Source: Cyanobacteria bacterium P01_D01_bin.156
GTDB lineage: Bacteria > Cyanobacteriota > Cyanobacteriia > Phormidesmidales > Phormidesmidaceae
Assembly (NCBI GenBank): GCA_039024555.1
Contig: JBCCQQ010000001.1
Location: 128,001 to 192,000 of the forward strand
Direction: 5' to 3'
Length of the DNA stretch: 64,000 nt
Positions within the stretch are counted from its first letter, which is position 1, and every line of letters begins with the position of its first letter. The notes under the pieces were generated by a model. That model did no database searches and was not told the DNA's origin. It worked only from the letters and a program-made list of their open reading frames with translations. Shown here piece after piece: positions 1 through 64,000 of this stretch. The position numbers and the translations under genes are program-made.

Positions 1-50
1 AGCCTAGATATAACAGATAAGATCATCTCGTGTATAAAAACAACACTTAT

Positions 51-1145
51 TTAATTCGCACGTTGCCACTGGCGAACAACCTCTTCTACCACAGAACGAT
101 CAGGTGGAGATACCACTTTTCCAGTCGGTATTGTTGTTGCGCCAGGAATATTTCTACTCCAAGGGCTGTTGGGAACTGAGTTGAGGTCCACGTTAGCGTT
201 CATTGGCCGGAACCCATGTTGTACAAAGACTGCTTGCTGCTCTGGTGCCATTAGAAAGTCAATAAATGTACGGGCTGCTTTTGCTTTTCCACCGCTGACA
301 TTTCTCTGCACAATGGCCGCAGTAGAGACTGTTTCAATAGTTGGATTTAGATAAAGAATTTGATATGGTTTGCCTTGGGTAGCACTGGATTGTTCCCAAC
401 GATAGAGCGCAATACTCTCATAAACTGTGGCAATATCCGCATCATTAGGGCCACGAGCAATAAACTCTTGCAACAGAATATCTGTGGATCTGGGTGGTTG
501 ATAAACAGATCGTTTAACCAATCCAAACAGGTCTTGCACATTATTTTTGCCAAAATCACTTGAGCTGAGATTGGTGCTATTAGCTTCGGACTGAGACCAT
601 AAACTCATGGTGAGCTGACCACTATTCGACCGAGTCGGATCGGTTGTAACAAAATCAAAGCTACCCCATGCGGCATTACCTCCAATTTTGCTCCAGTTAC
701 GACTGGCCATGGCATCTTCTAAAGTCTGCCATTGAAACTCTCCCCCCGGAAAAAGTGCCTGCGCACGTTCTGGCCAGGAAATTGCCACCAGCATTGTTTT
801 CGCAATGGGCTGGGGCGTTTCATAAAATGGCTCACTGCCATACTGGGCCTGCCAGCGTTGGCTTAGCTCATCTAACAGCTGACCGTTGGCAGGAATGAGA
901 ACCGTAGGTTCAAAGTCATTGTTGTCGTCAATGTATTTATTGACAATATCCTGGGAGCCTTGGAATTCAAGATTAACTTGAATAGACGGATTCTGTTGTT
1001 CAAAACGAGTTTCAAGCAGCTTGAGTGGTTCCTGGAGTTCGCTACCGCTAACGATAGTAATGGTTTGGTTAACACCAGGAAGCGGGGCAAAAGCAAGACC
1101 AGCTGAAGCAGCAATGACGGCAAGGGAGATGAGGGGTTTGGACAT
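51..1145 (-). CDS. Substrate-binding domain protein (periplasmic binding fold), last gene of the SBP-vWA operon
   Basis: 364 aa; N-terminal hydrophobic signal; GSEL start motif; DPTRSNSG and YES motifs shared with the SBP domain of 1940-3655. Confidence 0.8.
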   Translation of the reverse strand: MSKPLISLAVIAASAGLAFAPLPGVNQTITIVSGSELQEPLKLLETRFEQQNPSIQVNLEFQGSQDIVNKYIDDNNDFEPTVLIPANGQLLDELSQRWQAQYGSEPFYETPQPIAKTMLVAISWPERAQALFPGGEFQWQTLEDAMASRNWSKIGGNAAWGSFDFVTTDPTRSNSGQLTMSLWSQSEANSTNLSSSDFGKNNVQDLFGLVKRSVYQPPRSTDILLQEFIARGPNDADIATVYESIALYRWEQSSATQGKPYQILYLNPTIETVSTAAIVQRNVSGGKAKAARTFIDFLMAPEQQAVFVQHGFRPMNANVDLNSVPNSPWSRNIPGATTIPTGKVVSPPDRSVVEEVVRQWQRAN

Positions 1146-1156
1146 GGGAGTAGCGC

Positions 1157-1190
1157 GTTCGGAATTAGGAATTTGGAATTCAGAAATTAA
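1157..1190. repeat. Heptameric short tandem repeat (GAATTCG/GAATTTG-like), copy 1
   Basis: ttcggaattaggaatttggaattcagaaatt in the gap between two operon genes. Confidence 0.7.
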
Positions 1191-1201
1191 GGTCCTGAAG
1201 A

Positions 1202-1921
1202 TTAGGCAATTAAAACATCAACATTTTCTTGAAGGGCCTTAAACTCATCACCCAGTTTTCGCAGTTCGCTGGCCGAGATTGCATCAGAGAGATCGGCAGT
1301 ACGTAGTTTGTTCTGCAGCTGCTGTAAAACGCCTCCAGACTCAGCGATAAGTGTGGATAGGTTGGCTAGCTGGGCCTGACGAGCATCTTCTCCTTGCTGG
1401 GCAAGGGCTATGTTGCGTTTGAGGCTGTTGGCGAGCTTACCCCACTGTTCCTGGGCCACTCCTTTGCTATTGCGGACTTTAATCTCCGCTTGTTTGAGCT
1501 GTCGTTCTAGTGCATTAACAGAAAGTAGAGCATCGTTACCCTCCATCCGAAGGGCCAACTGGTCAATTTTTTGGGGAAGTTCCTGGGTGCGATCGCAGGC
1601 ATATTGCACCACCCCTAATAGCTCAATTTCATCGCTAGCCGTTAGCAATCGTGTCGCCTCTTGATTCAGTTCATTCGCCCGTATGCCTAGATCTGTCGCC
1701 TGCTGACGCACCTGTTGAACTTCACGATCAACAGCCTTGTTAGCCAGCTCCACGCGATCGGGCTCTTTAGTTTTAAGGACGGCAGACCCCACTGTAGCAA
1801 TTGCGATCGCTCCTGGGATGGCCACTACAGCGGGCAGTCGTCCCAGACGCACACCACCTACCAAAAAAATGCCCCCTGCCAGCACCGCCAACGGATACTG
1901 CAATGGATTAGCTAGCTTCAT
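1202..1921 (-). CDS. Membrane-anchored coiled-coil hypothetical protein
   Basis: Two N-terminal hydrophobic segments followed by long Q/E/L/A-rich helices; ATG at 1921 preceded by GAGG (ORF track starts at TTG 1927). Confidence 0.75.
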   Translation of the reverse strand: MKLANPLQYPLAVLAGGIFLVGGVRLGRLPAVVAIPGAIAIATVGSAVLKTKEPDRVELANKAVDREVQQVRQQATDLGIRANELNQEATRLLTASDEIELLGVVQYACDRTQELPQKIDQLALRMEGNDALLSVNALERQLKQAEIKVRNSKGVAQEQWGKLANSLKRNIALAQQGEDARQAQLANLSTLIAESGGVLQQLQNKLRTADLSDAISASELRKLGDEFKALQENVDVLIA

Positions 1922-1939
1922 CAACAAACCTCAACTTAG

Positions 1940-3655
1940 CTAAAACTCTACCTGCAAATCAGCCATCAACTGGGCAATGGTTGCCGGGTCACCCTTACGA
2001 TAGTACCCGCCGTTTAGCTCAGCGATTTGTTCTAATGCCTGGGGATTAAACTCGCCTTCTTTGCCATAGCCAACGGTAAAAAAGGCGATTCGCTGATCCG
2101 ACGAAAAACCACTTTTAGAAAGCTCCTGGCCCAATTGGTCCAAACCAATCCGCGACTCAGAATCTTCACCATCTGTCAAAATCAGGACCGCATTAATAGA
2201 ATTAGCCCGTAGATTCTGCGATAGCCAGTTGCGCGCTGCCAGCGCCGAATCATAGAGACGTGTTCCTCCATCGGCACGCAGGCTGGCTATAAACTGCAGA
2301 CCTCTTGTTTGCCCCTCAGGGGTACCATCCACCAGCACCGGCTGGCGAATATCACTATCAAAGTCAATCAAAGCTACCTGATCCTTAGGCCCCAGGCTTT
2401 CCACATAGGTTTTGAGAGTATTTTGCACTGCGGGCAATTTACTCCCTTCCATAGAACCAGAGCTATCGACCACCACCACCACCTTGGAGGACTTCTTAGC
2501 CACCTGACTCCAGGAAGCGATCATCGCTTCAGTCACATCCGGTGCCGGAGGCCGATAGGAATCGTAGCTAGCTTGGGGGTCTACACCAAAATTACTGGAA
2601 AACTTGTTGCCTAGGGCTACCCCAGGTGCCCCAGGCCGTAAACCCAGATTAGTGGCAATCTGCTGAGCGGGAGGAGATTGTAAATACTCCACAATTTGAT
2701 CAGCCGCTGCTTTTTCCTGGTCGCTAACCCAGGGTGCACTAGGCACAATCGCCCGCATGTTTGAAGTAAAGGTGGACTTAGGATACACCGCTTCGTAACG
2801 GGTGCCTCCGGGGGGCAGCTCCGTATTGGCCGCAATCACGGATGACTCGTATACGGAACCAATGGAGGCCCAGAAGGGGCCATTTTCCACCATGGATTTA
2901 GCCAGAGTAGAGGTGGATTTACCATAGCGAGTGATTTTACTCTGAATATTTTGGACCGCCGCCTGATGTTGTTGTACGTCCGCTAGAGTCAGCTCCTCCG
3001 GCCGCTTACCCGATACAGAAGCAAACTGAGACACCAGAGTTTGTAGTCCTGAGTTAGAGCGTGTAGGCGCCGTATGAACGTAGTAAACCGGCTGGGCTGG
3101 GCTACTGGCATCCAGATCCTGATGGGTTTTAGCCGTCACTAGCTTGGCAAATAGATCCTCTACCTGACGCAGCCCCGGTGCCAAATCGCTAGGCACCATA
3201 AACACCATGGGGCTATTGGCTAAAAGCGGCGCATCGGTAATGGATGGAATATAGTTTTGACCAGGATATAGCTGATCCATACGATAGATCAGCTGGTTTT
3301 GGTATATTTCACCATCTACCGAAAGAATTGAGGGAAATTCCGGCGCATCTGCAGTAATGCTACCCTGCTGTAGCTGTTGAGCCAAACTGATTGTGCGCTC
3401 AACGACATCACCGCTACCGGCTGCTTCACAGCTCATGTAGAATGCTTCGCCACTGTCTAGCTTCGGATTGGTTTGGTTGAACTGGACCGCTGCGTCATCA
3501 CAAAAGTGGTGTAGCGCACTTCCCACCAGAAGCTTGACCTCAAATCCGTTGTTTCCTCCTCCACTGAACCCGCCTGAACCACCTCCACAACTGGCTAGCA
3601 ACAGGGCTAAGGATACTGGAACTGTGCCCAACAAGCGTTTCAATTGATTCACCAT
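1940..3655 (-). CDS. Lipoprotein: substrate-binding domain fused to a C-terminal von Willebrand A domain
   Basis: Lipobox LLLASC followed by a Gly-rich linker; APTRSNSG motif; intact MIDAS (VVDSSGSM, GGT, ILTDG); ATG at 3655 (track start TTG 3664). Confidence 0.85.
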   Translation of the reverse strand: MVNQLKRLLGTVPVSLALLLASCGGGSGGFSGGGNNGFEVKLLVGSALHHFCDDAAVQFNQTNPKLDSGEAFYMSCEAAGSGDVVERTISLAQQLQQGSITADAPEFPSILSVDGEIYQNQLIYRMDQLYPGQNYIPSITDAPLLANSPMVFMVPSDLAPGLRQVEDLFAKLVTAKTHQDLDASSPAQPVYYVHTAPTRSNSGLQTLVSQFASVSGKRPEELTLADVQQHQAAVQNIQSKITRYGKSTSTLAKSMVENGPFWASIGSVYESSVIAANTELPPGGTRYEAVYPKSTFTSNMRAIVPSAPWVSDQEKAAADQIVEYLQSPPAQQIATNLGLRPGAPGVALGNKFSSNFGVDPQASYDSYRPPAPDVTEAMIASWSQVAKKSSKVVVVVDSSGSMEGSKLPAVQNTLKTYVESLGPKDQVALIDFDSDIRQPVLVDGTPEGQTRGLQFIASLRADGGTRLYDSALAARNWLSQNLRANSINAVLILTDGEDSESRIGLDQLGQELSKSGFSSDQRIAFFTVGYGKEGEFNPQALEQIAELNGGYYRKGDPATIAQLMADLQVEF

Positions 3656-3767
3656 AACTTTCAAGACGCTATTTGCAATGAGCTACACAGAATTCTGTGG
3701 CAATATCGCACTTATTGTGACCAATTGCAGACGATGGACACGCCAAGCTAAAGCAATTTAAACATTT

Positions 3768-3859
3768 GGCGTTGCTGATCCTCGGGATGATTTTCTCTGT
3801 GCAAATCCAGACAACCGAAAAGCTCTACAGATCATTTTCGCCTCTAAATCAGCAACAGC
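3768..3859 (+). mobile_element. ~90-bp MITE family A, copy 1
   Basis: ggcgttgctgatcctcgggatga...taaatcagcaacagc; inverted termini; first ~25 nt identical to the copy at 10438. Confidence 0.8.
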
Positions 3860-3906
3860 AATATTTTGACCGTTGCGATGTGTCCCCAAATCTCAAACAG
3901 TACTAT

Positions 3907-4098
3907 CTAACGATCTTCACAATCAGTCTGAATATCTACATCTAGGGTGTCTTCATCAATGGTGATGTAGAGAATATTGGGACGACAACACACCTGACAG
4001 TCTTCTACATACTGTTGGGTAAGACCTCCACTGATGTCGATGAATGTGGTGTTCGGCTCACCACAATAGGCGCAATAGTATTCGGCGGTAGTTTGCAT
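3907..4098 (-). CDS. CPXCG-motif cysteine-rich small protein
   Basis: MQTTAEYYCAYCGE...YVEDCQVCCRPN; ATG at 4098. Confidence 0.85.
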   Translation of the reverse strand: MQTTAEYYCAYCGEPNTTFIDISGGLTQQYVEDCQVCCRPNILYITIDEDTLDVDIQTDCEDR

Positions 4099-4164
4099 CT
4101 TTGCAGAGTGGATAGTAACCACCCGAGAGAGGTGTTGGACATTAACAATTATTCGGAGGAAACC

Positions 4165-5520
4165 CTAGTAGCGCTGGGGCTGTTTACGTTCTCGTTCAAG
4201 CCGACACCGAATACGGTGATGGGCACGACGGGTTAACGGATATCGATGCACACAGTACAGCCCCCCAAAAATTAATAGGCTAGGAACAGCACTAGCCAGC
4301 AGACGAATAACCAATAACTGGGTATCTGGGCCAATCTGGTCTGCCCAATCAAGCGTCCAGCCCGATAGAAAAATTGCGATCGCAATTCCCACCTTTTGCA
4401 AAAATACCATCAGGCTAATAAACATCCCCTCCTGACGCTCACCAGTGCGCAGCTCCTCGTCATCAATCACATCGGGCAGCATGGCAAAGGGCACCAAGTA
4501 AAAGGTGGAAAGCCCGGCTCCAATGATCAGCCCCACCGTATACATAGCCGTAATCTGGCCCGGTTGAAGCATCCCTAAAATACACATCCCCACCAGTGCC
4601 AGTGGAGCACCGGCAAAGTAAACCCGTTGCTTGCTGGTGCGTTTGGTCACCCATAACCAAAAGGGCAGCATCGCCACCGAACTGCCTTGGACTGCGATCG
4701 CCATTTGGGTAAAGTGCTGCTCCCCTAAGCCCATCCAATCAGTCACAAAAAAGGGCAACATCGCCGCTGTTACCTGTACCCCCACCCAAGAACATAGGTA
4801 CAGTCCCATAACCCAGCGAAAGGCTCGATTTTGGAATACTTTACGCAACTGACGCCCCATGGGATGAGGAGAGAGCTCCGGTTGGTGACGCATCATTGGA
4901 CGGTATTGTCCGTAGGTGCCCACCACACACACAGCAATCGCCACAACAATAAATACAGCGCTCACCCCACCCAAAATCACGTACTGTCGCTGGCTATCCT
5001 CCACAAGGGCAAAAATGATTTGGGCCAATACCAGTCCCACCACAGAACCAATAATGTTGGCCGCTGAGCGTACCGACATAATGCTTGTACGCTCGTCGTA
5101 GTCGGGTGTGAGCTCTGTGGCAATAGCCACCATCGGTAGAATAATCACCGAAAACGCGGTGTAACCACCGATGGCCATGGCAGTGTAATAAACAAATAGG
5201 CCAACCTGCGACTCTAACGGGGGCACCACCCAAAGCATCAATGTAAAAAACCCCAAGGGCAGAGCACCCATCACCAACCACGGATAGCGTCGTCCCCAAC
5301 GAGAACGGGTGCGATCGCTCAACCAACCAATCACTGGATCATTGACGGCATCCCAGATTCGTCCAATCAGCAGGACAGCGCCTGCCAGGGTAGGAGATAA
5401 CCCCACTACCTCAGTCAGAAAAAACAGTAAATAGAAAATAGCCAGGCCAATGGGAATAGCCGTGCCTAGTTCACCAATGCCGTAGGCTACTTTAGTCTGC
5501 AGAGACAAGCGATTGGACAT
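4165..5520 (-). CDS. MFS transporter, GPH (MelB-like sugar:cation symporter) family
   Basis: RIWDAVNDPVIGWLSDRTRSRWGRRYPW, ELTPDYDERT and TGERQEG motifs; about 12 hydrophobic segments. Confidence 0.9.
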   Translation of the reverse strand: MSNRLSLQTKVAYGIGELGTAIPIGLAIFYLLFFLTEVVGLSPTLAGAVLLIGRIWDAVNDPVIGWLSDRTRSRWGRRYPWLVMGALPLGFFTLMLWVVPPLESQVGLFVYYTAMAIGGYTAFSVIILPMVAIATELTPDYDERTSIMSVRSAANIIGSVVGLVLAQIIFALVEDSQRQYVILGGVSAVFIVVAIAVCVVGTYGQYRPMMRHQPELSPHPMGRQLRKVFQNRAFRWVMGLYLCSWVGVQVTAAMLPFFVTDWMGLGEQHFTQMAIAVQGSSVAMLPFWLWVTKRTSKQRVYFAGAPLALVGMCILGMLQPGQITAMYTVGLIIGAGLSTFYLVPFAMLPDVIDDEELRTGERQEGMFISLMVFLQKVGIAIAIFLSGWTLDWADQIGPDTQLLVIRLLASAVPSLLIFGGLYCVHRYPLTRRAHHRIRCRLERERKQPQRY

Positions 5521-5698
5521 GACGTAGGTAGTGATGCTCAGTATTCCAAGATACCGAAGAGTGTCATGCCCTGAATAGTACTCCCATGGGTTGGGATAAC
5601 CTATTCAACGTGCACCTGAAGAAGAAAAATGGCCATTAAAGGGTCTAATAATCTCAAAACTGGGCAGCAATTTAAGCAGGGAAATCTAGACTAGGACT

Positions 5699-5775
5699 AA
5701 ATTCGGAAGTCAGAATTCGGAAGTCAGAAGGGGAGGATGTTCCGAACTCCGAATTCCAAATTCCGAACTCTAAAT
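5699..5775. repeat. Heptameric tandem repeats arranged as an inverted pair, copy 2
   Basis: aattcggaagtcagaattcggaagtcagaa ... ttccgaactccgaattccaaattccgaactctaaat. Confidence 0.8.
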
Positions 5776-5810
5776 CCCTGGGGAAATCGTCCCGCTTTGA
5801 GTTGGGACCC

Positions 5811-6311
5811 TCAAAACTGCCAATTAATAGACCCAGCAATTTCCGCATCTGTATCGTCAGATTTCAGAATTAAGTTCCCTTCTACATTGAGCACAAGACG
5901 TTCCGTAAGACTCATATCTAAACCAGCCGTAATCATTGGGTCTAGATCACTTTCATCAAAATTGTAGGCAAACCCGCCGCCGCCAAATACAAGGAACTGT
6001 TCATCAAACGGTAAGTCAAAGGAAACCGGAAAACGCCCTTCAAACTGATCTCCGATCAAAACAGCTGGCCGCACAGATAAACTGTTTTGTTCAAACTGAA
6101 TCACTTCAAATTTAGAGTCAAGCACTAAAGCCGTCGAATCATTCAATCCACTACGAACACCTGCACCTACATAGTTATCAATTGCATTATCCATAAAGGG
6201 TGATGCACCGACAGATGGGGCTAACGCTGCGATTCCCACAAAAGCACCCAACAACGATTTAGCTAATTTAGAACCCATAAGAACGTTTGATAAACGGATT
6301 GCATATGCCAT
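5811..6311 (-). CDS. Small outer-membrane beta-barrel-like protein
   Basis: Signal-peptide-like N-terminus, amphipathic beta strands, C-terminal aromatic motif INWQF. Confidence 0.7.
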   Translation of the reverse strand: MAYAIRLSNVLMGSKLAKSLLGAFVGIAALAPSVGASPFMDNAIDNYVGAGVRSGLNDSTALVLDSKFEVIQFEQNSLSVRPAVLIGDQFEGRFPVSFDLPFDEQFLVFGGGGFAYNFDESDLDPMITAGLDMSLTERLVLNVEGNLILKSDDTDAEIAGSINWQF

Positions 6312-6647
6312 AAATGGTTTTAATCATCAAGGCTAGGCGATACTCTACAGGAAGATTTAGTAGAGGTATCTGAAACGATTTCAGCCTTGAGACATCCTTC
6401 ATAGAAGTCGGATGAAAATATTTTTTTTGATAATTACCGTTCTCAAAAAGAACCTGCTTAAATGGGATCAAAACTTGCGTTGCTAAGCTTTAGATAAATA
6501 TGCCTGCAAAGTCATGCTACACAGCATTTCCAACAGATAGTTTGATCGTTTGAGCTAGCAACTGCCTGGACAGCCGAACATTTTCATGGCTGACCGTATT
6601 AGAACAAAAACCTTTAACAATGTTGTTTTTGCTAATGGGAGTGCATC

Positions 6648-6926
6648 ATGACTGTTGAAACCTTAAACCACATGATGACCTATGTCATTGAAGGCTGGGC
6701 GGTCGTCAGCGCTACGTATCTGAGCCTTGGGTTTACCCTGTCGTTTACAGCTCGGGTAAAAAATGGTTTGAAGGAAAAAGAAGCCGCCCAAGCAACAGCC
6801 AAAGCAGAAGAGGTCAAAAATGCTAAACGTGTGGCTGAAATGACGGCTGTGTCTGAAAAGTACACCAAGCCATCAAATCGGCAAACAATCAAAAGCAGTG
6901 TGAAAGTACCTGAAACTGAGCTTTAG
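6648..6926 (+). CDS. Hypothetical protein with one N-terminal TM segment
   Basis: 92 aa; GGGAG RBS before the ATG; hydrophobic segment followed by a charged tail. Confidence 0.65.
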   Translation: MTVETLNHMMTYVIEGWAVVSATYLSLGFTLSFTARVKNGLKEKEAAQATAKAEEVKNAKRVAEMTAVSEKYTKPSNRQTIKSSVKVPETEL

Positions 6927-6934
6927 AAGGCATA

Positions 6935-6973
6935 GGCAATGGAGTAGTAGGAGAGTGCTACCACTCCACTGCC
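6935..6973. terminator. Hairpin between convergent genes (possible bidirectional terminator)
   Basis: ggcaatggagtagtag...ctaccactccactgcc imperfect stem; no clear U-tract. Confidence 0.45.
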
Positions 6974-7012
6974 TCGAAACATAGGGAGAGCCCCCTACTT
7001 AACTCACATGCC

Positions 7013-8722
<1,710 letters not shown>

Positions 8723-8759
8723 TCAACAGACTGCCATATTAGACATTCCGTTTACAGGG

Positions 8760-8860
8760 GGAAGTTTGCATTCGGAATTCGGAAGTTTGAATTTAGAGTT
8801 TTGGGAGGCGCAAGTCGCCATTACTTTATTGAGACTTGCGAATTCTAAATTCCAAATTCT
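8760..8860. repeat. Heptameric tandem repeats in inverted arrangement, copy 3
   Basis: ttcggaattcggaagtttgaatttagag ... gaattctaaattccaaattc enclosing an inner inverted repeat cgcaagtc/gacttgcg. Confidence 0.75.
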
Positions 8861-9366
8861 CAGACCCATTGGCGTTTAAGCTGCCGAAGAAATACGAGCC
8901 ACAATCGGGCAGGTTTACCGTAAAACGTGAAAACATCACCATAGGCCAAATTGGCATTACGGTGGTGCAGCTGATGACGTTCAGGGGTGGTGATACAGAA
9001 CCAGCGACACAGGGTTGTAATTAGCTTTGGAGTGCGATGGGTGGGAGCAAACTGGTGTCGCCAAATGACATGCAGCTCAGCTAATAACAACCCAATAGCC
9101 GTGCCCACGGGAGAGAGCCACCAAAGCAGGGGCGCCCACATCAGGTAAGGGAGAGCGCCTAAAAAACCAGGCAACAAAGCCTGAGGACAATGTTTACGTA
9201 TGGCATAGCTCACAAAACTACGGTTGGGGCTATGGTGAACGATGCTGTGATAACGACCAAACACATGTTCTGGGACATGGTACACGAAGGTAGCGACAAA
9301 ATCCCCTAGAAGCAGCAGTAAAAGGGGAACAACCAAAAGCTTCTCAAAAATTTGTACGTAGTCCAT
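8860..9366 (-). CDS. Fatty acid hydroxylase / sterol desaturase superfamily protein
   Basis: His boxes HVPEH, HSIVHH, HVIWRH, HQLHH; ATG at 9366 (track start TTG 9393). Confidence 0.8.
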   Translation of the reverse strand: MDYVQIFEKLLVVPLLLLLLGDFVATFVYHVPEHVFGRYHSIVHHSPNRSFVSYAIRKHCPQALLPGFLGALPYLMWAPLLWWLSPVGTAIGLLLAELHVIWRHQFAPTHRTPKLITTLCRWFCITTPERHQLHHRNANLAYGDVFTFYGKPARLWLVFLRQLKRQWV

Positions 9367-9473
9367 GCCGATTGCCTCGTAACTTCTCGGCAACCTAGCA
9401 AAACAAATTTAAAGTTTATTTAACATTGAGTTTAAAAATGACTTACAGTTTCCAAGTGCGATTTATTGGCCCT

Positions 9474-9659
9474 TTATCGAGTGGACTGAACAGTACTAAA
9501 GAGTGCGATCGCAAAACAGGCCAAAATCAGTAGCCAAATCACAATTCCTGGTAAAAACACCAGTAAGCCAATGCCACGCAAGCCCCATACAATAGCGGTC
9601 ATAGCGATGGTAGCCAATAGAAGTTGGGTGATTGGACGCAAACGAAAACGGTTAGGCAT
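9474..9659 (-). CDS. Small two-TM membrane protein
   Basis: 61 aa; VWGLRGIGLLVFLPG pattern typical of a small cyanobacterial membrane protein. Confidence 0.7.
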   Translation of the reverse strand: MPNRFRLRPITQLLLATIAMTAIVWGLRGIGLLVFLPGIVIWLLILACFAIALFSTVQSTR

Positions 9660-9889
9660 CGGTCAAACTGGGTGAGTGGATCTTCTTAAGGAACAACAAG
9701 GTTCACCAAGGTTTTACGCAATAATGTGCGTGCTTGACACTAGTCTTACGTCGTCTGGTTAATAATGGCAACGAATCAGCAAAGCTTGGTAAATTTCAAT
9801 GCTGAGCATCTGATTTAAGGGTCCACACCATTCTTATTGATTCATCCATTTATTTCCTTATACCTATCCCGTTTTTCCTTATTGATCTT

Positions 9890-10429
9890 ATGGTTTCAAT
9901 GACCCAGCAGGCCGCTTTGCTGCGCGGTGATGTTTTAATCGATACTCGTAGCCATGCCGGCCAAGGCGCAGCTGTCACGGCACAAATGTATGTCCCATTG
10001 GTACGCTCTCACCTCTGGGAACAGCTGACTGACTACAGTCGTTGGGTTCATTATTTTCCCGACATCACCCAAAGCCGAGAATTAGAAGCTTCTGTTAAAC
10101 AGCACGTCAAACAGCAGTCAAAGCGCATCACCCGCAAACTTTATCAAGCCGCCCGTAAGGCCTTTATCTTATTCACGGCTCAAGTAGAAATCTACTTGCA
10201 TGTTGTAGAGCATTTACACCAAAGCATCCAATTTCGCCTAGAACGGGGTACCTTTGCCGATTTTTCCGCCGATCTTGTCCTTGAAGATTTTGGCGATGGC
10301 ACACTGCTAACCTATTCAGTAAGAGCCACACCGATGATTCCAGCACCCAAGTTTCTGCTAGAACAAGCCATGCGCATTGACTTACCGGGCAACCTAAAAA
10401 CAATGCGTCGCGTACTATGCAAATCCTAA
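9890..10429 (+). CDS. SRPBCC / polyketide cyclase-dehydrase (START fold) protein
   Basis: LWEQLTDYSRWVHYFPDI and GTLLTYSV motifs; C-terminal helix DLPGNLKTMR. Confidence 0.85.
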   Translation: MVSMTQQAALLRGDVLIDTRSHAGQGAAVTAQMYVPLVRSHLWEQLTDYSRWVHYFPDITQSRELEASVKQHVKQQSKRITRKLYQAARKAFILFTAQVEIYLHVVEHLHQSIQFRLERGTFADFSADLVLEDFGDGTLLTYSVRATPMIPAPKFLLEQAMRIDLPGNLKTMRRVLCKS

Positions 10430-10437
10430 ATAAAACG

Positions 10438-10528
10438 GGCGTTGCTGATCCTCGGGATGATTTTTTCTGCAAGACTCTGGCACAGTTGACCGTCATCCAA
10501 TCGGTCTATCCCATAAATCAGCAACGGC
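10438..10528 (+). mobile_element. ~90-bp MITE family A, copy 2, with perfect 8-bp target duplication
   Basis: ggcgttgctga...tcagcaacggc flanked by ATAAAACG at 10430-10437 and 10529-10536. Confidence 0.9.
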
Positions 10529-10553
10529 ATAAAACGCTAGCACTCTAAACTTA

Positions 10554-10739
10554 CTAGCTACGTTCAACAAATAATCGCCCCGCAGCTAGGGCAGCACTGC
10601 TGGTGGAATATACGCATCCGTCACTCAACACATTCAACTCACGATTAATGAGCCAACAGCGATAGCCATTACCCTGTTGGCTCACCTCAATAATCCACCC
10701 CACACGGGCAGATACCTGAACCACTGGAGTTGCATCCAT
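10554..10739 (-). CDS. Hypothetical protein
   Basis: MDATPVVQV...GWIIEV...GYRCW...ALAAGRLFVERS; the upstream ATG at 10787 lies inside a palindrome. Confidence 0.6.
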   Translation of the reverse strand: MDATPVVQVSARVGWIIEVSQQGNGYRCWLINRELNVLSDGCVYSTSSAALAAGRLFVERS

Positions 10740-10779
10740 AGAGCCTGCCTCACAAGCATCTATAACTAGAGTAGCAAAG

Positions 10780-10839
10780 CAAATCATGAAACCCTACTCC
10801 CCCACGAAAGACTCTTGGGAAGTAGGGTTTCATGATTTG
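10780..10839. repeat. 19-bp perfect inverted repeat between divergent genes
   Basis: caaatcatgaaaccctact (10780-10798) / agtagggtttcatgatttg (10821-10839). Confidence 0.85.
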
Positions 10840-10937
10840 TCGCTGCAGGTTCTTACGATCAATTCATGTTTTGCATTTAGAATTTTTGAAGGTTCATCAG
10901 TTTTGATAGCCTCCTCACCTCCCACTACAAAAATCTA

Positions 10938-11603
10938 ATGTCTACCCAACTGTTACAACTCACAGAAAATCTGTATCAATATCTGTTGTCAGTTGGCGTA
11001 CGAGACAATGCACTCCTACAACAGTTACGAGAAGAAAATGCGCAACACCCTAGATCTGTGATGCAAATTTCGCCTGAACAGGGACAGTTTATGGGGCTAC
11101 TGATCCAGCTTATGGGAGTTAAAAAAGCATTAGAGATTGGAGTTTTCACCGGATATAGCTCTTTGATTGTTGCTATGGCCTTGCCTGATGATGGTCAGCT
11201 AATCGCTTGTGACATTAGTGATGACTACACAACAATGGCCCATAAATATTGGAAACAGGCTGGAGTCGACCACAAAATTGATTTACGTATTGCTCCAGCT
11301 TTAGAAACTCTGGATCATCTGATCACAGAAGGTCACAGCAACAGTTTTGATTTTGCATTTATCGATGCTGACAAGAGTAATTATGATAATTACTATGAGC
11401 GCTCTTTACAGCTCGTTCGACCCGGTGGCCTGATTGCCATAGATAATGTGTTGTGGTCAGGCAGAGTCGCGGCACCTCCAGCAGCACATGATAATCGAAC
11501 AAAACGTATTGACGCTTTAAATCAGAAGATCCATAACGATGAGCGAGTTTCCATAAGTTTATTGCCCATTGCTGATGGTCTGATGCTGGCCATGAAACGT
11601 TAA
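10938..11603 (+). CDS. SAM-dependent O-methyltransferase, CCoAOMT-like
   Basis: MQISPEQGQF, ALEIGVFTGYS, FDFAFIDADK and IDNVLW motifs. Confidence 0.93.
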   Translation: MSTQLLQLTENLYQYLLSVGVRDNALLQQLREENAQHPRSVMQISPEQGQFMGLLIQLMGVKKALEIGVFTGYSSLIVAMALPDDGQLIACDISDDYTTMAHKYWKQAGVDHKIDLRIAPALETLDHLITEGHSNSFDFAFIDADKSNYDNYYERSLQLVRPGGLIAIDNVLWSGRVAAPPAAHDNRTKRIDALNQKIHNDERVSISLLPIADGLMLAMKR

Positions 11604-11628
11604 AGACCACTAATTTCGGTTTAGCCCG

Positions 11629-11668
11629 ATAACATTCCGGACAATCCCAGTCCAGAATGTTGTTTTTT
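11629..11668 (+). terminator. Intrinsic terminator after the O-methyltransferase
   Basis: aacattccggac...gtccagaatgtt followed by a T-run. Confidence 0.55.
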
Positions 11669-11880
11669 AAGCTGTCCGATCGACAAATAGGTGTAATATC
11701 TCAACTCAATAAAAAATCGTATAACTTTCCAAGATGCCAATCGTGATGGGGAAGATAGTCACCATACTGCTTATTCAGCAGACTAGACATCTTCGCAAAA
11801 TCGACAACCTACCATGGGGAATACTGGCAATAATAGGGCACTGAGAATGGGTTGGTAAATGCCCCCGAAAGGGAAGTGTA

Positions 11881-13206
11881 TCAAACAAGTTGGGTAACCT
11901 CTGACAGCGTTTGGCATACATTCTCCAATAATGGTCGAGCCGTAGGATCTGAGGCCATACACTGATGCTGTAGATCACGTAATTGTTGGACTACAGTTTC
12001 TTCCTCTTGGTTGTTATCACCGATATGACGATCGAGTAAGTCTTCTAGCAAACACCCGAATGCTCTTGACTCGAATCGTTGCAAAGCTTGAGAAGAGATT
12101 GCATCACCAATATTCAAAGAGGATGCTGCTCCAAAATCTCCTAAGATACTTTTACCTTTTGAGTTAACTAAAATGTTATGGGCATAGAGATCTCCATGCA
12201 TAATCCCGCGAGCATGGAGATGGGTAACGACAGAGGCAATGCCACGGGTGATTTTTAAGATAACGGGCAGTGTGAACCCAGCATTCTCAGGATAGGTATC
12301 ACGGGTACATGTGACTAGGCTAGGGGGGGTACCCAAATTCTCATAGTTGTTCGAAATAAATGAGAATACCAGTCCTGCTTTACCATTAATAGGTTCACTC
12401 AACTTACCTAGGACATTCACCAAATTTGGATGAATGCCCGCTGCAATGCACGCCTGCATTTCATCCGTGGGCAAACCGTCACTGGTGATATCCCCTTTAA
12501 AGAGTTTTACAGCCACATCCTGCACCAGCCCCGAAGGACCACCAGACTGCCATTGGCCTTTATAAATCACCCCTGAGGCTCCTTGGCCAAGTACCTCACC
12601 CAGCTGCAATTCCGCAGGTTCAATCATGGCTAGAAATCTATTTTGTTGGGTCGACTGACAGCAAGGGTTACCGGCATAGGCAAGCCAGGTTAAACGGGGT
12701 AACGTGAATATCCACTCTGGGAGTGTTTCTAGCTGATTGGCAGCTAAACGAAGTAGCTCTAAGCTTTGGCAGTTAGCCATCTCTGGAGGGAGCGATCGCA
12801 ACTGGTTACCAGCGAGCATACACTTTTGTAGCTTTGTTAGCTTGCCAATACTGCGGGGTAACTCAGTCAAATGGTTATTCGTTAAAATTAGCCAACGAAT
12901 ATTCGGAGAAAGCGCTGTTTCACTAATAGATTTGAGTTGATTGCCCTTAAAACTAATCATGGAAAGATTAGGGCACTGGGTCAGAACCTCAGGAAATTCC
13001 TCAAACTGATTATTGTTAAAGAATACGATTCTTAGCTTTTTTAACTGAGCAAACTCCGGCGGTAATGCACTCAGCTGATTGTTGGATAGATCCAGAATTT
13101 CTAGGGAATCCGCCAATTCGAAAATTTCTTTGGGAAAGTCAGTTAAATCATCAGATATTTTTAGGCGGGGTTCCCCCATGGACGTATCTAAACTAAGAGT
13201 TTGCAT
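11881..13206 (-). CDS. Leucine-rich-repeat protein kinase (soluble)
   Basis: About 7 LRRs (LDLSNNQLSALP etc.), then LGQGASGVIY, VAVK, HGDLYAHNIL and GDFG kinase motifs. Confidence 0.9.
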   Translation of the reverse strand: MQTLSLDTSMGEPRLKISDDLTDFPKEIFELADSLEILDLSNNQLSALPPEFAQLKKLRIVFFNNNQFEEFPEVLTQCPNLSMISFKGNQLKSISETALSPNIRWLILTNNHLTELPRSIGKLTKLQKCMLAGNQLRSLPPEMANCQSLELLRLAANQLETLPEWIFTLPRLTWLAYAGNPCCQSTQQNRFLAMIEPAELQLGEVLGQGASGVIYKGQWQSGGPSGLVQDVAVKLFKGDITSDGLPTDEMQACIAAGIHPNLVNVLGKLSEPINGKAGLVFSFISNNYENLGTPPSLVTCTRDTYPENAGFTLPVILKITRGIASVVTHLHARGIMHGDLYAHNILVNSKGKSILGDFGAASSLNIGDAISSQALQRFESRAFGCLLEDLLDRHIGDNNQEEETVVQQLRDLQHQCMASDPTARPLLENVCQTLSEVTQLV

Positions 13207-13295
13207 AATAAAAATAAACGATAGAAGCTGTACATAAGATCCATATATTCACTCTACCCAGATCAAATCGGAATGCGTTAACACAATCACAACTA

Positions 13296-14243
13296 TAGCA
13301 AGCCGTAGTAAGATACAGGCATAATAGGGAGTGTTGTAGTTGCCTAGAATTCAATGCCCGCTCCTTACAGTCAAGACTTACGTGAAAAAGCCGTAGCTGC
13401 TGTCACATCAGGTCGCGCGATTAGTGCCGTTAGCCAAGCCTTTGGAATTAATCGCAATACCCTGTCAGAGTGGGTCACCCGGTATCGAGAAACCGGCGAA
13501 GTAAGTCCAAAGCAGGGCTATCAGCAGGGCCATAGTCATAAGATTACTGATTGGGAAGCATTTCGAGCGTTTGCTAAAGAACACGGCGACAAAACCCAAG
13601 CTGAAATGGCCCAGCTATGGCCGGATGAGATCAGTGAGGATACGATTGGTCGAGGGCTCAAACGCATCGGATTCACGCGAAAAAAAAGACCTATGCTTAT
13701 CGGGAACGAGATCGTCAGAAACGCCAAGCGTTCCTAGCCGAACTGGAGACGATCCAACCGGAACAGCGGGTGTATCTCGATGAAGCTGGTATCGATGATA
13801 CTGAGGACTATGGCTATGGCTGGTGTGAGCGAGGAGAGCGATTTCACGCTGAGCGACGTGGGTCGCGCAACGCCAGAGTAAGCTTTATCGCCGCTTGGTG
13901 TCAGCACACATTGGTGACGCCCATGACCTATGAAGGGTATTGTAATCGCGTGGTGTTTGAAACCTGGTTGGAGAAAGGGTTATTACCCACATTGACACCA
14001 GGCAAAGTGATTATTTGTGACAACGCCACATTTCATAAAGGCGGACGCATTCAAACCCTGATTGAACAAGTCGGATGCCGATTGTTATATCTACCTCCTT
14101 ACTCACCAGACTTGAATCCGATTGAGCATCAGTGGTTTGTGTTGAAGAATCGGATGCGCAAACAAATTCAATCTGGTGAATCCTTTCGAGACGTGGTCGA
14201 TAAAGCGTTTGCCTAGATGCCTTAACCTATGTGCGGCTTGCTA
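13296..14243 (+). mobile_element. IS630-family insertion sequence, apparently complete
   Basis: Termini tagcaagccg / cggcttgcta (imperfect IR to ~27 bp); TA duplicated at 13294-13295 and 14244-14245; reconstructed empty site aCTAGt. Confidence 0.93.
13354..14216 (+). CDS. IS630 transposase, two ORFs joined by a -1 frameshift
   Basis: ORF A 13354-13737 (HTH, PYSQDLR); A8 run at 13680-13687; -1 frame reads KTYAYRERD...YLDEAG, CDNATFH, LPPYSPDLNPIE (DDE triad). Confidence 0.92.
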
Positions 14244-14431
14244 TAGTATTCTGATACAGCCAGCAGCTCATCCGCCCCCCATGGATAAAGATGTGGGATA
14301 TTACACAATGCAGAAGAGATAAAGTCCATGCATAAGAAGCTGCTAAAAAACGACTTCACGATTTAAGCCGAAAAAGCTTGTTAAGCCATGCTTTAAAGGC
14401 ACAAGGCCATTGTTCTCATTTTTAATAAGCC

Positions 14432-15862
14432 CTAAGCAAGCTTGGCTTTTTGTTGCTTGTAGAGTTCTTTGAAAAGAGCCTGTTGCTTTTTATGATCCAC
14501 AACAGGAGGCACATAGTCCGTGCCTTCCAAATCAAGAGGAGAGAGTTTACCACTGACCAGAGCAGCTGTATCCACATGACGAATTTCCGGTAACCAATGA
14601 CGAATATACTCAGCATCCGCATCAAACTTTTTCGCCTGACTGGCAGGATTAAAAATGCGTAGAGGTTTTGGGTCCATCCCGCTAGATGCACTCCACTGCC
14701 AACCGCCGTTGTTAGCACTGAGGTCACCGTCCACTAACTTTTGCATAAAATATTTCTCCCCCCAGCGCCAGTCAATCATCAAATCTTTAGTGAGAAAACT
14801 CGCCACAATCATCCGACAACGGTTATGCATCCAACCCGTTTCATTTAGCTGTCGCATAGCTGCATCGACTATGGGGTAACCGGTGCGACCTTCACACCAA
14901 GCTTCAAAAAGAGATGGATCGTTACCCCAGGGAAAGTCTTTCCAGGCATCACGGTAGGGTCCCTCTGCGAGTTCTGGAAAGAAATACATGACATGCTGAT
15001 AAAACTCTCGCCAGGCTAGTTCCTGCATCCAGGTTTGTACATTGGTACGAGCCTCGTCACTGCGACAGTTGTCATAGGCGATGGCCGCTGTTTGCCACAC
15101 GTCACGAATGCCAATCGCTCCGAATTTCAGCGCTGCGCTAAGCAAGGAAGTACCGGTAATCGCCGGAAAATTACGCTGATCGTCATAACCTTCGATGGCC
15201 CGCTGCCCAAAATTGGCAAGCTGTGTTTGCGCCGCTAATTCGCCAGGAGCCAGAGGCAAGGGCGCATCCCACTCAAAGCCTAAATCCTTAGCAGAGGGCA
15301 GGGGTATAAAGGCAATAGCCTGCCGTTCTTCCTGACTCAATCCCGTGGCATTTTGCAATGTTGGTACAGGCACTCGTTTGTCCGACTTCTGCCAGTTTCG
15401 CCAAAAGGGACCGTAAACGGTGTAAGGCTTACCCGCACCAGTCATGACATCTCCTGGTGCATGCAGCAACTGGTCCCAGGTTTTTGTGCGGATTTCAATG
15501 CTCTTTTCCCCTAAGGCTGCGGCCACATCATTATCTCGCTGCCGAGAATAGGGTTCCACATCCCGGTTCCAGTACACTGCCGTTGCCTTTAGCGCAGTCG
15601 CAACTTGAGGTATTTGCTGAACCGGATTTCCCTGAAGAATAAGCAGCTCGCTACCGGCAGCCTGATAACGCTCCTGTAGCTGGGCTAGACAGCCAATCAT
15701 GTACGCGACCCGAGCTGGCGCCACATCATTTCTATCCAAGATGCCAGGATCTAAGCAAAAAATACCCACCACTCTGGCACTCCGTTCCCGAGCGGCCGCC
15801 AGACCTAGATTATCGCTAATGCGTAGATCACGACGGTGCCAAAACAGGAGCAGATCAGACAT
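14432..15862 (-). CDS. phrA: Deoxyribodipyrimidine (CPD) photolyase, class I
   Basis: WHRRDLRISDN, ELAWREFY, GRTGYPIVDAAMRQL, WMHNRCRM and NNGGWQW motifs. Confidence 0.93.
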   Translation of the reverse strand: MSDLLLFWHRRDLRISDNLGLAAARERSARVVGIFCLDPGILDRNDVAPARVAYMIGCLAQLQERYQAAGSELLILQGNPVQQIPQVATALKATAVYWNRDVEPYSRQRDNDVAAALGEKSIEIRTKTWDQLLHAPGDVMTGAGKPYTVYGPFWRNWQKSDKRVPVPTLQNATGLSQEERQAIAFIPLPSAKDLGFEWDAPLPLAPGELAAQTQLANFGQRAIEGYDDQRNFPAITGTSLLSAALKFGAIGIRDVWQTAAIAYDNCRSDEARTNVQTWMQELAWREFYQHVMYFFPELAEGPYRDAWKDFPWGNDPSLFEAWCEGRTGYPIVDAAMRQLNETGWMHNRCRMIVASFLTKDLMIDWRWGEKYFMQKLVDGDLSANNGGWQWSASSGMDPKPLRIFNPASQAKKFDADAEYIRHWLPEIRHVDTAALVSGKLSPLDLEGTDYVPPVVDHKKQQALFKELYKQQKAKLA

Positions 15863-15998
15863 ATCTAAAGGATTGGTGGAGCCTGATTAGTATAAAGGTT
15901 TTTTGTAGGATGCATGGAGATCAACGGGTCTAGTCATACAGTGGTCACTAATAGCTTGGCTCAGTATTCTATAACCAGGTCAAATTAGGGAGTTCCCG

Positions 15999-18071
15999 AT
16001 GTCTACAGCACCGATTGCGAAAAAGCAGCCTAAAAAATTGGAAACCCATGAAGACATCAGGATTGATGACTATTACTGGCTACGCGATCGCACCTCATCG
16101 GAAACCCTAGACTATCTGAATGCGGAAAACGACTACACCGAAGCCCAGACTGCCCATACCAAAGCATTTCAAAAAGCGCTCTACGATGAAATGCTAGGTC
16201 GCATCCAGGAAACAGACCTATCTGTCCCTACAAAAGATGGTGACTACTATTACTACGGTCGCACCGAAGCAGGTAAGGCTTATCGCATTCTATGTCGCAA
16301 ACAGGGCAGCTTAGATAACGCAGAAGAGATTTTACTGGACGAGAATGCCCTAGCCGAGGGTCATGAGTTTTTCTCATTAGGGGATTATGAAATCAGCCTC
16401 GATCACCAGCTGCTAGCCTACGCTACCGATACCGATGGTTCAGAACTCTACACGTTGGTCTTTAAAGACTTAGCTAGCGGCAAGCTGTATCCAGAAGCGA
16501 TTGAAAATACTAGCGAAGTGGTCTGGGCCAACGATAATCGAACTGTTTTCTATACATGCCTGGATGACGCACACCGTCCCTATCAGGTGTGGAAACATCA
16601 ATTAGGCGACAACCCAGAGAAAGACCAGCTAATTTATGAAGAGACCGATGAAGCCTTCTATATCTCGCTGGGTGGTACCCGTAGCAATGCATATGTGGTT
16701 ATCTCTATCAATAGCAAAGTTACCTCTGAAATTCACATTTTAGACGCGAACCAACCGGATGGAGAGTTTCAGGTTATATGCCCACGACAATATGGCGTAG
16801 AGTATTCCATTGCCCACCATCCTGGTGACAGCAGCGAGAACCGTTTCTATATTGTTACCAATGAAGATGCCATCAACTTTAAACTGATGGTCACCCCAGT
16901 GAATAATCTGGACAAAAAACACTGGGACACAGTCATTCCCCACCGTGCCGATGTACAGCTTAGAAATATTGATGTTTTTAAGCACCATCTGGTGATTTAT
17001 GAACGCCAGGGGGGACTGCCTACCATTCGTATTCAACACCTCTCTACCGGTAAAGAGACTGTCCTAGAGTTTCCTGAGCCCACCTATTCGGTCTGGTCGG
17101 GCAGTATGCCAGAGTTTGACAATGCCACTCTGCGGTTTACCTACACGTCTCTGATTACGCCATCCTCAGTGTTTGATTACGATATGAACACACACCAGCG
17201 AGAGCTCAAAAAAGAGACTCCTGTGCTTGGTGGTTACGATCCTAGTCAATATCAAAGCGAGTGGCTGATGGCCACAGCTGCTGACGGCACCCAGATTCCC
17301 ATTTCTTTGGTGTACAAAAAAGATATTCAGCCTGATGGAGAGAATCCTCTGCTGCTCTATGGCTATGGCTCCTATGGAGCGAGCATGTCGGCTTATTTTT
17401 CCTCTACCCGGCTATCACTGCTAGACCGGGGAATGGTGTTTGCCATTGCCCATATTCGTGGCGGCGGCGAAATGGGTCGCCCTTGGTATGAAGCAGGCAA
17501 ATTTCTCCACAAAAAGAACACGTTTACAGACTTTATTACCTGTGCAAACTATTTAATTGCTCATAAATGGACTCGGGCAGACCGGCTGGCCATTATGGGG
17601 GGCAGTGCGGGTGGCCTATTGATGGGGGCAGTATTGAATATGCGGCCTGAGTTGTTTCAGGTTGCGATCGCAGCTGTCCCCTTTGTAGATGTCGTGACTA
17701 CCATTTTAGACCCTAGCCTTCCCCTATCTGTTATGGAATGGGACGAATGGGGGAACCCCAACGAGAAAGAATATTACGACTATATGAAGTCCTACTCACC
17801 CTACGACAACGTCATCGCTCAGGACTATCCCAATCTGCTCATCACCGGCGGCCTCAACGATCCGCGCGTGTCTTATTGGGAACCCGCCAAATGGACGGCC
17901 AAATTACGGGACCTTAAAACCGATAGTAATCAGCTATTGCTAAAAACTAATATGGATGCAGGGCACGGCGGAGCATCCGGGCGTTACGGCTGGCTGGAAG
18001 AAACCGCCTTTGAATACGCCTTTATGCTCGATAGCTTGGACTTAGCAACGACAGATAACCAAGCACCATAA
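15999..18071 (+). CDS. ptrB: Oligopeptidase B (S9A family)
   Basis: DDYYWLRD; GGSAGG nucleophile; NDPRV; AGHGG. Confidence 0.93.
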   Translation: MSTAPIAKKQPKKLETHEDIRIDDYYWLRDRTSSETLDYLNAENDYTEAQTAHTKAFQKALYDEMLGRIQETDLSVPTKDGDYYYYGRTEAGKAYRILCRKQGSLDNAEEILLDENALAEGHEFFSLGDYEISLDHQLLAYATDTDGSELYTLVFKDLASGKLYPEAIENTSEVVWANDNRTVFYTCLDDAHRPYQVWKHQLGDNPEKDQLIYEETDEAFYISLGGTRSNAYVVISINSKVTSEIHILDANQPDGEFQVICPRQYGVEYSIAHHPGDSSENRFYIVTNEDAINFKLMVTPVNNLDKKHWDTVIPHRADVQLRNIDVFKHHLVIYERQGGLPTIRIQHLSTGKETVLEFPEPTYSVWSGSMPEFDNATLRFTYTSLITPSSVFDYDMNTHQRELKKETPVLGGYDPSQYQSEWLMATAADGTQIPISLVYKKDIQPDGENPLLLYGYGSYGASMSAYFSSTRLSLLDRGMVFAIAHIRGGGEMGRPWYEAGKFLHKKNTFTDFITCANYLIAHKWTRADRLAIMGGSAGGLLMGAVLNMRPELFQVAIAAVPFVDVVTTILDPSLPLSVMEWDEWGNPNEKEYYDYMKSYSPYDNVIAQDYPNLLITGGLNDPRVSYWEPAKWTAKLRDLKTDSNQLLLKTNMDAGHGGASGRYGWLEETAFEYAFMLDSLDLATTDNQAP

Positions 18072-18244
18072 TCACTGCAGCACAATCCATAGCTTGGTGC
18101 GCATAGTTGTTGTTATGTCACCAGACTCACCTGCACCAGTGCTACGGGTAGAATAGGCCCACATCGGCACACATTCATTACGTAAAGTAACAGAGACTTA
18201 AGTTTCAATAAATTCAGAACGATGCACTTGAAACAAATATAAAC

Positions 18245-18260
18245 TGTATTCAAATATACA
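18245..18260. promoter_or_regulatory. NtcA binding site candidate
   Basis: TGTA-ttcaaata-TACA, a perfect TGTA-N8-TACA, ending 87 bp upstream of the DUF4278 gene. Confidence 0.65.
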
Positions 18261-18347
18261 TTTCTGATGTTTTTGGTAGAAGGTTTAGTGAAATATCTTG
18301 ATTACTAAGCATACTGTCATAGCATCTACACATTTGGAGGAACCGAA

Positions 18348-18533
18348 ATGAAACTCTCATTTCACGGTGCTAGCTACGAAGCACACTTCGAAAATATTCA
18401 AGTGACAGATACCGAAAGAATTGGGACCTATCGCGGTGCCCCCTTGAAGCGCAAAGCATTTAAGGTGCCTGCACATGCTCACCAGCGCGTAGAGTTAACC
18501 TATCGTGGTGTGAAGTACGACCAGGACATGTAG
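18348..18533 (+). CDS. DUF4278-family small protein
   Basis: MKLSFHGASY...GTYRGA...LTYRGVKY; GGAGG RBS. Confidence 0.85.
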   Translation: MKLSFHGASYEAHFENIQVTDTERIGTYRGAPLKRKAFKVPAHAHQRVELTYRGVKYDQDM

Positions 18534-18619
18534 CTATTTATTGAGCATTGATTGAGTTTTCCTAGTGATTTGGTGCGCTAACGTTCTTTCTTCTGACCAG
18601 AGCAAACGTATCCTAAGCC

Positions 18620-18653
18620 GTCTCTTTTTCCTTGCGGGAAAAGAGACTTTTTT
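18620..18653 (+). terminator. Intrinsic terminator
   Basis: gtctctttttcc-ttgc-gggaaaagagac followed by T6. Confidence 0.8.
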
Positions 18654-18750
18654 ACGGGCTAGAGGGCGTCATCCACAATCCACTGAATCAATTCTCGTAC
18701 ACCAGCTCCACGGGATTGGGTAGTCACTTTATCAGCAATGGCTTTTAGCT

Positions 18751-18840
18751 GCCGTTGCTGATTTAGGGTATGAAACGAGCTGTAGAAAATGCGATGGGAC
18801 AGCGTCTGTTTAAAGAAATCATACCGAGGATCAGCAACGC
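18751..18840 (-). mobile_element. ~90-bp MITE family A, copy 3 (reverse orientation)
   Basis: Reverse complement reads gcgttgctgatcctcggtatga...ccctaaatcagcaacggc. Confidence 0.85.
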
Positions 18841-18948
18841 TAGATTTCCCAGCTTGAGTTGAAACCCCATGCTGATGCCTAAGCTACCAAACTCGGTAAC
18901 AGTGCTCTTTACAATGAGTAAGGAAATGCAGAAAACGTCACAGGAGCA

Positions 18949-20226
18949 ATGGGCATTCGGAATTTACAACGGCAATACAGCATTGCCTTGATAATCAGTG
19001 TATTGATGCCCGGCTGCAATCTACTGCCTGCTAGTGAAGCCCAAGTAGAGCGCCCTGGTAAACCTGGTAATGACCAACCTATAGCTGTAGAAGCAGCCCA
19101 GGCACAGTTAGGTTCTCTCAGGGAATCATTGACATACACAGGTACCACCCAACCCGAGCAAACAGTCGTGCTGAGGGCACAAACCTCAGGTGCCATTGTC
19201 TCTACGCAGGTAGACACAGGAGATGTTGTACAACTCGGGCAAGTATTAGGCCAGATAGATAGTGGCTTACTGACCGCCCGTGTTAACGAAGCCCAGGCAG
19301 AGCTTTCTGTCCGCCAGTCCGAGGTAGCCGTAGACCAAGTATCGATTACGGATGCCCAGGCGGCGGCTGTTCAAGCTCAGGCTACCCGAGACCAGACAAA
19401 ACTGGATGCTGAGCGTCTACGCCAGCTGGCAGAGCAAGGAGCAATTTCCCAGCAAGCGGCTGAAGCAGCTGAACTGGCATTCATTAGTGCAGAGCAAGCG
19501 GTCCAGTCAGCCCAGGCGCAAATTGAGGCTCGTACACAAGCGATCGCAGCGGCTAAAAACCGGACTACTGCTCAACAAGCGGTCTTAGCAGAAGCTCAGG
19601 AACAACTCAGATGGATCACCATAACGGCTCCTGTATCGGCCACGGTATTGAATAAACTGGTTGAACCTGGCGACTACGTACAACCCGGCACGGCGATTTT
19701 TGAGCTGGGCAACCTGAGTAGACTAACTATAGAAGTGCAGGTCTCTGAACTTGATATCAGCCAACTCTCCCTCGGACAATCCGCCACCATCCAGTTGGAT
19801 GCTTTTCCCAACATTGAAGCCAATGGCAGTATCTCCCGGATTTCTCCCGTAGCCGATACGGTCTCCCGACTTATTCCCATAGAAGTGACTTTAACCAATC
19901 CAGATCCACGCATTGGCAGCGGTCTGTTAGCTCGTGTGCAATTCACTCCCAATAACGCTCAAAGCATCATCATTCCCACCAGTGCCTTAGATACTAGCAC
20001 CCAGGAGAACACAATTTTTATCCTGAATCAGGACAATGAGCAACCCACAGTCACCACTCGCTCGGTTACTCTCGGTCAACAGTATAAGGACAACATAGAG
20101 ATTCTCTCTGGGTTAACCCCTAACGAGACATTTATTGTCACCAGCGATCGTCCTCTAACAGCAGAGCAGACGGTAAGGCTAAGCATCTTATCGGAGATCA
20201 ACACATCTAAGGGGCAACCAGAATGA
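18949..20226 (+). CDS. RND efflux periplasmic adaptor (membrane fusion protein)
   Basis: Lipoyl-like half motifs (VDTGDVVQLGQ, VEPGDYVQPG), long helical hairpin, VQVSELD; ATGA overlap with the next gene. Confidence 0.92.
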   Translation: MGIRNLQRQYSIALIISVLMPGCNLLPASEAQVERPGKPGNDQPIAVEAAQAQLGSLRESLTYTGTTQPEQTVVLRAQTSGAIVSTQVDTGDVVQLGQVLGQIDSGLLTARVNEAQAELSVRQSEVAVDQVSITDAQAAAVQAQATRDQTKLDAERLRQLAEQGAISQQAAEAAELAFISAEQAVQSAQAQIEARTQAIAAAKNRTTAQQAVLAEAQEQLRWITITAPVSATVLNKLVEPGDYVQPGTAIFELGNLSRLTIEVQVSELDISQLSLGQSATIQLDAFPNIEANGSISRISPVADTVSRLIPIEVTLTNPDPRIGSGLLARVQFTPNNAQSIIIPTSALDTSTQENTIFILNQDNEQPTVTTRSVTLGQQYKDNIEILSGLTPNETFIVTSDRPLTAEQTVRLSILSEINTSKGQPE

Positions 20227-23200
20227 GACTCAGCCTCAGTAGTCTGGCTATTCGTCGTCACATTGCGACTCTAATGCTCTGTGTCGCTGTGATTGTATTA
20301 GGTATTTTCTTTACACTACGGTTACCCGTAGATTTGTTGCCATCCATTACCTACCCACGTATCGGTGTACGTGCTGACACCCCAGGCATATCGCCAGATG
20401 TGGCTGTTGACGAAATTACTCGCCCCCTAGAACAAGCCCTTGCCGCCACCGAAGGCGTGGTGCAGCTAGTGTCTAAAACTCGAGAAGGCCGCGTCAGTAT
20501 AGACCTATATTTTGAACCCGGCGGCAATATTGACCAGGCTCTCAATGATGCCAATGCTACACTCAACCGTGCCCGAGATCGACTACCCGATAGCATTTCC
20601 CAACCGCGCCTCTTTAAGTTTGATCCATCCCAGCTGCCTGTATACGAAATGGCGCTTACCTCCGAGACACTACAGGGTATGGATTTAAGGATATTTGCAG
20701 ATGAAGAACTGGCCAGGGAGCTGTCTACTGTATCTGGTGTTGCTAGCGTTGATATCTCTGGCGGTGTCCAAGAAGAAATTCAAATCAACTTAGATCCGGC
20801 TCGATTACAGAGATTAGGATTGGGGCTGGCGGATGTTCTAGATGCCTTAGAAGAACGCAATCAAGATACTGCAGGGGGACGTATTCAAGGTTCTAATAGC
20901 GAACCTTTAACTAGGGTCACCGGAAAATTTCAGAATGCGGAAGAGATTCGCGATCTGGTATTTAACGTAGACGGGCAACAGGTATATCTACGAGACTTTG
21001 CCGACGTGATAGATGGCACTGAAGAACAACGACTGTTTGTCAACCTCAATGGCCAGTCTGCCGTTAAAGTCAGTGTCCAGAAACAGCCCACAGCCAATAC
21101 AATCGCTGTGGTAGAAGGGGTTAAACAACGGCTTGAACAGCTTAAAGCTGCTGGCATGGTCCCGGAGGATTTGCTGATTAACGTCATCTTAGACGAATCC
21201 ATTTTTATTCAAAATGCTATTCGTAATGTCGCCACTGCAGGCTTAACTGGAACCGTATTAGCGGCCTTAGCAGTCTTGCTATTTCTTGGCTCTTTACGAC
21301 AAACCTTTATTGTTGTACTTGCCATTCCCCTAGCGACACTCATCACTCTATTGCTTTCCGGAGTATTGGGCCTTTCGCTAAACGTATTTAGCTTAGGTGG
21401 CCTGGCGTTGGGAGTTGGCATTGTTGTGGACAATGCCATTGTTATGTTAGAAAACATTGCCGAAGGCGTGGCAAACACCTCCAAACCAATTGTTCGCCAA
21501 GCAGAGACCAGCAGCCAAGCATTAGAATCTGCCCTCATAGCCTCTACCTCCACCAATTTGGTAGCCGTATTACCATTCTTACTCATGGGAGGATTTATAT
21601 CCCTACTGTTTAGTCAACTGGTAGTGACCATCAGTCTGGCGGTAGCCGCCTCCTTGTTGGTGGCGTTAACGGTAGTCCCAGCCCTCGCTGCTCGTTTGCT
21701 GGCTATCAAGGCCCATAGCAACGTGTCTAATTTCTGGCCCATTCGCTGGTTTAGACACCAGTTACAGGGAGCTAACCGTAGCTATAGCACCACGCTCAGC
21801 TGGGTGCTACAGCACCGGTTCATGGTCATTGCTACGGCCATTGTTGTATTTGGTGGCGGCAGCTGGGCCATGGCTCAACAGATCCCCCAGGAGATTTTGC
21901 CTAGAATTAGTAACGGCCAGGCACGCGTGTGGGTGCAGCTACCGCCAGGGACCACCCTGAAGGAAAATCGTCGAGTCATGACTGCCATCGACGACATTTT
22001 GCTGGCTCAGCCGGAGACTGACTATGTTTTTAGCACTTCCGGTGGTTTTCTTTTTGGCAATATCAGCATTGATAATGCTTTGCGGGGCTCTAGCACCCTC
22101 ACCCTTAAACCAGGAACAGATGTAGAAGCCTTTAGCGATCGCATCAACCAAACCCTACGTCAGTTAAATCTGGTCAAAACCAGACTGCGGGTCTCTCCAG
22201 GATCTGTACGGGGTCTAATTTTGAGTAACTCCCCAGTCCGCAGCGATGTCGATATTGTGCTGCAAAGTAGCAGTACTCAGCTACTGGAACAGACCGGACG
22301 TCAGGTATTAGATGCTCTGAAAGAAGCAACCCTTGCTAGCTACTTACCCGATGCCGATCCACCCCAGCCAGAAATACAGATCCGCCCTGACTGGGAACGG
22401 ACAGCAGATATAGAGTTATCTGCCGAGGAGATTGGCCGCACAGTCGAAACAATACTGTCAGGAACCGTGCCCACCCAGCTACAGCGAGGAGACCGTCTGA
22501 TCGATGTGCGGGTACATACCCCCGACACCTTGGTGCAAAATCCGGATCAGCTTAGCCAGCTGCCCTTAATCGGTAGTCAAGTTCGCTTAGGCAACATCGC
22601 TAGCCTGGAAAACAGTCAATCTCCAGGAGAAATCCAGCGTATTAACCAACGCCAGGTATTTATCATTGAAGGCCGTTTAACAGAAGACGCAAGCCTGGGA
22701 GAGGCTTTGGCAGAAATCGATCAAATCATGGCAACGGTTTCTCTTCCAGACGGTGTGAGCCGTCTACCGAGTTTTAGTGCGCAGAGCAATGCATCTATTC
22801 AAGAAGGGCTGGGGTTACTCGGGGGGCTAGCCGTATTCCTCGTATTTACAGTCATGGCCGTGCAGTATAACTCTCTGATCGATCCGCTGGTCATCATGCT
22901 TACAGTACCCTTAGCCTTGGCCGGAGGAATCCTAGGACTGTACGTCACAGAAACTGCTATTGGCGCAACAGTAGTGGTGGGTGCGGTTCTACTAGTGGGT
23001 ATTGTGGTGAACAACGCCATTATTCTGGTGGAGTTGGCCAATCAGATTTATGTCCAAGAACGCTGTAGTCACAGCATAGCCATGTTAAAAGCAGCCCCCC
23101 AACGATTGCGGCCTATTTTAATGACAACTGTAACAACGGTGTTAGGGATGTTGCCCCTCGCATTGGGCTTGGGAGAAGGGTCAGAATTCTTACAACCTTT

Positions 23201-23366
23201 AGGCGTGGTCATCTTTTCGGGCTTATCATTAGCAACCCTAATGACCCTCTTTGTGATTCCCTGTTTTTACACAGTTTTACATCGATCTGAACCAAATCAC
23301 CCAAGCGGCCACATCATCCTTAGCAAGAGCAACTCTAAACGTACAAGCCCCAGTATCAAAAGCTAG
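20223..23366 (+). CDS. RND efflux permease, AcrB/AcrD/AcrF family
   Basis: 1047 aa; LPVDLLP, GIVVDNAIV, GIVVNNAI and RLRPILMTT motifs. Confidence 0.95.
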   Translation: MRLSLSSLAIRRHIATLMLCVAVIVLGIFFTLRLPVDLLPSITYPRIGVRADTPGISPDVAVDEITRPLEQALAATEGVVQLVSKTREGRVSIDLYFEPGGNIDQALNDANATLNRARDRLPDSISQPRLFKFDPSQLPVYEMALTSETLQGMDLRIFADEELARELSTVSGVASVDISGGVQEEIQINLDPARLQRLGLGLADVLDALEERNQDTAGGRIQGSNSEPLTRVTGKFQNAEEIRDLVFNVDGQQVYLRDFADVIDGTEEQRLFVNLNGQSAVKVSVQKQPTANTIAVVEGVKQRLEQLKAAGMVPEDLLINVILDESIFIQNAIRNVATAGLTGTVLAALAVLLFLGSLRQTFIVVLAIPLATLITLLLSGVLGLSLNVFSLGGLALGVGIVVDNAIVMLENIAEGVANTSKPIVRQAETSSQALESALIASTSTNLVAVLPFLLMGGFISLLFSQLVVTISLAVAASLLVALTVVPALAARLLAIKAHSNVSNFWPIRWFRHQLQGANRSYSTTLSWVLQHRFMVIATAIVVFGGGSWAMAQQIPQEILPRISNGQARVWVQLPPGTTLKENRRVMTAIDDILLAQPETDYVFSTSGGFLFGNISIDNALRGSSTLTLKPGTDVEAFSDRINQTLRQLNLVKTRLRVSPGSVRGLILSNSPVRSDVDIVLQSSSTQLLEQTGRQVLDALKEATLASYLPDADPPQPEIQIRPDWERTADIELSAEEIGRTVETILSGTVPTQLQRGDRLIDVRVHTPDTLVQNPDQLSQLPLIGSQVRLGNIASLENSQSPGEIQRINQRQVFIIEGRLTEDASLGEALAEIDQIMATVSLPDGVSRLPSFSAQSNASIQEGLGLLGGLAVFLVFTVMAVQYNSLIDPLVIMLTVPLALAGGILGLYVTETAIGATVVVGAVLLVGIVVNNAIILVELANQIYVQERCSHSIAMLKAAPQRLRPILMTTVTTVLGMLPLALGLGEGSEFLQPLGVVIFSGLSLATLMTLFVIPCFYTVLHRSEPNHPSGHIILSKSNSKRTSPSIKS

Positions 23367-23426
23367 CAGCCCCATCCTGAAATCATACACATTATGCCTG
23401 TATGAACAGCATAATCATAGACATCC

Positions 23427-23568
23427 CAGCAATTCTCAGTATGAGATTTTTGTCCCAAAATTGGATCCTAATGCTCAGTTATCTGAACGAGGAATTAGGC
23501 TTCCAGTAAATTGCCATTCTCAAAAATCAGGGTTTTATAGACCAATATTGTCATACTGAGAATTGCTG
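23427..23568. mobile_element. 142-bp MITE (family B) with 18-bp perfect TIRs and a 9-bp target duplication
   Basis: cagcaattctcagtatga (23427-23444) / tcatactgagaattgctg (23551-23568); TAGACATCC at 23418-23426 and 23569-23577. Confidence 0.92.
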
Positions 23569-23620
23569 TAGACATCCTAGGAGGAACCTGTAACCAGGAG
23601 AACATTAATCAATAGTCGCT

Positions 23621-26600
23621 TCAAACTTTAGTTGCAAATTGCCAAACAGGTAATTGATTTCCTCTTAATAGTTGAGTTTCAATCGCTTCAGCAGGAAGCG
23701 GTTTAGAAAACAAATAGCCTTGACCAAATTGGCACCCTAACTTCTGGATATACTGCAGCTGTTGATAGGTCTCAATACCTTCTGCCACAACTGTTAAATC
23801 CAATTGACTACTCAATGTAACAATGGTTTCCACTACCCGATGGTTACGAGTTTCAAGATGCATTTGACTGACAAACGACTGATCAATCTTGAGATTGTTC
23901 ACTGGCAAACGATGGAGATAATTCAGCGATGAATAACCAGTACCAAAATCATCAATACTAATTTGAATCTGTCGATCTGTCAGCTGAGATAACAATCCAA
24001 TGGTCTGATCAATATCTTCAATCAGCATACTCTCAGTAATTTCCAGAGTGATTTCAATACCTGATAAATGATGCTTCTTTAGAGAGTCATCTATGTCTTG
24101 AAGTAAACTTGTCTTTCTCAACCCTTGAGCCGATAAATTAACGCTTACCTTTAAAGAAGAGAAATCAGAGGATTTAGCACGCCATCGTTTGATTTGCGCA
24201 CAGGCTTGTTCAAACACCCAACGATCCAGTGCAACAATTAGGCCAATTTCTTCGACAATCGGGATAAATTCATCAGGAGAGATGATTCCTCTAACCGGAT
24301 GATTCCAGCGGGCCAGCACCTCAAAACCAACTAGTTGATAATTAGATAAATTAACAATTGGTTGATAATAAACTGTAAATTCGTCTTTCTCAAACGCTTG
24401 ACGCAAATCAGCTTCTAGGGTTAAACGCTGCAATGCCTGGGTATGCATCACGGTATCAAAAAATTTGTAGGAATTGCTTTCTTGTTGCTTTGCCCGATAC
24501 ATGGCAATATCGGCATCGCGAATTAATTCATCAGCATGTTGATAGTCTTGATTACCCAAGACTATCCCAATACTCATACCTGTAAAAATCTGATGCTCAT
24601 TCACAACAACCGATGTTTGACAGTCTTTCTGAATCTGTCGAACAACTTGAACAACATCTTCTACATTAGAAAAATCTTCTAACAAGACAACAAACTCATC
24701 GCCTCCCAAGCGGGCAACTAGGTCAGTCTTTCGCAATCGATTTTGCAACCTTTGAGCAATTGCTATCAAGAGCTGATCACCAACAATATGGCCCAAGCTA
24801 TCATTGATGACCTTAAAGCGGTCAAGATCAATAAAAAGAACAGCATAGTGATAACGCGCCAAATGTTTTGCTCGATTCATAGCCAACTCAAGTCGCTCTA
24901 ACAACAGCGCTCGATTCGGCAAATTGGTTAATGGATCATGTAACGCGTTGTGGGTAATGAGAGCCTGTGCCTGCTTAAGATTACTGATATCACGGCAAAC
25001 TGAAATTAATAAGCCATCTTCAGTCAGCGTAAGTGAGACGCCTTGGGCAAATGTTGAACCATCCTTACGAGTTGCGATCGCTTCCCCCTGCCAAGCTCGA
25101 TTATGCTCTAGTTGGGGTAAAACTTCTTCCTCTAGACGAGTTACTTCATCAACCGAGTAACGTAGTTTCCAGCTTTGACCAATCAGCTCATCAGGCCGCT
25201 CATAACAAAAAAGATCGACATAAGCCTGGTTGACATAAAGGTATGTTCCATCCTGGATAATACTAATGCCGTCAATCGCTGCCTCAATCGCCGCTAGCTG
25301 CCGCTTGCTAGCGGCTCCAGATTGCAAGCGTTCCAATTCAGCAGCGGCACGCGCCCCAAACACTCGCAAAATTTGCTTAGCCCAGCTAGGGTTTGCAATG
25401 GGTTGGTTATGGAGTATGTAAAGATGACCAATGGCCTGACCTTGATTACTCATTAAGGCAATGCCAAGATAGCTCTCAGCACCTAACTTCGCAAGATCTA
25501 AATCGTCTGGGAACCGTTTCTGAACATCGTAATTACAGTAAAACTCCCCCATTTGGAAGACATAATCACATGGGGTACGGGCTAAGGCATAGGTGTAGGC
25601 TGGCATGAGAACGCCATTCGCCCAGAAAGCAAGGGTTTGCAATTGATCATCAACTCTTTCCGTAACGATCGCATAGGAAACATTAAGCGCTTCAGCAATG
25701 TGCCGCACTAGGGCTGGGAAAAAGTCTTTCCCTGTAGCCACGGTGCCTGCCACCAGATTTTGTAAAGCCAGATCTGACTGTTTGCGTTCTGTAATATCGA
25801 GCACTGTACCAAACAGCCGCTGAGCATGACCTTGAAGATCATATTTCACGGCTACTCGCAATTCCTGGTAGCTAAGACTGCCATCCGGTCGAACAATGCT
25901 ATATTCAGTAGTATGGGGCAAACCAACAACAATTGCCTGCTCAACACATTGACTTAAACGTTGCCGATCCTTAGTTGGCAGCATCTGCAAAAACTCTCCA
26001 TAGGAAGGCGCTGATATACCAGGTTCCAAGCCATGGATTCGAAACATTTCAGGTGACCAGTTCATGGTCTGACTAAAGACATCCAATGCCCAGTTACCAA
26101 CATGGGCAACCTGCTGCGCCTCTAACAGCATCGCCTCGCTGTAACGTAGTTGTTCCTCTGCTTGTTGGCGCTCAATCGCAATACCTGCCAGATAGGCCAT
26201 CTGTGCAGTTGTCGCAAGTTCATATTTTTGGGGCGACCTGGCTGCCTGATAGTATGTGGAAAATACTCCTAGTACTCGGCTATCCCCTCCATAAATCGGA
26301 ATAGACCAACAAGCTCGCAAACCGTGGCCAAGTAGTAGCTCTTTATACTCTGGAGTAAACGAGGCTTTTTTTATATTCGGAACAATCACCGTCTCATGTC
26401 TAAGCACTGCTTTGGCACAAGGCCTCATATCGTCTTTACACAAAACACCATGATTCGCTTGATGATAGCTATTGGGTAAGCTAGGTGCTGCCCCAGGATA
26501 TAGACGATTATTTTGACCCAGTAGCAAAATAGCGCACACACCTTGGCTCAAACCTTGCTCAAGTGCCTGAACTAAGGTGATCAGAATTTCAGATAGAGGA

Positions 26601-26674
26601 GAACCTGTGGCGATTTTAGCTAACAGTTCATTTTGGATTTGCAGTTGGAGTGCAGCGAAATCACGCTCATTCAT
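23621..26674 (-). CDS. GAF-PAS-GAF-PAS-GGDEF-EAL diguanylate cyclase/phosphodiesterase
   Basis: HDPLTNLPNR; RKTD I-site five residues before GGDEF; EVLARW; DDFGTGYSSL; AEGIET. Confidence 0.95.
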   Translation of the reverse strand: MNERDFAALQLQIQNELLAKIATGSPLSEILITLVQALEQGLSQGVCAILLLGQNNRLYPGAAPSLPNSYHQANHGVLCKDDMRPCAKAVLRHETVIVPNIKKASFTPEYKELLLGHGLRACWSIPIYGGDSRVLGVFSTYYQAARSPQKYELATTAQMAYLAGIAIERQQAEEQLRYSEAMLLEAQQVAHVGNWALDVFSQTMNWSPEMFRIHGLEPGISAPSYGEFLQMLPTKDRQRLSQCVEQAIVVGLPHTTEYSIVRPDGSLSYQELRVAVKYDLQGHAQRLFGTVLDITERKQSDLALQNLVAGTVATGKDFFPALVRHIAEALNVSYAIVTERVDDQLQTLAFWANGVLMPAYTYALARTPCDYVFQMGEFYCNYDVQKRFPDDLDLAKLGAESYLGIALMSNQGQAIGHLYILHNQPIANPSWAKQILRVFGARAAAELERLQSGAASKRQLAAIEAAIDGISIIQDGTYLYVNQAYVDLFCYERPDELIGQSWKLRYSVDEVTRLEEEVLPQLEHNRAWQGEAIATRKDGSTFAQGVSLTLTEDGLLISVCRDISNLKQAQALITHNALHDPLTNLPNRALLLERLELAMNRAKHLARYHYAVLFIDLDRFKVINDSLGHIVGDQLLIAIAQRLQNRLRKTDLVARLGGDEFVVLLEDFSNVEDVVQVVRQIQKDCQTSVVVNEHQIFTGMSIGIVLGNQDYQHADELIRDADIAMYRAKQQESNSYKFFDTVMHTQALQRLTLEADLRQAFEKDEFTVYYQPIVNLSNYQLVGFEVLARWNHPVRGIISPDEFIPIVEEIGLIVALDRWVFEQACAQIKRWRAKSSDFSSLKVSVNLSAQGLRKTSLLQDIDDSLKKHHLSGIEITLEITESMLIEDIDQTIGLLSQLTDRQIQISIDDFGTGYSSLNYLHRLPVNNLKIDQSFVSQMHLETRNHRVVETIVTLSSQLDLTVVAEGIETYQQLQYIQKLGCQFGQGYLFSKPLPAEAIETQLLRGNQLPVWQFATKV

Positions 26675-26729
26675 ACTCGTCTGGGTTTCTTACCAATCAC
26701 ACTGACCTGAACGCACCATAAAAAGTTTG

Positions 26730-26820
26730 GCCGTTGCTAAATTCTCGATATGATTTGAAACCCACAACACTTCTGAACCATAGGTTTTACGGATCGATAC
26801 ACCCCTAAAGCAGCAACGGC
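26730..26820 (+). mobile_element. ~90-bp MITE family A, copy 4 (diverged)
   Basis: gccgttgctaaattctcgatatga...cccctaaagcagcaacggc; flanks aaagtttg / aaggttcg match 6/8. Confidence 0.75.
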
Positions 26821-27141
26821 AAGGTTCGGATTCCGATTCCAGTGCCAAACACGCACACATCTCAAGAAAAAACCACCTGCCTCACAAACATACAATTTGC
26901 CAACTATACAATTTGCCACCTTACAGGTAGTTTTCCCGAAAATTTCCTGTAAAACACGCAAATACTGTCCAGACATTAGGTCAGATGTTTACGATAGACA
27001 TGGCTAGACAGCCTAGGCCTATCGGTAATCTTTTAACTCGTATATGCCAATTTTTGCCGCACATAAAAGTTGTGTGAAGTCACCTTAAATGCCGAGTACC
27101 TGCTATGACAAATCGCTAGGTTGGAAACAATTATATAAGTA

Positions 27142-27231
27142 GCCGTTGCTGCAACCATGATTGTTTCTGAAGGAGTCTGGCACAGTCGTCGAACGTCGTC
27201 AGATCGGTCCATCCCATAAATCAGCAACGGT
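27142..27231 (+). mobile_element. ~90-bp MITE family A, copy 5 (diverged left end)
   Basis: gccgttgctg...tctggcacagt...atcggtccatcccataaatcagcaacggt; interior similar to copy 2. Confidence 0.78.
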
Positions 27232-27291
27232 ACGCTTTGAATTGAAATCATCGCGAAATTTGGCAATACTTATCCAGTCCTACACGTCACT

Positions 27292-27726
27292 ATGTACTCA
27301 CTGCAATCTATCCAGGCTCGTAAAAAAAACAATAAAAATATTGCTAATGCGGTTGTTGTAAGCGCTGTAGGTGCAAGCATGGCCATTGGCACTGGGGTGA
27401 TTCTATTTACGACTGGGGTGATTACATTGGGTGGGGTGCCCTATTCTGTCTTGATGAAAGTTTGGCAAGATCCAGATGCTCGCTCAGCACTATTAGAAGG
27501 AGATGCAACAGAGCTCCATGACCTGATGGGTAATTTGGGTATCGAATACGATATCAAAAACTATTACAGTGACCGAATCCAAGATCCAGTCAAATTAGAT
27601 CAGCATATTCATCAAATTTTGTTTGATCGTACAGGTTATGTGGGGGAAAACTATACTGTTCAGGGGCGAACGCTAATCCTAAAAGAAGGCAAAATCGAAC
27701 AACTGAGAAACTGCCCAAGTTGTTAG
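27292..27726 (+). CDS. Hypothetical membrane-anchored protein
   Basis: 144 aa; N-terminal TM; LDQHIHQILFDRTGYVG; C-terminal CPSC. Confidence 0.7.
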   Translation: MYSLQSIQARKKNNKNIANAVVVSAVGASMAIGTGVILFTTGVITLGGVPYSVLMKVWQDPDARSALLEGDATELHDLMGNLGIEYDIKNYYSDRIQDPVKLDQHIHQILFDRTGYVGENYTVQGRTLILKEGKIEQLRNCPSC

Positions 27727-27764
27727 GGAGATTTCTGTTAAGAGACGTTTACTGATTTATCACA

Positions 27765-29369
27765 CTAACGTCTCAGGAGTTTTGAGCGCAGCTGTTCTCC
27801 TAAAAGTCTTGCTTCTGGAATACCCAGAACTATTGTTGCCAGGGCAAACACACTCAGACTGGCCCCACCTGCCACACACAGAACCACTAAGTTCGTAAAA
27901 AATCCTTCTGTTCCTAACCACGTCTCTAAACCCATACGACTGGCCCAGGCGATAGCGCCAGAGAGACAACTGCTAAGCAATAACAGTATTAACGGTCGTG
28001 CCCAGTCCTCCCAAGGCAGTCCGTTAATTTTTCTGGATAGCAGAATCAACAATGCCACCATAGACACTAAATTTACACCAACTGTGGCAAAGACAAGGCC
28101 AGGAGCACCATAACGACTGATGAGAAGAAAATCTAACAGCGCATTCAGGCCAATATTAAACAAACTAATGCGAAAGGGTGTATCACCATCTCCCAGGGCA
28201 TAGAATACTCGCACCAGGACATCTCGCCCCAAATAGACAAACATCCCCACACCGTAGGCAACTAGCACCGAAGTCACAAGCTGAGAAGCATTTTTATCAA
28301 ATGCACCTCGCTCATACACGACACGCACCATCGGTAAAGCTAGCGTCATAAACAAAGCGCTCAAAGGCAGCATGGTCAGAGCCGTTAGCAACAGACCTTG
28401 ACGGATGCGCTGTTTAAGCTCATCCCAATGGACAGGGTCCGCTAATCGAGCAAAAATCGGTAAAAATGGGACCAAAATAACATTGGAAATAATGCCTAGG
28501 GGAGTTTGAACTAGCAGATTTGCATAGTCCAGAGCAGCAATAGTCCCCGGTAGTGCCGCTGCAAAAAAGAGATCTACCTGGACATTAATTTGCATCATGC
28601 CTGACGAAAAGGTGGCAGGCCCTAAAACATTCAAGACATCCTTAACTGCTGGATCCTGAGTATTGAAACGCAACCGCAGCCGACCCAGGCCCTGCTTCCA
28701 CAGCACGGGTACCTGCACCAGCCACTGCAGGACTGCTCCCATTAGAGTACCGATGGCCAAAGCTGCTCCGCCTACCAGCGCGTAGCGAGGTTCTGCCATC
28801 TTGTCTCCTAGGGTAAAGAAAACCACTCCCAGTGACACAATCACCGCACTACTGGAAAACAACGGGCTAATGGAAGGCAACCAATAGTGGTCAGCGGCAT
28901 TGAGGGTGCCAAAACCAATCCCGATGAGTCCAGCAAACATGGCCATGGGAGCCATGATTCGCAGTTGCAGAATAGCAATATCACGAGTGATGGCACCTGC
29001 TTCTGCATTTTCGCTCAGACGATTCCCTAGGATGCCAATGATTGACGGGGCAAAAGTCATAATGCCCAGCGTGACCAATAACAGCCCTATGCCCACTAGA
29101 GTTGTAATAGTTTCCACTAGAGGGGCAATTTCCTTCTTTTTGCGATTGGCAACACCGCGTACAATGGCACTGTGGAAGGGACCATTAATCCCCCCTAGCA
29201 ACACTAAAAGGAAACCGGGAATGGCATAGGCTAACCCATAGGCATCAGCAACTGGGCCAACGGCAAAGGTAGCCGCAATCGCCTGGGTGCGAACCAGACC
29301 AAATACTTTACTAATCAGGGTTGCGATCGCAACAATTCCGGCAATACCCGCTAAGGATCGTTTGGTCAC
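27765..29369 (-). CDS. murJ: Lipid II flippase MurJ (MviN)
   Basis: ATLISKVFGLVR, LLGGINGPFHSA, YERGAF and RVFYALGD motifs. Confidence 0.95.
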   Translation of the reverse strand: MTKRSLAGIAGIVAIATLISKVFGLVRTQAIAATFAVGPVADAYGLAYAIPGFLLVLLGGINGPFHSAIVRGVANRKKKEIAPLVETITTLVGIGLLLVTLGIMTFAPSIIGILGNRLSENAEAGAITRDIAILQLRIMAPMAMFAGLIGIGFGTLNAADHYWLPSISPLFSSSAVIVSLGVVFFTLGDKMAEPRYALVGGAALAIGTLMGAVLQWLVQVPVLWKQGLGRLRLRFNTQDPAVKDVLNVLGPATFSSGMMQINVQVDLFFAAALPGTIAALDYANLLVQTPLGIISNVILVPFLPIFARLADPVHWDELKQRIRQGLLLTALTMLPLSALFMTLALPMVRVVYERGAFDKNASQLVTSVLVAYGVGMFVYLGRDVLVRVFYALGDGDTPFRISLFNIGLNALLDFLLISRYGAPGLVFATVGVNLVSMVALLILLSRKINGLPWEDWARPLILLLLSSCLSGAIAWASRMGLETWLGTEGFFTNLVVLCVAGGASLSVFALATIVLGIPEARLLGEQLRSKLLRR

Positions 29370-29510
29370 TGGCTATTCAACCCTAAAAACACAGTTACGC
29401 ACAGCTGCGAACTGTAAGAACATTACCGAAATTAACAGATACTAAGAACCGGGGCTAGAGGCCTCGAAGTTGAATTGGTTCATACACTAAGGCCACACTA
29501 ACGAGTTTCT

Positions 29511-30230
29511 ATGACCCCTACTCAGGTTTATACCTTCCCTCCCCTGCTAGAAGGTACTTTGATCAAACGCTACAAACGTTTTATGGCGGACATTGAGCTG
29601 GCATCTGGAGAAACCGTTACCGCCCACTGTCCTAATACTGGTCCGATGACGGGAGTGTGTCATGTGGGCGGACGGGTAATGGTCTCCCAAAGCGATAACC
29701 CTAAACGCAAGCTGGCCTATACCTGGGAGCTAGCAGAGGTCAACGACAATGAACCAACCTGGGTGGGCGTCAATACAGCTCTACCTAATCGGGTCATTCA
29801 GGCTGCATTAGAAGCTCATGTATTTGGCGCAGCCTTAGGGGACTATACCGCCATCAAGCGAGAGGTGCCCTATGGAGAAAAAAGCCGGATTGATTTTCTG
29901 CTCACTACCGGCGAGAAATCAACCTATATCGAAGTCAAAAATTCCACTTGGGCCCAGAAACGCCTGTGTTTGTTCCCAGATACAGTCACTACCCGAGGCC
30001 AAAAGCACCTACGGGAACTAACTGCCTTGATACCCGATGCTCGGGCAGTCATGCTCTATTTCATTAATCGAGGTGATTGTGATCAATTTGCCCCAGGTGA
30101 TAGTGCCGATCCAACCTACGGGCAGCTACTCAGGGATGCGATCTCAGCTGGTGTTGAAGTGTTGCCCTGCCGCTTTGAGATTTCCCCCACTAGCATCAAC
30201 TACATTGGCCTCGCTCCGCTCACACTTTAA
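29511..30230 (+). CDS. sfsA: DNA/RNA nuclease SfsA
   Basis: KRYKRF, AHCPNTGPM, SRIDF, IEVK and FPDTVTTRGQKHL motifs. Confidence 0.95.
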   Translation: MTPTQVYTFPPLLEGTLIKRYKRFMADIELASGETVTAHCPNTGPMTGVCHVGGRVMVSQSDNPKRKLAYTWELAEVNDNEPTWVGVNTALPNRVIQAALEAHVFGAALGDYTAIKREVPYGEKSRIDFLLTTGEKSTYIEVKNSTWAQKRLCLFPDTVTTRGQKHLRELTALIPDARAVMLYFINRGDCDQFAPGDSADPTYGQLLRDAISAGVEVLPCRFEISPTSINYIGLAPLTL

Positions 30231-30348
30231 GGATTCGCTATCCCCACCTAGGGAACTTACGTAAGGCGGCACACTTTTTAATACACAATTTATGTTGTGC
30301 AAGATACCATTAAGGAAAGAAATTATTTTTCACCTTTCTCTAGCACTT

Positions 30349-30419
30349 TTCCCCACAAAATCCACAAGTTTTCCACAGGATATAGGGGGTTTTCCACAGG
30401 TTTTCCACAGCCCTCTACA
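30349..30419 (+). promoter_or_regulatory. Cluster of co-oriented DnaA boxes
   Basis: TTTTCCACA at 30369, 30390 and 30401; degenerate copies TTCCCCACA (30349), AAATCCACA (30358), CCCTCTACA (30411). Confidence 0.75.
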
Positions 30420-30829
30420 AAAAGTGCATTTGTGTTCTTAGTTTTTGGACTAAATTTTGAACCCTTGAGCAAGCACCCTATGCTCTTAGGTATAAATTTT
30501 TATAACAAAAATAGGTCTGAAACCTTACTGCTTCCGTTAGAGCACATACATAGTTATGTAAACGATCTACGCTCCAAACGATTGACGTGTAAAGCATACT
30601 GGACGTGATCTTAACAACTCACTTGTTGGCAGTGACTGGTTCAAGTTGTCAAAATCACTGTCTACAAAGACACTAAGGAAACGAGCAACAAGCACTTCAA
30701 ATTCGCTACACTGAGACTTCATACCTGGTCAAAGGCAAGGATTATTGCTAACTCTGTTGTAACCAGCACCATGGCTAAGGTTTGGGTATATTAATATCAT
30801 GCAACCATGCAATAGTTTAAGCTCCACCT

Positions 30830-31555
30830 ATGGCTGAGCCCTCTGCCCGTCCCCGGTCTCCTTACACCAGTCAGGCAGCTCAAGACCTAAAAGACGTTTT
30901 TCAAAGAATTACTGAACAGAGCTGTCCTTATCAGTACAACTTTCACATGCACACCCATTGCTCTGATGGGAAGCTGAGCCCTGGTGCATTGATGGAAGAA
31001 GCATGTGCTCTCAAGTTAAAAGGATTTGCCATCACCGATCACCATACAATTCAGGGCTACCAAAATGCTTGCCAATGGATAGAAAACTGGCGTTGGACCC
31101 ATCCTTCTAACTGGTCATCCAGTCAGTCGCGAAATAGTTTACCCAGACTATGGTGTGGTGTAGAAATTACAGCCGATCTGTTAGGAGTAGATGTCCACAT
31201 CTTAGGATACGCATTTCAGCCAGACCATGTAGCGATCAAACCCTACTTGCAAGGGGGGGCTCCTAGCGGTAAAGATCGCCAGTCAAAGCTTGTGATTCAG
31301 GCTATTCAATCGGCAGGTGGCATTGCTATATTGGCCCACCCAGCCAGATATCGACGTTCTCCCGAAGAATTAATTCCCGCCGTTGCGGCCCTGGGAATTG
31401 ATGGTGTTGAGACCTTCTATGCCTATGATCATCCTCCAGAGTGGCGACCTACCCCTGGGAAAACAGAACGGGTTCAAGCATTAGCCTATGCGCACGAGCT
31501 GCTAAGCACTTGCGGCACTGACAGCCATGGACTCACTCTAATTCGGCGGATTTGA
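30830..31555 (+). CDS. PHP-domain metal-dependent phosphoesterase
   Basis: HMHTHCSDG, ITDHHT, GVEI, HILGY, LAHP and GTDSHG motifs. Confidence 0.92.
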   Translation: MAEPSARPRSPYTSQAAQDLKDVFQRITEQSCPYQYNFHMHTHCSDGKLSPGALMEEACALKLKGFAITDHHTIQGYQNACQWIENWRWTHPSNWSSSQSRNSLPRLWCGVEITADLLGVDVHILGYAFQPDHVAIKPYLQGGAPSGKDRQSKLVIQAIQSAGGIAILAHPARYRRSPEELIPAVAALGIDGVETFYAYDHPPEWRPTPGKTERVQALAYAHELLSTCGTDSHGLTLIRRI

Positions 31556-31710
31556 GATTAAGGCAGTTACGCCTATGTCGCTCAAAGTTAGAACCTTGCT
31601 AGGGAGTCTTAACGATACTTGGCGCATACAGTTCAGGCTATACGTGAGCGCTGGAAGCTTAAATTGCCAACAGCTACATTCAGCAGTTGGCTATACCGAA
31701 GGAAATCAAC

Positions 31711-32916
31711 TCACTCTTCACTAGGTGGTTCATCAGCTGTCTCATCAGTCAATGATTCCTGGGTTTGAGCTGTCTCTAAAATGTCATCGCCTGTCTTACA
31801 GGCATCAGAATCGTAGGCCACCAGAAGGTCGAAAAGATAGCGAGTAGATGTTTCAGATTCAGGATATTCACCCTCCAGCAATGACTCCAGAGCAGACTGA
31901 TTGATATGTTCGTAGCCCGTACTACGCAACACAACAGAATTGCTGGCAGTGCCATCTGGAGCCACTAAGATGCCAATCTCACCAGTTGTCGGTGGCTGCG
32001 CTACACATAGACTAAAGCCTGATTCAACGATCAGTTCCAATTTTTCAGCAGTTTCTACAGAACCTTCAACAGCCTCATTAATCTCGGTTTCCCAAGCTGC
32101 ATAATTTTCCTCTACTTCTTCTTGACTCGTATCTTCATCTACATATTGAAACTTAGCTTGGAGCCTAGCCAACCGGGAGAGCTGTTCCTCTGGAACTGAA
32201 TTGACAGCTACATTATCGGTTTCCGAGCTAGCTGACTGTTCCGGTAATTCAGAAAGTCCCGGTACACTTTCATCACCGCCGGGTTGCTCAGCCACCTGTT
32301 GTTCTTCAAGCTGTTGCTGTCGTTTGAGAATTTCTTCGTCCGTCAAATCTGAACGACCGACAGAAGGAGGAACTGGAATATTGGTAACAGGCGTATTTCG
32401 ACGTTCACTACTCTGGGCTGAGCGAGAGGGGGTATTGGTAATGGGTAATCGTGGCCTAGGAATGTAGGGATTACGAAAAGGTCGGTTACGGTTTAAGCGA
32501 CTGTTGGAATTCAACCGACTCGTAGAACCAATAGATGGGAGTGTGGAAAGACGACTGCTAGGGCTACTAAAGAGTGGGGATTTAGGCAGTGTTGGTAGAC
32601 TTCTGGGAGATGTGGGAGTTGTAATCCGAGGAATCGAAGGCAATTTTGGCTGATTAAAGTTGGGTAACCGGCCCTGCTCAGCAGGGGACAGGGTCACTAG
32701 AGGCACAGTGCGCGTTTCTTCAGAAATATTATCGTCGCTAAAAGCTGCAAAAGATGCAGAGGAAAATCTAGGAATTGCAGCAAAAAGCACCCCATGGAAG
32801 CTTAACGAAGCGATCGCAGCAACACCATAGGGGCTCGTGAGTATCTCTTTCAAATAGTTGAAGGCTTTTTTCGACGGCGATACATTTTGGGAAGATGGCT
32901 CAGAGGATTTCAACAT
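31711..32916 (-). CDS. TonB-like protein
   Basis: N-terminal TM with S-x-x-x-H (SLSFH); Pro/Ser-rich spacer; C-terminal ILVAPDG...VLRSTGY segment resembling TonB_C. Confidence 0.6.
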   Translation of the reverse strand: MLKSSEPSSQNVSPSKKAFNYLKEILTSPYGVAAIASLSFHGVLFAAIPRFSSASFAAFSDDNISEETRTVPLVTLSPAEQGRLPNFNQPKLPSIPRITTPTSPRSLPTLPKSPLFSSPSSRLSTLPSIGSTSRLNSNSRLNRNRPFRNPYIPRPRLPITNTPSRSAQSSERRNTPVTNIPVPPSVGRSDLTDEEILKRQQQLEEQQVAEQPGGDESVPGLSELPEQSASSETDNVAVNSVPEEQLSRLARLQAKFQYVDEDTSQEEVEENYAAWETEINEAVEGSVETAEKLELIVESGFSLCVAQPPTTGEIGILVAPDGTASNSVVLRSTGYEHINQSALESLLEGEYPESETSTRYLFDLLVAYDSDACKTGDDILETAQTQESLTDETADEPPSEE

Positions 32917-33160
32917 AAAAAATTGCAGGCACTACTTTTAAGTGCACGATCGTGAACGATAAATCAGAACGTCACTAACAGGAATTCAACGGTCCATGCC
33001 GACTAATGCTTGAGCACATACAGCGGCACACAAACCCTTAATAGTCAGCCTTTAACTAGTACTCAGCTTGGTCATCACACTTTAGCCTAGCAATGTGTCT
33101 AGCATAGACAATTTAGGCTAACGCGTGACTACTTTCATCAAGGAGGGAACTGCGATCGCG

Positions 33161-35128
33161 CTAGGATGGCTGCAAATCTCCGGGCGATTCCCCCGTTCCC
33201 TCTTGTTTTTCTGATTTAAGTTCAGAGGACTTAGACTCTGACTCCCCAGTATTTTCTGGAGGATCCACAGGAGGCAAGGTATCGCTAACTAGACGACCGG
33301 TTCGCTTCCCACCTGATAATCGCTTCAATAACTGCGGAGTGGGGTCATGTATTAAGTAAGTAACCCGATCACCTGGTTGCCAAATACCTGGCCCCAAAAC
33401 CACATCCAGCTTTCCATTACGCTGTAAGGTAATGGGCAACAGCTCACCTCCAGCAATCAGCTTATTGAGCTGATCTCGCTGTTTATCAAAGTCATCAGCC
33501 TGGAGCTGAGTAGTACTGAGCTCAGCAGCATTATCCTTTAAATAAGTATTCCAAGTTTTAATCGCCAGAGGCGTAGATGTCACCTTGCCACCCTTACCAT
33601 TTTGCTTAGCCTCCGTTTCCTTATCACTCCGGGGCAAAACCGCCAGCACCCGAGGTGGCTGAAACTCCTCCGCAGCCCTCTCCGCCACTACCGAATTAAC
33701 TTCGCCGTTCGTTGTGAGCGCTAAAAACGTGCCGATGGAACTTAACCCAGCTTCATCTAAAAGTTCTGCATCTAAAGCACTGCTCAAGTAAACCTTCAGA
33801 CCATCTTGCCTAGCCAGTTCGCAGGCTTCCTCATCTGTATCAAACATGACTACAGATTCTCCCTGCTGGGCAAACAAACGCCCCACCAAACGCCCTACCG
33901 GATTACATCCTACAATCACCACCCCGGTGGCATCCGCTTGGGTAATCCCCAAAAACTTAGCAATGCTGCGCGCCGTCAGGCCCTGGATAAAGACCGTCAT
34001 AATGATGGTCAAAAACACCAGCGCTTTAATGGAGTCACCACCGTTAATGCCACGCTCAGTCAACAAAATTGCAAACAATGAAGCAACTGAGGCTGACACA
34101 ATTCCCCTAGGCGCAATCCAGCTTAGAAAAAGTTTTTGCCGCCAATTCAGATCACTATTCAGTGTGCAGGCATAAATATTTAAAGGGCGGACTAGCAGCA
34201 TCAGAGCCAGCACCGTAAATACGGAGCCTATCCCCAAGGCAAAGACACTGTCTATGGATAGGTCTGCTGCCAACAAAATAAACAGCACAGACACTGAAAA
34301 TACCGTCAGCTGTCCCTTAAAGCGCAGCAGCAAGCGCTCATCAGGTACGGAGAACGCTCTCAATACCAACCCTGCTGTTACTGCCGCCATTAGCCCTGAT
34401 TCACTACGAACCTCTTGGGCTAATCCAAACAAGCCCCACACACTGGCCAAAACCACCAGATTTCGGAGTTCCTCAGATAAAAAGTCAGCCTGTTTGAGAA
34501 ACTGCCCCAGCAGGGCACCGCCAATGCCACCAATGACTGCACCAATACTCAAACGTTGGGCCAGGCCACCCACAATAAATCCCACATCGGTATCACCGTT
34601 GAGCAAAATATCTAGCACGACAACCGCCAGAATTGCCCCAACCGGGTCAATTAAAACCCCTTCACCTTCCAAGATGGTGGCTACCTTTTTTTCCACCTGT
34701 ACCTGACGGAGCAGAGGCGTAATTACCGTTGGCCCAGTAACCACAACCAGAGAGCCATATAGAAACGCTAACGGCCAGGGAAATTCTCCAAACCAGTGAG
34801 CGGCCATACCGCCACCGAGCAGCGTAATAAACGTGCCAATGGTAATGAGATTTCGTAAACTACCAGAAACCTGGCCCAACTCCTTTAACTCTAGGTTTAG
34901 TCCACCTTCAAATAAAATAAGTGCAACGCAGAGAGATACGATTACCTCCAGTCCTGTGCCAAGCAACTTGGGCTCAATGACTCCCAGAAAGTCAGGCCCC
35001 AGAAATACGCCTAAAATGAGCAAGAAAATAATGCTTGGCAACCGCAAGTATTCGGCAATTACCTGGGCTGTAATACCAGCTAAGACTGCCAAGACTATCT
35101 GCAGAGTGATATCAAACGGGGTTGCCAT
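33161..35128 (-). CDS. Cation:proton antiporter (CPA1, NhaP-like) with a TrkA-N domain
   Basis: LILFEGGL, VTGPTV, EGEGVLIDP and WIAPRGIV motifs, then VVIVGCNPVG. Confidence 0.92.
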   Translation of the reverse strand: MATPFDITLQIVLAVLAGITAQVIAEYLRLPSIIFLLILGVFLGPDFLGVIEPKLLGTGLEVIVSLCVALILFEGGLNLELKELGQVSGSLRNLITIGTFITLLGGGMAAHWFGEFPWPLAFLYGSLVVVTGPTVITPLLRQVQVEKKVATILEGEGVLIDPVGAILAVVVLDILLNGDTDVGFIVGGLAQRLSIGAVIGGIGGALLGQFLKQADFLSEELRNLVVLASVWGLFGLAQEVRSESGLMAAVTAGLVLRAFSVPDERLLLRFKGQLTVFSVSVLFILLAADLSIDSVFALGIGSVFTVLALMLLVRPLNIYACTLNSDLNWRQKLFLSWIAPRGIVSASVASLFAILLTERGINGGDSIKALVFLTIIMTVFIQGLTARSIAKFLGITQADATGVVIVGCNPVGRLVGRLFAQQGESVVMFDTDEEACELARQDGLKVYLSSALDAELLDEAGLSSIGTFLALTTNGEVNSVVAERAAEEFQPPRVLAVLPRSDKETEAKQNGKGGKVTSTPLAIKTWNTYLKDNAAELSTTQLQADDFDKQRDQLNKLIAGGELLPITLQRNGKLDVVLGPGIWQPGDRVTYLIHDPTPQLLKRLSGGKRTGRLVSDTLPPVDPPENTGESESKSSELKSEKQEGTGESPGDLQPS

Positions 35129-35412
35129 CGGTGGTGTTATGGCGACTGCTTCGCAGGCAGGACCTAGAAAAACAAGACTGGCTGGATGTTCTGAACAAGA
35201 ATGACAATGGAAATCAGGACCAGTCCTACAAAGGTATTAGCTAGATCCAAATCGTATCGCAGCTAATGAATTGAAATGAACTGAATGCCTTAACGCATCT
35301 AGCCTTAGACAGGCGAAATCATATCTATAGCAGCACGACCAAACTTCTAGCCTAACATCTTATGTTGGCCAGGAAACGCTGGCAACTCTGGCAAGTGAAC
35401 CCGAACAAACGC

Positions 35413-35523
35413 AAAAAAAAGGGTGGACTAACGCCACCCAAGTCACAGGAGTTATAAGGAGATACGACAATCCGACCGCCGGTACTCTACCAAGGCCGTA
35501 ATGTCATGGTGGGATTAACCCAC
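35413..35523 (-). ncRNA. Candidate ~111-nt structured small RNA (or attenuated leader)
   Basis: -10 TAATAT at 35535-35530; 5' hairpin GUGGG-uuaau-CCCAC starts 7 nt later; long central hairpin; CU-rich linker; GGGUGG/CCACCC terminator with U8. Confidence 0.7.
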
Positions 35524-35562
35524 GCCTTTATATTAGTGGGAGTTTTTTGAAAACGGTGTTTT

Positions 35563-35606
35563 TATAGAACTTCTATAGGATTTTTTTTTCTATAGATAGT
35601 ATTGAT
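35563..35606. promoter_or_regulatory. Repeated ATAG/CTAT half-sites, possible LysR-type regulator site
   Basis: tatagaacttctataggatttttttttctatagatagtattgat, about 40-83 nt upstream of the predicted RNA start. Confidence 0.4.
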
Positions 35607-35733
35607 GCAAAACAACGTTGCAGTGTGTATCAACCCTGAAAACCATCTTAATAATCGGACGCATTTCCTACAGAAGTCGCTACTTTGGATTTAAGAAAGA
35701 ATATTAGTAAGCTGCCCTTTATCTTCAAGTCTC

Positions 35734-36159
35734 GTGCTGCGTCATCGTAACCTACTAAAGCACCAATTTTTGCACTCTCAAAAGATCGTGCAAAAGATTG
35801 ATTTAGGTGAAGTTTACCCGTGTCCGGTATGCCGTCATCGAAGTAAGATTCAGAGCATTACACTGACCGAAGCATTTGGCTGCGATCGCTGCCAACAAAT
35901 TTATGTTATTCGTGATAGCGGACTAGGTTTGGAACAGCTTTCAAGTGTCCACCCGTATCGCCGTCTTTGGCGATGGACTGGTAGCCAGTGGAAACAGTAC
36001 AGTAAGATTCCAGCCTCTGGATGGCTAATTTTGCTAGCCGTCATTGCCATCTTGTTTGCAATCCTAGGGCTCTGGTTTCTGCTGCCTATTCCTTTTAGGA
36101 TTTTGGCAGTGGTAGCAGCCAGCCTAGCGGGTTGGTCAATTTTGACCTCACGCCACTAG
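35734..36159 (+). CDS. Hypothetical protein: CxxC...CxxC zinc ribbon plus C-terminal TMs
   Basis: YPCPVCR...EAFGCDRCQQ, WRWTGSQW; true start may be the later GTG (VQKIDL). Confidence 0.75.
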   Translation: MLRHRNLLKHQFLHSQKIVQKIDLGEVYPCPVCRHRSKIQSITLTEAFGCDRCQQIYVIRDSGLGLEQLSSVHPYRRLWRWTGSQWKQYSKIPASGWLILLAVIAILFAILGLWFLLPIPFRILAVVAASLAGWSILTSRH

Positions 36160-36209
36160 GCTTTTGATACGCCGGACAAATTACCGAGCCTGCTCAAAGC
36201 TACATGCGC

Positions 36210-37052
36210 TTAAGAAGACAGCAACGCGGTTTGCATATCCTGCTGTTTAGGGAGCTTCACCCTAGTAGCCAAACCAAGCTTAGACAGCAACTGAATAGTC
36301 ATCCACGTCATATCAATTTCCCACCATTTCAAACCATGGCGAGCCGAAAACTGGAACGCATGGTGGTTGTTGTGCCAGCCCTCGCCATAGGTAACTACAG
36401 CAACCCACCAGCAGTTAGTTGAATAGTCACCAGACTTGTAAGTACGGTAGCCAAACTTATGAGTTGCACTATTTACAAACCAGGTGCAGTGATAAACCGC
36501 TACCAAACGAACAAAAATTCCCCACAGCACGTAGGACCAACCGCCAACAGCGTAAAGCAGTAGACCTAAAGCAATCTGCATCAGCAAAAAATACTTTTCA
36601 CAGAACAGATAAAAAGGGTCATTGGCAATATCTTTTGTCAATCGGGGTACATCTCCATCTGCAGGGACCTCATAAAAGATCCAACCCATATGACTCCACC
36701 AGAAACCTTTAGTAGAACTATGGTGATCTACGGGTTGATCAGAATGAGCATGGTGATGACGGTGTAACCCAATCCACTCAATGGGACCATGCTGACACGC
36801 CAGACTGCCGCAAAACACAAAGAAATACTCGAGCCACTTAGGCACCGTAAAACTACGATGGGCCACTAACCGATGCCACCCCAAGGTGATGCCCAAACAA
36901 CCAGTCAACCAGTGTAAAAAGACCGCTACGCCTAATGCGCTCCAGCTAAAATTTGCAGGTAAAAATGCTAGTAGAGTGATTAAATGAACGGCCACCATAA
37001 AGACGGCTGTAGGCCAATTAATAGGGGGCTTTGAAACGTTTGCAACAGTCAT
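36210..37052 (-). CDS. desC: Acyl-lipid delta-9 desaturase
   Basis: His boxes HRLVAH, HRHHH and GEGWHNNHH. Confidence 0.93.
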   Translation of the reverse strand: MTVANVSKPPINWPTAVFMVAVHLITLLAFLPANFSWSALGVAVFLHWLTGCLGITLGWHRLVAHRSFTVPKWLEYFFVFCGSLACQHGPIEWIGLHRHHHAHSDQPVDHHSSTKGFWWSHMGWIFYEVPADGDVPRLTKDIANDPFYLFCEKYFLLMQIALGLLLYAVGGWSYVLWGIFVRLVAVYHCTWFVNSATHKFGYRTYKSGDYSTNCWWVAVVTYGEGWHNNHHAFQFSARHGLKWWEIDMTWMTIQLLSKLGLATRVKLPKQQDMQTALLSS

Positions 37053-37127
37053 GTAAAAATCTCAGCGTTAACGTAGGGGCCAACTTGCGTCACAATTAGA
37101 GCCCGCGTCATTAGCCCAGGAAAGCGA

Positions 37128-38375
37128 GTGAGTAGCCTGAAGACAGAGCAGCCAACAGAACAAGCACTATTTTCGATTCTTTACGCAATTGACTCCCAGG
37201 TCAAGGTAAATATCGACCGAGTCCTGCGCGCATTTCGTGCTAGTAGGGTAGGAACGCACCATTTTTCTGGGGTTTCAGGCTATGGTCACGATGATCTAGG
37301 GCGGGAAACCCTGGATCGCGTTTTTGCGACCTTAGTAAATGCAGAAGCAGCAGCAGTACGGGTGCAGTTTGTGTCCGGCACCCATGCCATTACCTGTGCA
37401 TTATTTGGTGTACTGCGTCCGGGGGATGAACTGCTGGCAGTCACCGGTGTCCCCTATGACACCCTAGAAGAAGTCATTGGCGTCCGTGGACATGGGCAAG
37501 GCTCCCTCAAAGACTTTGGTGTGAGTTATCGTGAGCTACCGCTGACGATAACTCACACCGTAGATTGGGAAGCCCTTAAAACAGCCATTCGGCCCCATAC
37601 AAAAATGGTGCTAATCCAGCGTTCTTGCGGTTATAGCTGGCGTTCTAGCCTCACGGTGGATGAGATTGGCCGGATTGTACAATCTGTGAAAGCGCAAAAC
37701 CCGGATACGGTTTGCTTTGTCGATAACTGCTACGGGGAGTTTGTCGAAACCTGTGAGCCCACTGCTGTGGGAGCAGACCTCATGGCAGGTTCCCTGATTA
37801 AAAATCCTGGGGGTACCATCGTGACTACTGGTGGCTACGTAGCAGGTCGCGCCGATTTAGTAGAAGCTGCCACCTGTCGTTTAACCTCGCCGGGCATTGG
37901 TAGCTCTGGTGGCTCTACACTGAACCAAAATCGGCTACTGTTCCAGGGACTATTTTTAGCACCCCAAATGGTGGGAGAAGCACTCAAGGGTAATTACCTA
38001 TTGGCCAAGACCTTTAGCGAACTTGGCTATGCTGTGAATCCGGCCATAGATGCGCCGCAACGAGACGTGATTCAGGCAATTCGTTTAGAAGATCCCGACA
38101 AACTAATCGCCTTTTGTCGTGCCGTGCAGCAACATTCCCCCATCGAAGCTTATGTGGATCCAGTCCCCGCAGCCATGCCAGGATATGAAAGCCAGCTCGT
38201 TATGGCTGGCGGCACATTTGTTGATGGCAGCACTTCAGAACTATCCGCCGATGGCCCGCTCAGAGAACCCTATGTAGTCTATTGTCAAGGCGGTACCCAC
38301 TGGACGCATGTTGCGATCGCAGCCGAGGCCGCCGCCCAAGCCATTGGACCAGCAGGCAGGGAATTCGGAATTTAG
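37128..38375 (+). CDS. PLP-dependent methionine gamma-lyase / aluminium-resistance (YnbB-like) family protein
   Basis: GYGHDDLGR, FVSGTHAI, QRSCGYSWR, DNCYGEFVE and GSLIKNPGG motifs. Confidence 0.9.
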   Translation: MSSLKTEQPTEQALFSILYAIDSQVKVNIDRVLRAFRASRVGTHHFSGVSGYGHDDLGRETLDRVFATLVNAEAAAVRVQFVSGTHAITCALFGVLRPGDELLAVTGVPYDTLEEVIGVRGHGQGSLKDFGVSYRELPLTITHTVDWEALKTAIRPHTKMVLIQRSCGYSWRSSLTVDEIGRIVQSVKAQNPDTVCFVDNCYGEFVETCEPTAVGADLMAGSLIKNPGGTIVTTGGYVAGRADLVEAATCRLTSPGIGSSGGSTLNQNRLLFQGLFLAPQMVGEALKGNYLLAKTFSELGYAVNPAIDAPQRDVIQAIRLEDPDKLIAFCRAVQQHSPIEAYVDPVPAAMPGYESQLVMAGGTFVDGSTSELSADGPLREPYVVYCQGGTHWTHVAIAAEAAAQAIGPAGREFGI

Positions 38376-38440
38376 AAGTCTGAATTCCGAAATTGGCATT
38401 CTCCCTTTTCAGAATTCAGACTTCCGAATTCCGAATTTTC
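38359..38440. repeat. Heptameric tandem repeats in inverted arrangement, copy 4
   Basis: gggaattcggaatttagaagtctgaattc ... gaattcagacttccgaattccgaatttt; overlaps the stop codon of the upstream gene. Confidence 0.8.
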
Positions 38441-38491
38441 TGAGTAGACGGTTAAAATGAATACAATTACCGACCATTCCACTCGCCCCAA

Positions 38492-39136
38492 ATGATTACC
38501 GTTGCACTACCCAAGGGCTCATTGCTCAAAGACAGTATTGCCCTATTGCAGGGGGCTGGTCTAGACTTTAGCGGCTTTCTAGATAAGAGCAACCGCCAGT
38601 TGCAGATTGAAGAAAGCACCGGTCGTGCCAAGGGTTTACTGGTGAGAGCTCAGGATGTGCCAGTTTACGTAGAATACGGCCAGGCCCAGCTCGGCATCGT
38701 CGGCTACGACGTGCTCTACGAAAAAGAACCCAAGGTAGCTCAGCTGGCGGACCTGAACTTTGGCGATTGTCGCTTTTCCGTTGCGGTTAAAAAAGATGGT
38801 CCCTATCGGTCTGCCCTCGATTTGCCCCCCCACTGCCGTGTAGCATCCAAATTTGTTAATTCTGCCCGACGCTATTTTCAGAGTATTGATTTACCCGTGG
38901 AGATTATTCCCCTCTACGGCTCTGTGGAACTAGGACCTATTACAGGGATGTCTGAAGCCATCGTGGATTTGGTGTCCACTGGGCGTACTCTAAAAGAAAA
39001 CAATCTGATGGAACTGGACGTTCTATTTGAAAGCACAGCACGGCTGGTGGCACATCCATTAAGTTATCGGTTAAATGTAGATAACCTCAGCGAGTATGTT
39101 GATTTGATTTGTCAACAGGTGACAGTGCCCGCTTAA
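38492..39136 (+). CDS. hisG: ATP phosphoribosyltransferase, short form
   Basis: [25 protein letters not shown] and [11 protein letters not shown] motifs; 214 aa. Confidence 0.96.
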
Positions 39137-39153
39137 AACAAGTCTCTAATTAG

Positions 39154-39193
39154 CAGAGAGAATCGAAAAGTCTGATCTTTTCGATTCTCTCTG
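39154..39193. repeat. 17-bp perfect hairpin after hisG (terminator or stability element)
   Basis: cagagagaatcgaaaag-tctgat-cttttcgattctctctg. Confidence 0.75.
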
Positions 39194-39232
39194 TAGTTTT
39201 CAAAAAATTGAGCCCACCTCTTCTCTATCTTC

Positions 39233-41056
39233 ATGGCGTCTTCTCAAGTAACCGTACCAAAACAGGGTTCAACCTATGACTGGCAGCTATTTAAGCGGCT
39301 GTTACCCTATATTTTGAAAGAAAAGCAGCATCTGGTATTACCGTTACTGTTATTGATTCCATTAGCCTTTGCCCAAGCATTTCAGCCCGTACTGATTGGT
39401 CAGGCGATTTCAGTGATTGGACAAGAATCTGGAGCTTGGAGTTTTTTAGCAGAGCGACCACTACAAGAGGCGCTCAATATTCTCATCATTCTGTTGCTGC
39501 TGTGCATTGGTACACGATTAGCACTGGATGGATGGCAAAGTTTTTTAGTCCAAAAAGTAGGACAAGATATTACCCGCAATATTCGGGATGATTTATTTCG
39601 TCATGTTAGCTCCCTATCGATGCGATTTTTTGATCGCACTCCAGTGGGCAAGCTAATTACCCGACTCACCAGTGATGTCAATGCGTTAGGAGATGTTTTC
39701 TCCACGGGTGCCATCGGTATTTTTAGTGACATGTTCTCCATTGTTATATCAGTGGTAACAATGTTACTCATCGACTGGCGACTGGGGCTGTTGCTGATGT
39801 TTTTGCTAATACCGGTAACAGCGATCATCATCTATTTTCAGCAACAGTACCGTATTGCCAACTATAAAGCCCGAGAAGAGCTGTCTAGCCTCAATGCCAA
39901 TCTACAAGAGAACATTGCAGGCATTGAAGTGGTGCAACTGTTTCGACGGGAAAAATTTAATGCAGAGCTGTTTCGTGCTACTAATGAACGCTATATTGAT
40001 GCGGTCGATAAAACTATCTTCAACGATTCTGCGGTATCGGCCACATTAGAATGGATTTCATTGGTTGCGATCGCAAGCGTGCTCGGTGTTGGCGGCTGGT
40101 TAGTCCTGGGCAAAAATATGGAGATTGGCACCCTCACCACATTTATCCTGTTTGCCCAGCGGTTGTTTGAGCCTCTGCGTCAGTTCGCTGACAAGTTTAC
40201 TGCCATTCAGGCAGGGTTTACCGCTGTTGAACGTCTCAACGATCTTTTGGACGAACCCATTGACATTAAAGATATTGAAGATCCAGCAGTACTTCCCGAG
40301 CCCACCGACGAGCACGATAACATTCTCCCTGGAGAGATTCGCTTTAACCACGTTTCTTTTGGTTATAAAGCTGACGAATATGTATTGAACGACCTTGATT
40401 TCACCATTCGACCTGGCGAGAAGGTAGCCCTAGTTGGCCCCACAGGAGCAGGTAAAAGTTCAATCATTCGGCTGCTTTGCCGTTTGTACGAAGTGGGCAA
40501 AGGGCAAATTTTGTTAGATGGTGTAGATATTCGCGATCTGGCGCAAGCAGATTTGCGCAAACGGATGGCCATTATTCTCCAGGATGGGTTTCTATTTTCT
40601 GGCGATGTAAGTAGCAACATTACTCTAGGTGAAGAGTACACTCCCACTCAAATTCGCCATGCGGCTGAGTCTACCAATGTGGCGAGCTTTATTGAACAGC
40701 TGCCCCAGGGATACGACACCATGGTTCGGGAACGGGGGACTAATCTTTCCGGTGGGGAGAAACAGCTGCTGGCCTTTGCCCGTGCAGCCATTCGGAATCC
40801 TGGGATTTTGGTGTTGGATGAAGCTACAGCTAACTTGGATGTGGGCACTGAGGCCCAGATTCAGTCTGCGCTGAATACGCTCTTGGAAAATCGCACTGCG
40901 ATTATTATTGCTCACCGGCTATCGACTATTCGTAATGTGGACCGAATCTTGGTACTTAAGCAGGGTCATTTGGTGGAGCAAGGCAGCCATGATGAACTAC
41001 TACATGCGAATGGGCTATATGCAAGCCTGTATAAACTACAGATGCTAGGGCAATAA
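39233..41056 (+). CDS. ABC exporter, fused permease/ATPase (MdlB/MsbA-like)
   Basis: TM domain, GPTGAGKS, LSGGEKQ, LVLDEAT and IAHRLST motifs. Confidence 0.93.
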   Translation: MASSQVTVPKQGSTYDWQLFKRLLPYILKEKQHLVLPLLLLIPLAFAQAFQPVLIGQAISVIGQESGAWSFLAERPLQEALNILIILLLLCIGTRLALDGWQSFLVQKVGQDITRNIRDDLFRHVSSLSMRFFDRTPVGKLITRLTSDVNALGDVFSTGAIGIFSDMFSIVISVVTMLLIDWRLGLLLMFLLIPVTAIIIYFQQQYRIANYKAREELSSLNANLQENIAGIEVVQLFRREKFNAELFRATNERYIDAVDKTIFNDSAVSATLEWISLVAIASVLGVGGWLVLGKNMEIGTLTTFILFAQRLFEPLRQFADKFTAIQAGFTAVERLNDLLDEPIDIKDIEDPAVLPEPTDEHDNILPGEIRFNHVSFGYKADEYVLNDLDFTIRPGEKVALVGPTGAGKSSIIRLLCRLYEVGKGQILLDGVDIRDLAQADLRKRMAIILQDGFLFSGDVSSNITLGEEYTPTQIRHAAESTNVASFIEQLPQGYDTMVRERGTNLSGGEKQLLAFARAAIRNPGILVLDEATANLDVGTEAQIQSALNTLLENRTAIIIAHRLSTIRNVDRILVLKQGHLVEQGSHDELLHANGLYASLYKLQMLGQ

Positions 41057-41747
41057 GCCTGTTCACGAATATCTACCACTGGCAATCTCATCCCCAACTC
41101 TCTGTATATTCCTTCCCCAGAGATATTGTCTATATCGCTCAATCACTAACATAGTTGTTATCAATCTCACTCATTGGAATCATTAATTGATGTATTTTAC
41201 TCTCATCGCCACAAACAACTTCAATGATTAGCATTGACACATTGGCTCACTTTAAAGCGGTATAGACCTGAATAAGTAAGGATTTAAGAAGCTCTCTAAA
41301 ATCCACTCAGATGCTCATCCAACAAGGCATTGAGTGGATCATACAATCCTCTTAGCTCTGACTGAATCCACTCGTCAAGATTGAATAGAGCATTGTTTTT
41401 CTATTGAACCAAATCAATAAAAGAGTCATTCTTCAATGCCTAGCATGAGCACTTTCATATAAATATTTTTGGAACGTTCTAATACACACAACGTCTCACG
41501 AAGTAAGACATCAGACATAGGCTAGGGTCTATTGTATTCCTAGCTAAAAAGGCTTCTCACCGTTAGGTTTCAAGCACTAACCCTTAATTGCATTTGAGTG
41601 AAGGGTATTAAGAATCCGTTCCATTACACCCGCAAATCATACAACTCTCACGTTCTCCCACAGCGAAGGGTAATTGTGAGGTTCTATTGTTCTGCCAATC
41701 GTCAACTAACTGCACATTGAACTCTTGTCCATTAGAGACTTCTAAAG

Positions 41748-42887
41748 ATGAAATTTTATATAACAATGCTTGTGACAACACTTTTAATGTTGTCCAAGAC
41801 GACTATTGCAGCCGCAGTTTCTATTCCTGAAATCAAGTCAGAACCCGTAGTTCAAGGTCAAGAAACTCTCATTTGGCCTCGCGAGGGTGATCGTGACCTA
41901 ATTCCACAGCGTTCCTTTGACTATCCCGATTTAACAGGACGAGGCAATGTTATCGATGACTGGCATATGCAAACCAGCCGTGATGATTGGGATTTATTAA
42001 TTTCATCGGCAGGTAACTTTCATCGTTTCTTAAACGGCTTTTTCCGTCAGCGATACTTACCTAACAATCCTAGTGTTGCCAACGGCCAATGGGGGTACTC
42101 TACCTCGCCACCCATTTCCCTTGAGCAGATTGAAAATGGAGGACGTTTGACTTTTGGAAACATAGAAATCATGGGGAATCCCATGATTGTCACAGGTCCC
42201 AAGAAACTTATGGAGGAGATGAAGAGACGTGGATTTGCTGAAGGTGAGCCCGCACCTATGCTCAGTAACCATGGTAATGTGCTGCTGGTTAGGGCAGGTA
42301 ATCCTAAGAATATTCAAGGTCTTTGGGATTTAGGTCGACCCGACGTCAAAGTTGCCACCCCAAATCCCAAAACTGAGACTCGGGCTTTTGACAACTACCG
42401 TACCAGTATCTTTCACATGGCGTTTCGTGATGTGGAAGCACAGACTGGCAACATTGACGAAGCCGAGCGCCAAGCTAATCTACTGTTTAATCAAGTCTTT
42501 AACAACCAGTCTATCCCTGGCAAATGGGTTGTTGGAGATCGAATCCACCATCGGGATTTACCTCAAATCGTAGCCGATAGCGATGCTGATGCTGGTATCT
42601 TCTTCTATCACTTAGCGCAAACAGCTATGGAAGCTCATCCTGGCAGGTTTGAGATTGTTCCCCTAGGAGGCACCGCGGAAAATCCAGAGCCCATGCTAGG
42701 GAATCGTGTAGCCACCATGTTTGCTATTCGTATTGCAGGAGATTGGACGTCTCAGCAAAAGACCAACCGAGATCGGTTCTTCTCAAAAATTACTAGTCCA
42801 AGAGAGAATCGGACTCTCTTGAAGAGATACTGGTTACGGCCACCAGTGACAACTGGCAATAATCAACCTCCTTTACCGAGTAATTAG
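41748..42887 (+). CDS. Secreted ModA-like oxyanion-binding-fold protein, orphan
   Basis: Signal peptide; LLVRAGNPKNIQGLWDLGRPDVKVATPNP; IHHRD; DADAGIFFYHLA. Confidence 0.7.
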   Translation: MKFYITMLVTTLLMLSKTTIAAAVSIPEIKSEPVVQGQETLIWPREGDRDLIPQRSFDYPDLTGRGNVIDDWHMQTSRDDWDLLISSAGNFHRFLNGFFRQRYLPNNPSVANGQWGYSTSPPISLEQIENGGRLTFGNIEIMGNPMIVTGPKKLMEEMKRRGFAEGEPAPMLSNHGNVLLVRAGNPKNIQGLWDLGRPDVKVATPNPKTETRAFDNYRTSIFHMAFRDVEAQTGNIDEAERQANLLFNQVFNNQSIPGKWVVGDRIHHRDLPQIVADSDADAGIFFYHLAQTAMEAHPGRFEIVPLGGTAENPEPMLGNRVATMFAIRIAGDWTSQQKTNRDRFFSKITSPRENRTLLKRYWLRPPVTTGNNQPPLPSN

Positions 42888-42933
42888 GGTCTAGATAAAG
42901 AGTGGCTAACAACCGCTCTGGGCTAGATATCCA

Positions 42934-42984
42934 CAAGCCTTTTGGCGGTGCTTAATCTTTAATCAAGCACCGCCAAAAGGCTTG
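42934..42984. repeat. 20-bp perfect inverted repeat
   Basis: caagccttttggcggtgctt / aagcaccgccaaaaggcttg with an 11-nt loop. Confidence 0.85.
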
Positions 42985-43237
42985 ATTCAATGGTTTAAAC
43001 ACGCCACTATCTCAGACTCATACTTCAACCTGACAAACTCTAAATTCTGCTATACCTCAGTCAGCATCAGCTCTGACGAAACTTCGGTCGTTGTAACTGC
43101 ACGGTTTGAGTTGGGTTGAGTGTCAAGCTGTGTAAATAAAACTATCTGTTTGCAACAAAGACTTAGGCATTACAAACGACAGCTCAGCCTATTTCCACAA
43201 TAGAGGTAAGCACACACCACCTCAGAAAATAATTTCC

Positions 43238-46210
43238 ATGGTCATCCAAGGAGCATCCACACAAAAAGCTTCCGCCGCTATCTACGAAACCGCCACCCAG
43301 ACCATTGCCAAGGAGCTGCTGGCCGAAACCGAAGAACGTCAAGGCTGGCTTGGAAAACTCCGCGATCGCACCCGTCTCCACGATCAGCTCCTCGGCTTTG
43401 CCATGGCCAACCCCGGCCTGCGAGTGCAACTGTTTCAGCTGATCGACTGCCTGCCCTCATTACCCGACAAAACTGCGATCGCTCACCACATCCGCGACTA
43501 CCTAGGCCAAGAGACCGTCGAACTACCCGGCCCCCTCAAAGCACTGCTCAACTTTACCCAGGCCAATTCCGTACCGGGCCATCTGGCAGCTACCACCTTC
43601 TCTACAGCCGTAGCCACCATGGCCAAAAAATACATTGCCGGAGAAACCATCGACCAGGTATTCAAAAGCCTAAATCAGTTACAAAAACAAAATCTCACCT
43701 TTACCGTGGACCTCTTAGGTGAAGCCGTCATTACCGAAGCAGAAGCTGAAGGTTACCTAAACCGCTATCTGTTGTTAATGGAACAACTAGCGGAGAAATT
43801 CCCCAACAAAGCTGAAGCCGAGTTGTCTAACTCGCAGGTGTCAGTTAAACTCACGGCCTTTTATTCTCAATTTGATCCGCTCAATCCCACCGGCACCCGA
43901 GACAAGGTGAGCGAACGGGTACGCCGACTGCTGCGAAAAGCAGGAGAGCTCGGTGTAGCGATCCATTTTGACATGGAACAATATGTCTACAAAGACCTGA
44001 CCCTAGCCATCCTCAAAAATGTATTGATGGAAGATGAATTCCGTCAGCGTAGCAACATTGGTCTCACGCAACAGGCTTATCTGCAGGATAGTTACTACGA
44101 CCTAAAAGACATCATCAAATGGGTTAAAGAACGAGGCACTCCTCTGACCGTAAGGCTGATCAAAGGCGCTTACTGGGACCAGGAGATGATTAAAGCGATG
44201 CAGCATGGCTGGGCACCACCAGTGTATCGGCATAAGGTCTCCACCGATGCTAATTTTGAACGCATGACGCGAGTGTTGTTGGAACATCACGAGGTGATTT
44301 ATGCAGCTATCGGTAGTCATAATGTGCGCTCCCAGGCTCACGCCATCGCCATTGCCGAGGCCCTCAACATTCCTAAACGCAATCTTGAATTGCAGGTACT
44401 CTACGGCATGGCTGACAAGCTAGCTGTTGTCTTAGCCAAACGGGACTACCGGGTGCGGGTGTACTGCCCCTATGGCAATCTCATTCCCGGCATGGCCTAT
44501 CTAATTCGCCGACTGCTAGAGAATACGGCCAACACATCCTTCCTGCGCCAGTCCCTGGAAGAAACGCCCATGGCGGATCTGATTGCTCGCCCAGAATTTG
44601 TCGACATCGATACCCAGCCTGCTGAGCCAATTCTTCGTCAGGAGTTTAACAATGCCCCCGATACGGACTACGCACAACAACAGGCCAGACAAACAGCCCA
44701 GCAAGCTATTGAACAGGTGCGTAACCAGTTGGGTAAACGCTACAGCTCCTGGGTAAATGGACAATACCTAGCCACAGAAACGGTAGTACCGTCGGTAAAT
44801 CCCTCCAACCCAGCAGAGGTTGTTGGCCACATTAGTTTGCTGGATACGGCCCAGGCGGATGCTGCCATGGCCGCAGCTAAGGATGCTTTTGCCACCTGGC
44901 GCGATACCCCAGCCCCAGAGCGGGCAGCCTGCTTGCGTCGGGCCGGAGATCTTATGGCCAAACGCCGGGAAGAGCTATCGGCTTGGATTGTTCTAGAGGT
45001 GGGCAAACCGCTGCGCCAGGCAGATGGAGAAGTTTCCGAGGCCATCGACTTTTGCTATTACTATGCTGATGAAATGGAGCGGCTAGATGCTGGTATCGCC
45101 GCTGATGTGCCAGGAGAGACCAACCGCTATCGCTATTTCCCCAAGGGTATTGCCCTGGTGATTTCGCCATGGAATTTCCCCCTTGCGATCGCAACCGGCA
45201 TGACCGTAGCCGCCTTGGTCGCTGGTAACTGTACCCTGCTCAAACCTGCTGAAAATTCCGCCGTTATCGCCGCTAAGCTAGCCGAGATTCTCATCGAAGC
45301 CGGTTTCCCACCCGGTGTATTTCAGCTCATCTTTGCGAGAGGATCTACCGTCGGTGCCCATCTGGTCAAACATCCCGATATCCATCTAATTGCCTTTACC
45401 GGTTCAAGGGAAGTGGGCTGTCGCATTTATGCTGATGCAGCTCAACTCAGCTCGGGTCAAACGCATTTAAAGCGGGTGATTGCAGAAATGGGCGGTAAAA
45501 ACGCCATTATTGTCGATACTAGTGCCGATCTGGATCAGGCCGTGCAAGGTGTTGTATATTCTGCCTTTGGCTACAGTGGGCAAAAGTGTTCCGCCTGTTC
45601 ACGAGTAATTGTTCTAGAGGCCGTTCACGATACGTTTGTAGAGCGTTTAGTAGAAGCCACACGGTCTCTCAATGTCGGAGCCGCTGAATCTCCTGGCACC
45701 AAAGTGGGACCAGTGATTGATGCCACTTCCCAGAAACGCATTCAAGAGTATATCGAAACCGGAAAACAAGCAGGAGAGTTAGTGCTATCTATGGACGCAC
45801 CGGATACCGGATATTTTGTAGGGCCTACTATTTTTAGTCAAATATCTGCTGATGACACAATTGCTCAACAGGAGATTTTTGGTCCTGTGCTAGCGGTTAT
45901 TACTGCTAAAACGTTTGCAAATGCGATTGCGATCGCCAACGGTACCGACTATGCCCTGACAGGGGGTCTTTATTCTCGCACTCCTGAACACATCCAACGG
46001 GCTCAAGCTGAATTTGAAGTGGGCAATCTCTACATTAATCGAAGCATTACGGGTGCCATAGTTGCCCGTCAGCCCTTCGGTGGCTTTAAGCTATCTGGCG
46101 TTGGCTCCAAAGCAGGTGGGGCAGATTACCTACTCCAGTTCATGGAACCCAGAGTCGTCACCGAAAATATCCAACGACAAGGCTTTGCCCCCATCGAAGG
46201 ATTTGAGTAA
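43238..46210 (+). CDS. putA: Bifunctional proline dehydrogenase / P5C dehydrogenase
   Basis: DLLGEA, DME, RLIKGAYWD, RRLLENTAN; ALDH motifs SPWNFP, EMGGKN, GQKCSA, EIFGPV. Confidence 0.95.
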   Translation: MVIQGASTQKASAAIYETATQTIAKELLAETEERQGWLGKLRDRTRLHDQLLGFAMANPGLRVQLFQLIDCLPSLPDKTAIAHHIRDYLGQETVELPGPLKALLNFTQANSVPGHLAATTFSTAVATMAKKYIAGETIDQVFKSLNQLQKQNLTFTVDLLGEAVITEAEAEGYLNRYLLLMEQLAEKFPNKAEAELSNSQVSVKLTAFYSQFDPLNPTGTRDKVSERVRRLLRKAGELGVAIHFDMEQYVYKDLTLAILKNVLMEDEFRQRSNIGLTQQAYLQDSYYDLKDIIKWVKERGTPLTVRLIKGAYWDQEMIKAMQHGWAPPVYRHKVSTDANFERMTRVLLEHHEVIYAAIGSHNVRSQAHAIAIAEALNIPKRNLELQVLYGMADKLAVVLAKRDYRVRVYCPYGNLIPGMAYLIRRLLENTANTSFLRQSLEETPMADLIARPEFVDIDTQPAEPILRQEFNNAPDTDYAQQQARQTAQQAIEQVRNQLGKRYSSWVNGQYLATETVVPSVNPSNPAEVVGHISLLDTAQADAAMAAAKDAFATWRDTPAPERAACLRRAGDLMAKRREELSAWIVLEVGKPLRQADGEVSEAIDFCYYYADEMERLDAGIAADVPGETNRYRYFPKGIALVISPWNFPLAIATGMTVAALVAGNCTLLKPAENSAVIAAKLAEILIEAGFPPGVFQLIFARGSTVGAHLVKHPDIHLIAFTGSREVGCRIYADAAQLSSGQTHLKRVIAEMGGKNAIIVDTSADLDQAVQGVVYSAFGYSGQKCSACSRVIVLEAVHDTFVERLVEATRSLNVGAAESPGTKVGPVIDATSQKRIQEYIETGKQAGELVLSMDAPDTGYFVGPTIFSQISADDTIAQQEIFGPVLAVITAKTFANAIAIANGTDYALTGGLYSRTPEHIQRAQAEFEVGNLYINRSITGAIVARQPFGGFKLSGVGSKAGGADYLLQFMEPRVVTENIQRQGFAPIEGFE

Positions 46211-46226
46211 ATCTCTCGATACGAAG

Positions 46227-46427
46227 TCAGTCATCCATCCATCCACACTGATCGCAATCCCAATGGACCTGCTGCTGTTGAGTCTGACGGATAGGCATGT
46301 CGCAGCTAGGACACCGCCCTGTAAACATAGGATGCCAGTTGAGCCTGGCTAATTGTTGCTGCAGTGTATGACGTACAACTGGGGTCGGCATGACTTCCTC
46401 GTTGTAGGTTGAACTGTCGCTATTCAT
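46227..46427 (-). CDS. Small zinc-ribbon hypothetical protein
   Basis: WHPMFTGRCPSC...VHWDCDQCGW. Confidence 0.7.
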   Translation of the reverse strand: MNSDSSTYNEEVMPTPVVRHTLQQQLARLNWHPMFTGRCPSCDMPIRQTQQQQVHWDCDQCGWMDD

Positions 46428-46918
46428 AATTTACAAGCTCCCCATTCCTGGAATGCTGATACAAGGTCAATATGTATAGCAGCCGCTAGCTCCATTAGAG
46501 CAAGGCTGCGACGCCATTTCGTTTTTTTGCCAAGCAGGATAGTTTCCCTAAATGGCCTAAGGTAAATGGCGCAAGCTACATACCTGGGGGGCGTCAGATC
46601 TAGCTTGCAGACATCCTCTGTAATTCCACGTAAATATCTGCATGATTTATGTGACATATAAATTCAGGGCAGGTTCCCCATAATGACCTATCAAACTAGG
46701 TCAAATACTCTCCGTGCTAGTCAAGCTGAGATTACGTTCAACTTATTCCTAGTGCAAAACCACTAGCTTCAAGAGTTTAGCGGAGGCAATTTATAAGTGA
46801 TCGCGTTCATTGAGAGATTCTAACCCCGAGGCAAACCGTCAAACCCTCATTAAGAATCGAATTCTTAACCGCTTTCTGTAGTAGCGTTATTGACTGAAGT
46901 CCTAAATGCCCTTTAGCA

Positions 46919-47971
46919 ATGACAACCAACTGGTCCAGCCTGCTACAGCAACTTATTGATAAGCAGTCCCTCTCTGTCGATCAAGCGGAAGCCTTGATGC
47001 AGGGCTGGTTGACAGAGTCCGTTGATCCAATCATGTCCGGTGCTATTCTAGCAGCCCTACAGTCCAAAGGGTTTTCAGCAGATGAACTGGCAGGGATGGC
47101 CCGGGTACTGCAAAGTCAATCCTTGGGTGGCATGCAGGCCGATGACTCTTTACCTAGCCCCCGCATTGATACCTGCGGCACCGGTGGTGATGGCGCTTCC
47201 ACCTTTAATATTTCCACGGCGGTCACCTTTGTGGCAGCAGCAGCGGGTATTCCAGTTGTTAAGCATGGCAATCGATCTGCATCCAGCAAAGTAGGTTCTG
47301 CTGATGTACTGGAAGGATTAGGTGTAGACTTGAGCGCACCACCAGAAAAGGCTAAGGCTGCCGTGAAAGAAGTCGGTGTTACATTCCTGTTTGCTCGGGG
47401 TTGGCATCCAGCGATGAAAGCCGTAGCCCCTATTCGTGGCACCTTGAAAATTCGCACGGTGTTTAACTTGCTAGGGCCATTAGTCAATCCGCTGCGTCCC
47501 ACCGGTCAAGTGATTGGGGTATTTGACCCATCGGTTATTTCCACCATGGCCGAAGCCTTAAACCAACTGGGTATGGGGCAAGCCGTTGTGCTGCACGGTC
47601 GTGAAGGGCTAGACGAAGCAGGGTTAGGAGATGCGACAGACCTAGCCGTGCTGGCTAATGGCAAAGTGATTCCCAAGGTGATTGATCCTCAAAGTATGGG
47701 ACTCACTAAAGCAGATGTGGCTGCCTTGCGCGGGGGAGAACTCGAAGAGAATATGACCATTCTACGCAATGTGCTCCAGGGGAAAGGCACTCAAGCTCAG
47801 CAGGATGCCGTTGCTCTCAATGCAGCCCTAGCATTACAGGTGGGGGGAGCTGTTACTGGAGACACTTTTGAATCAGCCTGTGCCCACGGGGTCACTAAAG
47901 CTCAAGAGATTATCGCCAGTGGTGCAGCTTGGGATAAGTTAGAACAACTGGTGGCCTTCTTAAAAAGCTAG
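46919..47971 (+). CDS. trpD: Anthranilate phosphoribosyltransferase
   Basis: [27 protein letters not shown] and FNLLGPL motifs. Confidence 0.97.
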
Positions 47972-48010
47972 CTAGAGAGAAAAGTCTGTTATTCAGAGGG
48001 TGGGCAATAC

Positions 48011-49357
48011 TCACCCTTTGTCATTACTAACCATACTATCTATTGAATCTTGACACGATATTCCTTGGGCTAAAAGGGCTGCCACCCCCATGGAACAACC
48101 GCCTAAAAGAACAATACTGATTCGATCGCACCCCATACAGGTAATTAACCAGCCCAGCCCTAACGATGCAACAATCTCGGGCAGCACAATAAAACAGTTA
48201 AAAATACCCATGTAGAGACAGTTTTGTTCAGCTGGAATTGATTTAACTAACAATGCATAGGGCAGTGAGTGCATACTAGCGATCGCAATTCCCACACCCA
48301 CCATCGGCAACAGTAACAACACTGGCTGGTGAATCCAATTGATAGCAATCAGCCCAGCCGCACCACACAGCAGACTCAAACTATGGGTATGCTGTTCTCC
48401 TAATTTATCGACTACCCCATAGAGACAAACAGCGGCAACACAGCAAACTAGATTGTCGACAGCCAAACACAGACCAGACCATTCAATACTTTTGGCATAG
48501 AGGGGTGTGCCCGGCACAGCACCAAAAATATGATGGGCAATGGCCGGGGGTAGATAGAGAAACATACAAAATATCCCTAACCAGCTAAAGCATTGCACCC
48601 AGGCCAATCGACGCATCGTGGGAGGCATAGTTGTAACTGCTTGCCAAATTTGCTGCACCATACTTCCTTCTGGTTCAGGCAATGCCAGAGGTTCAGGCTC
48701 GGATGTAGTGACCACCGTCCACACCACCGACCCTAAAAATATAACGGCGCCCAGATAAAACGCATATTTGATGGACAGGGGAATATTTCCAGACTGGGTT
48801 ATGCCAGGCCAGTGTCCCATCATCCATGGCATGGCCGAGGCCAACACAGTTCCCATGCCACAGAGCAGGCTCTGTAGAATAAATCCTTGGGTTTGCTGAG
48901 CCACAGGAACTTGATCGGCCACAAACGACCGAAACGGAGTCATGCTGACATTGGCAGACGCATCTAGTAACCAAAGCAACCCTGCCGCCACCCAAAGGCT
49001 CGGGGCATTAGGCAATAGCACCAAAGCGATAGAACTGAGAACGGCTCCTACCAAAAAGTAAGGACGGCGACGACCCAAGGGAGTCCAGGTGCGATCGCTC
49101 CAGTAACCCACCACAGGCTGGATCAGCAGCCCACTCATGGGAGCGGCCAACCAGAGTAATGGCAGTTGCTGAGGCGTAGCTCCTAAAGATTCAAAAATGG
49201 CGCTGCCATTAGCCATTTGCAAGCCCCAGCCAAACTGGATGCCAAGAAATCCAAAGCTCATATTCCATAACGCCCCTATCCTGGTCGGCTGGCGTAAAGC
49301 AGGGGAAGGATTTGAAGCAGACGATGTATGAGCAACAAAGTGAACAGTTTCTACCAT
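48011..49357 (-). CDS. MFS sugar transporter, maltose/sucrose permease (SLC45-like) type
   Basis: WNMSFGFLGIQFGWGLQ, SDRTWTPLGRRRPY and YMGIFNCFIVLP motifs. Confidence 0.88.
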   Translation of the reverse strand: MVETVHFVAHTSSASNPSPALRQPTRIGALWNMSFGFLGIQFGWGLQMANGSAIFESLGATPQQLPLLWLAAPMSGLLIQPVVGYWSDRTWTPLGRRRPYFLVGAVLSSIALVLLPNAPSLWVAAGLLWLLDASANVSMTPFRSFVADQVPVAQQTQGFILQSLLCGMGTVLASAMPWMMGHWPGITQSGNIPLSIKYAFYLGAVIFLGSVVWTVVTTSEPEPLALPEPEGSMVQQIWQAVTTMPPTMRRLAWVQCFSWLGIFCMFLYLPPAIAHHIFGAVPGTPLYAKSIEWSGLCLAVDNLVCCVAAVCLYGVVDKLGEQHTHSLSLLCGAAGLIAINWIHQPVLLLLPMVGVGIAIASMHSLPYALLVKSIPAEQNCLYMGIFNCFIVLPEIVASLGLGWLITCMGCDRISIVLLGGCSMGVAALLAQGISCQDSIDSMVSNDKG

Positions 49358-49472
49358 GGCATGGCCATGGACTGCAGTACAAAATTCTGAACAAGATTAA
49401 GCATAAACACTATTAAACTGCCACAGCCAATAAACAGGCCATAGCTTAAGGCAAGTTATAGAGAGCATCGAC

Positions 49473-49517
49473 AATTTAAGGAATGCATTGTTTACAAAAC
49501 AATGCATTCCTTAAATT
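49473..49517. repeat. 21-bp perfect inverted repeat with a 3-nt spacer, between divergent genes
   Basis: aatttaaggaatgcattgttt-aca-aaacaatgcattccttaaatt. Confidence 0.9.
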
Positions 49518-49686
49518 CACAGGACAATTTTTGTTGTAAATCACCAACACGCGCTCTTTTTCATTAAAGCCTTGTAGATTATTTTGCTGCAGATATATAT
49601 CTCTATGTAACGACCTTTGAATCAGACGTGTTTTCTCTAACAAGCATTTCTAGAATGGATGTAAGCAATCTTTATCCAATATCACT

Positions 49687-50181
49687 ATGGCCAGGAAAAC
49701 AGTTCTAACAAAAACGGCCACAAAAACTGTGGGTGAGATGATGACATCTTCTCCCTTAACAGCTACCCCAGAAATGCCCCTCAAGGATGCCATTCAACTA
49801 CTCGCCAGCCATCGAATTAGTGGATTACCCGTGGTTGACGCAGCTGGAGAAGCCATAGGAGAGATTTCTGAAACGGATCTAATGTGGCAGGTCAGTGGTG
49901 CTTCTCTCCCTGCCTATGTCATGCTGCTCGATAGTGTTGTATACCTAACCAATCCAGCTCGCTATAACCAAGAACTGCACAAGGCCTTGGGGCAAACCGT
50001 AGCTGATGTCATGTCTCGCAAGGTCACTCTAATCAAAAGTGATGACGATCTACAGCTGGCCGCTCAGCTGATGCACGATAAGCAAATTCGTCGGTTACTG
50101 GTTGTTGATGATACCCAACGAGTGGTTGGAATTTTGACTCGTGGAGATATCGTGCGTGAACTCGCTAAACAGTACAGCTAA
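49687..50181 (+). CDS. CBS-domain protein
   Basis: Two CBS motifs (ISGLPVVD...GEISETD; IRRLLVVD...GILTRGD). Confidence 0.92.
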   Translation: MARKTVLTKTATKTVGEMMTSSPLTATPEMPLKDAIQLLASHRISGLPVVDAAGEAIGEISETDLMWQVSGASLPAYVMLLDSVVYLTNPARYNQELHKALGQTVADVMSRKVTLIKSDDDLQLAAQLMHDKQIRRLLVVDDTQRVVGILTRGDIVRELAKQYS

Positions 50182-50259
50182 TCTGGCCATAGATTTAAAT
50201 GGTAATCAGTCTGGCCCTGTAATATTAGTTAGAGATTGCCACGACATGCCAGAAACTAC

Positions 50260-50934
50260 ATGACCATTTCTGTAGAACACATTAGACAGCAGCTTGCCTC
50301 CGAAGATCTAGGTGCCCGCTTGCGAGCAATCAACTTATTGCGTGACATTGACCCACCAACAGCATTCGAACTTATTCAAACCGTTGTCAATGACAAGAGT
50401 GCCCGGGTGCGCTATGCCGCAATTAGCCAGTTCTCATCCTTAGGCTTCCAGGATGTAGAAACGGCGCTAACTATTCTGAAAGAAGCACTTTACAACGACC
50501 CAGAAGCCGATGTTCAAGCTGCCGCTGCCGACTCTATTGGAGCTCTGAAGTTAACAGATGCTTACGATGACTTGGCCACAGTTTATAACAGTTCCTCGGA
50601 ATGGATTGTTCAGATGAGTATTGTGGCTTGTTTAGGCGAGTTAGGTGTAGCGCGAGGATTTGACTTACTAGAAACTGCTCTGAAATCTGATACTAGCCTA
50701 GTCGCACTCACAGCAATTGGCGCCCTAGGTGAGCTCAAAGACCCAAGAGCTATTCCCCTCCTATTACCCTTTGCGAGTCATGATGATTGGCAAGTCCGTC
50801 ACCGTTTGGCTCAGGCATTAGGCCACTACGTAGATACAGTACAGGCAGACGATGTATTACCTGCATTAACTAAACTTACAGAGGACTCCTCAGAGATTGT
50901 CACTGATGCAGCCAAGTACGCTCTCAACATCTGA
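50260..50934 (+). CDS. nblB: PBS-lyase HEAT-repeat protein NblB
   Basis: SEDLGARLRAIN, RVRYAAIS, DVQAAAADSIGAL and DWQVRHR motifs; ATG at 50260. Confidence 0.85.
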   Translation: MTISVEHIRQQLASEDLGARLRAINLLRDIDPPTAFELIQTVVNDKSARVRYAAISQFSSLGFQDVETALTILKEALYNDPEADVQAAAADSIGALKLTDAYDDLATVYNSSSEWIVQMSIVACLGELGVARGFDLLETALKSDTSLVALTAIGALGELKDPRAIPLLLPFASHDDWQVRHRLAQALGHYVDTVQADDVLPALTKLTEDSSEIVTDAAKYALNI

Positions 50935-51567
50935 AGTGTTGGGCAATATTGTGAGCAATTTTATATACCTTTGGCGAGCATCAATGGATTGTTTTGAAAC
51001 AAACGTATATTCAAATACTGCGATACCAATCCAGAGGTAATGCTCACAGTGACTTTCAGTTGTCTCATTGAGCCGCTTAGACTCAACTCTTACTAGGCAA
51101 AAGCTTTACAAATTGGATGCGATTTATTGGACGTTGTAGTGACTATAAATCATCTCTAATACAGTGTATTTCTCAAATTGTTAGATTACTGAATTCCCTC
51201 ATCTTTCATCAGGATACATGTGATAAAGGCTACCTAATGTCAATAGTTCCTATGGTGAATTTGTGTAGACTCGACAGATAATTTTGGCGGAAAAATTTAA
51301 GACATAACTTACTTCATTTAGTGTATGAAAACTGCAAATTTACGTTTCAAATCAGCAGGTTTTCCTGTTTTCAGACGTCACTTATTGCATATCTGATATA
51401 TTAGAAAAAGAAAAAATCCGTTTAATTTTCCATAGTCTGTCGCAAGACATATTTTTCTAAAAGATCATCGCCTTAAAGAGTCATATATTCAATTCAATCT
51501 TTTTCTGTCCCCTGTTAGCTATACGTCTGTCATCCGTAGCGATTAGTTCGATTTTGGGAATGATTTC

Positions 51568-52056
51568 ATGGTTAGTGTGATGAAACCATCCACAGGAGAA
51601 AAATGGGATAGGCTTAGTTTTGCTTCCACACTATATTTGTGTCCGATTCTTGATACTTTACTGGAGCATGCACCTGCAGAAATGCACGATGAGCTGCGTT
51701 TAGGTTTACAGGAAGCTCTAGTAAATGCAGCTAAGCACGGTAATTGTTTGGATCCTGGTAAGCAAGTATCCGTGCAATATGCCGAAATCCATGGTGATTA
51801 TTGGTGGATAATTACCGATCAGGGCAGTGGATTTGACATTCCCTACGAATGTGAGAAATGTCCTGAAGAGCAGGCAAATGAAGGCACATACGACTGTGGA
51901 CGTGGTCTGTTCATCTTGCATCAGATTTTTGACCAGGTGCATTGGTCCCAAAAAGGAAATGAGGTTCGTTTATGTAAGCGATGGAAGCGTTGGCCAAGTT
52001 TTTTCAAGCGCTTACAGAATGCTTGGGTCGCTGATGAGAAGATGGCAGTGAGCTAA
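51568..52056 (+). CDS. pmgA: RsbW-like anti-sigma factor / kinase, PmgA orthologue
   Basis: SFASTLYLCPILD, LRLGLQEALVNAAKHGN, DQGSGF and GRGL motifs. Confidence 0.8.
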   Translation: MVSVMKPSTGEKWDRLSFASTLYLCPILDTLLEHAPAEMHDELRLGLQEALVNAAKHGNCLDPGKQVSVQYAEIHGDYWWIITDQGSGFDIPYECEKCPEEQANEGTYDCGRGLFILHQIFDQVHWSQKGNEVRLCKRWKRWPSFFKRLQNAWVADEKMAVS

Positions 52057-52185
52057 TAGGGGCTGTCGCCCTTACTATTAATATCAGTAGCAGATCCCAT
52101 TTGAGTGCCTGCCAAGCCTATGGTCCCTTAGCTTAGCTGTTTTCTTGCTCAATTTTCTCTTTCGTTGAAGTAGGACACAGTATCG

Positions 52186-54243
52186 ATGACCTATGAACCC
52201 CTTCATCATAAGTATCGTCCTCAAACTTTTTCTCAGTTAGTAGGGCAGACTGCGATCGCAACCACCCTTTCAAACGCTTTACAACAAAATCGTATTGCAC
52301 CTGCGTATTTATTTTGTGGCCCTCGTGGGACAGGTAAAACGTCCAGTGCTCGCATACTTGCTAAATCTATCAACTGCCTCAACGGTGAAGGACCTACCGC
52401 CACCCCGTGCGGTCAGTGCCAAGTATGTCAGGAAATCACCCTGGGGTCTGCCCTAGATATTGTTGAGATCGACGCTGCCAGCAATACAGGGGTTGACAAT
52501 ATTCGAGAGCTGATTGAACGGGCTCAATTTGCTCCAGTACAGTGTCGCTATAAGCTATATGTTCTTGATGAAGTACATATGCTGAGCACGGCGGCTTTTA
52601 ATGCCCTGCTCAAGACCCTTGAAGAACCCCCTCCACACGTTGTCTTCGTTCTAGCGACTACCGATCCTCAACGGGTATTGCCCACGATTATTTCTCGCTG
52701 CCAGCGATTTGATTTTCGTCGCATTCCTTTAGAGGCCATGGTGCAGCACCTGGATTACATTGCCAAGCAAGAAGCAATTGCTATATCAGCAGATGCACTA
52801 CAGCTAGTAGCTCAGCTTTCCCAGGGCGGATTGCGGGATGCGGAAAGTTTGCTGGACCAGCTAGGGCTATTGGATGGCGAGATCTCTATCGAAGCCGTAT
52901 GGGATCTGGTAGGAGCAGTTTCAGAACGGGATTTATTAGCCCTAGTACAGGCCATTGCCGCTGATGATGGCACCGAGGTTTTAGCGTTAGCACGTCAGTT
53001 AATGGATCGGGGTCGAGAGCCACTGATGGTGCTGCAAAGTCTAGTTGCCTTTTATCGCGATTTACTAATTGCTAAAAATGCTGCAGAACGACACGACCTG
53101 GTAGCCATTACACCTCCCGTCTGGTCAGAGATGGTGACCTTTGCCCAGCACTTACCGCTACCACTGTTGTTAGCCAGTCAACAGCACTTACGAACAGCTG
53201 AAGTGCAGGTAAAACATACAACTCAACCTCGCCTGTGGTTAGAAATCACCTTGATGGGATTACTGCCTTCAGCTCAGACTTCAGTCACGGATATTACTCG
53301 GCCTGTTGTAGCACCTTCTGTAACAGCTGTTGGTAAACTGTCCCAAACCACCACTACGACAGCAGAAACCACATCATTCGCTCAGCCATCCTCAACCAAG
53401 CCTCCTACGGTTAATGTGGTGCGGTCTCCGGCACCCAGTCAAACGGACTCTATTCCTAAGCTAGATCCTGAAGTAGTGGCCTCAAGCGATCCCATCCCTG
53501 GCCCCCCATCGAATACCACAGACGTTTATCCCGCAGATACAACACCTACTCCATCGACAAAAGCACAGCCAACAGCAATTGCCCCAGAACCTGCAGAGAC
53601 CAACCCTACTGCCGTAATAAACGCTCCAGCAATGGGGAGCCTCAATGATATTTGGGGTAAAATCGTCGCTCAATTAACCCCGATGGGTACACAGGTTTTA
53701 ATGCGACAGCATGGTCAGCTAATAGCCTGCGATGGTGTAGAGGCGCGGGTGGGTATCACCAATGATAAGCTGATGCGTATGGCTCAAGACCGTTTGAGCA
53801 ATGTAGAAACAGCATTTGAGAAAGTTTTTGGTCATAAGCTACGGGTAACCATGGTAGTAGCAGCCGAAAAACAGACCTCCCCAGCACCGCCTCCATCCTT
53901 AGGACCACCACCATCCGCGGCACCCGTTTCTTCACCAGGGCCTAATCTGCCCTCCAACACCACAGGCCAAACCGTACCGGCACCTGCAAATATCTCTGCA
54001 CCCAAGCCTCCCTCTATCGCCACACCTACGACTACTGCTCATCCCGCAGCACCTACTAAACCTGTAGCTGAAACAACATCATCACAGCCAACAGGCTGGA
54101 AAACAGAGAGTGATTTAGATCGCAGTGTAAAAAGCTTTGCTCAGTTTTTTAATGGTCAGATTGTCAATTTAGATGACGATGCAACTGAGCTTCAAAAATC
54201 TCAAGCCCCTTCCTCGGAACCTGGACCAGATGTGCCTTTTTAG
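52186..54243 (+). CDS. dnaX: DNA polymerase III subunit gamma/tau
   Basis: KYRPQTF, GPRGTGKT, EIDAASN, DEVHML and SRCQRF motifs; Pro/Thr-rich linkers. Confidence 0.96.
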   Translation: MTYEPLHHKYRPQTFSQLVGQTAIATTLSNALQQNRIAPAYLFCGPRGTGKTSSARILAKSINCLNGEGPTATPCGQCQVCQEITLGSALDIVEIDAASNTGVDNIRELIERAQFAPVQCRYKLYVLDEVHMLSTAAFNALLKTLEEPPPHVVFVLATTDPQRVLPTIISRCQRFDFRRIPLEAMVQHLDYIAKQEAIAISADALQLVAQLSQGGLRDAESLLDQLGLLDGEISIEAVWDLVGAVSERDLLALVQAIAADDGTEVLALARQLMDRGREPLMVLQSLVAFYRDLLIAKNAAERHDLVAITPPVWSEMVTFAQHLPLPLLLASQQHLRTAEVQVKHTTQPRLWLEITLMGLLPSAQTSVTDITRPVVAPSVTAVGKLSQTTTTTAETTSFAQPSSTKPPTVNVVRSPAPSQTDSIPKLDPEVVASSDPIPGPPSNTTDVYPADTTPTPSTKAQPTAIAPEPAETNPTAVINAPAMGSLNDIWGKIVAQLTPMGTQVLMRQHGQLIACDGVEARVGITNDKLMRMAQDRLSNVETAFEKVFGHKLRVTMVVAAEKQTSPAPPPSLGPPPSAAPVSSPGPNLPSNTTGQTVPAPANISAPKPPSIATPTTTAHPAAPTKPVAETTSSQPTGWKTESDLDRSVKSFAQFFNGQIVNLDDDATELQKSQAPSSEPGPDVPF

Positions 54244-54344
54244 AGGTCACTCGGGTAGTTCTCACACGAGTGTCTCCGCTGGATGTATGGGGTCAGTCTC
54301 CCCGTTAAGTTGCAATAGTTGAAACTCAACGACCCTCGTCAAAG

Positions 54345-55190
54345 TTAGTAGTGAAACGGAATAGATACTAAGGGCATTAGACTAAATATCGTGCAGCAAA
54401 CCACAACAGACCACTGCAGGGTAAATCTAGATTCCGACGCTTCTGCTGGGATATCCAACAAAGCATCAATCCGTCGATTGAGGCGACTTGTTGGAGCTGT
54501 ACAGCTAAAGTTAACAGCCGTAACGGTCGATAAAGGAGAAGCAATCACCTGCACCAGTGATTCTGCCAAGGTGAGCCGTTCTACAGATTGAGTAGCCCAT
54601 CGATCGGCACGAATTTCCCGAAGTAGAAGTAATTCCTGCCAAAGACTATCGCCATAGGGCAACCAAAAATTAATACGTTGCAACCAACCTAGCCAGAAAA
54701 ACCAAAACGTATCACGGTAGTGTGCGTGGGCCTTTTCATGGGCAAGCACTGCTGCCAAATGATCTGGGTCTAAAGCGTCTATCAATCCTTGACTAATGAC
54801 CAGCTGCGATGACCACATCCCCATTTGGGCACTAAAGACAGCGTCATCATCCAATAGACGGCCTTGGCTACCTTGCACAGTAATCTGAGGAAATTGCTCA
54901 ATATATTGCATACTGCAGCGGGCATGCCATCCAAGCCGTGCGAGCAAGCCAAAAATAATCAGCAAATAGCTCCAAGACATGCAATAGCTTAGCCAACCTT
55001 CCACATGGGTAACGGCATGGCCATGGGGTCCCATAATCACAATCGCGAGAGTCGTTGTAATCAGTAGCAAAGGCGGCACTGCAAAAATTGCTAATGTGGC
55101 CAACCAGTTATTCATACAGCGTTGAGCCAAAATAAATCTTAGCAGTATTGCCAGCGCGATCGCACTTAACATTAAGCTCACATGCATCAT
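54345..55190 (-). CDS. petP: M56 (BlaR1-like) membrane metallopeptidase, PetP-like
   Basis: LAHEKAH (HExxH), RDTFWFFWLGW, LREIRAD; ATGA-coupled to a BlaI-family gene. Confidence 0.8.
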   Translation of the reverse strand: MMHVSLMLSAIALAILLRFILAQRCMNNWLATLAIFAVPPLLLITTTLAIVIMGPHGHAVTHVEGWLSYCMSWSYLLIIFGLLARLGWHARCSMQYIEQFPQITVQGSQGRLLDDDAVFSAQMGMWSSQLVISQGLIDALDPDHLAAVLAHEKAHAHYRDTFWFFWLGWLQRINFWLPYGDSLWQELLLLREIRADRWATQSVERLTLAESLVQVIASPLSTVTAVNFSCTAPTSRLNRRIDALLDIPAEASESRFTLQWSVVVCCTIFSLMPLVSIPFHY

Positions 55191-55618
55191 GGCTGCTCCT
55201 CCTGCTCAGTTTGAGCACGGCGAGCCGCCTGAATACGCTGGGTAATGGCCTCTAGCTGCTCTAAACTATCTTGGTCGATAGTATCTGCAAAGGCAGCAAC
55301 AATATCAGGATTACTAGCCGCCAAAAACTGCTGCAAACTTTCATGAGACCGCAAGACCTTAGCATTGTTCTCAGAAAGTAACGGTTCCCAGTGGTAGGCT
55401 CGACCGACACGACGTTTAGCAATCCAACCTTTTTGCTCCAGACGTCTTAAAACAGTGGCCACAGAAGAATAGGTTAAATCTCGATCAATATCCGCCAAAA
55501 TCTGATCGTGAATTGCCGTGCCAGACGACGTGCCCAACTGCCATAGAATCTCTAAAATTTCAGCCTCTAAGGGCCCTAATGAAAGACGGCTAGGGCGATG
55601 TGCCGGAAATGGCGACAT
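55187..55618 (-). CDS. petR: BlaI/MecI/CopY-family repressor, PetR-like
   Basis: LSLGPLEAEILEILW and SVATVLRRLEQKGW; gene pair matches the cyanobacterial copper switch regulator petRP. Confidence 0.82.
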   Translation of the reverse strand: MSPFPAHRPSRLSLGPLEAEILEILWQLGTSSGTAIHDQILADIDRDLTYSSVATVLRRLEQKGWIAKRRVGRAYHWEPLLSENNAKVLRSHESLQQFLAASNPDIVAAFADTIDQDSLEQLEAITQRIQAARRAQTEQEEQP

Positions 55619-55715
55619 TGGTCAGTACCTCAGCAAACAGCCTGATATCCATTACATAGTACTATCTCAAGCTTAGTGAAATGCAGATTAGGTAGCGTAA
55701 ACGAAGATTAAAACT

Positions 55716-55730
55716 GTGACAGGCTGTCAC
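55716..55730. promoter_or_regulatory. Palindromic operator candidate GTGAC-N5-GTCAC
   Basis: gtgacag-g-ctgtcac perfect palindrome about 100 bp upstream of petR. Confidence 0.55.
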
Positions 55731-55801
55731 TTGAGTTATGACCGTGAAATGAACAAAATTGAATTACTTTAATGCATATTTTGCAGATCAAGGTTGAGTG
55801 A

Positions 55802-55828
55802 AGAGGTGGCAACTGCCATCTCTTTTTT
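55802..55828 (+). terminator. Intrinsic terminator-like hairpin with a plus-strand U-tract
   Basis: agaggtggca-ac-tgccatctct followed by a T-run; both flanking genes are on the minus strand. Confidence 0.6.
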
Positions 55829-55841
55829 ATTTTCTCCTGCC

Positions 55842-56651
55842 TCAAAAAGTACGTCTTAAGAATCGAATTTGGCTAAAGTCAGTAACGAAAGCACTAGGTA
55901 TCTGGAGTGCCCCCAGAACCTGCTTTGATGCGATTTGCTCGGGAGACAAAAGAGGAGACCAGCCTCCTAAATAACCAATAAACCCACCCGTCAGAGTAGC
56001 AACGTGTAAATCAGTTGCCGCATCCCCAATCATCAGCGCTTGATGGGGGGTGACATCGATAGCTTGGCAAACAGCTTGCAAAAAATCAGGCGTCACTTTA
56101 CTAGGGTACTGACGGCTAACCCCTTGTAGATGGCCAAAGTAATTCTGTAGCTGATAATGTTCCACAAAATCTACTAAATGGACCTGAGCATCAGCAGATA
56201 CCATGCTTACTTTCAGCCCTGCTTGACGTAAGCGCCTCAGAAAGTCAATAACTCCCGACAATAAAGGCGTATAGGATGCCTTAGGTAAATGCTGTCGAGC
56301 GGCGGCGGCTAACGTTGTCGCAACTAGGTCAATAATCCGCTCATTCTCAGTCAGTTGTTCCTGTAGAACCTTAGCAACGCCATTGATAGTCTCTTGGCGA
56401 CTACCCACAGCCATTAAGCCCGCCGGGTCTAATCCACCAGAGGAAATACCGAGAGCTTGGAGAACCCAAGGATAGGTACCTGGGATTAGAGCTTCCATCA
56501 GTTGGGCTTGGCATTTACCCAAAGAAAGTAAGTACCGGCTGACATCAGCTAACGTGCCATCTTTATCTAGAAAAACAGCTTGAATGTCTTGAAAAATCAC
56601 ATCTTTGCAAGCAACTATAACCACAATGGAACGTACTGACAGCAACAACAA
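55842..56651 (-). CDS. HAD-superfamily hydrolase
   Basis: FLDKDGTL, VSAD and MIGDAATD motifs; start uncertain (GTG at 56624 plausible). Confidence 0.85.
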   Translation of the reverse strand: MLLLSVRSIVVIVACKDVIFQDIQAVFLDKDGTLADVSRYLLSLGKCQAQLMEALIPGTYPWVLQALGISSGGLDPAGLMAVGSRQETINGVAKVLQEQLTENERIIDLVATTLAAAARQHLPKASYTPLLSGVIDFLRRLRQAGLKVSMVSADAQVHLVDFVEHYQLQNYFGHLQGVSRQYPSKVTPDFLQAVCQAIDVTPHQALMIGDAATDLHVATLTGGFIGYLGGWSPLLSPEQIASKQVLGALQIPSAFVTDFSQIRFLRRTF

Positions 56652-56781
56652 ACAAAAAGTTTAGCCGTTACTGATTACGCAGATGGAGCAATGTGTCATT
56701 GTCTCAATGCAAAAACTTTCAGTCCTCACCCCCACCAAAGCCAAGCAAGATAGAAGTTTCATTTAATTCATGCCAAGCAAT

Positions 56782-56814
56782 AAAAAAATGTGAGGCTTCA
56801 AGAAGCCTCACATT
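56782..56814 (-). terminator. Intrinsic terminator of rpsA
   Basis: Minus strand aatgtgaggcttc-tt-gaagcctcacatt running into a U7 tract. Confidence 0.85.
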
Positions 56815-56863
56815 CGAAAAATTAAACCGATAGGTGTTGAATTATGCCAAACCGGCAAACACC

Positions 56864-57868
56864 CTACTCAGCATATGCAGCTACGGCAGTTTCACCTTCT
56901 TCTTCTACATAGGGTTCTTCGCTAACGGTCTCACCGTCTGCAGCCGCAGCCGCAGCGGCCTCAGCTTCTGCAGCTTTAAGCAATTGCTGACGATAGCGCT
57001 CAGCCATTTCTTCAGCTTTCTCAAACACAATGTCAGGATTCTTGACCATATCACCAGGTTCTGGCTCAAGCTGCTTCGTGGAAAGAGAAATACGCCCCCG
57101 TTCAGCATCAAGATCAATAATCATGACCTTGATTTCATCGTTAACATTCAGAACAGTGTTGGGGGTATCAATATGGTCGTGAGAGATTTCAGAAATGTGT
57201 AGCAGACCACTCACACCACCAATATCAATAAAGGCACCGTAAGGCTTGAGTCCACGCACAGCCCCAATCACAACTTCGCCAACCTGTAGGCCATTCATCT
57301 TGCGCTCAACCAGAGCACGACGATGACTGAGTACTAGACGATTACGCTCTTCATCAACCTCAAGAAACTTAAGAGGTAAGGCTTCACCCACTAAGTCTTC
57401 CTTAGGTTTACGCGTACTGATATGTGAGCCAGGAATAAAACCGCGCAAGCCTTCAATTCTGACAAGAGCACCACCACGATTAGTCGCAAACACATCAGAG
57501 CGAACAGTTGCATCCTCGTTTTGGAGCTGACGGACTCGCTCCCAAGCACGCATGTACTCAATTCGACGAATGGAAAGAGTTAACTGGCCATCTTCATTTT
57601 CATCTGTCAGGATGAAAAATTCACGAGTCTCATTAGACTGAAGCACTTCATCAGAGGCTTCGACACGATTGATGGACATCTCTTGAATGGGCAAATAGGC
57701 AGCAGTTTTTGCACCAATGTCGATCAAAGCGCCTCGAGGCTCAATGCTAAAAACAGTTCCTGGAACAATGTCTCCAGGACTGAAATGATAATCGTACTGA
57801 TCTAATAAAGCTTCAAAATCTTCATGAGTAAAACCAATATCGGCTTCTTTCGTTTCAAAGTTGACCAT
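56864..57868 (-). CDS. rpsA: 30S ribosomal protein S1 (three S1 domains)
   Basis: GALIDIGAKTAAY, NRGGALVRIEGLRGFIPGSH and YGAFIDIGGVSGLLHISEISH motifs. Confidence 0.97.
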   Translation of the reverse strand: MVNFETKEADIGFTHEDFEALLDQYDYHFSPGDIVPGTVFSIEPRGALIDIGAKTAAYLPIQEMSINRVEASDEVLQSNETREFFILTDENEDGQLTLSIRRIEYMRAWERVRQLQNEDATVRSDVFATNRGGALVRIEGLRGFIPGSHISTRKPKEDLVGEALPLKFLEVDEERNRLVLSHRRALVERKMNGLQVGEVVIGAVRGLKPYGAFIDIGGVSGLLHISEISHDHIDTPNTVLNVNDEIKVMIIDLDAERGRISLSTKQLEPEPGDMVKNPDIVFEKAEEMAERYRQQLLKAAEAEAAAAAAADGETVSEEPYVEEEGETAVAAYAE

Positions 57869-58276
57869 GCTAGATGTTTCCTACGGTTTCTCCATAATCA
57901 GGTGGACATGTTGTGCGTCTGTGTGCCGCCTCTACATTGATCCAGATTTTATCTCAGATGAGGTGGGAGCACGATTTCTTTGATGCTTTCCCCGACCCCT
58001 TAATTAACTCTGAGCCGCCGAAACCTTGGAAACATGCAGTGCGCACTTCCACAGGGTGACGTGAACCTGAACTAGGCCCAAAACTTAGAGCCTTGCAAGG
58101 CGAGCAATACTAATCTGAAGAGTAGCTTCTCAAAGAAGCGCATACTAAAAATTAGTAAAATATACAAACCTTCGCAAGACTATTAATCATAAGTGAATTT
58201 AGCCCGACTGTCACTGACTGTTACGGGTTATTGATCAATGTGATGGTCAGAACCATGTGCTCAAGCAGCATACAGA

Positions 58277-58795
58277 CTAAACAGTTAATGGGGAGCCAGG
58301 TTGTCGAACACTATTGCCATAGGAGGGCAACGGACTAGAAGATACATCTGTCTGCAGATGGTTGAGAGTATCTGCAAAATCTCGAATTCCTGTGAACTGA
58401 CGATACACTGACGCAAATCGAACATAGGCCACTTCATTTAATGGTCTCAGTTCCTTTAAAGCCAATTCGCCGATATCAGCACTGCTAATCTCTCGGGTAG
58501 AACGCTGCTGCAGAACCATTTCAATATTATCCACAATGGCATCTAAAGAGCTAGCATCAAGTCCCGTTTTTTCACAAGCCCGCGCGATTCCTCTTAATAG
58601 CTTTGAACGATTAAAGAGTTCCCGGTTACCACTTCGCTTAATAACCGTCACGGGAACGTATTCAATACGCTCATAAGTGGTGAATCGCCCTTCACATTTC
58701 AAGCATTCACGACGACGACGAATACTACGACCAGCTTCTGCCGATCTGGATTCGAGCACACGGTTACTTGCATGTTGGCAGAAGGGACATTGCAT
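58277..58795 (-). CDS. nrdR: Transcriptional repressor NrdR
   Basis: [25 protein letters not shown] cone, [10 protein letters not shown]. Confidence 0.97.
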
Positions 58796-58999
58796 AGACA
58801 ACTAAACCCAAGTGAGTAGGCGGCTCACGCTCATTAGAGCACGCATACAACAAAAATAGAGGTTAACTTCGATAAATGCAAAGAAGTTAATACCTCTATT
58901 ATGTCATTTGTGCCACTAACAGCACCAAATTAATTATATTTTGCGTCTAACCAGCAGCTACTGTTTGAGCCAACCCCTAACCGCAGTGGTGTTTAACCA

Positions 59000-59098
59000 C
59001 TAGTCTTTGTTAATCCGGGGAGGCTCACGAAATGCGATCGCAAAAAAGAGGGTGCCAATAACGCAGGCAAAAATCAGAATGTAAGCAACACTTTCCAT
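59000..59098 (-). CDS. psbT: Photosystem II protein T (not in the ORF track)
   Basis: Hand translation MESVAYILIFACVIGTLFFAIAFREPPRINKD*; downstream of psbB. Confidence 0.97.
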   Translation of the reverse strand: MESVAYILIFACVIGTLFFAIAFREPPRINKD

Positions 59099-59174
59099 GA
59101 TTCAATCCTAATCAGGTCAGGTAATCTCTAGAGCCCTTTCCAAAAACAAAGGCTACCATTAACACCATTATTTC

Positions 59175-59212
59175 AAAAAAACGGCCCAGTGGGAGATCTT
59201 CTCACTGAGCCA
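59175..59212 (-). terminator. Hairpin plus U-tract between psbB and psbT
   Basis: Minus strand tggctcagtgaga-agatc-tcccactgggccg followed by U7. Confidence 0.75.
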
Positions 59213-59237
59213 TTCATTCAACTTAAAAGCTTACGCT

Positions 59238-60764
59238 TTAGTTGCTAGTACGCGTGGATGTATCACCCACCTTCTGGAAAAAGCCCCACTCAACCTGTTC
59301 AGGAGATAGGTCAGGATCCACACCAGCGAAAACGTCGCGATACAGTGTTCGAGAGCCATGCCAGATATGCCCAAAGAAGAACAACAGTGCAAACACTGCA
59401 TGTCCAAAGGTAAACCAGCCACGAGGACTAGAACGAAAAACACCGTCAGAATCTAGAGTCTCTAGATCAAACTCAAAGGGCTCACCAAGTAGCGCCTTGC
59501 GAGCGTAGCGCTTAACACTTGCAGGATCCTTAATAGTTTGACCATCCAGCTCACCACCATAGAAGGTAGCAGTTACACCAGTCTGCTCAATACTGAACTG
59601 AGACTCAGCACGTCGGAAAGGAATATCGGCACGAACCACACCACTGGAATCAGTCAAGACCACAGGGAACGTTTCAAAGAAGTTGGGCAGACGACGAACC
59701 GACAGCTCGCGACCTTCAGAGTCTGTAAACACAGGGTGGCCAAGCCAGCTAGTAGCAATGCCATCACCAGTATCCATAGGACCTACTCGGAACAAGCCAC
59801 CCTTAGCAGGACTGTTGCCCACGTAGTCATAGAAAGCAAGCTTCTCAGGAATATTTTCGTAAGCCTCTTTGCGACTCAAGCCGTCAGCCATGTCAGCCTG
59901 TACCCGACGCTCGATCTCTTGCTGATAGTAGCCACCGTCCCACTGATAACGAGTTGGTCCAAACAGCTCAACAGGAGTCGTTGCGTTTCCGTACCACATG
60001 GTACCAGCCACAATAAACGCCGCAAAGAATACAGCAGCGATACTGCTGGAAAGAACTGTTTCGATATTACCCATACGCAATGCCTTGTAAAGACGCTGCG
60101 GTGGACGCACTGTTAGATGGAAAAGACCAGCAACAATACCGACAATACCAGCAGCAATATGGTGTGCAACAATACCACCAGCATTGTATGGGTTAAATCC
60201 TGAAGGCCCCCACTCAGGTGCAACCGGCTGAACATGGCCAGTTAGACCATAAGGGTCAGAAACCCACATACCAGGCCCCCAGACGCCTGTCAGGTGAAAT
60301 GCCCCAAATCCGAAACAAAGTAAACCAGATAAGAACAGGTGAATGCCAAACATCTTAGGCAAGTCCAAAGCAGGCTCACCAGTTCGAGGATCACGGAACA
60401 GATCCAAATCCCAGAAAACCCAGTGCCAAACAGCTGCTAAAAACAACAAGCCAGACAGCACGATGTGTGCAAGGGCAACCCCTTCAAATGACCAGAAACC
60501 AGGATCGACACCTGTCTCTCCAGTCACACTCCAGCCGCCCCAGGACCCGGTCACACCGAGGCGAGCCATAAAGGGTAAAACAAACATGCCCTGACGCCAC
60601 ATGGGGTTCAGAGCAGGATCGCTTGGATCAAAAGTTGCTAGCTCAAACAGGGCCATAGAGCCAGCCCAACCTGCCACAAGGGCAGTATGCATCAGGTGTA
60701 CAGAAATCAGTCGTCCGGGATCGTTAACCACGACTGTATGTACCCGGTACCAGGGTAGTCCCAT
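59238..60764 (-). CDS. psbB: Photosystem II CP47 chlorophyll-binding protein
   Basis: [12 protein letters not shown]...[11 protein letters not shown]...[18 protein letters not shown]. Confidence 0.99.
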
Positions 60765-60973
60765 TGACTACACGCCTCCTCCTAGTTTGGAAAATTTAGC
60801 CGTACATTAAAATACCAATAGTGAATAGGCTACCAGATCTCCAGAGCGCATCCACGTATGGGATTGTCAAAAATCCCCCGTAGACAACTTATTCTGAAAT
60901 ATATGGCAACTGATCACGGTAATGAATCCAGACGATTCCCGACGGACTAACCACTAAAAATCAAAGATTAAAG

Positions 60974-60991
60974 TGTATAAAGAAGTGTAAC
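60974..60991 (-). promoter_or_regulatory. Possible HLR1 (RpaB) direct repeat upstream of psbB
   Basis: Minus strand gttacact-tc-tttataca, an imperfect match to (G/T)TTACA(T/A)(T/A)-N2 repeat. Confidence 0.35.
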
Positions 60992-61084
60992 TAGACTTCA
61001 TAATCCAATGCAAGTTGGATTCTATGTAAATCCAGCCGTTCACGGCATACCCAACTTTACAGCGATTGCTTTTGGAGCTATTCG

Positions 61085-61393
61085 ATGCCCATTATTAAGT
61101 TTGTTAAAGAAGATCTTGAGATCACAGCGGCAGATGGTGCAAACCTGCGGCAGAAAGCGATCGACAACAATGTAGACATCTATACCTTCACGGGTAAGAT
61201 GATGAACTGCGGTGGTTATGGTCAATGTGCTCTATGTGTGGTTGAGATAGAAGAGGGATTAGATAACCTCTCCCCACGCACCGCAGTTGAGGAGAAACGG
61301 CTAAAAAAACGACCTGCCAATTGCCGCTTAGCCTGCCAAACATTAGTAAATGGACCTATTAGGGTAGTAACAAAACCCAAGAAGAAACGATAG
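61085..61393 (+). CDS. 2Fe-2S ferredoxin-like protein
   Basis: [11 protein letters not shown]...RLACQ; lies between psbB and psbM. Confidence 0.92.
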
Positions 61394-61537
61394 TAAAGAG
61401 CATTGTTTCCTCAATGATAGGTCGTTGTAATGTATTCTCCTTTACATCAGATCTACGTTAAGCGGTTCATTGATTTAGGTCAGAGTGATATGCTTAGCCT
61501 TGTGGCTTGTTGTTGAGAGAAGTAGTAGTTAAGGTCT

Positions 61538-61633
61538 ATGGAAGTTAATAACCTGGGGTTTGTAGCCAGCATTCTTTTTGTATTTGTTCCAACCGTCTTC
61601 CTGCTTATTCTTTACATTCAAACGAAAGAATAG
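61538..61633 (+). CDS. psbM: Photosystem II protein M (not in the ORF track)
   Basis: Hand translation [31 protein letters not shown]. Confidence 0.97.
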
Positions 61634-61745
61634 TGTTTATTGATGTCTCAATGCTCTGAGTTTTTCGGCTTGGTAACTGTCTTGTCTTAAAACTCAATTA
61701 GGTATTGGCCGCTGGGGTTAGGTTAGTTAGCTTGATATACGTTTT

Positions 61746-61801
61746 ACAAAAAGGGTACGAATTACTAAGCTCAAAAGTTTAGCAATTTGTACCTTTTTTG
61801 T
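61746..61801. terminator. Long hairpin with A/T tails between convergent psbM and the TSUP gene (bidirectional terminator)
   Basis: acaaaaagggtacgaattactaag ... tttagcaatttgtaccttttttgt. Confidence 0.7.
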
Positions 61802-61974
61802 ATTGTCATCGACGTTTCGATATGAGCGCTACATACAGTTACACATACACCTCTCCGAGTTCTTGGGCGCCACCATGGGAGTGAACTCAACTCAAAAAAT
61901 AACAAATAGTGAGTGGCTCAGAATCACAACACCCAAAGTTTAGAATCTCTAAACACGAGAGCTAAGAGCAAAAA

Positions 61975-62766
61975 CTACGTGCTCATATTTACATAAGCGT
62001 GCCAGGCTTGCCAGAAAACATAAGTAGACAAAACACATAACAGGGCACGGAATAAAATACTCACTACCGTATCAGGCAGTTTTGGTAAAAAGCGAGTACT
62101 GAATTGAACACCGATTAGGCCACCCATGCCAAGACTCAGTCCGGCCCCGTATACGATATCTCCATTTAAACCGTTGTGAATACAAGCCACGAGGGAAGTC
62201 AGAACAATGACTCCTAGACTGGTGCGTACTGCACTCTTTAAACCAGAGTTCAATAGCAGAACTTGTAAAGGCACCATAATCACACCGCCACCCACACCAA
62301 ATAGGCCCGCCATAAAACCTGAAGCTCCGCCAGTAATCACTCTTGCCGGGATAGGGGAAATAATAGATTTCTGAACGGTATGCGGAGACACCGTACTAGC
62401 CATACTCTTTTTCAGAGTGACTAAGTAGATATTGCAAAGCAATAAAACACCAAATAAGGCTCTACGCCAATGCTCTGGCAACATACGACCAGCCTCTGTA
62501 CCAGCCACAACCAGAAGAATTGCGGGTAATGCAAGCCATAGCACATGCTTGGGCTGAAGATAGCCCATACGCCAGTTTTGTACGCTACCCGTGGTAGCCG
62601 TCACCAAAATCGCTAACAGACTAGTAGCAGCTGCTTGCCTAACATTGAGACCAAACAGTAACAGTAGAGGCACCATCAACACACCTCCCCCGATACCCAA
62701 AAGCCCGGCTAGTAGTCCAGCAACCAAGCCACCCATAGCCAATAAAGCTACATCGATTGGAGGCAT
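61975..62766 (-). CDS. TSUP / TauE-SafE family membrane transporter
   Basis: Twice-repeated motif AGLLGIGGGVLMVP / AGLFGVGGGVIMVP, each followed by TSL. Confidence 0.9.
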   Translation of the reverse strand: MPPIDVALLAMGGLVAGLLAGLLGIGGGVLMVPLLLLFGLNVRQAAATSLLAILVTATTGSVQNWRMGYLQPKHVLWLALPAILLVVAGTEAGRMLPEHWRRALFGVLLLCNIYLVTLKKSMASTVSPHTVQKSIISPIPARVITGGASGFMAGLFGVGGGVIMVPLQVLLLNSGLKSAVRTSLGVIVLTSLVACIHNGLNGDIVYGAGLSLGMGGLIGVQFSTRFLPKLPDTVVSILFRALLCVLSTYVFWQAWHAYVNMST

Positions 62767-62829
62767 AAAATCCTCGTCTAAAGCACTAATAGCTTATTAT
62801 GCCTCTAGATCTTGCAGGGGGTGTCCGAA

Positions 62830-64000
62830 TTATGACTCACTCAAAATAGGGTCTAAGTTTATGTACTGTTCAACGGTATTAGCCAGAGTGTTTAGCATGG
62901 CATCTCGCTGTTCTCGATAGTTCGCAATACCGGTAGGTAAAGAGCCTAGGCCCCGCTGCTGTCGCAAACGGTTGAGCCAAGCGCGCCGCCAAGGACCATT
63001 ATCAAAAATGCCATGTAGATAAGTGCCCCAGAGGGACTCAGTTTCATCAACAATACCCAAACTGCGGTCGTCAAAGATTGGTTGGAACTTAGGTCCAGGG
63101 TCTCCACCTTCGGGAGTCATCACGAGTTGAGTACGACCGTGGTGAATTTCATAACCATTCACCGGTAGACCTTCCTGAGGGTGCTTAGAACTGACAGACC
63201 GCTGCCGTGCCACCTTATTTTGGGTAATCACAGTGCGTAGGGGCAAGATACTGAGACCTCTAAAACGTCCCTCTTGGCCTTCTAACCCTTCAGGATCGGC
63301 CAGCATTTGTCCCATGAGCTGAAACCCACCACAAATACCAAGCACTGTGCCACCTGCTGCTGCATAATTTTGAATGGCCTCCGCCATACCCGTACGCTGC
63401 AGAATTAAGAGATCGGCAATAGCTGTTTTAGTCCCTGGCAAAATAACTGCATCGGGATGTCCTAAATCTTCCTTGGGGCTGAGGTACCGCACATTGACAG
63501 AAGGTTCCGCTTCTAAGGGATCAAAGTCAGTAAAGTTGGAAATTCTAGGAAGACGAATTACAGCAACATTTAGCTCAGCAGATTGTTTTTCGATAGGACG
63601 ATTCATTAGGGCCATTGACCCCTCAGCCATTAGATTATTATCTAGCCAAGGCACCACCCCGAGCACTGGAATGTTAGTGCGTTTTTCTAGCCAGTCGATA
63701 CCTGGTTGAAGTGCTTGGGTTTGACCGTGAAACTTGTTCAGAATAACGCCTTTAATTAGGGAACGTTCCTCAGGTTCCAGCAGCTCGAGAGTACCGATGA
63801 TATGAGCAAAGGCACCCCCTCGGTCAATATCGGTCACCAGAATAGTGGGAGCGTTTAATGCCTGGGCAATTTTCATATTGGCAAGATCGCGATTCTTAGT
63901 CGTAATCTCGGCAGGGTTACCATTACCTTCACAAATTAATAGGTCAAATTCTTGACCAAGACGGGCCAGGCTCTCTTGTACGGCTTGCCAGCCCGTTTCA
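62830..64000 (-). CDS. cobQ: Cobyric acid synthase (5' end outside the window)
   Basis: DIDRGG, LPRISNFTDFDPL, GICGGFQ and GTYLHG motifs; frame stays open to the window edge (ETGWQAV...ICEGNGNPAEI). Confidence 0.88.
   Translation of the reverse strand, partial: ETGWQAVQESLARLGQEFDLLICEGNGNPAEITTKNRDLANMKIAQALNAPTILVTDIDRGGAFAHIIGTLELLEPEERSLIKGVILNKFHGQTQALQPGIDWLEKRTNIPVLGVVPWLDNNLMAEGSMALMNRPIEKQSAELNVAVIRLPRISNFTDFDPLEAEPSVNVRYLSPKEDLGHPDAVILPGTKTAIADLLILQRTGMAEAIQNYAAAGGTVLGICGGFQLMGQMLADPEGLEGQEGRFRGLSILPLRTVITQNKVARQRSVSSKHPQEGLPVNGYEIHHGRTQLVMTPEGGDPGPKFQPIFDDRSLGIVDETESLWGTYLHGIFDNGPWRRAWLNRLRQQRGLGSLPTGIANYREQRDAMLNTLANTVEQYINLDPILSES

Follow-up and report, generated by a model that had tools for sequence, protein, structure and literature searches.

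A candidate family of trans-acting small RNAs in one cyanobacterial family, with predicted pairing to the ribosome-binding sites of ccmK and rbcL

The window analyzed in this study, a stretch of 64,000 nucleotides from the genome of Cyanobacteria bacterium P01_D01_bin.156, contains a conserved element located between a divergent 141-aa ORF and a gene for a cation/H+ antiporter (Table 1). The first-pass annotation of the window had described a -10 box, two hairpins, a linker with CUCCU motifs, a terminator and the distance to the antiporter, all of which were found in place on the minus strand. The predicted RNA is 110 nt long in this genome, as compared to 166-171 nt in 18 copies from the same genus, with one of 238 nt, and 150-240 nt among the relatives overall. 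The 141-aa ORF encodes paired cysteines and a hydrophobic C-terminus.

Table 1. Features of the locus, with positions counted from the first nucleotide of the window.
Feature	Position	Strand	Remarks
Cation/H+ antiporter (Na_H_Exchanger + TrkA_N, CPA1-type)	33161..35128	minus	start 285 nt downstream of the terminator
Promoter-like site TTGCCA-17-TAAGAT	35357..35385	minus	could drive the antiporter alone; weak, consensus match only (1 found vs 3.6 expected by chance)
Predicted RNA	35413-35523	minus	
Intrinsic terminator GGGUGG/CCACCC + U8	35439-35413	minus	stem 35439-35421, U8 35420-35413
Linker	35463-35440	minus	CUCCU at 35461-35457 and 35451-35447
24-nt seed with two CUCCU motifs	35443..35466	minus	invariant in 20/20 aligned genus rows
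Hairpin 2	35507-35464	minus	the UGUCGU at its 3' base also forms the 5' portion of the region predicted to pair with targets
Hairpin 1 stump GTGGG/CCCAC	35523-35509	minus	about 57-60 nt deleted relative to relatives
-10 box TAATAT	35535-35530	minus	start predicted near 35523
Promoter segment CCGTTTTCAAAAAACTCCC where a -35 box would be expected	35536..35556	minus	conserved in genus rows; similar in sister-genus copies
Second conserved block	35589-35660	minus	upstream of the RNA promoter
Divergent 141-aa ORF	35734..36159	plus	not assigned to a Pfam family; synteny with the RNA in genus and sister genus

The fold of the minus strand has a z-score of -2.35, with 2 of 200 shuffled sequences equally stable, as compared to a z-score of -0.95 for the plus strand, which is no better than its shuffles. 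Hairpin 1 had been taken for an intact structure, but is the remnant of the deletion, in place of which the relatives keep a long hairpin with two-sided changes in 11 of 16 pairs. Two-sided changes occur in 12 of 38 consensus pairs in the 18 genus copies, 11 of them in the long hairpin (1/500 shuffles matches), and the covariation score is 0.226 vs at most 0.106 in slid controls, figures that are favored by the derivation of the consensus structure from the same 18 sequences. The pairs of hairpin 2 are formed in 97.8-100% of the cells of this alignment, mostly with invariant bases or G-U changes, and the GUCG/GUUG at its base is kept in nearly all groups. Two copies (L043:2470-2707 and L038:2329-2550) carry insertions of about 70 nt in hairpin 2 that lengthen the stem and leave the seed intact, and the lengths of the stems therefore appear to be free while the seed is fixed.

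The AUCUCC of the seed is unpaired with a computed probability of about 0.98. The terminator stem is invariant in 18/18 genus copies, with a variable loop, and the corresponding stems in other genera have a different sequence, yet are still hairpins. Conservation stops after the U tract, and the sequence beyond the terminator is not conserved in the 20 aligned genus rows. No conserved reading frame was identified: the ATG in hairpin 2 occurs in three different frames among the 18 copies and is followed by a stop after six codons in this genome, which rules out a small protein product. At the level of sequence, the element combines a promoter and an intrinsic terminator of its own, as expected for a trans-acting, base-pairing sRNA.

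The TA-N3-T of the -10 box is kept in 20/20 aligned genus rows and only its middle bases vary (TAATAT, TAAGAT or TAACAT, with TACTAT in one row). Because a -35 box is absent, this promoter is missed by a consensus promoter scan. Repeated ATAG/CTAT half-sites had been noted upstream, of which CTATAG is present in 2 of 20 rows including the window, while the relatives have CTATTG at the first site; since the sites are not conserved, an operator of this type was ruled out for this copy. The second conserved block contains in the relatives a TCAATA-N5-TATTGA inverted repeat, with one base changed here, as well as GTTGATACA-N3/4-GTAAC, and may serve either the RNA or the divergent ORF.

Homologs of the RNA were identified in 19 of the 21 genomes from the same genus. 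Three covariance models were built successively, of which the second, used for the family-wide counts, matched 70 of 151 family genomes at E<=0.05 and 65 of 151 at E<1e-4, with 14 of 19 genera represented; the same seed was found, among other named records, in Adonisia, Leptothoe and Leptolyngbya-like genomes. Strong matches were confined to this family in two class-wide searches of 151 genomes each, with strict filters that lose weak matches. The weak matches outside the family were on inspection mostly terminators or antisense leaders. An intergenic, seed-like stretch in a genome of another family (L270:1400-1585 in G104; E 0.007) is preceded by a box-like motif and accompanied by a GC hairpin, without a U tract, and is a possible distant homolog. 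Four non-cyanobacterial sequences among 30 seed matches lacked a terminator and were dismissed as chance matches, and viral contigs gave 0 exact matches to a seed pattern.

The first-pass annotation could not assign the element to a named RNA. No Rfam 15 model matched the window at its gathering score, and the nine matches near the locus at E<=10 were of chance level (the best with E 0.14, far below the cut-offs). Nor was a description of the RNA found in the literature searched, which included queries with five seed strings and extended to neither figures nor most subscription papers; according to its available text, PMC12873609 lists 409 novel cyanobacterial structures predicted with CMfinder, and the RNA may be among these. 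It apparently represents a new, undescribed sRNA family that, as far as homology searches indicate, is restricted to a single cyanobacterial family.

Outside the genus, 37 of 45 copies share a promoter of the form TTG(C/T)CA-17-TGnT(G/C)(A/C)AAT. It is followed by two boxes with the pattern ATWG-N8-(A/C)(A/T)AT and a spacing of about 32 bp, of which the first covers the predicted start; the boxes were found in 34/37 and 37/37 of these promoters, as compared to a background of 0.25 per kb for a pattern that is relaxed and was drawn from the same promoters. In the available text of PMC13249358, the consensus for NdhR is given as ATAG-N8-CTAT, and sbtA, ndhF3 and nhaS1 are named as NdhR targets. 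The same 32-bp pair of boxes is found upstream of sbtA in the genome studied here, as one of seven genome-wide matches, and with one mismatch before ndhF3. Another 32-bp double box of the NdhR type is located at G000:C3:20904 on the minus strand, 47 nt before a 285-aa ORF that we take to resemble a universal stress protein and that is possibly a further NdhR target. Since most non-genus copies carry these boxes, induction at low CO2 is suggested for most of the family. This does not extend to the copy in the window, in the promoter of which no NdhR-type box was found; judged by its sequence, this copy has a different promoter. In addition, 16 of the 45 non-genus copies follow cupA-cupS.

The connection to ccmK arose unprompted from a weak covariance-model match that was antisense to a ccmK ribosome-binding site; antisense matches to the ccmK leader were obtained again in two genomes that lack the RNA (ccmK by position). 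Leaders were gathered for both ccmK genes of the operon in 32 genomes, for rbcL in 62, for ccmK4 and ndhD4 in 30 each, and for a transketolase-like gene located in 26. The first ccmK of the operon was named ccmK2 by its position, and ccmK4 by its RAGS pore motif. In 5/5 genomes, picked because the match had been seen in them, the 14-mer RAGGAGATTACGAC occurs exactly twice per genome, antisense in the RNA and before ccmK2, while the reversed control gave 0 matches; a seed pattern of a second group was found at both places in 4 of 5 genomes.

The ccmK2 leader mirrors the seed by lineage, with GAGAT-AA-CGA in one clade, GAGAT-TA-CGA in another and GAGAT-TG-C in G024, and the A or G before the Shine-Dalgarno sequence matches in both partners. 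About four joint changes in the seed and the ccmK2 leader were counted by eye on separate branches of an NdhD4 protein tree with 30 rows, one of which (G031) may be a paralog. Cognate pairs of seed and ccmK2 leader have a mean energy of -22.5 kcal/mol vs -20.2 kcal/mol for non-cognate pairs (0/20000 permutations, n=22), as compared to 623/20000 permutations for the control ccmK1, and in six genomes the cognate seed came no higher than 11th among the 22 seeds. For rbcL, the same test gave 4073/20000 with one choice of segment and 5/10000 with another. In full-length cofolds from 17 other genomes, ccmK2 paired better than ccmK1 in 14, in one of these by 0.1 kcal/mol, and ccmK1 better in 3. A single nucleotide is deleted from the seed of the genus, so that its pairing with ccmK2 contains a bulge and has a longest Watson-Crick run of 7.

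Pairing to the ccmK4 leader scores -20.6 kcal/mol in 24 genomes with the RNA vs -11.8 kcal/mol in the 6 scored without it, one of which (G025) was later found to carry a degenerate copy. An ACAGG block that fits the second CUCCUGU is present in 12/24 ccmK4 leaders from genomes with the RNA, the block being absent from the three genus copies, vs 0/6 from those without. The ccmK2 site persists in several genomes without the RNA (with vs without, p=0.06-0.15), and the control ccmK1 also pairs better in genomes with the RNA (p about 0.006); the p-values of these leader tests are overstated because related genomes are not independent and ccmK1 differs between the groups as well. The degenerate copy in G025 (L372:1330-1563 region) retains both NdhR-type boxes and the terminator, with the first CUCCU decayed. 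The ccmK leaders of G025 have drifted as well, a single case.

The candidate starts of this genome, 14264 in total, were ranked by pairing with the 20 nt at the 5' end of the pairing region, a segment that was picked after the ccmK2 match had been seen and before the other genes were considered. The transketolase-like gene, ccmK4, ndhD4 and ccmK2 occupy ranks 1-4, followed at ranks 24 and 26 by a beta carbonic anhydrase (ccaA-like) and sbtA. No flank-shuffled seed with the anti-Shine-Dalgarno core kept equaled the real ranking (0/115; 20 genes of a 21-gene CCM set were scored, with cupA left out). When the whole RNA and the folding cost were taken into account for 2783 starts with a Shine-Dalgarno sequence, rbcL ranked 2nd, a gene that we presume from its motif to be rpiA-like 6th, fbp 11th, sbtA 36th and ndhD4 59th, with ccmK2 at rank 137 and ccmK4 at rank 420. 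The low full-length rank of the ccmK genes is due to the need to open the base of hairpin 2, and the pairing with ccmK is weaker in this genome.

The second block of the seed (CCUGUGA) is predicted to pair with the upstream (U)CACAGG in the leader of rbcL and, outside this genus, in that of ccmK4; the rbcL site is kept in several genomes without the RNA, also in another family. The sites before ndhD4 and before the transketolase-like gene are specific to the genus, which rules out these two genes as family-wide targets. The transketolase-like gene itself (L264:4941-6839 in G000:C92) falls under the family cut-off, and its leader is a near-perfect match to the seed in the genus only (14/14 in G016). 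The RNA exposes a conserved, accessible seed with complementarity to unlinked mRNAs, as do trans-acting sRNAs, with the 5' extension of the pairing region being paired inside hairpin 2.

We compared the RNA to PsrR1/SyR1 (RF02701), which is likewise described as trans-acting, with two CUCC motifs before its terminator and one ccmK reported among its possible targets (PMC4390856). PsrR1 blocks ribosome binding on several mRNAs (PMC6596454) and is controlled by RpaB and induced by high light (PMC6525291), and RF02701 is described as a less conserved hairpin from 13 sequences (PMC12873609), as far as the available texts of these sources go. The RNA studied here could be a highly diverged PsrR1 ortholog, with a shift from photosystem to CCM targets and a changed promoter. 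The Rfam consensus contains UCGGUAUCUCC and a second UCUCCU before the terminator, much like the seed, and the two RNAs share a UCG(G)UAUCUCC block; also, no PsrR1 over the cut-off was found in 41 family genomes, so that the two RNAs were never seen together.

The two RNAs differ in the spacer between the motifs; PsrR1 is controlled by RpaB, whereas most copies of this RNA carry NdhR-type boxes; and PsrR1 targets photosystem I and the phycobilisome, whereas the predicted targets here are CCM and Calvin-cycle genes. The leaders of PsrR1 targets rank modestly or poorly with the 5' seed (cpcA 122, psbB 1171 and chlN 5699 of 14264; psaL and psaJ were not located), as does cpcA at full length (1718/2783). 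The RF02701 model, with a threshold of at least 42 bits, was absent among the nine matches at E<=10 and did not match this locus in a genome-wide search at E<=1, and our covariance models gave no convincing match outside the family. The negative result for RF02701 is a soft one because the model is weak, with 0/41 class genomes over its cut-off. A remote kinship is possible given this weakness, the lack of PsrR1 in the 41 family genomes and the shared block. Orthology seems unlikely on balance; it would be compatible with occlusion of ribosome-binding sites, and would lower the novelty of the RNA rather than change its mechanism.

Yfr1/Yfr10 (RF01116) also has a UCCU-containing single-stranded motif between stems, and Yfr10 pulled down carboxysome mRNAs in Prochlorococcus, as stated in the available text of PMC6778093. 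The motif of Yfr1 is ACUCCUCACAC as compared to ACUCCUGUGA here, and the RNA in the window is longer and restricted to one family. Identity with Yfr1 was ruled out by the lack of a Yfr1 match at the locus and by the presence of the true Yfr1 on another contig, L093 (G000:C18:35440-35507; 50.2 bits). RNA-level control tied to rbcL or inorganic carbon has been described for RblR, CsiR1, Ncr0700, Ncr1220 and SyR52 in Synechocystis. RblR is described as a cis-antisense RNA that acts positively on rbcL, whereas for the other four the available descriptions report no known targets; our covariance models gave nothing convincing outside the family studied here. For NsiR4, a trans sRNA of Nostoc, regulation of CO2 fixation has been reported (PMC8491059, available text), but this RNA is induced by nitrogen stress and had no Rfam match here.

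The seed could also be that of a generic anti-Shine-Dalgarno sRNA in trans with broad or different targets, in which case the CCM matches would stem from strong, conserved leaders or from a seed born as an inverted copy of the ccmK2 leader. Any anti-Shine-Dalgarno sequence pairs with many strong leaders; the leaders in question are conserved even in genomes without the RNA, many non-CCM genes are among the top 30 of the full-length ranking, and the seed, if read on the plus strand, resembles a ccmK2 leader that lacks its AUG. Yet the parallel, lineage-specific changes at unlinked loci, the genome-wide uniqueness of RAGGAGATTACGAC and the control with shuffled flanks argue for specific targets, as do, independently, the NdhR-type boxes and the cupA-cupS neighborhood. 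We consider a generic sRNA quite unlikely. The first-pass annotation had suggested a regulator-controlled sRNA that blocks ribosome-binding sites through a CU-rich seed; the trans-acting part of this suggestion is supported and can now be given specific predicted targets, and control by a regulator is supported for most non-genus copies through the double box, but not through the ATAG/CTAT sites.

Alternatively, the RNA had been proposed to control the antiporter gene in cis, either as an attenuator or as a leader that responds to cations. In 22 of 26 cyanobacterial loci from the genus and its sister genus, the RNA has the 141-aa ORF on one side and a CPA1-type antiporter on the other, and a Na+/H+ antiporter gene is placed in the NdhR regulon by the available text of PMC13249358, both of which would suit a cis-acting leader, an attenuator, a cation riboswitch or an actuaton with read-through. 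Yet only 4 of the 45 non-genus loci precede the same CPA1 antiporter and 17 a CPA2+Usp antiporter, while 24, of which 4 end near a contig edge, precede neither. By lineage, the RNA is thus upstream of two antiporter families, CPA1+TrkA_N as in the window and CPA2+Usp (L045:305-2362), with one or the other downstream in just 21 of 45 non-genus copies.

The leader reading is not supported, since a constant link to one gene family is absent. Also against it are the unconserved spacer, a separate promoter-like site after the terminator, terminator stems that vary from genus to genus and for which no shared alternative pairing was seen, and the single-stranded nature of the best-conserved part, which matches the leaders of other genes; as a target, the leader of the antiporter itself ranks 10516 of 14264. 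A role as leader is very improbable, and on present evidence the antiporter is a neighbor outside the mechanism of the RNA, into which read-through may occur as a side effect. That the element is an untranscribed conserved DNA element or an orphan terminator, as its being missed by the promoter scan might suggest, is extremely improbable. It is preceded by conserved promoters in two unrelated forms, its two-sided and G-U-type changes are of the sort expected if the minus strand folds, and the nearest co-oriented gene upstream lies 800 nt away from the terminator, beyond the divergent ORF.

We therefore favor a trans-acting sRNA that probably acts by covering the ribosome-binding sites on the ccmK2, ccmK4 and rbcL messages, as predicted from complementarity, with repression as the presumed outcome. 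The RNA would be transcribed as a free-standing, non-coding molecule from its own promoter to its own terminator, and its single-stranded AUCUCCU would nucleate on Shine-Dalgarno sequences. From there, pairing would grow in one of two directions. On the 5' side it would take in the base of hairpin 2, which fits the spacer that precedes the start codon in ccmK2 and ccmK4; on the 3' side it would take in the second CUCCUGU block, which fits the ACAGG located upstream in rbcL and ccmK4. With the ribosome-binding site covered, less CcmK2, CcmK4 and Rubisco large subunit would be translated, and in this genus the transketolase-like gene and ndhD4 are probably targets as well.

In most other genera, the boxes of the NdhR(CcmR) type over the start would turn the RNA on at low inorganic carbon, and the signal of a transcriptional repressor would be converted into translational damping of CO2-fixation genes. 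In the Fur-RyhB circuit, a repressor silences an sRNA that in turn silences mRNAs, which makes the repressor an indirect activator; here, the repressor would instead be NdhR and the signal inorganic carbon. The mechanism is apparently of a known kind, with a new RNA family and a new predicted circuit. In its most specific form, the proposal is that of a family-wide, NdhR-controlled sRNA, unrelated to PsrR1, that blocks ccmK4 as well as ccmK2, with which the ccm operon begins, leaves the adjacent ccmK1 free and damps rbcL, with a rewired promoter and extra targets in the genus; this we put forward tentatively, as somewhat short of an even chance.

The predicted repression of shell genes at low CO2 runs counter to the reported rise in carboxysome number under these conditions (PMC4390856, available text). 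A better fit would be either a brake on the synthesis of Rubisco or a selective effect by which CcmK2 and CcmK4 are damped more than CcmK1. According to the available text of the same review from 2015, carboxysome number changes with CO2 without matching changes in transcripts, and post-transcriptional control is expected (PMC4390856), while a review from 2026 still treats low-carbon ncRNAs as just potential layers of control (PMC13249358, available text). The RNA provides a concrete candidate with named targets, base-pair predictions and natural compensatory variants that can be tested in a standard reporter assay, and it could serve as a tool to tune carbon fixation. If the most specific form of the proposal is true, the composition of the shell and the ratio of shell to Rubisco would shift with the supply of CO2, and the CO2-concentrating mechanism in this family would include an RNA layer with co-evolved target sites.
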